Origin: an uncultured virus (IMG/VR IMGVR_UViG_3300005613_000039) | Taxonomy: Duplodnaviria; Heunggongvirae; Uroviricota; Caudoviricetes | IMG/VR virus record: IMGVR_UViG_3300005613_000039 | DNA length: 20,000 nucleotides | Direction: 5' to 3' (one strand) | Shown: positions 1 through 20,000 of the stretch, one piece after another | How positions within the stretch are numbered: position 1 is the stretch's first letter | Layout: every line of letters starts with the position of its first letter | Notes under the pieces: generated by a model | The model's database searches: none | The model's input: only the letters and a program-made list of their open reading frames with translations | Told to the model about the DNA's origin: nothing | Position numbers and translations under genes: made by a program

Positions 1-284
1 AATCTACTATGTTCGTAATATCCTCTTTTCACATCGATAAATTGATTTTCGATTAAAATTTGTTTAGCCTTACTCACACAGTTACGACTCATATGACTAT
101 CTTCTTCTAAATTTGAAAGACTTCTATAAAACCATCCATCTTTATTAGCATGTCTATTGGCTAATTTACATAAAATTGTATAAAGATGTTTCGCAGAAAT
201 AGGCATTTTTTTGAATTTAACATCTTCAAAAACTTCATGAGGACAAAAAAAGTTATTAATGGTTTGACGATTTTGTATTTTCAT
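1..284 (-). CDS. Winged-helix/HTH DNA-binding protein, possibly replication-initiator-like (runs off the window edge)
   Basis: Not in the ORF track. Manual translation from ATG at 284: MKIQNRQTINNFFCPHEVFEDVKFKKMPISAKHLYTILCKLANRHANKDGWFYRSLSNLEEDSHMSRNCVSKAKQILIENQFIDVKRG.... The pattern 'AKHLY..L....GWF..S...L......S...V.KA...L.E..FI' is typical of phage replication-protein wHTH domains. Starts 3 nt after the rtcB stop. Confidence 0.7.
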   Translation of the reverse strand, partial: MKIQNRQTINNFFCPHEVFEDVKFKKMPISAKHLYTILCKLANRHANKDGWFYRSLSNLEEDSHMSRNCVSKAKQILIENQFIDVKRGYYEHSR

Positions 285-287
285 ATA

Positions 288-1547
288 TTATCCTTTCACA
301 ACAGCTAATGGTTGTAGCTTAACTACGATATCAACTAAATCTTTCTGTTCTTTCATAACTACGTCAATATTTTTATAAGCACTTGAGGCTTCATCTAAAT
401 TTGATTTATGTCTAATCGCATGAAGAACTCCCATATCATCTAATTTTTTCTTTTCTTCTTCTAAATCTAATATCTCTCTTGCTTTTTTTCTACTCATTTT
501 TCTGCCCGCTCCATGAGAACAAGATTTAAAAGATTCTATATTACCCTTTCCTTTAACGATATAAGAAGCTGTGCCCTGAGAGCCTGGAATTATACCTATT
601 TGTCCTTCTTTTGCAGAGGTAGCTCCTTTTCTATGAACAACTACATTTTGACCAAAATGATTTTCTAATTGAGCAAAATTATGATGAATATTTATAAAAG
701 AGTTTCTTGTTTCTTGTAATCCTTGAAAGTCATTATCAAACCATCCTTGATTAATCATTATTTGAAGAATATTTTTCATCATTAATGTTCTACTTGCACG
801 AGCAAACTCTAAACAATATTGCATTTCTAATAAATACCTTTGCCCCTCACTACTATCTAAAGGTAAAAAAGCTAATCCATCTTGACCTTTATATTCAGGA
901 ATATTAGAATACCATTTTTTACATAATTCTTGAGCTAATTTATTATAATGTTTAGCAACTTTATATCCTAAATTTCTGCTTCCTGAATGAATCATTATCC
1001 AAATATATCCATCAGATCCTTTTTGAATTTCAATAAAATGATTTCCTCCGCCTAAAGTACCTAGCTGTTTTAATGCAGAGTTGTATTCTTGATGTACTAT
1101 AGGATATTTTTTTTCTAAAATTTCTAAATAATCGCATGTTCTATTTGTGGGACTACCAATATCAGGCATTAAAAATTCTTCTTGAGCTTTTTTATGATGA
1201 TTAAATCCAACAGGAACATTACTACGAATTCCTCCTTTATATTCTTTTGAACCATCTAATAATTTTTTAAGCATGTCAGCAGTAACATTTTCATATTTAA
1301 TCGAGGTCTTAACTGCACACATTCCACATCCAATATCGACACCAACTGCATTAGGAATAACAACTCCCTTAGTAGCTATAACTCCTCCAATAGGCATACC
1401 ATAGCCTTGATGAGTATCCGGCATTAAACATACTTGCTTAAAAATAAAAGGAAGTTTACTTAAATTTCTAGCCTGTTCTATAGCTCCTTCTTCTGGTTCA
1501 TTACACCAAGATTTAATAGGAACATTCTGTCCTTTGAATATTTTCAT
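288..1547 (-). CDS. rtcB: RtcB-family RNA ligase (3'-phosphate/2',3'-cyclic phosphate to 5'-OH)
   Basis: Signature motifs MPDTHQGYGMPIG, VGVDIGCGM, LGTLGGGNHFIE, HSGSR, HHN, HRKGAT, IPGSQG, SCSHGAGR, DEA..AYK, and C-terminal L.PLAVVKG. Confidence 0.97.
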   Translation of the reverse strand: MKIFKGQNVPIKSWCNEPEEGAIEQARNLSKLPFIFKQVCLMPDTHQGYGMPIGGVIATKGVVIPNAVGVDIGCGMCAVKTSIKYENVTADMLKKLLDGSKEYKGGIRSNVPVGFNHHKKAQEEFLMPDIGSPTNRTCDYLEILEKKYPIVHQEYNSALKQLGTLGGGNHFIEIQKGSDGYIWIMIHSGSRNLGYKVAKHYNKLAQELCKKWYSNIPEYKGQDGLAFLPLDSSEGQRYLLEMQYCLEFARASRTLMMKNILQIMINQGWFDNDFQGLQETRNSFINIHHNFAQLENHFGQNVVVHRKGATSAKEGQIGIIPGSQGTASYIVKGKGNIESFKSCSHGAGRKMSRKKAREILDLEEEKKKLDDMGVLHAIRHKSNLDEASSAYKNIDVVMKEQKDLVDIVVKLQPLAVVKG

Positions 1548-2362
1548 TATTTTTTCCCCTTTCTGAATTTGAACTTTTTAACTGCAACATCTATAATTTC
1601 TTTGGGCTCTAAAGTAAGATATTCTTCAGTCATTTTTATATCCCAATGTCCCATCATTTCTTTAACTCTTTTTAAATCAATACCTTGCGATAAACAATGA
1701 TGACAGAAACCATGTCTACACTGATAAGCATTTAAATGTCTTTTATATCCAAGCATTTCATTTATTTTTTGAAAAGTATATTTAATATAAATTTCTGAAA
1801 TATTGAACAATTTTTCACCTTGAGACGATTCGCATAATTTTTTGAGTTCTAATTGCAGTTGAGGTACAAGTAAAGTCATTCGATCTTCTTTATCTTTAGT
1901 ATTTCTTACAATTATCCAATTATTTTTAAAATCTAAATCTTGTTTTTTTAATTTAATAATTTCATCTGGTCTTAATCCACTACAAAACATTAATCTAACA
2001 ATCAATTTTCGTTGTTCTGAATCTTTTTCAAACAATAAGTCAAAATAAGGAAGTATTTCTTCCTCTAATTCTTTCAAAGTTAAAAATGCTTTTTTCTTTT
2101 TCTTTGTGATTTTTTTCTGTTTAGGAAATTCAATATCTAATTTTTTAAATCGAGTATAATGCTTTAGAGCAGTCATGTACCCATTAAATGTACTTGTTTT
2201 TAATTGATTGTCTACACAGCTTGCCAGAAAATCATTAACAGTTTCTTGATTGAATATGGCATATTTTTTAAAAAACATCTTCATTCTATACCAATATTGT
2301 ACTCTACTCTTATCAGAGTCAAGATTTAATTTTAAATAATTTTTAAATTCATCTAACTGCAT
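1547..2362 (-). CDS. Tyrosine recombinase/integrase, XerC/D-like (SAM-like core-binding plus catalytic domain)
   Basis: Catalytic R in SGLRPDE, K in NTKDK, YQCRH (variant of HxxRH), MMGH, and nucleophile Y in MTEEY. 271 aa with no obvious arm-binding domain. TAATG coupling to rtcB. Confidence 0.92.
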   Translation of the reverse strand: MQLDEFKNYLKLNLDSDKSRVQYWYRMKMFFKKYAIFNQETVNDFLASCVDNQLKTSTFNGYMTALKHYTRFKKLDIEFPKQKKITKKKKKAFLTLKELEEEILPYFDLLFEKDSEQRKLIVRLMFCSGLRPDEIIKLKKQDLDFKNNWIIVRNTKDKEDRMTLLVPQLQLELKKLCESSQGEKLFNISEIYIKYTFQKINEMLGYKRHLNAYQCRHGFCHHCLSQGIDLKRVKEMMGHWDIKMTEEYLTLEPKEIIDVAVKKFKFRKGKK

Positions 2363-2573
2363 TGTCGTTACCCTTTTTGTTATTAAAGTCTTGCGATACT
2401 TCTTCTAATACTAGCATTAATTCGAAAGGATCAATCATATTTTCATATTCTCGAATCGTGAATTGATTTCGATTTTTCATTCTCTTTAATGCCTCTTGTA
2501 AATAAAGAGATTTCTTACTGAATTTTTTATTTGGAGTGATTTCAAAATCCCATATTCTTTGTAACTTACTCAT
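2349..2573 (-). CDS. Hypothetical protein (74 aa)
   Basis: Overlaps both neighbours in an operon-like way; AGGAG upstream. Confidence 0.7.
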   Translation of the reverse strand: MSKLQRIWDFEITPNKKFSKKSLYLQEALKRMKNRNQFTIREYENMIDPFELMLVLEEVSQDFNNKKGNDNAVR

Positions 2574-2832
2574 TTATTTTCTCCTGTTGTTTTTTAATAA
2601 AATGATATATTACTTTAACGCCATTAGAATAACATTCTTCTCTTTCATCGGCTCTATTATCACACGTATTTATATCAAAAAGAGTACACCAAAGCTTTTC
2701 AAGTTCATCAAAAGTCTTATCGCTCACTAAATTATCAGCTTTTACATAATAAGCGTAGCACAAAACACTTAACACATAATTTAATGCTTGTTTAAATCCC
2801 ATTTCTGTACCATAAAATGTTTTTTTAGGCAT
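2566..2832 (-). CDS. Small protein resembling the isolated N-terminal Ia subdomain of NAD+-dependent DNA ligase
   Basis: YAYYVKADNLVSDKTFDELEK matches the LigA Ia motif YY..D.P.(I/V)SD.EYD.L. No adenylation domain follows. Confidence 0.65.
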   Translation of the reverse strand: MPKKTFYGTEMGFKQALNYVLSVLCYAYYVKADNLVSDKTFDELEKLWCTLFDINTCDNRADEREECYSNGVKVIYHFIKKQQEKINE

Positions 2833-3853
2833 TGTTTAAGTCCTTTAATAATTTTTGTCCCTTTTCGGTTATCTTTCTTTTATTACTAATCGTTATTAAT
2901 TCTTGATTAATAAGAAAAGGCTCCACTTCAAACTCATACGTTTTCGATTCTATTCTTAAATATTTTGCCAGAGAACTTTTACTGGCTCCTCCAGATTGAT
3001 TAATATAATTTAACAATTTGATATCTCTTTTTGTTAAGCTATTATATACAAGATTGTTATTATCTTTAACTCTATTCCAATCTCTGATATAAATATACTC
3101 TCTCAATAAACTTAATCCTATTCTGGGAGTGCCTCTACAATTTTTGGCAATTTTTAAAAAGATATCGTTATTAATATTTTCATTTTCATATTGTTTTACT
3201 AAGAATTGTTGAAAAATTCTGATTAATTCATTATATTTATAATTGTCCAATTCGATTTGTAAAGGAAATCTTTGAACTAATGCTGATAAATTTTCTGATA
3301 AATTACCTTTATGAGTAGTCGCAAAAAACATACTGAAAGGTTTGATTTTCTTTCCAGCTATCTTATATTCTTCTAAAATTGGAAGCAGAAATGTGCCTAT
3401 TTTGTTTGTAATTCTATGAGCTTCATCTAAAAATAGAATTCCACTTTCACATTCAACTATTTTATCAACTAATTGCTGTTCACTCTTAATCTCTCCCGCA
3501 GTACAAGTTACAAATTTTTTATCTAACATGTTGGCTAGAATATTAGCAAACACCGTTTTTCCACAGCCGGCCGGAGCAGATAAGAATGTATTAGGGAAAT
3601 GATCTTTATATTTTTGACATCCTTCGATATAACATAATGCTCGTTTTTTTGCTTTTTCTTGTCCAATATATTGCTCGAATGATGTAGGTCTAAACGCAGT
3701 ATTCCCTTCTCCTTCACTTATATTAGAAGTGTCTAATGCCTCTGGCTTAATAGTAACTTCTAATGGAGAATTTTTTTCTTTTTCTTCATTATAAGGCACA
3801 CTATTTTCTTCAAGGTCATGACTAAAAGATTTAACAAATTCAAATAAGCTCAT
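2825..3853 (-). CDS. ruvB: RuvB-like AAA+ ATPase
   Basis: FRPTSFEQYIGQ, Walker A APAGCGKT, Walker B ILFLDEAHR, sensor-1 FATT, Arg finger ALVQRF, sensor-2 RGTPRI, and a C-terminal wHTH with EVEPFLI...R.IT.KG. Confidence 0.88.
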   Translation of the reverse strand: MSLFEFVKSFSHDLEENSVPYNEEKEKNSPLEVTIKPEALDTSNISEGEGNTAFRPTSFEQYIGQEKAKKRALCYIEGCQKYKDHFPNTFLSAPAGCGKTVFANILANMLDKKFVTCTAGEIKSEQQLVDKIVECESGILFLDEAHRITNKIGTFLLPILEEYKIAGKKIKPFSMFFATTHKGNLSENLSALVQRFPLQIELDNYKYNELIRIFQQFLVKQYENENINNDIFLKIAKNCRGTPRIGLSLLREYIYIRDWNRVKDNNNLVYNSLTKRDIKLLNYINQSGGASKSSLAKYLRIESKTYEFEVEPFLINQELITISNKRKITEKGQKLLKDLNNA

Positions 3854-4443
3854 AAGTTATCCTTTACTTTTTCCCAACTTTCAATTTCGCCTTCAATTAT
3901 TTCAAACAATGGATGCGGTTCAACTTTTAATGTAAATGAACAAGATTCTATAACATTTTCAACATATTTTTCATAGTCTCTTTTATGTAATTTCTTTTGT
4001 AAATGTTTAAATTCATAATTTAATTGTTCTTTAGTTACAGTCAAAGAACTAAACAATTGTGGAATTTCATATTTAATTAGTTTATTTATATCAAATTTAT
4101 ACCCACGTCTATCTGCTTCTTGCCAAATATAATTTAAATATGCATTTATATATAATACTGAATCAGAACTTTTTTTAAATCTTTCTAATTGAGGATGATT
4201 ATAATAAGGTGTTTTTATTTTTCCTGTTTCTTTACACTTCGTACACCAAAATTCCTTTATATATCCTTTTCCTGTTTGTAAATTCGTGCATTTTACTTCG
4301 CCCATGAGAGGACTTCCTTTACAATTTGAACATTTAGTATATTCCCCTTTTAATAAGACACTTTGGGCTAATAAGCTTTCACGCCATACTGCTAAAAGTC
4401 CCATTCTGTCCAGATAGCGGGGCGATAAACTCCACAACCTCAT
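3850..4443 (-). CDS. Pyrimidine-dimer DNA glycosylase/endonuclease V-like protein with an inserted Cys-rich segment
   Basis: MRLWSL.P.YLD..GL.A.WRE.LLAQ.VL, YYNHPQLERF, EADRRGYKFD, QLNYEFKHL..KL..RD, PHPLF.II.G.IESWEK. Confidence 0.88.
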   Translation of the reverse strand: MRLWSLSPRYLDRMGLLAVWRESLLAQSVLLKGEYTKCSNCKGSPLMGEVKCTNLQTGKGYIKEFWCTKCKETGKIKTPYYNHPQLERFKKSSDSVLYINAYLNYIWQEADRRGYKFDINKLIKYEIPQLFSSLTVTKEQLNYEFKHLQKKLHKRDYEKYVENVIESCSFTLKVEPHPLFEIIEGEIESWEKVKDNL

Positions 4444-4486
4444 AATCTGATCTCCTTTATCTTATAGAAATATTTTTTACAAAAGT

Positions 4487-4687
4487 CTAAATAATATTTT
4501 GAGTATGGAAAGCAAACAGCTTTACAAGTGATAATTCTCTTGGCTTTGTTATGAAAATATTTAACCTTAATTTCTTTTCTTGTTGTTTTCTTTGTAAAGA
4601 GAATTTTTCTACAAAATTAATTATTTTTCTGTGTATAGCAATCACATTTTTGGGATTAATCCACGCTTTTTTAGATAGTCTTATCAT
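4487..4687 (-). CDS. Hypothetical basic protein (66 aa)
   Basis: Fills the gap between co-oriented genes; no recognisable motif. Confidence 0.5.
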   Translation of the reverse strand: MIRLSKKAWINPKNVIAIHRKIINFVEKFSLQRKQQEKKLRLNIFITKPRELSLVKLFAFHTQNII

Positions 4688-4696
4688 GATATCTTC

Positions 4697-5023
4697 TTAG
4701 TCGGCTACATTTCTTTTTTCCATTGTTAAATAATCATATTCTTTTGCTTTATCTATTTCCCATATAGAAGGATTTAATTCTATTGTATCATGTCTATTTT
4801 GTAGCTTACAGTATATTTTAACAGGAATTTCATTTTTTAAATAAAATATACCATCTTTTTCATAAATTTCTACACCTTTTTTTGCTTCTAAACAATGATG
4901 ATTTCCTGTTGTTTCGGAATCAGCTAAAATAATTTCACCTTTAGTATTAATTTTTTTAGCGTTTTTTGGAATTTGATCTGTTTCAAAAATTGTTACTTCT
5001 CCATGTGAATAATGTTTTTTCAT
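4697..5023 (-). CDS. Conserved phage hypothetical protein with His motifs (HGEV...LADSETTGNHH...RHDTI), partner of the DUF6745-like gene
   Basis: Resembles, from recall, the 'QGDV...LA.GE.TGH.H...H..I.L..G.W....Q.EYD...R.V.D' family that sits next to DUF6745 genes. Strong SD (AAAGGAG). Confidence 0.75.
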   Translation of the reverse strand: MKKHYSHGEVTIFETDQIPKNAKKINTKGEIILADSETTGNHHCLEAKKGVEIYEKDGIFYLKNEIPVKIYCKLQNRHDTIELNPSIWEIDKAKEYDYLTMEKRNVAD

Positions 5024-5037
5024 TTTTTTCTCCTTTA

Positions 5038-6309
5038 TTATTTTATGGTTTCAATATTAAAATTTTCTAGTTGTCTATTATTCCATCTAAATTTTAAAGC
5101 ATCTTTAATAGTTTTACATGATGGGTCAACTCCTTCCAAGTGAAAAGTTTCTGTTGTTAAATTTTTCATTTTTAAAAATGGAGCATAATTAATTGAAGAA
5201 AATAATTTGCTCATATCAATTAAAGTATATTGACTTTTTTGCCACCATTCTTCATTAGGATATTTTTTATAAGAATCAATTGTTTTTCCAAAAGATTCCA
5301 TCCTATCTATACCATATTTTCTAACAAATTCTGCTTTAATATCTGCATTTTTTTCTTTCTTAAAAAATTCTATATCTAAATTTGATTCTGGAGTTATTGC
5401 TAAATATTTAGAAACATTAACTCCATTTAACATATATAATCCATATCCATCTGAATATTTTAAAGCCATATCTCCATTTTTATGCAATTGTTTATTCTCA
5501 TTTATGTGAATTTCACATGGTTTTTCGCATATAAAAATTATGTTTTCAAAAGTATAACACCATCCACATGAACAGGCCAAATCATGCCAGATATTAAAGA
5601 TTTCAAAATTTTTATCGTAAGGCAATAATCCGTATTTTTCATAATATTTATAATATCCGATCCAAGATATATCATGTTGACACCATGAATATGTTGATAT
5701 ACATTCAAAATTTAATTTCCTGATGTTGCTCCCGATGTTTCTCCAGATGTTGCTCCCGATGTTTCTCCAGATGTCGCTCCCGATGTTTCTCCAGATGTTG
5801 CTCACGATGTTGTTCACGATGTTTCTCCCAATGTTTCTCCCGATGTTGTTCACGATGTTTCTCCCAATGTTTCTCCCGATGTTGTTCACGATGTTGCTCT
5901 CGATGTTGCTCCCAATGTTTCTCCCGATGTTGTTCCCGATGTTGTTCCTGATGTTTTTCCAGATGTTGCTCTCGATGTTGCTCTCAATGTTTCTCCCGAT
6001 GTTGTTCACGATGTTGCTCTCAATGTTTTTCTCGATGTTGTTCCCGATGTTGTTCCTGATGTTTTCCCCTTTAGTTTGCTTAATAATTTTTTCAATTTCT
6101 GGAAATATATTAATTATTATTTGTGCTTGTAAAGGGCTTTGACAATACCAAAAAGTAGGTTTTTTATATCCCAAAATTTTATAAAATTTAGTCCAAGAGT
6201 TTTCAACAACTTCTTTATTAATAGAAGAAGTATCATATCCAATTTCTAAACAATGATTTCGCCAATCAATTATACCTTTTTCTTGTTCTTTAGTTAATTT
6301 TGTTATCAT
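5038..6309 (-). CDS. DUF6745-like protein with an internal NIxx tetrapeptide repeat tract
   Basis: N-terminal ITKLT.EQE...W.....C.SP; QHDISW.GYY; SCGW.YTFENI.FICEKP..IH..E..QLH..G..AL.YSDGY.LY.LNGV; EKNADIK...VRKYG; C-terminal KM.N.T...FHLEGV.P.CKT..DAL.FR. Confidence 0.8.
   Translation of the reverse strand: MITKLTKEQEKGIIDWRNHCLEIGYDTSSINKEVVENSWTKFYKILGYKKPTFWYCQSPLQAQIIINIFPEIEKIIKQTKGENIRNNIGNNIEKNIESNIVNNIGRNIESNIESNIWKNIRNNIGNNIGRNIGSNIESNIVNNIGRNIGRNIVNNIGRNIGRNIVNNIVSNIWRNIGSDIWRNIGSNIWRNIGSNIRKLNFECISTYSWCQHDISWIGYYKYYEKYGLLPYDKNFEIFNIWHDLACSCGWCYTFENIIFICEKPCEIHINENKQLHKNGDMALKYSDGYGLYMLNGVNVSKYLAITPESNLDIEFFKKEKNADIKAEFVRKYGIDRMESFGKTIDSYKKYPNEEWWQKSQYTLIDMSKLFSSINYAPFLKMKNLTTETFHLEGVDPSCKTIKDALKFRWNNRQLENFNIETIK
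5716..6063 (-). repeat. Coding tandem repeat: 29 x 12 nt (AAC ATC NNN NNN; NIGR/NIGS/NIVN/NIES/NIWR)
   Basis: The plus strand shows recurring gatgtt(g/t)ctccc-like units; 29 units counted from the translation. More GC-rich than the flanks. Confidence 0.97.
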
Positions 6310-6318
6310 ATTTTCCCC

Positions 6319-6753
6319 TTATTTATAGAATGTATGTTGTTTATATTGTAATATTTTAACACTGTGCCATTTTCTCACTCTTTCATTCGGTCTTAAATAA
6401 TATATTGCATTATTGGTAAAATCTTCTAACGTATCATTATAAATTTTATTTGTTATCATATTGGCCGTATTTTCACAATCTTTATATATTTGATTTTTAT
6501 GGGGGTTTGTATATCCAAAATATTGATTTTTTTGTGTCACTATTTCATAAGGAGTTTTTTTCCAAAGTTTTGATCTATTTAAAATAGTATTTCCAACTAA
6601 CCACATTCCTAATTTACCCTCAGAACAAGCTTCTGCTGATATTACTTTGGCAACTTCTCTTTTCTTTATAGTTTCTTGATTGTTACTGAAAATAAATAAA
6701 CCAAATAAAATCAATACAAATATACAGAAATAGATATCCATTTTTTTATTCAT
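6319..6753 (-). CDS. SleB/CwlJ-like cell wall hydrolase (Hydrolase_2) with an N-terminal membrane anchor
   Basis: Hydrophobic N-terminus; A.VI.AEA.SEG..GM..VGN.ILNR, IVTQ.NQY, D.TN.A.YY, W......Y..HTFYK. Confidence 0.85.
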   Translation of the reverse strand: MNKKMDIYFCIFVLILFGLFIFSNNQETIKKREVAKVISAEACSEGKLGMWLVGNTILNRSKLWKKTPYEIVTQKNQYFGYTNPHKNQIYKDCENTANMITNKIYNDTLEDFTNNAIYYLRPNERVRKWHSVKILQYKQHTFYK

Positions 6754-6777
6754 ATTTTGACCTCTGATTGGACCTTT

Positions 6778-6948
6778 TTAATTTTCCTTTAATTTTTCTT
6801 TTAATTTATTTAATGCCAAATAATACATATGACGTTCTCTAAATCTAGTAAAAGCGCATTTGATTGTTTCTATATCTCTATATACTTGTTCTTCTCCATA
6901 TTCTATTAACTCAATCATCAATCTATCAATCTCTTTAAATCTTCCCAT
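6778..6948 (-). CDS. Hypothetical protein (56 aa, MGRFKEIDRL...)
   Basis: Manual translation; TAATG coupling to the upstream ORF with a GGGG SD. Confidence 0.65.
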   Translation of the reverse strand: MGRFKEIDRLMIELIEYGEEQVYRDIETIKCAFTRFRERHMYYLALNKLKEKLKEN

Positions 6949-7127
6949 TATAATTGCCCCCTGTTATATTCATCTAATATTTCATTAATTTCATCTTTAA
7001 TATCGATCATATGTTTATTTAAAAAATCTTTAGTTTTTAAATTAAAGGTATTTTCCTTTTGATTTTTCAAGCTTTCTAATCGTATTGCAAGTCTTTTAAA
7101 TTTTTCTTTATAATTAGTCATTAGCAT
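6948..7127 (-). CDS. Hypothetical protein (59 aa, MLMTNYKEKF...)
   Basis: Manual translation; AAAGGA SD upstream. Confidence 0.6.
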   Translation of the reverse strand: MLMTNYKEKFKRLAIRLESLKNQKENTFNLKTKDFLNKHMIDIKDEINEILDEYNRGQL

Positions 7128-7190
7128 AATATTTCCTTTACTATGAGGACAGGCACATATTTAACCTGCCCTTTTTGTTTTGAAGGAGGA

Positions 7191-8156
7191 TTATCTTATT
7201 AAATTTACGGCCTCTTGATAAGCTTTTTCTTTTAATTTGGCACCAGAGCCAAACCATATTGACGAAAGCTTATTTGTTTTATCTTTGTCCAGATTTTTTA
7301 TTGTTCTTTTGTGATCAGTATATTCCGTTACAGCGTTATAAGCTTTCCAAAGTGAATGTCTGTTTCCTAATTTTTGCCCTTTGCCTCGTTCGAATAAACA
7401 TAATAAATCATGTTTTTGATTTTGTTTTCTTGTTGATATTTCTTCATTATCATTAATTGATAATACATTATCAAAATACTTATTTAACGATTCTCTTTGC
7501 ATAGCAAAGTCTTCAAATTGCTTTATAATCTGCTCAAATTGATTATAGTAGTTAATAGAAATATTTAATACTTCTCTAGCTTGATCAACTTTGGATTTTA
7601 TGTTTCCAGTATGTCTTATTGAAATACCATTTTTAGCGTCGCTCATTGACATATTTAAGGTATTTTGACATACCACCCTAACTGGCGTAAAATACATCCT
7701 TAGACTTGATTTTCCGTCATGTGAATTAGTTAAACATAAATATTTTTCCACTACATCATCACTATTAATAATAATATCATTAGGAAGTTTAGCAAGAATC
7801 CATATTCTTTCACCCTTACCTAATGCACCCGCACTATGATATATTGCTTGCCCTTCTCCTACTACTGTATCAAAAAACGAAAAAGCTTCCGTATTCTGTA
7901 CTATTTTATATTTTTCTGTTGTTACACCTAAAATTTCTCTCGTATCTTCTCTTATAATGGCTCTTTGCGTCGGCACTTTGATTAATTCTGATAGTCTTTC
8001 TCCTGCAAATAAATCTGTCATATTAACATTATAATCTAATCTTGCCAATTTGATTGCCTCTTTAGCAGTCTGTTCCGTTTCTACTACTGTTCCTAATCCA
8101 TGCCAAGATCGCCCGACGGTGAATACTCTTGAATTTTCATTGATGTTATGTCCCAT
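7191..8156 (-). CDS. DUF932 / phage-plasmid-like protein (TIGR03299-like)
   Basis: WHGLG, A.LDY.V, Y..VQN.EAF.FFD, AG.L..G..IW.LAKLP, L.NSHDG.SS, TP.RVVCQNTL, RHTG, W.AYNAVTEY.DH, WFG.G..LK.KA. Confidence 0.92.
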   Translation of the reverse strand: MGHNINENSRVFTVGRSWHGLGTVVETEQTAKEAIKLARLDYNVNMTDLFAGERLSELIKVPTQRAIIREDTREILGVTTEKYKIVQNTEAFSFFDTVVGEGQAIYHSAGALGKGERIWILAKLPNDIIINSDDVVEKYLCLTNSHDGKSSLRMYFTPVRVVCQNTLNMSMSDAKNGISIRHTGNIKSKVDQAREVLNISINYYNQFEQIIKQFEDFAMQRESLNKYFDNVLSINDNEEISTRKQNQKHDLLCLFERGKGQKLGNRHSLWKAYNAVTEYTDHKRTIKNLDKDKTNKLSSIWFGSGAKLKEKAYQEAVNLIR

Positions 8157-8197
8157 TTTCCCCTCCTATTGTTTTTTTGTTTTCGCTTTCTTAATCA

Positions 8198-8226
8198 AGT
8201 ATAACATATTTTTTTCAAGATTGCAA
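8198..8226 (-). promoter_or_regulatory. Sigma70-like promoter TTGCAA-N17-TATACT with extended TG
   Basis: Minus strand reads CTTGCAAtcttgaaaaaaataTGtTATACTT, followed by an AGGAGGG SD before the DUF932 gene. Confidence 0.75.
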
Positions 8227-8302
8227 GTTTTTATATTGTTGAAAATAAAGAAGTTATGAGAATTGAAAATTAATTAATCTTAAAATAAAATTCTTCTTTC
8301 TT

Positions 8303-9124
8303 TTATTTTACTATTATATTACATTTCGGCACGTTACAAAGTCCATAAACTTCTTTCACGCTGTATTTATTATTTTCATCCAAAACTATATCAATACTAT
8401 CATATTCAGTCTTTCCATATTGCTTTTTTAAAGTTATATTCTCTAATAATTTCACTTCTAAAACACTTCCTGAACCGTTCCAAGAATCAAAAAATCCCGC
8501 CCAAGCATTTTTTGGAATAGTGATACTCTTTTTAAATTTTTCTTTTATTCCAATTAAACTTTCAATATCGCATTTCATATAAAATATAAATTGATTGACA
8601 CTTGAACATATATTATTTAATTCTTGATTAAAGCTTTTCCAGTCAATTTTATTCTTAAATATTCTTTTTAATGCTTTTATATAATCATGTTTATAAATAA
8701 TTCCATAATCCCTATCTTGCCAGCCAATACCCTCATAATTCGAATGTATGACAACTCTAATTCTAACAGAAGGTGTATTCCTTATTAATTGTTCGATATT
8801 CATGTCCGAAGAAATATAATTGAAAAATTCATCCCTTAACGCTGATATTTCAAATTCTTGTAATTCTGAAAATTCATTTTGCATATTTTTTAATAATTCA
8901 TTTTCTAAATCGCAAATATAATCTAAGCTATTTTCCCATATTTCATCTTGCATATTGTAATATTCTTCTTTACTTGTCATTAACTTTTCAACTTGTTCAA
9001 GAGATAATTTATCTCTATAATCCCAATACACGGTTACAGTATTATTTTTTAAATATTCTATACATTTTTGTTTTAATTCTTCTGATAGTTCTATTTCTTT
9101 ATAAGTAATTATTTTCTTTTTCAT
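8303..9124 (-). CDS. Hypothetical phage protein with an acidic N-terminal half (273 aa)
   Basis: Long ORF with AGGAGG SD; motif GFFDSWNGSGS; no function assignable. Confidence 0.85.
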   Translation of the reverse strand: MKKKIITYKEIELSEELKQKCIEYLKNNTVTVYWDYRDKLSLEQVEKLMTSKEEYYNMQDEIWENSLDYICDLENELLKNMQNEFSELQEFEISALRDEFFNYISSDMNIEQLIRNTPSVRIRVVIHSNYEGIGWQDRDYGIIYKHDYIKALKRIFKNKIDWKSFNQELNNICSSVNQFIFYMKCDIESLIGIKEKFKKSITIPKNAWAGFFDSWNGSGSVLEVKLLENITLKKQYGKTEYDSIDIVLDENNKYSVKEVYGLCNVPKCNIIVK

Positions 9125-9156
9125 TATTACATCCTCCTATTTAAGTATTATTTTGA
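9118..9156. repeat. ~39-bp direct repeat, copy 1 (gene leader, SD and start codon)
   Basis: TTTTCATTATTACATCCTCCTATTTAAGTATTATTTTGA; near-identical copy at 12568-12605. Confidence 0.9.
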
Positions 9157-9167
9157 CTTTTTTGTTA

Positions 9168-9893
9168 TTAATTATTTTCTAAACATTCATCACAGAGTAT
9201 ATAAGAAGGATATTTTTTGACTATACCCTTATATTTGCTTATATCATTTAATATATTAATATTCTCAATAAATTTATTACATTTATTACATACTGGAGCA
9301 TTAAGGCATTGATCGTAATTTTCTATATATTCTAAATATGATATAAAATCTGTTATATTGTCATATATATCTAATTCTTGAATATTTAACACTTCGGCAA
9401 TAAATTGGAGTATACTCCCTAAAACATGACTATTTTCAAAGGTAGTAAAATTATTTGTATCGTTCTCCCATGATAAAAAATCATTATTATATCCAGATAT
9501 AAAGCCATCATAGGAAGTATACTTATTTTTGAGATATTTACAAAAAACATCTTTGTTTTCATAGATAAATTTTTTTATATTTTCGATTTTAGGTGTAATA
9601 ATGCAATCAATAGAATTATTTATATAATTGTATTGTTTCGGGTATTGCAATTTTTCAAATTCTACCTTCTCTATATAGTCATGCAATACATTTTCGATTT
9701 GACTGCAAAATGCCTTTGATATATCTTCTTCATATTGCTCATTATCAATTTCTAAATTATCATATTCGATTTTTCCTTGTTTTTTACTTTCATTAATATA
9801 ATCTATTACATAATGATAGTCAAATTCCCATATAGTGTTATAGAATCCTGAAAATATTGGAAGCCAGGTTTTTATACCTTTTAATTTTTTCAT
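9168..9893 (-). CDS. Hypothetical acidic protein with C-terminal CxxC...CxxC (241 aa)
   Basis: LPIFSGFYNTIW, PKQYNY..NSI, YTSYDGF.S; CNKC and CDEC. Confidence 0.85.
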   Translation of the reverse strand: MKKLKGIKTWLPIFSGFYNTIWEFDYHYVIDYINESKKQGKIEYDNLEIDNEQYEEDISKAFCSQIENVLHDYIEKVEFEKLQYPKQYNYINNSIDCIITPKIENIKKFIYENKDVFCKYLKNKYTSYDGFISGYNNDFLSWENDTNNFTTFENSHVLGSILQFIAEVLNIQELDIYDNITDFISYLEYIENYDQCLNAPVCNKCNKFIENINILNDISKYKGIVKKYPSYILCDECLENN

Positions 9894-9992
9894 AATGTTA
9901 TATTCCTTTTTATTTTATTGGTATGTCGTATAGATAAGTTAATCCTCTTTTATTACACCATTTTTTAACCTTTCTTTTATTTGAATATATAA

Positions 9993-10151
9993 TTATCTTA
10001 CACCAGTGATTTGAATTTCATTTTCTCTTAAATTAATATTATGCTCTTCTTTAAAAACGCTTTGTACTTTTTTTATACAATTCTTCATATTTGAAGCTTC
10101 TACTTCATGAATATCTACTTCATATTTTACATATACAGAATATTCTTTCAT
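9993..10151 (-). CDS. Hypothetical protein (52 aa, MKEYSVYVKY...)
   Basis: Manual translation; GGGAG SD. Confidence 0.65.
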   Translation of the reverse strand: MKEYSVYVKYEVDIHEVEASNMKNCIKKVQSVFKEEHNINLRENEIQITGVR

Positions 10152-10175
10152 GATAATCTCCCATATTAAAGATTA

Positions 10176-10257
10176 TTATTTTATAATTATTAATTCTTCA
10201 TCAAAAATATCTCCAAAATATTCAATAATATCTTCATTTGTCCATGTTTAAATTCAT
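10176..10257 (-). pseudogene. Frameshifted small acidic ORF (MNL-/TWTNEDIIEYFGDIFDEELIIIK)
   Basis: The ATG at 10257 terminates after 7 codons; one extra A after ATG AAT TTA AA would restore a plausible acidic peptide. Confidence 0.35.
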
Positions 10258-10274
10258 ATTACTCTCTTTTCATA

Positions 10275-10493
10275 TTAAACTACATTATATTCAAGTATAT
10301 CTCCATATCCAGATAAATGATTTCCATATTTCTTTTTAAATATATTCATACTTCTTTTTAAGCTTCTAACATTTTTAAATTTCAAAGCACATTTCTCTTG
10401 ACTTGATAAAACAAATTGCCCTTTATATTTCTTACAGTAATACTTTTCATATTCCTTATCATTTAAGGGTTTAAACTTAATTTTTAAAATCAT
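10275..10493 (-). CDS. Hypothetical basic protein (72 aa)
   Basis: AAGGAGG SD. Confidence 0.75.
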   Translation of the reverse strand: MILKIKFKPLNDKEYEKYYCKKYKGQFVLSSQEKCALKFKNVRSLKRSMNIFKKKYGNHLSGYGDILEYNVV

Positions 10494-10504
10494 ATCCGTC
10501 CTCC

Positions 10505-10645
10505 TTAATTATTATTATATTCATTTAATATATATCTGCATTGACTCAAATTGAGATTATATTCTTTTTTAAGTCTATTAAAAGTATAATATAACTCTTT
10601 TGTATCTTTACAGCATGACAATTCTAACAAAATTAAAATATACAT
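10505..10645 (-). CDS. Hypothetical protein (46 aa, MYILILLELS...)
   Basis: Manual translation; fills the gap between neighbours. Confidence 0.4.
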   Translation of the reverse strand: MYILILLELSCCKDTKELYYTFNRLKKEYNLNLSQCRYILNEYNNN

Positions 10646-10647
10646 TT

Positions 10648-11139
10648 TTATTTATTCCAAGAATATTTTTGTCCCTCTAAAATTTCCATTTCCTTGCATA
10701 TATCAGATATTACCCAGTCTAATAAAATCGCTTGTCCCGTTGTACATCTACCCCAATAATGGTTATTTCCCCATGCCAAAACGGGATATCCTCTATTTTT
10801 TAATTTTCTATATAAAAATTCTGATATTATCCACCATTCAAAAATCTCCTGCGGTTGACTACCCAAGTCATATTGATTATATGCTTTTTTACAATAGTCA
10901 CAATAGAAATATCCAAGCTTCTCTGTTAAATCAGTATTGCCACAATGAGGACAACAATTTTCATATATATTGAGTATATCATCATATGTTGGTAATTCGT
11001 TGTTTGATATTCTATAACTTAATTTTAAAATACTGTCCATTTCATAAGAAAAACAAGTATATATTTCCCTTGCTACAAATTGCCCTTTTATTCTCTGATT
11101 TTCTACTGAATTATAATCCATTTTTGTTTTAGTATTCAT
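10648..11139 (-). CDS. Hypothetical phage protein with a zinc ribbon (CPHC...CDYC)
   Basis: GGAGG SD; conserved-looking C-terminus EIFEWW..S..L...L...G.PV......YWGR.TTGQAI.LD.VI. Confidence 0.85.
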   Translation of the reverse strand: MNTKTKMDYNSVENQRIKGQFVAREIYTCFSYEMDSILKLSYRISNNELPTYDDILNIYENCCPHCGNTDLTEKLGYFYCDYCKKAYNQYDLGSQPQEIFEWWIISEFLYRKLKNRGYPVLAWGNNHYWGRCTTGQAILLDWVISDICKEMEILEGQKYSWNK

Positions 11140-11167
11140 TTTTTAATCCTCCAATTATTTTAATTTT

Positions 11168-11365
11168 TTATAAATAGTCAATTATAGCTTGTAAATCGCA
11201 TTTAATTCGTGCTAAATCCCCTATATGAGCGTAATTAATTGTATTTATTCTTTTATCGTCATTATGAATATGTTTCATTTTATTTTTAATTATGTTTAAT
11301 TGCTCTAAAATATTGACCGAATAATTGATATATGTATCTTTAACATCATTTAAATATTTAATCAT
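11168..11365 (-). CDS. Hypothetical protein (65 aa)
   Basis: AAAGGT SD; INYAHIGDL motif. Confidence 0.75.
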   Translation of the reverse strand: MIKYLNDVKDTYINYSVNILEQLNIIKNKMKHIHNDDKRINTINYAHIGDLARIKCDLQAIIDYL

Positions 11366-11390
11366 ATTATTTTACCTTTCATTTAATAAA

Positions 11391-11567
11391 TTATAATTTA
11401 TCGTTATATGTAAACAATATTTCTTTATCTTGAACATTAAAACTATTCATTTCATAATCAAAATATAAATTAGAATAATTTTCGCTTTCTACTTCAATTT
11501 TAATGACTTTTTCTAAATCTTTTTTATTTAATTGTTTTAAATATTTTAATAAATCTTTTCCAGTCAT
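11391..11567 (-). CDS. Hypothetical protein (58 aa, MTGKDLLKYL...)
   Basis: Manual translation; AAAGGA SD. Confidence 0.7.
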   Translation of the reverse strand: MTGKDLLKYLKQLNKKDLEKVIKIEVESENYSNLYFDYEMNSFNVQDKEILFTYNDKL

Positions 11568-11633
11568 TTTTTATCCTTTCAGCCAATATGGCCTTTTTCG
11601 TTTTGTCCATTTAAAAAGATGTTGTTTTTCATT

Positions 11634-11777
11634 TTATCTTGTTTGATATAATTCTATATATTCTTCTCTATCACATTTAGCCACAAAAACTTCATGAAAT
11701 TCTTCAATTAATTCATGTTCTCCTTTACTTTCTAAAAAATCATACATATCACATATAAATTTTTCTTTACTTATCAT
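11634..11777 (-). CDS. Hypothetical acidic protein (47 aa, MISKEKFICD...)
   Basis: Manual translation; AAAGGA SD. Confidence 0.6.
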   Translation of the reverse strand: MISKEKFICDMYDFLESKGEHELIEEFHEVFVAKCDREEYIELYQTR

Positions 11778-11803
11778 AATATTTTTCCTTTCATTTAATA
11801 TAT

Positions 11804-11887
11804 TTATTCAATATTATGTATCAATTCGGCATTTTCGTTTACATCATAAGACTCTGGATATAATTCTTTTAATTGATCTTCATTCAT
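11804..11887 (-). CDS. Small acidic peptide (27 aa, MNEDQLKELYPESYDVNENAELIHNIE)
   Basis: GGAGGT SD; first ORF after the promoter at 11927-11955. Confidence 0.55.
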   Translation of the reverse strand: MNEDQLKELYPESYDVNENAELIHNIE

Positions 11888-11926
11888 TATTATACCTCCA
11901 CATTTTAAAGATTAATATTTTCTTAA

Positions 11927-11955
11927 AGTATAACATTTATTTATTAAAAAAACAA
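11927..11955 (-). promoter_or_regulatory. Sigma70-like promoter TTGTTT-N17-TATACT with extended TG
   Basis: Same ATGTTATACTT -10 context as the promoters at 8198, 14347 and 17023. Confidence 0.65.
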
Positions 11956-11957
11956 GC

Positions 11958-12275
11958 TTATAATTGAATATAAGCATTAATTTTTTCTATTAAATGATCA
12001 ATATTTTTTATAGTACATTTTCTAAATTTTGGCATAATATATTGCTTTGAAAATAATTCAATCTTGCCGTTATTTGACAAGTGAAACATAGCATATTTTG
12101 TATTCTGCAATATATTATTGCTCCAATTCTCTTTTTTATCTTTGCTTATTGTGATTAAAATTGAAAGATTATCTTTGCCGCCCAATGTAGAATATCGAAT
12201 ATGTAAATAATTGACTTGTATTTTCTCTTTTAATGACTCAATAAAAGCTTGAACGTTATCAATATTAAATAACAT
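11958..12275 (-). CDS. Hypothetical protein (105 aa; start revised to MLFNIDN)
   Basis: AAGGGAG SD precedes the ATG at 12275. Confidence 0.8.
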   Translation of the reverse strand: MLFNIDNVQAFIESLKEKIQVNYLHIRYSTLGGKDNLSILITISKDKKENWSNNILQNTKYAMFHLSNNGKIELFSKQYIMPKFRKCTIKNIDHLIEKINAYIQL

Positions 12276-12403
12276 ATATTCTCCCTTCATTAATAGATTA
12301 ATATTATAATCCCATATCAATTTTAGCTTGTCTATAACTTGCTCCGCATATATCGCTTATTAATTGTCTTTTTTCTCTATTATATTTATTTCTTTTTAAT
12401 CGC

Positions 12404-12574
12404 TTATAATCTTTTAAAGCTTGTTCTTTTCTTTGTTTCGAAATTTGTTATTGTAATATTACATTTATTATGATACATTGTATCTTTATCATCATTTGGA
12501 AAACCTTTGATATCTTCTAAAAACTTTGCTTTGATTCTGTAATTAACATCATTTAATTTTATTCTTGTTTTCAT
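12404..12574 (-). CDS. Hypothetical protein (56 aa, MKTRIKLNDV...), possibly truncated
   Basis: Manual translation; starts within repeat copy 2. Confidence 0.6.
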   Translation of the reverse strand: MKTRIKLNDVNYRIKAKFLEDIKGFPNDDKDTMYHNKCNITITNFETKKRTSFKRL

Positions 12575-12605
12575 TATTACACCCCTTATTTAAGTATTAT
12601 TTTGA
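12568..12605. repeat. ~39-bp direct repeat, copy 2
   Basis: TTTTCATTATTACACCCCTTATTTAAGTATTATTTTGA; differs from 9118-9156 only in the SD core. Confidence 0.9.
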
Positions 12606-12662
12606 TATATAAATATACTCCAATTATTTCGCTTATAGTTATAAAAAATATTTCTATCATTA

Positions 12663-12872
12663 TTATATTGCCTGTTCTAATGCTTCTCTTGAAAATTGAG
12701 CCTGCCCGCTTGCCAAATATAAAGCCTTTTGTAATTGCCCCGAATCTTTTAATCTCTGTACCCTATTTAATAGCCATTGTCTATGATACTTTAATTCCTT
12801 AATAGCTTGTTGATCATTTTTGATACTTTGTCCGTATTGCATAGCGTGTTCAGTATTCTTAAATTTAATCAT
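12663..12872 (-). CDS. Hypothetical protein (69 aa; start revised to MIKFKNT)
   Basis: AAAGGT SD before the ATG at 12872. Confidence 0.75.
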   Translation of the reverse strand: MIKFKNTEHAMQYGQSIKNDQQAIKELKYHRQWLLNRVQRLKDSGQLQKALYLASGQAQFSREALEQAI

Positions 12873-12996
12873 AATTTTACCTTTCCATTTTTGTGAATTG
12901 ATATTAAGCATATTAGTTTTATTTACTCTCAAAGCTGTGAATAACCTGTTAATAAGTACCTAATCTGTTATAATTCAACAACTTACAAACAATTAT

Positions 12997-13137
12997 TTAC
13001 TTTCCAAAAACATAGCCCCATAAATAAGCCCCATACTCGTTATTTTTCTTATCAATAAATGTATTGCAACGCTTTCTACTCTTAAACTCTTTAATCTGTC
13101 CAGTCTGTGTATTTCTAGCTTTATAGGTTCGATTCAT
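12997..13137 (-). CDS. Hypothetical protein (46 aa, MNRTYKARNTQTGQ...NEYGAYLWGYVFGK)
   Basis: Manual translation; GAGGT SD. Confidence 0.7.
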   Translation of the reverse strand: MNRTYKARNTQTGQIKEFKSRKRCNTFIDKKNNEYGAYLWGYVFGK

Positions 13138-13170
13138 GGTTTTACCTCTCTGTTATGGATAATAATTTAC

Positions 13171-13230
13171 TTACCGCTTATAATGAATCTTATTTCTTTT
13201 CAAAATCTCTTTTGCTTGTTTAACAGTCAT
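13171..13230 (-). CDS. Short basic peptide (19 aa, MTVKQAKEILKRNKIHYKR)
   Basis: GAGGT SD; leader similar to those of its neighbours. Confidence 0.45.
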   Translation of the reverse strand: MTVKQAKEILKRNKIHYKR

Positions 13231-13244
13231 TTTAACCTCTTTCC

Positions 13245-13382
13245 TTATAGGTCATAAGTTAAAACAAAACCCGCTTCCGCTTCTGTTAATTCTTTAAGCC
13301 TAACCATTACATTGAGCCAGTAAAGCTTATTTTCTACATTGTTTAATACTTCTTTTATCGCTTGTCTTTTTTCTTTAGTCAT
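13245..13382 (-). CDS. Hypothetical protein (45 aa, MTKEKRQAIK...), first gene of the leftward block
   Basis: Manual translation; AAAGGGGT SD; directly downstream of the promoter at 13414-13441. Confidence 0.7.
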   Translation of the reverse strand: MTKEKRQAIKEVLNNVENKLYWLNVMVRLKELTEAEAGFVLTYDL

Positions 13383-13413
13383 GGCTTAACCCCTTTCTTA
13401 TTTACTTAATTAA

Positions 13414-13441
13414 AGTATACACTATGTTAAATGTTTATCAA
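13414..13441 (-). promoter_or_regulatory. Sigma70-like promoter TTGATA-N16-TATACT
   Basis: Consensus match at the head of the leftward gene block. Confidence 0.55.
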
Positions 13442-13449
13442 CCCTTGCA

Positions 13450-14340
13450 AGTAATTATTTTTTATACTTAACTTGTTGTGTTTCAATAACTTATGATAAA
13501 TACTAAAAATAATTTAAAATAAATTTGTAATTAATTCATAAATGTACCTGTTTAAATAAATGCTATGTATTCTCCTTTTATCTAATTATCTTTTATTTAA
13601 TGCTAGTAATAAATAAATTACACTATACAATTAAATAATAAAAATCTATCTATTTAAATAATTGCTATACATTATTAATAAACGCTTATTTGCTTCAGTA
13701 TAATACAGTAATAAACAAAGTAATTAGTATAATAATTGTAAAGTATTGTATAAGAATAAGTTATAGAAATAATACACACATTTGTGTGTATGTTACTTAT
13801 ACAGATAATTAATCATTAATTAAATTTAATGTAAAGTATTGAGACAGAGAGAGTTTGAAGAAAGTTGTATTTTAATAAAGTATACACACATTTAAGGGGT
13901 ACTATGAAATTATAATACAATGATTATAAGATGTTAAACTTTGTTTTATTTCAACAAGTTATAAACATTTTGAGCTTTATAATATAATTAATCGTTTAAT
14001 ATATCGAGTACGGGTCTTATTTCGCAAGTTTTGACTATTTATTATAATCTATAGCACCCTACCTCCAACTCGCTAAATTAAAAAATAAACTTAACCTCTT
14101 ATATTACACTCGTTTAAATAATAAATAATTAATTCTTTTGTCGCAAATAATATATACTTTTTGTTACAAATAAACATTTTTTGAGCTTTAATTTATTGTT
14201 AGTGAATAAGGGGAAATTGAGCAAAATATACATGAATTTTATTAATTCGGAGCAAATATAGTATAAATATATAGATTTTTAATAAAATATATACACTAAA
14301 TATGCAAGAAATGCAGGTTTAAATGTATAATTCTCGATTT
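13450..14340. other. AT-rich non-coding divergent control region (candidate origin, terminus or recombination region)
   Basis: No credible ORFs; coding strand switches here; contains several IHF-like 25-mers, a palindrome at 13772-13791 and direct repeats at 13961/14170. Confidence 0.6.
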
Positions 14341-14346
14341 AATCAC

Positions 14347-14376
14347 TTGACAAGAATATAATTCGTATGTTATACT
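14347..14376 (+). promoter_or_regulatory. Sigma70-like promoter TTGACA-N18-TATACT with extended TG
   Basis: Perfect -35; followed by an AGGAG SD and ATG at 14418. Confidence 0.8.
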
Positions 14377-14417
14377 TTATATATGAGAAATTATAAATTT
14401 AATTTAGGAGAAAGACA

Positions 14418-14582
14418 ATGACTAAAAAAAGAGTTTATATAACAGGAACAGAGTATAACGGTGTGATTATACCACTGGGGTTCTCAAAGACATTAAAGTA
14501 CGCAAAGAAAATAGCCAAACGTCATAAAGATAAAATATATAAACTTATTGAGGTAACAAATGAGCTAACCTGGAAGGAGTGA
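14418..14582 (+). CDS. Hypothetical protein (54 aa, MTKKRVYITG...)
   Basis: Manual translation; AGGAG SD. Confidence 0.7.
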   Translation: MTKKRVYITGTEYNGVIIPLGFSKTLKYAKKIAKRHKDKIYKLIEVTNELTWKE

Positions 14583-14585
14583 GGG

Positions 14586-14735
14586 ATGAAAGGATATTAT
14601 AACGAAGAAGAAGAACAATATCAAAGAAAATTGACTAAAGAAAGATATACTGATTTTATTAAAAGTGGTTTAAGTGCAGGTTTTACAGATGAACAAATGG
14701 ATTGGCTTTGGGAAAATTGTAGCAGATTAACCTAA
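14586..14735 (+). CDS. Hypothetical protein (49 aa, MKGYYNEEEE...)
   Basis: Manual translation; AAGGAG SD. Confidence 0.7.
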   Translation: MKGYYNEEEEQYQRKLTKERYTDFIKSGLSAGFTDEQMDWLWENCSRLT

Positions 14736-14781
14736 AATGTATGAATGATTATTGCGACCATGCAATTACAGGAGATTAACC

Positions 14782-15210
14782 ATGAGTGAAACGACAAAGA
14801 GGATTGAGAGTTTATCTAACGAATTAAGGGATATTGCTATTAAAGCCCAAAAAGAATATACAAAAAATTGCAAGTACTTTGGGCATGATGAACTTGAAGA
14901 AAGTTTACATCAAGGGTATTTAGCCATAACCACCCATCTCCACAAGAACTATGTCCCAAAATCAGAGGTTAAGGGGTTGCAAGTTAAGGTAGATGTTGGA
15001 GAGATTGAGGAGACAATTCGTATTGGCATAAAAGGTATGTTAGCGAATGAATTTTGTATTCACACAATCGAGAGTGCGTCTAAAGAAATCGCAAAGGCGA
15101 TTGTGAAACGTTTAACCCGGAAAGAATTATTACGTCAAGCAACAAAGGGTTTACCTCAGTGGTATAAAGATAAATTAGCTAAAGAATCTTTTAAAAATGA
15201 ATCTTTATAA
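14782..15210 (+). CDS. Hypothetical protein (142 aa; start revised to MSETTKR)
   Basis: AGGAG SD before the ATG at 14782. Confidence 0.75.
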   Translation: MSETTKRIESLSNELRDIAIKAQKEYTKNCKYFGHDELEESLHQGYLAITTHLHKNYVPKSEVKGLQVKVDVGEIEETIRIGIKGMLANEFCIHTIESASKEIAKAIVKRLTRKELLRQATKGLPQWYKDKLAKESFKNESL

Positions 15211-15370
15211 AATATCAACAATTGCTGAAAAGAAAAATGTCAAAATGTATATGCCTTTCTATGTTCAAGGTAAAAATATACAATCTGCTTATTCAAAAGC
15301 TAAAGAGTATATTCGAGATTTATATTTCAAACATAAAGTTGAAATTATTAAAATTGAGAGAGATATATGA
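15197..15370 (+). CDS. Hypothetical protein (57 aa, MNLYKISTIA...)
   Basis: Manual translation; ATGA coupling to the next ORF. Confidence 0.6.
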   Translation: MNLYKISTIAEKKNVKMYMPFYVQGKNIQSAYSKAKEYIRDLYFKHKVEIIKIERDI

Positions 15371-15525
15371 AACAGTTTATTTTAACAGTTTTAGGGGCAT
15401 CAACGGCCAATATTATAACTTTTTTAGTTTATCAAGGATTTGTAAAAAGTTATTTTGGAAAAAATATTCGAGAGGAAATAACTCGATGGTTTAATCAATT
15501 ATCAAGATTATTTAGAAAAAAATAA
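15367..15525 (+). CDS. Small putative membrane protein (52 aa, MKQFILTVLGASTANIITFLVYQG...)
   Basis: ATGA overlap; hydrophobic N-terminus and basic C-terminus. Confidence 0.6.
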   Translation: MKQFILTVLGASTANIITFLVYQGFVKSYFGKNIREEITRWFNQLSRLFRKK

Positions 15526-15527
15526 TT

Positions 15528-15680
15528 ATGAAATCTTACGAAAATAAAATGATAAATAAATTTTTAATGATTATTGGTGATTTTTTGATTAAATTGGGAA
15601 GAAAAATTAATCCTTATACCAGAAGAAGCGATTATTTATTTAAGAAAAGGAGAGAAAAGCTATGTCAAGAGAAGTCGTAG
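15528..15680 (+). CDS. Hypothetical protein (50 aa, MKSYENKMIN...)
   Basis: Manual translation; tight spacing with neighbours. Confidence 0.5.
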   Translation: MKSYENKMINKFLMIIGDFLIKLGRKINPYTRRSDYLFKKRREKLCQEKS

Positions 15681-15781
15681 TTTGTCCAAGATGCGATTCT
15701 TTTATTGGTGAAACAAGTGATTTAGATGTATGTCCAGTATGTGGTTATAATCTCTGTGGTTCGGGAAGTGATGATGATTGA
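15662..15781 (+). CDS. Zinc-ribbon microprotein (39 aa, CPRC...CPVC)
   Basis: MSREVVVCPRCDSFIGETSDLDVCPVCGYNLCGSGSDDD; AGGAG SD. Confidence 0.7.
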   Translation: MSREVVVCPRCDSFIGETSDLDVCPVCGYNLCGSGSDDD

Positions 15782-15908
15782 TGTTTTGGGAAATTTAGCT
15801 TTTGTAATTTTAGTAGTTTTCTTTTTTGGAAATGCATTATTTTTAACCATTTGCTATATTGTATATCAATTTGGAAAAAAGCTATATGAAATTATGTTTA
15901 ATAAGTGA
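15771..15908 (+). CDS. Small membrane protein (~45 aa)
   Basis: Long hydrophobic stretch VLGNLAFVILVVFFFGNALFLTICYIVY; start revised from 15726. Confidence 0.55.
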   Translation: MMIDVLGNLAFVILVVFFFGNALFLTICYIVYQFGKKLYEIMFNK

Positions 15909-16524
15909 TAGTCATGCAGAAGAGTCTAATATTAAAATTCCGGAATGTGATTTATTGATTTGTGCAGAAGATTATGATATAAGAACTCTTGATCATTTAG
16001 AACAATTAAATGGCTGGTTCTATAATCAACCAGCTAAGAAAATTGTCTGGATTGCAGGAAATCATGATTTTTATTGCGAGAAAATTTTAAAAGAGTCTAT
16101 TAACGAAATAGTTAATAATGCTATCTATTTAGAAAACGATTCTGTTACAATTAATGGTTTGAAAATTTGGGGTTCACCTTATTCTGTCATTTTTCATAAT
16201 CAGGCATTTATGTTGCCTGATAATGAATTAGCTAAAATTTGGGCAAAAATCCCAAGTGATACTGATATCGTGATTACACATGGTCCGCCATATGGAATTT
16301 TAGATCAGGTATGTGTTGCGAGTGGAAATTTTAAAGAGAATGCCGGAAGCCCTTCTTTAAGAAATAAAATAAAAGAAATAAAACCTAAATATTTTATTTG
16401 TGGACATATTCATTCTGCATATGGTACATATACAGACGAAAATATCATCTATATTAACGCTTCTTTGATGAATGATAACTATGACGTAATTAATAAACCG
16501 ACTATAATTGATTATGAAAACTAA
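15886..16524 (+). CDS. Calcineurin-like metallophosphoesterase (239FB/MPPED-like)
   Basis: ISDSH, AED (in place of AGD), AGNHD, GSPY, THGPP, GHIH, INAS. Start revised to MKLCLISD. Confidence 0.92.
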   Translation: MKLCLISDSHAEESNIKIPECDLLICAEDYDIRTLDHLEQLNGWFYNQPAKKIVWIAGNHDFYCEKILKESINEIVNNAIYLENDSVTINGLKIWGSPYSVIFHNQAFMLPDNELAKIWAKIPSDTDIVITHGPPYGILDQVCVASGNFKENAGSPSLRNKIKEIKPKYFICGHIHSAYGTYTDENIIYINASLMNDNYDVINKPTIIDYEN

Positions 16525-16948
16525 AATTTGTTCAATATACAAACAAGAGAAAGAATTATTTGAGTTTTCTTTTCGTAAAGATTGTCAAAGATATCGCAAT
16601 TCTTGTAAAAAGTGTCGTAATTTACAGCAGAAAAAATATGTTAAAAATAATAAAAATTTGATATATTTCAAACGACGAGAATTTTATAACAGATATTCTT
16701 GGATGCGATCATATTATGCTCTTAGACATCGATGCAATAACCCAAATGCCTCGGATTATAAATATTACGGAGGACGGGGGATTAAATGTTTCATAACAAA
16801 AGAAGAAATCAAGCAATTATGGTTTCGTGACGAAGCATATAAAATGAAGAGCCCAAGTATTGACAGAATTGATAATAATGGACATTATGAATATAGTAAT
16901 TGTAGATTTATAGAATTAAGTGAAAATATTTCAAAAAAATGGAATTAA
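16514..16948 (+). CDS. HNH-like homing endonuclease (YGGRGI family)
   Basis: RC.NPN..DY.YYGGRGIK, SIDRIDNNGHYE.SNCRF; degenerate N-terminal Zn finger (CSIY...CKKC). Confidence 0.85.
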   Translation: MKTKICSIYKQEKELFEFSFRKDCQRYRNSCKKCRNLQQKKYVKNNKNLIYFKRREFYNRYSWMRSYYALRHRCNNPNASDYKYYGGRGIKCFITKEEIKQLWFRDEAYKMKSPSIDRIDNNGHYEYSNCRFIELSENISKKWN

Positions 16949-17022
16949 AAAATGAATTAATTCGTCGTCGAGTTCACTAAATTACTTTTTGTATCTTCTT
17001 TTATATCAACACTTTATATAGC

Positions 17023-17052
17023 TTGACAAACTCTATTTTCATATGTTATACT
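17023..17052 (+). promoter_or_regulatory. Sigma70-like promoter TTGACA-N18-TATACT with extended TG
   Basis: Same architecture as the promoter at 14347-14376. Confidence 0.8.
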
Positions 17053-17058
17053 TATAAG

Positions 17059-17411
17059 AGAGAGTATAAATGGAGAAAGTGTTTTTTCTATTTATCTAAC
17101 TTCTTTATTTTCAATTAGTTACGAGAAAATTACTCTTTTTTTGATTCTTATTAAGTTTGAAAAAAGTTATAAAACCGTTTGAAGTAGCACTTCAATAAAA
17201 ATAATAAAGCTTTGTGTTTACGGTCACTTATAAAGGTCGAGGCCAAATTCGACTTCGACCACCACATTTCTTTGATAGAAGCCAAATGCTTCTATCCCAA
17301 TGATTTGCAAATCACAACAAAATAATTACGAATGGTATAACTCTGTCTATTTTGATGAATATAGAGAAATGAGATAAAACTGTATCTACTCTTTTACGAG
17401 TAGATTTTTTT
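17059..17411 (+). ncRNA. Candidate structured non-coding RNA or long 5' leader
   Basis: Bounded by a consensus promoter and an intrinsic terminator; no substantial ORF; at least four hairpins/palindromes in 17179-17314. Confidence 0.5.
17384..17411 (+). terminator. Intrinsic terminator
   Basis: ATCTACTC-ttttac-GAGTAGAT followed by TTTTTT. Confidence 0.75.
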
Positions 17412-17427
17412 ATGTAAAGGTTTGGTA

Positions 17428-18255
17428 ATGAACGACTTGCAAAAAGAAATAAGACGTTTAAGTAATCTCAAACAAAATCGAAAAAAAGATCAAATTACTA
17501 TTGAGCAGATGGCTCAAAAAAATCTTTGGTTAAAACAAACTAATATTTCTGAGCGATTCACAGATTTAAAAGATCAGAAATTGGCCGAAAAAATATTCGA
17601 GAATTATTTAAGCAATTATACTTTTGAGTCGTATACTGATGTTCAAAATGTAGCTGATTTGGTTTTCGAGGAAATTACCAAATTAAAAATTCAGCAACAA
17701 ATCTCAGGAATTAATGCCGATAAAAATACAAAATTCGTTCCAGATAGATTAATCGACTCTTTACATAAAATTGAAGATAAAATTTATGTATTGAAAGAAA
17801 AGGCAGGAATTGTAGGCACAAAAGAGCAAGATGATCTAACTGCTTACGAGGCGGCAGAAAAAAAATTTAAGACTTATATAGCTTTTAATCGCAACGAATT
17901 CACTTTTTGGGCTCCCATAGTTTGCGAAGACTGTGGAAGCAAAAAAGTTAAGCCGGTTTTGATTCGACGAAGATGTAATAAAGAGAATTTTGAGATTTTA
18001 AAGCATCCATTCTTTTCTGGACGATTTTATTATAATCGAAGAGGCATTGAATTAGTAAAGTCTGAAATTTGGACAAAAGAACAATATGCTTGGGTTTTTC
18101 AAACTTCAGTTAAATATGTAAATTGGTGCATTGAAAATGAAAATAAGATTGTTGAAATTGATGATGTGGAAGAGAAAGAAATTCAAGATTTTATAAATAA
18201 CTGTGAATATCTAAAATCAGAAAAAATACCAGATAAAATTTTAAAAGATAAATAA
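17428..18255 (+). CDS. Hypothetical protein (275 aa), first gene of the putative structural block
   Basis: Long ORF; AAAGG SD before the ATG at 17428; one CxxC; no function recognised. Confidence 0.85.
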   Translation: MNDLQKEIRRLSNLKQNRKKDQITIEQMAQKNLWLKQTNISERFTDLKDQKLAEKIFENYLSNYTFESYTDVQNVADLVFEEITKLKIQQQISGINADKNTKFVPDRLIDSLHKIEDKIYVLKEKAGIVGTKEQDDLTAYEAAEKKFKTYIAFNRNEFTFWAPIVCEDCGSKKVKPVLIRRRCNKENFEILKHPFFSGRFYYNRRGIELVKSEIWTKEQYAWVFQTSVKYVNWCIENENKIVEIDDVEEKEIQDFINNCEYLKSEKIPDKILKDK

Positions 18256-18269
18256 AAAGGATTTAAATT

Positions 18270-19334
18270 ATGGCCTCATATAAAGCTATTATGAATCCCT
18301 TTACGGGAAATTTAACACTGATACGTGCCGATTCAGCTTTTCATTTAAAGGATTCTGTAGCAACTTATAATGATTTGCCGATCTCAGGAAACACAGAAAA
18401 TGATGTTCGAATCACTCAAGATACCGATAAAATGTATACTTGGGGTATCGCATCAGCGACTGGTTCTTTATCAGATTGGAAAGAAATTGGTTCAGCGACT
18501 TCTGTTGATTGGTCAAATGTACAAAATCGTCCATCTTCATCTGTAAGCGATATAGATGATGCCGTTTCTAAAAGGCATACACAAGATACCGACACAAAAT
18601 TAGACGAGGGCGGGGCTAACGAAGTAGTCGTTGCAGATATCAAGGATGCTGTTGACAAAAAACATGAACACAGTAATAAAGCTCAATTAGACTTAGTGAC
18701 TGATGGTGATCATGATGTTAGAACTGATAATCCTCATACTGTTACTAAGGCACAAGTTGGATTAACTAATGTCACAGACGATGCTCAAGTTAAAAAAGCT
18801 TCTAGTTCTACAGATGATTATTTACCTAAATGGGTAGGAACATCTGGAGACGAATTAGAAGATAGTTCTGTTAGCGAAACAGATGCGGCAGATGCAGTAT
18901 CTAAAAAGCATACTCAAAATACAGATGACACTTTAGTTTTAGATGAAACTCCTGATTCAGATCATACTGCTCATGGAATTAAATGCAACTTTACTGCTGG
19001 CGAAAATGTTGTTTTTGGAAATGTTTGTTATGTTAAAAGTGACGGAAAAATGTGGAAAGCTGACGCAGACGCCGAGGCTACATCTTATTGCGTAGCTATT
19101 GCTTTAGCTACAATCAATGCAGATGCGAGTGGAAGTTTTCTTTTAATTGGTATCGCAAGAGATGATACGTGGAACTGGACGGTTGGTTCTCCCATTTACT
19201 TATCAACTACAGCAGGAGAATTAACTCAAACAGCACCATCTGGCAGTGGTGATATTGTTCAAATTTTAGGCATCGCTACTCATGCAGACAGAATGTATTT
19301 TAATCCAAGCTTAACACAAGTTGAGATACTTTAA
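18270..19334 (+). CDS. Putative virion/tail-fibre-like structural protein
   Basis: D/T/S/G-rich; NPHTVTKAQVGLTNV tail-fibre motif; internal DAV(S/D)K(K/R)H repeats; C-terminal beta-rich domain (KADAD...GIA...W.WT.G.PIYLS...G.LTQTAP...VQILG.A). Confidence 0.7.
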   Translation: MASYKAIMNPFTGNLTLIRADSAFHLKDSVATYNDLPISGNTENDVRITQDTDKMYTWGIASATGSLSDWKEIGSATSVDWSNVQNRPSSSVSDIDDAVSKRHTQDTDTKLDEGGANEVVVADIKDAVDKKHEHSNKAQLDLVTDGDHDVRTDNPHTVTKAQVGLTNVTDDAQVKKASSSTDDYLPKWVGTSGDELEDSSVSETDAADAVSKKHTQNTDDTLVLDETPDSDHTAHGIKCNFTAGENVVFGNVCYVKSDGKMWKADADAEATSYCVAIALATINADASGSFLLIGIARDDTWNWTVGSPIYLSTTAGELTQTAPSGSGDIVQILGIATHADRMYFNPSLTQVEIL

Positions 19335-19336
19335 TT

Positions 19337-20000
19337 ATGGCTATTAAGAAATTTTTAAATCAAAATTTAAGTCCAGAACTTAAATTATTATTACATTTTG
19401 ACGGCAATGACGGAGATACTTCAACGACTGATTCCTCACCAAGTCAGCATTCTATCACATTTAACGGAGATGCTCAATTAGACACTGCCAATAAGAAATG
19501 GGGCACAGCTTCTTTATTGTTAGATGGGGCGGGCGATTCTATACAAATGGCATCTTCCGCCGACTGGAATGTTTTTTCTGATAATACAGAAAATTGGACT
19601 ATTGACTTTCAATTGAAATTAATTGGGTCAGGATTACAATATTTCATTACTCAACGAGAAGATTCTAATAATAGATGGTACATCTTTTATTATGATTCTG
19701 GAGCAAATACTGGTATAAAATTTGTTGTTAAATCGGGAGGAACAAATATCATAGAATCTGCTTATAGCGGAGCTGCCATTAATTCTGATTGGCATCACAT
19801 AGCATTTTGTAAAGTAGGCAGTTTATATGGAGTCTATTTTGACGGAACACAGATTTTATATGTAAGCGATTCTTCATCAGATACTTTAATAAATGCTCCA
19901 CTATATGTTGGAGAACAAGGCGATTCTAATTGGTTTTTAAATGGTCAAATCGACGAACTAAGAATTATCAATTCGAATGCCTTTAATGCGTCTCCCAATT
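19337..20000 (+). CDS. LamG/concanavalin-A-like domain virion protein (runs off the window edge)
   Basis: Not in the ORF track. Manual translation MAIKKFLNQNLSPELKLLLHFDG...GDAQLDTA.KKWGTASLLLDG.GD...WTIDF...WHHIAF...YFDG...LYVG....LNGQIDELRI. Confidence 0.88.
   Translation, partial: MAIKKFLNQNLSPELKLLLHFDGNDGDTSTTDSSPSQHSITFNGDAQLDTANKKWGTASLLLDGAGDSIQMASSADWNVFSDNTENWTIDFQLKLIGSGLQYFITQREDSNNRWYIFYYDSGANTGIKFVVKSGGTNIIESAYSGAAINSDWHHIAFCKVGSLYGVYFDGTQILYVSDSSSDTLINAPLYVGEQGDSNWFLNGQIDELRIINSNAFNASPN

Follow-up and report, generated by a model that had tools for sequence, protein, structure and literature searches.

A conserved pseudoknot-hairpin RNA leader with an SD-less reading frame ending at an intrinsic terminator precedes the structural genes of uncultured phages

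Two neighboring hairpins, each followed by CCA, are almost certainly parts of a conserved RNA element that is read from the (+) strand of an uncultured phage genome and that leads into the phage structural genes. The hairpins were singled out in an initial annotation of a 20,000-nt stretch of DNA, hereafter the window, taken from IMG/VR record IMGVR_UViG_3300005613_000039. From its 5' to its 3' end the leader consists of a promoter, a pseudoknot with an inserted hairpin, a variable linker, the second of the two hairpins (hairpin 2), CCA, a reading frame opened by ATG, the stop codon of that frame, an intrinsic terminator, a Shine-Dalgarno (SD) sequence, and a gene encoding a 275-aa protein. 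Because the CCA runs into an invariant ATG and a frame that ends at an intrinsic terminator, the hairpins belong to a leader concerned with terminator control. On the basis of its sequence features we suggest, with about even confidence, that the leader is a ribosome-gated attenuator of the pyrBI/pyrE kind, which would gate transcription into the structural genes. The coordinates of its parts are listed in Table 1.

Table 1. Features of the leader, numbered from the first nucleotide of the window.
Feature	Position	Strand	Remarks
Sigma-70-type promoter TTGACA-N18-TATACT, TG upstream	17023-17052	+	11 of 12 consensus matches
5' pseudoknot domain (H-type)	17170-17228	+	covariation
Helix a/a'	17174-17178 with 17220-17224	+	97.6% of cells paired; 4 of 5 pairs compensatory
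Hairpin P2	17179-17195	+	folds in 37 of 37 distinct sequences, with many different stems
A-rich joiner	17196-17213	+	between P2 and b
Helix b/b'	17214-17216 with 17225-17227	+	99.3% of cells paired; 3 of 4 pairs compensatory
Hairpin 1 and ACCA	17235-17264 (arms 17235-17242 and 17253-17260; ACCA 17261-17264)	+	8-bp stem with one G-T; 10-nt loop
Hairpin 2 and CCA	17274-17299 (arms 17274-17282 and 17288-17296; CCA 17297-17299)	+	9-bp stem; 5-nt loop CAAAT
Mini-ORF	17300-17377 (stop 17375-17377)	+	25 codons and TAA; ATG invariant, frame open in the family
Spacer AACTGT	17378-17383	+	stop to terminator stem; sequence conserved across most loci
Intrinsic terminator	17384-17411	+	8-bp stem, 6-nt loop, T-run
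SD AAAGG and 275-aa gene	17416-18255 (SD 17416-17420; ATG 17428)	+	first gene of the structural cluster

The genes for RtcB, an integrase, a clamp loader, and a DUF932 protein are located on the (-) strand of the window. An operon on the (+) strand, with genes for a metallophosphoesterase and an HNH endonuclease among its members, begins at position 14418. Both hairpins lie in a gap of 480 nt between the end of the HNH gene at 16948 and the start codon of the 275-aa gene. The latter heads the structural cluster, the next genes of which encode cement-, tail-fibre-, and LamG-like proteins, and the order of the genes is identical in the longer relatives. Promoters of the form TTGACA-N18-TATACT occur only twice in the window, namely that of the leader at 17023-17052 and one at 14347, which drives the (+) strand operon. 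A similar promoter is found 5' of the RNA core in 30 of 41 loci, with the end of its -10 element positioned 11 to 279 nt before the core. A divergent, AT-rich region of 1 kb (13400-14400) separates the block of (-) strand genes from that of (+) strand genes, and within it a palindrome with a perfect 8-bp stem (13772-13791) scores as a terminator on both strands.

A DNA search with the window against 50,697 phage records returned no relatives, and the exact pattern of hairpin 1 had no matches in viral_contigs (IMG/VR). The 275-aa protein likewise had no relative in viral_contigs and none by tblastn against the phages, a search in which the gene that follows it gave partial matches only. In the metagenomes, 109 homologues of the protein were found. 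Alignment of 41 of these (A1) brought in 74 metagenomic loci, designated here by L numbers, with upstream regions that are plainly homologous to the gap in the window. The core alignment, A2, holds 35 of 41 core sequences, two distant ones and near-duplicates having been left out. A covariance model, R1, was built on A2, and the Infernal alignment, A3, comprises 41 distinct rows. Searching 76 sources with R1 yielded 47 full-length copies, two copies cut by contig ends, and one further weak row that is probably false. There is never more than one copy per locus, and every copy lies 5' of the homologue of the 275-aa gene and on its strand. The 26 sources lacking a match mostly contain too little upstream DNA; the others are distant relatives (L054-L056 and L060-L067) whose upstream regions look different. 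In L060-L067, at about 31-33% identity, the element is absent and a different conserved upstream block, TTTAGGGTAAACTCTCCYATT..GTCAAG, is present.

Wider searches added no further members. A degenerate pseudoknot pattern gave at least 116 matches in viral_contigs; among the 80 loci examined, R1 returned only five weak matches (26-28 bits), which by eye are coding-like or terminator sequences and were put down to chance. In genome_contigs, one contig of 3 kb carries an HNH gene that abuts the gene homologue, leaving no space for the element, and one additional match was spurious. Searches of Rfam 15 with the window (E up to 10) and with eight related loci (E up to 1) gave chance-level rows only. 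The element represents a structured RNA family with good support and with no entry in Rfam.

The core of the element starts with the conserved TTTAAAAC. Strand a' is placed inside the loop of b/b', which makes the 5' domain an H-type pseudoknot. In A2, 96.5% of the cells of all helices are paired, versus 37-41% when the partners are slid by one to three columns. Compensatory changes are found in 16 of the 18 pairs, and the observed score was reached by none of 500 shuffles. The covariation result is reproduced in A3, and RNAalifold predicts b/b' and hairpin 2 independently. The columns of hairpin P2 are mis-registered between two classes of sequence in both alignments, and thus P2 was judged from single-sequence folds. 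The cells include 33 G-U combinations versus four A-C combinations, the latter being the would-be wobbles on the (-) strand; hence, the structure is that of the (+) strand RNA. The fold of the full leader has a z-score of -4.3. Both the structure and its strand are direct observations. The conserved TAAAACTGT that lies 5' of the terminator was considered as an alternative partner for a' and was rejected, as by eye it stays constant where a/a' covary.

Both hairpins of the initial annotation were located exactly where it had placed them, and the differences between their stems in the window preserve the pairing, as it had claimed. Folding of an 86-nt stretch yields precisely these two hairpins (-25.4 kcal/mol, z = -5.0), and none of 200 shuffles folds as well; for the (-) strand, z = -4.0. 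The proposal that the structure is under selection is borne out in the relatives. Hairpin 2 is universal in the element, with 94.6-96.2% of its cells paired and compensatory changes in all nine of its pairs across 35-41 distinct relatives, and hairpin 1 displays three compensatory pair changes. The loops of hairpin 2 vary (UAUAU, UAAAU, CUAAGU, and others). The CCA that follows it is found in 36 of 40 distinct rows, the remainder having ACA (two) or CCG (two), and is positioned either directly after the 9-bp stem or after an 8-bp stem and a C or U. The base between the stem and the CCA is unpaired in seven of 41 rows, and a U precedes the 5' side of the stem in 90% of the rows.

Hairpin 1, by comparison, is an optional, lineage-specific insert in the linker. 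Among the 36 distinct linkers that join the pseudoknot to hairpin 2, ten contain a hairpin 1 of the window type, nine contain no hairpin (7-11 nt), eight contain an unrelated GGGAWTTG...CAATTCCC hairpin, and nine contain other hairpins. The MAFFT alignment of hairpin 1 (A4) is mis-registered, and a formal count was therefore not made on it; read directly from the sequences of the ten window-type loci, the pairing is kept through three double changes. The tails in these loci are ACCA (three), ACAA (three), ACAG, CAAT, GCCA, and ACTC (one each), and the loops of the relatives are TTTAA, CTCGA, CAAA, and others. The initial annotation had likened hairpin 1 to an acceptor stem with a discriminator A, a CCA end, and TTCGA in the loop. 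The relatives do not support the tail and loop of that likeness, with ACCA in three of ten loci and TTCGA in the window only. Of the tail and loop sequences expected to be conserved in homologous loci, the CCA after hairpin 2 is indeed retained, whereas the ACCA of hairpin 1, TTCGA, and GCCAAAT are not. The last of these is shared by both hairpins of the window, as had been noted, and is peculiar to it; its seven matches in the window, versus 3.4 expected and with seven or more in eight of 200 shuffles, are weak evidence when taken alone.

The CCA recurs at other hairpins of the family. Indeed, in another subclade it lies 1-4 nt after the unrelated GGGAWTTG hairpin in all eight loci. There is no conserved UGG within the element with which it might pair, nor does the CCA have to mark the 3' end of an RNA. 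The helix of phi29 pRNA contains a CCA bulge, as described in PMC3479190. An analogous extension of hairpin 2, with the CCA bulged and the AUG paired, has 72% of its cells paired and one compensatory pair, which amounts to no real covariation, and there is no Rfam match.

Directly downstream, 0-2 nt 3' of the CCA, lies the ATG of a short reading frame (the mini-ORF), the three columns of which are 100% conserved. The frame is open in all 41 distinct loci, with lengths of 8-25 codons and at least 16 codons in 37 of them, and stops soon interrupt the other two frames. When the nucleotides are shuffled, the probability of a given frame remaining open is P = 0.07-0.31; summed over 29 diverged but related sequences, log10 P is -22.4, a figure that overstates the significance because these sequences are not independent. 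A stop codon within 45 nt of the first T-run is found for frame 0 in 32 of 37 loci and for the other two frames in 9 and 6 of 37, a few of the T-runs being mis-detected. An SD-like 4-mer at -20 to -4 precedes the mini-ORF in only three of 38 loci, and a stable hairpin lies 3-5 nt 5' of its AUG.

Among the relatives, differences fall with similar frequency on each of the three codon positions (67/52/53 and 204/231/189) and are mostly non-synonymous (96 versus 12 synonymous in one group and 308 versus 33 in another). What is conserved is thus the frame with its start and its end, and not the peptide. There is no codon-position signature of coding, so that the argument for translation is built on the ATG, the absence of stops, and the spacing. 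The pattern of differences fits a frame in which translation, and not the peptide, matters. A small hairpin is found near the 3' end of the mini-ORF in relatives such as L003, L022, L027, and L029 (CTATTT..AAATAG or CTTTY..RAAAG), with an exchange of T-A for C-G between subclades; in the window it has 4-5 bp (17346-17365). It could be a polymerase pause hairpin.

The terminator that follows is the only convincing (+) strand intrinsic terminator of the operon. A similar one is present in 37 of 38 loci, with none detected by the script in one locus. The distance from the stop codon to the terminator stem is 6 nt in the window; its median is 7 nt, and it does not exceed 15 nt in 35 of 37 loci. 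The frame ends inside the terminator hairpin in three loci, and 21-23 nt from the stem in two loci with early stops. An SD and a start codon are positioned after the T-run in 37 of 38 loci, with the SD beginning about 10-45 nt past the T-run. This interval is too short for a promoter, and the downstream operon has no other visible one. TAAAACYGT was tried as a general promoter-like motif and discarded, having 16 matches versus 16.8 expected. The AACTGT spacer shows no covariation with a' and does not recur as a general motif in the window. The invariant ATG, the open frame, and the spacing between stop and terminator are, like the RNA structure, features of the sequences themselves.

The proposed attenuator would operate as follows. 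The leader RNA would start at the host-type promoter at 17023-17052, and its core folds into the H-type pseudoknot, the optional hairpin 1, and the conserved hairpin 2. The SD-less AUG at position 17300, following hairpin 2 and its CCA, opens the frame of 25 codons. A ribosome close behind RNA polymerase would, upon reaching the stop codon of the mini-ORF, cover the 5' arm of the terminator. The terminator hairpin would then be unable to close, and the polymerase would enter the structural operon. Without that ribosome, a leader of roughly 350 nt would be terminated and released. The folded domain abutting the AUG would set the loading of the ribosome, possibly under the influence of a phage or host factor. 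Translation of the mini-ORF, suppression of the terminator by it, control of initiation by the 5' domain, and any regulatory input are what we infer from the arrangement. The spacing is consistent with work on the lambda terminator tR2 in E. coli: PMC4824070 reports almost full repression of tR2 at 5-8 bp after the stop codon of a translated frame, recovery of about 90% efficiency beyond about 30 bp, and loss of repression without translation. The median distance of 7 nt falls inside the repressed range given there. Prevention of intrinsic terminator hairpins by a coupled ribosome is also described in PMC5021804. Inspection of the leaders by eye revealed neither a regulatory codon run nor an alternative antiterminator pairing. 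The attenuator model leaves the CCA, the AACTGT spacer, and the strength of the pseudoknot conservation unaccounted for.

In the pyrBI and pyrE attenuators the proximity of a ribosome suppresses an intrinsic terminator. The leader resembles those of pyrBI and rph-pyrE of E. coli in that a translated frame would end next to or inside an intrinsic terminator that precedes the regulated genes. It differs from them in preceding a phage structural operon, in having an SD-less leader ORF located after a conserved pseudoknot and a hairpin with CCA, and in that no nucleotide-sensing pause run was identified. The pyrBI work is cited by the tR2 study (PMC4824070). The leader-peptide attenuators of the trp/his type likewise place a short leader ORF and a terminator ahead of structural genes; here, unlike in these, inspection by eye disclosed neither a run of regulatory codons nor a conserved antiterminator alternative, and the peptide is not conserved. 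Leaderless, SD-less short ORFs in mycobacteria act as attenuators of downstream operons, according to bioRxiv 10.1101/834739. Those ORFs, as described there, lie at the 5' end of the transcript and carry runs of Cys codons, whereas the present AUG is located about 240 nt into a folded leader. With respect to initiation, the start codons of rpsA and fis lack a true SD and, as stated in PMC4408793, are served by hairpins and AU-rich single-stranded segments that lie 5' of them. In the present leader the SD-less AUG similarly comes after an A-rich joiner and hairpins, although there is no likeness in sequence or structure, and the element differs further in its pseudoknot and in the hairpin positioned 3-5 nt before the AUG. 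By analogy, the pseudoknot/hairpin 2 domain most likely governs ribosome loading in the manner of the folded AU-rich leaders of rpsA and fis.

Several other explanations were weighed against the ribosome-gated attenuator. The lambda nut (boxA/boxB) and HK022 put sites are promoter-proximal RNA structures that precede a terminator which must be passed for expression of later phage genes, and the position of the present element is similar. In a processive antitermination site of the nut, put, or EAR type, whether factor-dependent or RNA-only, the pseudoknot and hairpin 2 would serve as the binding site for RNA polymerase or a phage antiterminator, leaving the mini-ORF a secondary role. Such a reading accommodates a conserved folded RNA flanked by a consensus promoter and a strong terminator where a nucleotide-metabolism/HNH cluster gives way to the structural genes, and also a pseudoknot conserved far above the need of a plain ribosome-occlusion device. 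It does not account for the invariant ATG, the preserved frame, or the tight spacing of stop to stem. In addition, the element occurs as a single copy per locus with no second copy as in nut and put, its hairpin 2 loops are not boxB-like, no two-hairpin fold of the put type was found, and Rfam gave no match to any antitermination RNA; a further difference from nut and put is the linkage of an ORF and its stop to the terminator. We regard an antitermination site as unlikely, if still worth considering. The boxB/nut-type binding hairpins suggested in the initial annotation thus survive as a likeness in purpose, that of a terminator-control leader, with no evidence for a protein site of the boxB type. 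The same annotation had suggested tRNA mimics, and it is the CCA that bears most directly on this idea. A hairpin with (N)CCA could serve as a minihelix for RNase P, which would cut at the 5' base of the stem, or for tRNA 3'-processing or charging enzymes, and such processing would give rise to small RNAs or a new mRNA 5' end. The near-constant CCA after hairpin 2, the unpaired base that in some rows precedes it in the manner of a discriminator base, the U 5' of the stem, the CCA after every GGGAWTTG-type hairpin, and an NCCA after four of ten window-type copies of hairpin 1 all point in this direction, as does the RtcB encoded by the phage. Since the element contains no conserved UGG, a partner acting in trans is indicated, and this together with the recurrence of CCA after non-homologous hairpins keeps the reading alive. 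Cleavage by RNase P of hairpin model substrates and of the phage RNAs C4 and M3 is reported in PMC11143913, and an RCCA-dependent cleavage of a pseudoknot substrate in PMC12710915. The likeness to RNase P hairpin substrates (minihelices with a 3' RCCA and the C4 RNA of phages P1/P7) extends to a stem followed by (N)CCA and a U before it; unlike in these substrates, the stem is 8-9 bp, there is no T-loop, and the CCA is internal with an AUG directly after it. The loops, which are 5-7 nt, were judged against the T-loop consensus, and no conserved T-loop was found. As the initial annotation had expected, ARAGORN called neither a tRNA nor a tmRNA, whether in the window or in 38 related loci, and Rfam gave no tRNA-like match. 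Furthermore, the ACCA of hairpin 1 is variable, the CCA of hairpin 2 lies inside the transcript with the invariant ATG and its ORF directly 3', and duplication of hairpin 2 with its flank would equally explain CCA after two hairpins. The tRNA-mimic reading is thereby weakened, with the conserved CCA after hairpin 2 as the part that stands, and as an explanation of the leader it seems rather improbable. In a variant coupled to attenuation, the unit of hairpin 2, (N)CCA, and AUG would be a true tRNA-acceptor mimic that is recognized by the machinery of tRNA processing or of translation and functions as a start device, either because a cut of the RNase P or RNase E type could leave a leaderless AUG or because the hairpin could dock at the usual place of the SD helix. 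Judged from the sequences, this variant also appears unlikely, albeit conceivable. If true, the phage would need no SD to load a pioneer ribosome and, through it, to open the terminator before the late genes; the element would represent a new class of structured, SD-independent initiation element, with the pseudoknot as the sensor of a phage or host signal.

Alternatively, the leader might be an independent small RNA of about 350 nt that acts in trans on targets of the host or the phage and lies close to the operon merely by synteny. Its own consensus promoter, its strong terminator, and the well-folded full leader would suit such an RNA, and attenuator RNAs can double as trans-acting small RNAs, as described in PMC6614838. 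The small RNA reading is at odds with a downstream operon that has no other visible promoter and an SD placed shortly past the T-run, does not account for the ORF and the spacing of its stop, and sits poorly with an HNH insertion in L008 and L009 that left leader, terminator, and SD together; it strikes us as quite improbable. A site acting at the level of DNA, such as a packaging/terminase recognition site or an origin next to a small-terminase-like gene, would draw on the 275-aa protein, the fold of which weakly resembles those of small terminases (HK97 TerS, TM 0.5 at E about 1; several BFVD rows labeled 'terminase small subunit' at E 0.2-1), and on the HNH gene beside it. These fold matches are non-significant, however, the next genes are tail-fibre/LamG-like with no large terminase among them, and the wobble asymmetry of 33 versus 4 and the covariation of the pseudoknot indicate an RNA. 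A DNA-level site is thus very improbable.

The 275-aa protein belongs to no Pfam or PHROG family. Its AlphaFold model has a pLDDT of 74 and gave no fold match at E 0.001 or better; the predicted fold bears only a weak, non-significant resemblance to small terminases. The protein (17428-18255) contains an invariant CxxC, and many of its Arg and Phe residues are conserved; one of its homologues is labeled RNA polymerase beta' by its source.

HNH genes are found at various positions around the leader. In the window the HNH gene (16508-16948) lies before the promoter, in L004, L013, and L073 it abuts the core, and in L008 (2251-2937) and L009 it has taken over the SD/start position of the homologue of the 275-aa gene. 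Despite each of these insertions, the leader, the terminator, and the SD stay together. HNH endonuclease genes around the leader are also present in L064 and L075. The locus looks like a homing hot-spot, the HNH genes being placed as expected of homing endonucleases around a conserved sequence.

Ribosome-gated attenuation is a known kind of mechanism; what appear to be new are the RNA family, the SD-less start formed by hairpin, CCA, and AUG, and the place ahead of phage structural genes. A full-text literature search, taken at the level of titles and abstracts, disclosed no case of leader-ORF attenuation of late or structural genes in phages. The element sits at the switch from early/metabolic to structural genes in a widespread group of uncultured phages. 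If ribosome gating is correct, these phages would use leader-ORF attenuation for their late genes, and the leader would show in nature how initiation can be efficient at an AUG that lacks an SD and adjoins a hairpin with CCA and a pseudoknot. Measuring about 240 nt from core to terminator, the element could serve as a compact, translation-dependent gate for transcription.

Additional small features recur in and around the leaders. Short SD-bearing ORFs occur between the promoter and the RNA core: a frame of nine codons in the window (17071-17100), one for a hydrophobic peptide of 26 aa in L008 and L010 (L008, 1904-1984), and one for a peptide of 16 aa in the leaders of L003 and L005. A hairpin-like motif, GTAACYT-ATTTAATATCAAT-ARGTTAY, is found in the window at about 17096-17122 and in L047, L050, L019, L060, and L072, within some leaders and ahead of the promoter in others. 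It might represent a terminator, or alternatively a protein site, common to these phages. A second recurring hairpin, CCTCTGAAGTCGCCAAGCGTCTTTAAG, with a loop of the CCAAG/CCAAA type, is present in L014, L033, L042, L007, L038, L039, L016, and L027 at varying places in or before the leader, and in this respect resembles a small mobile insert.
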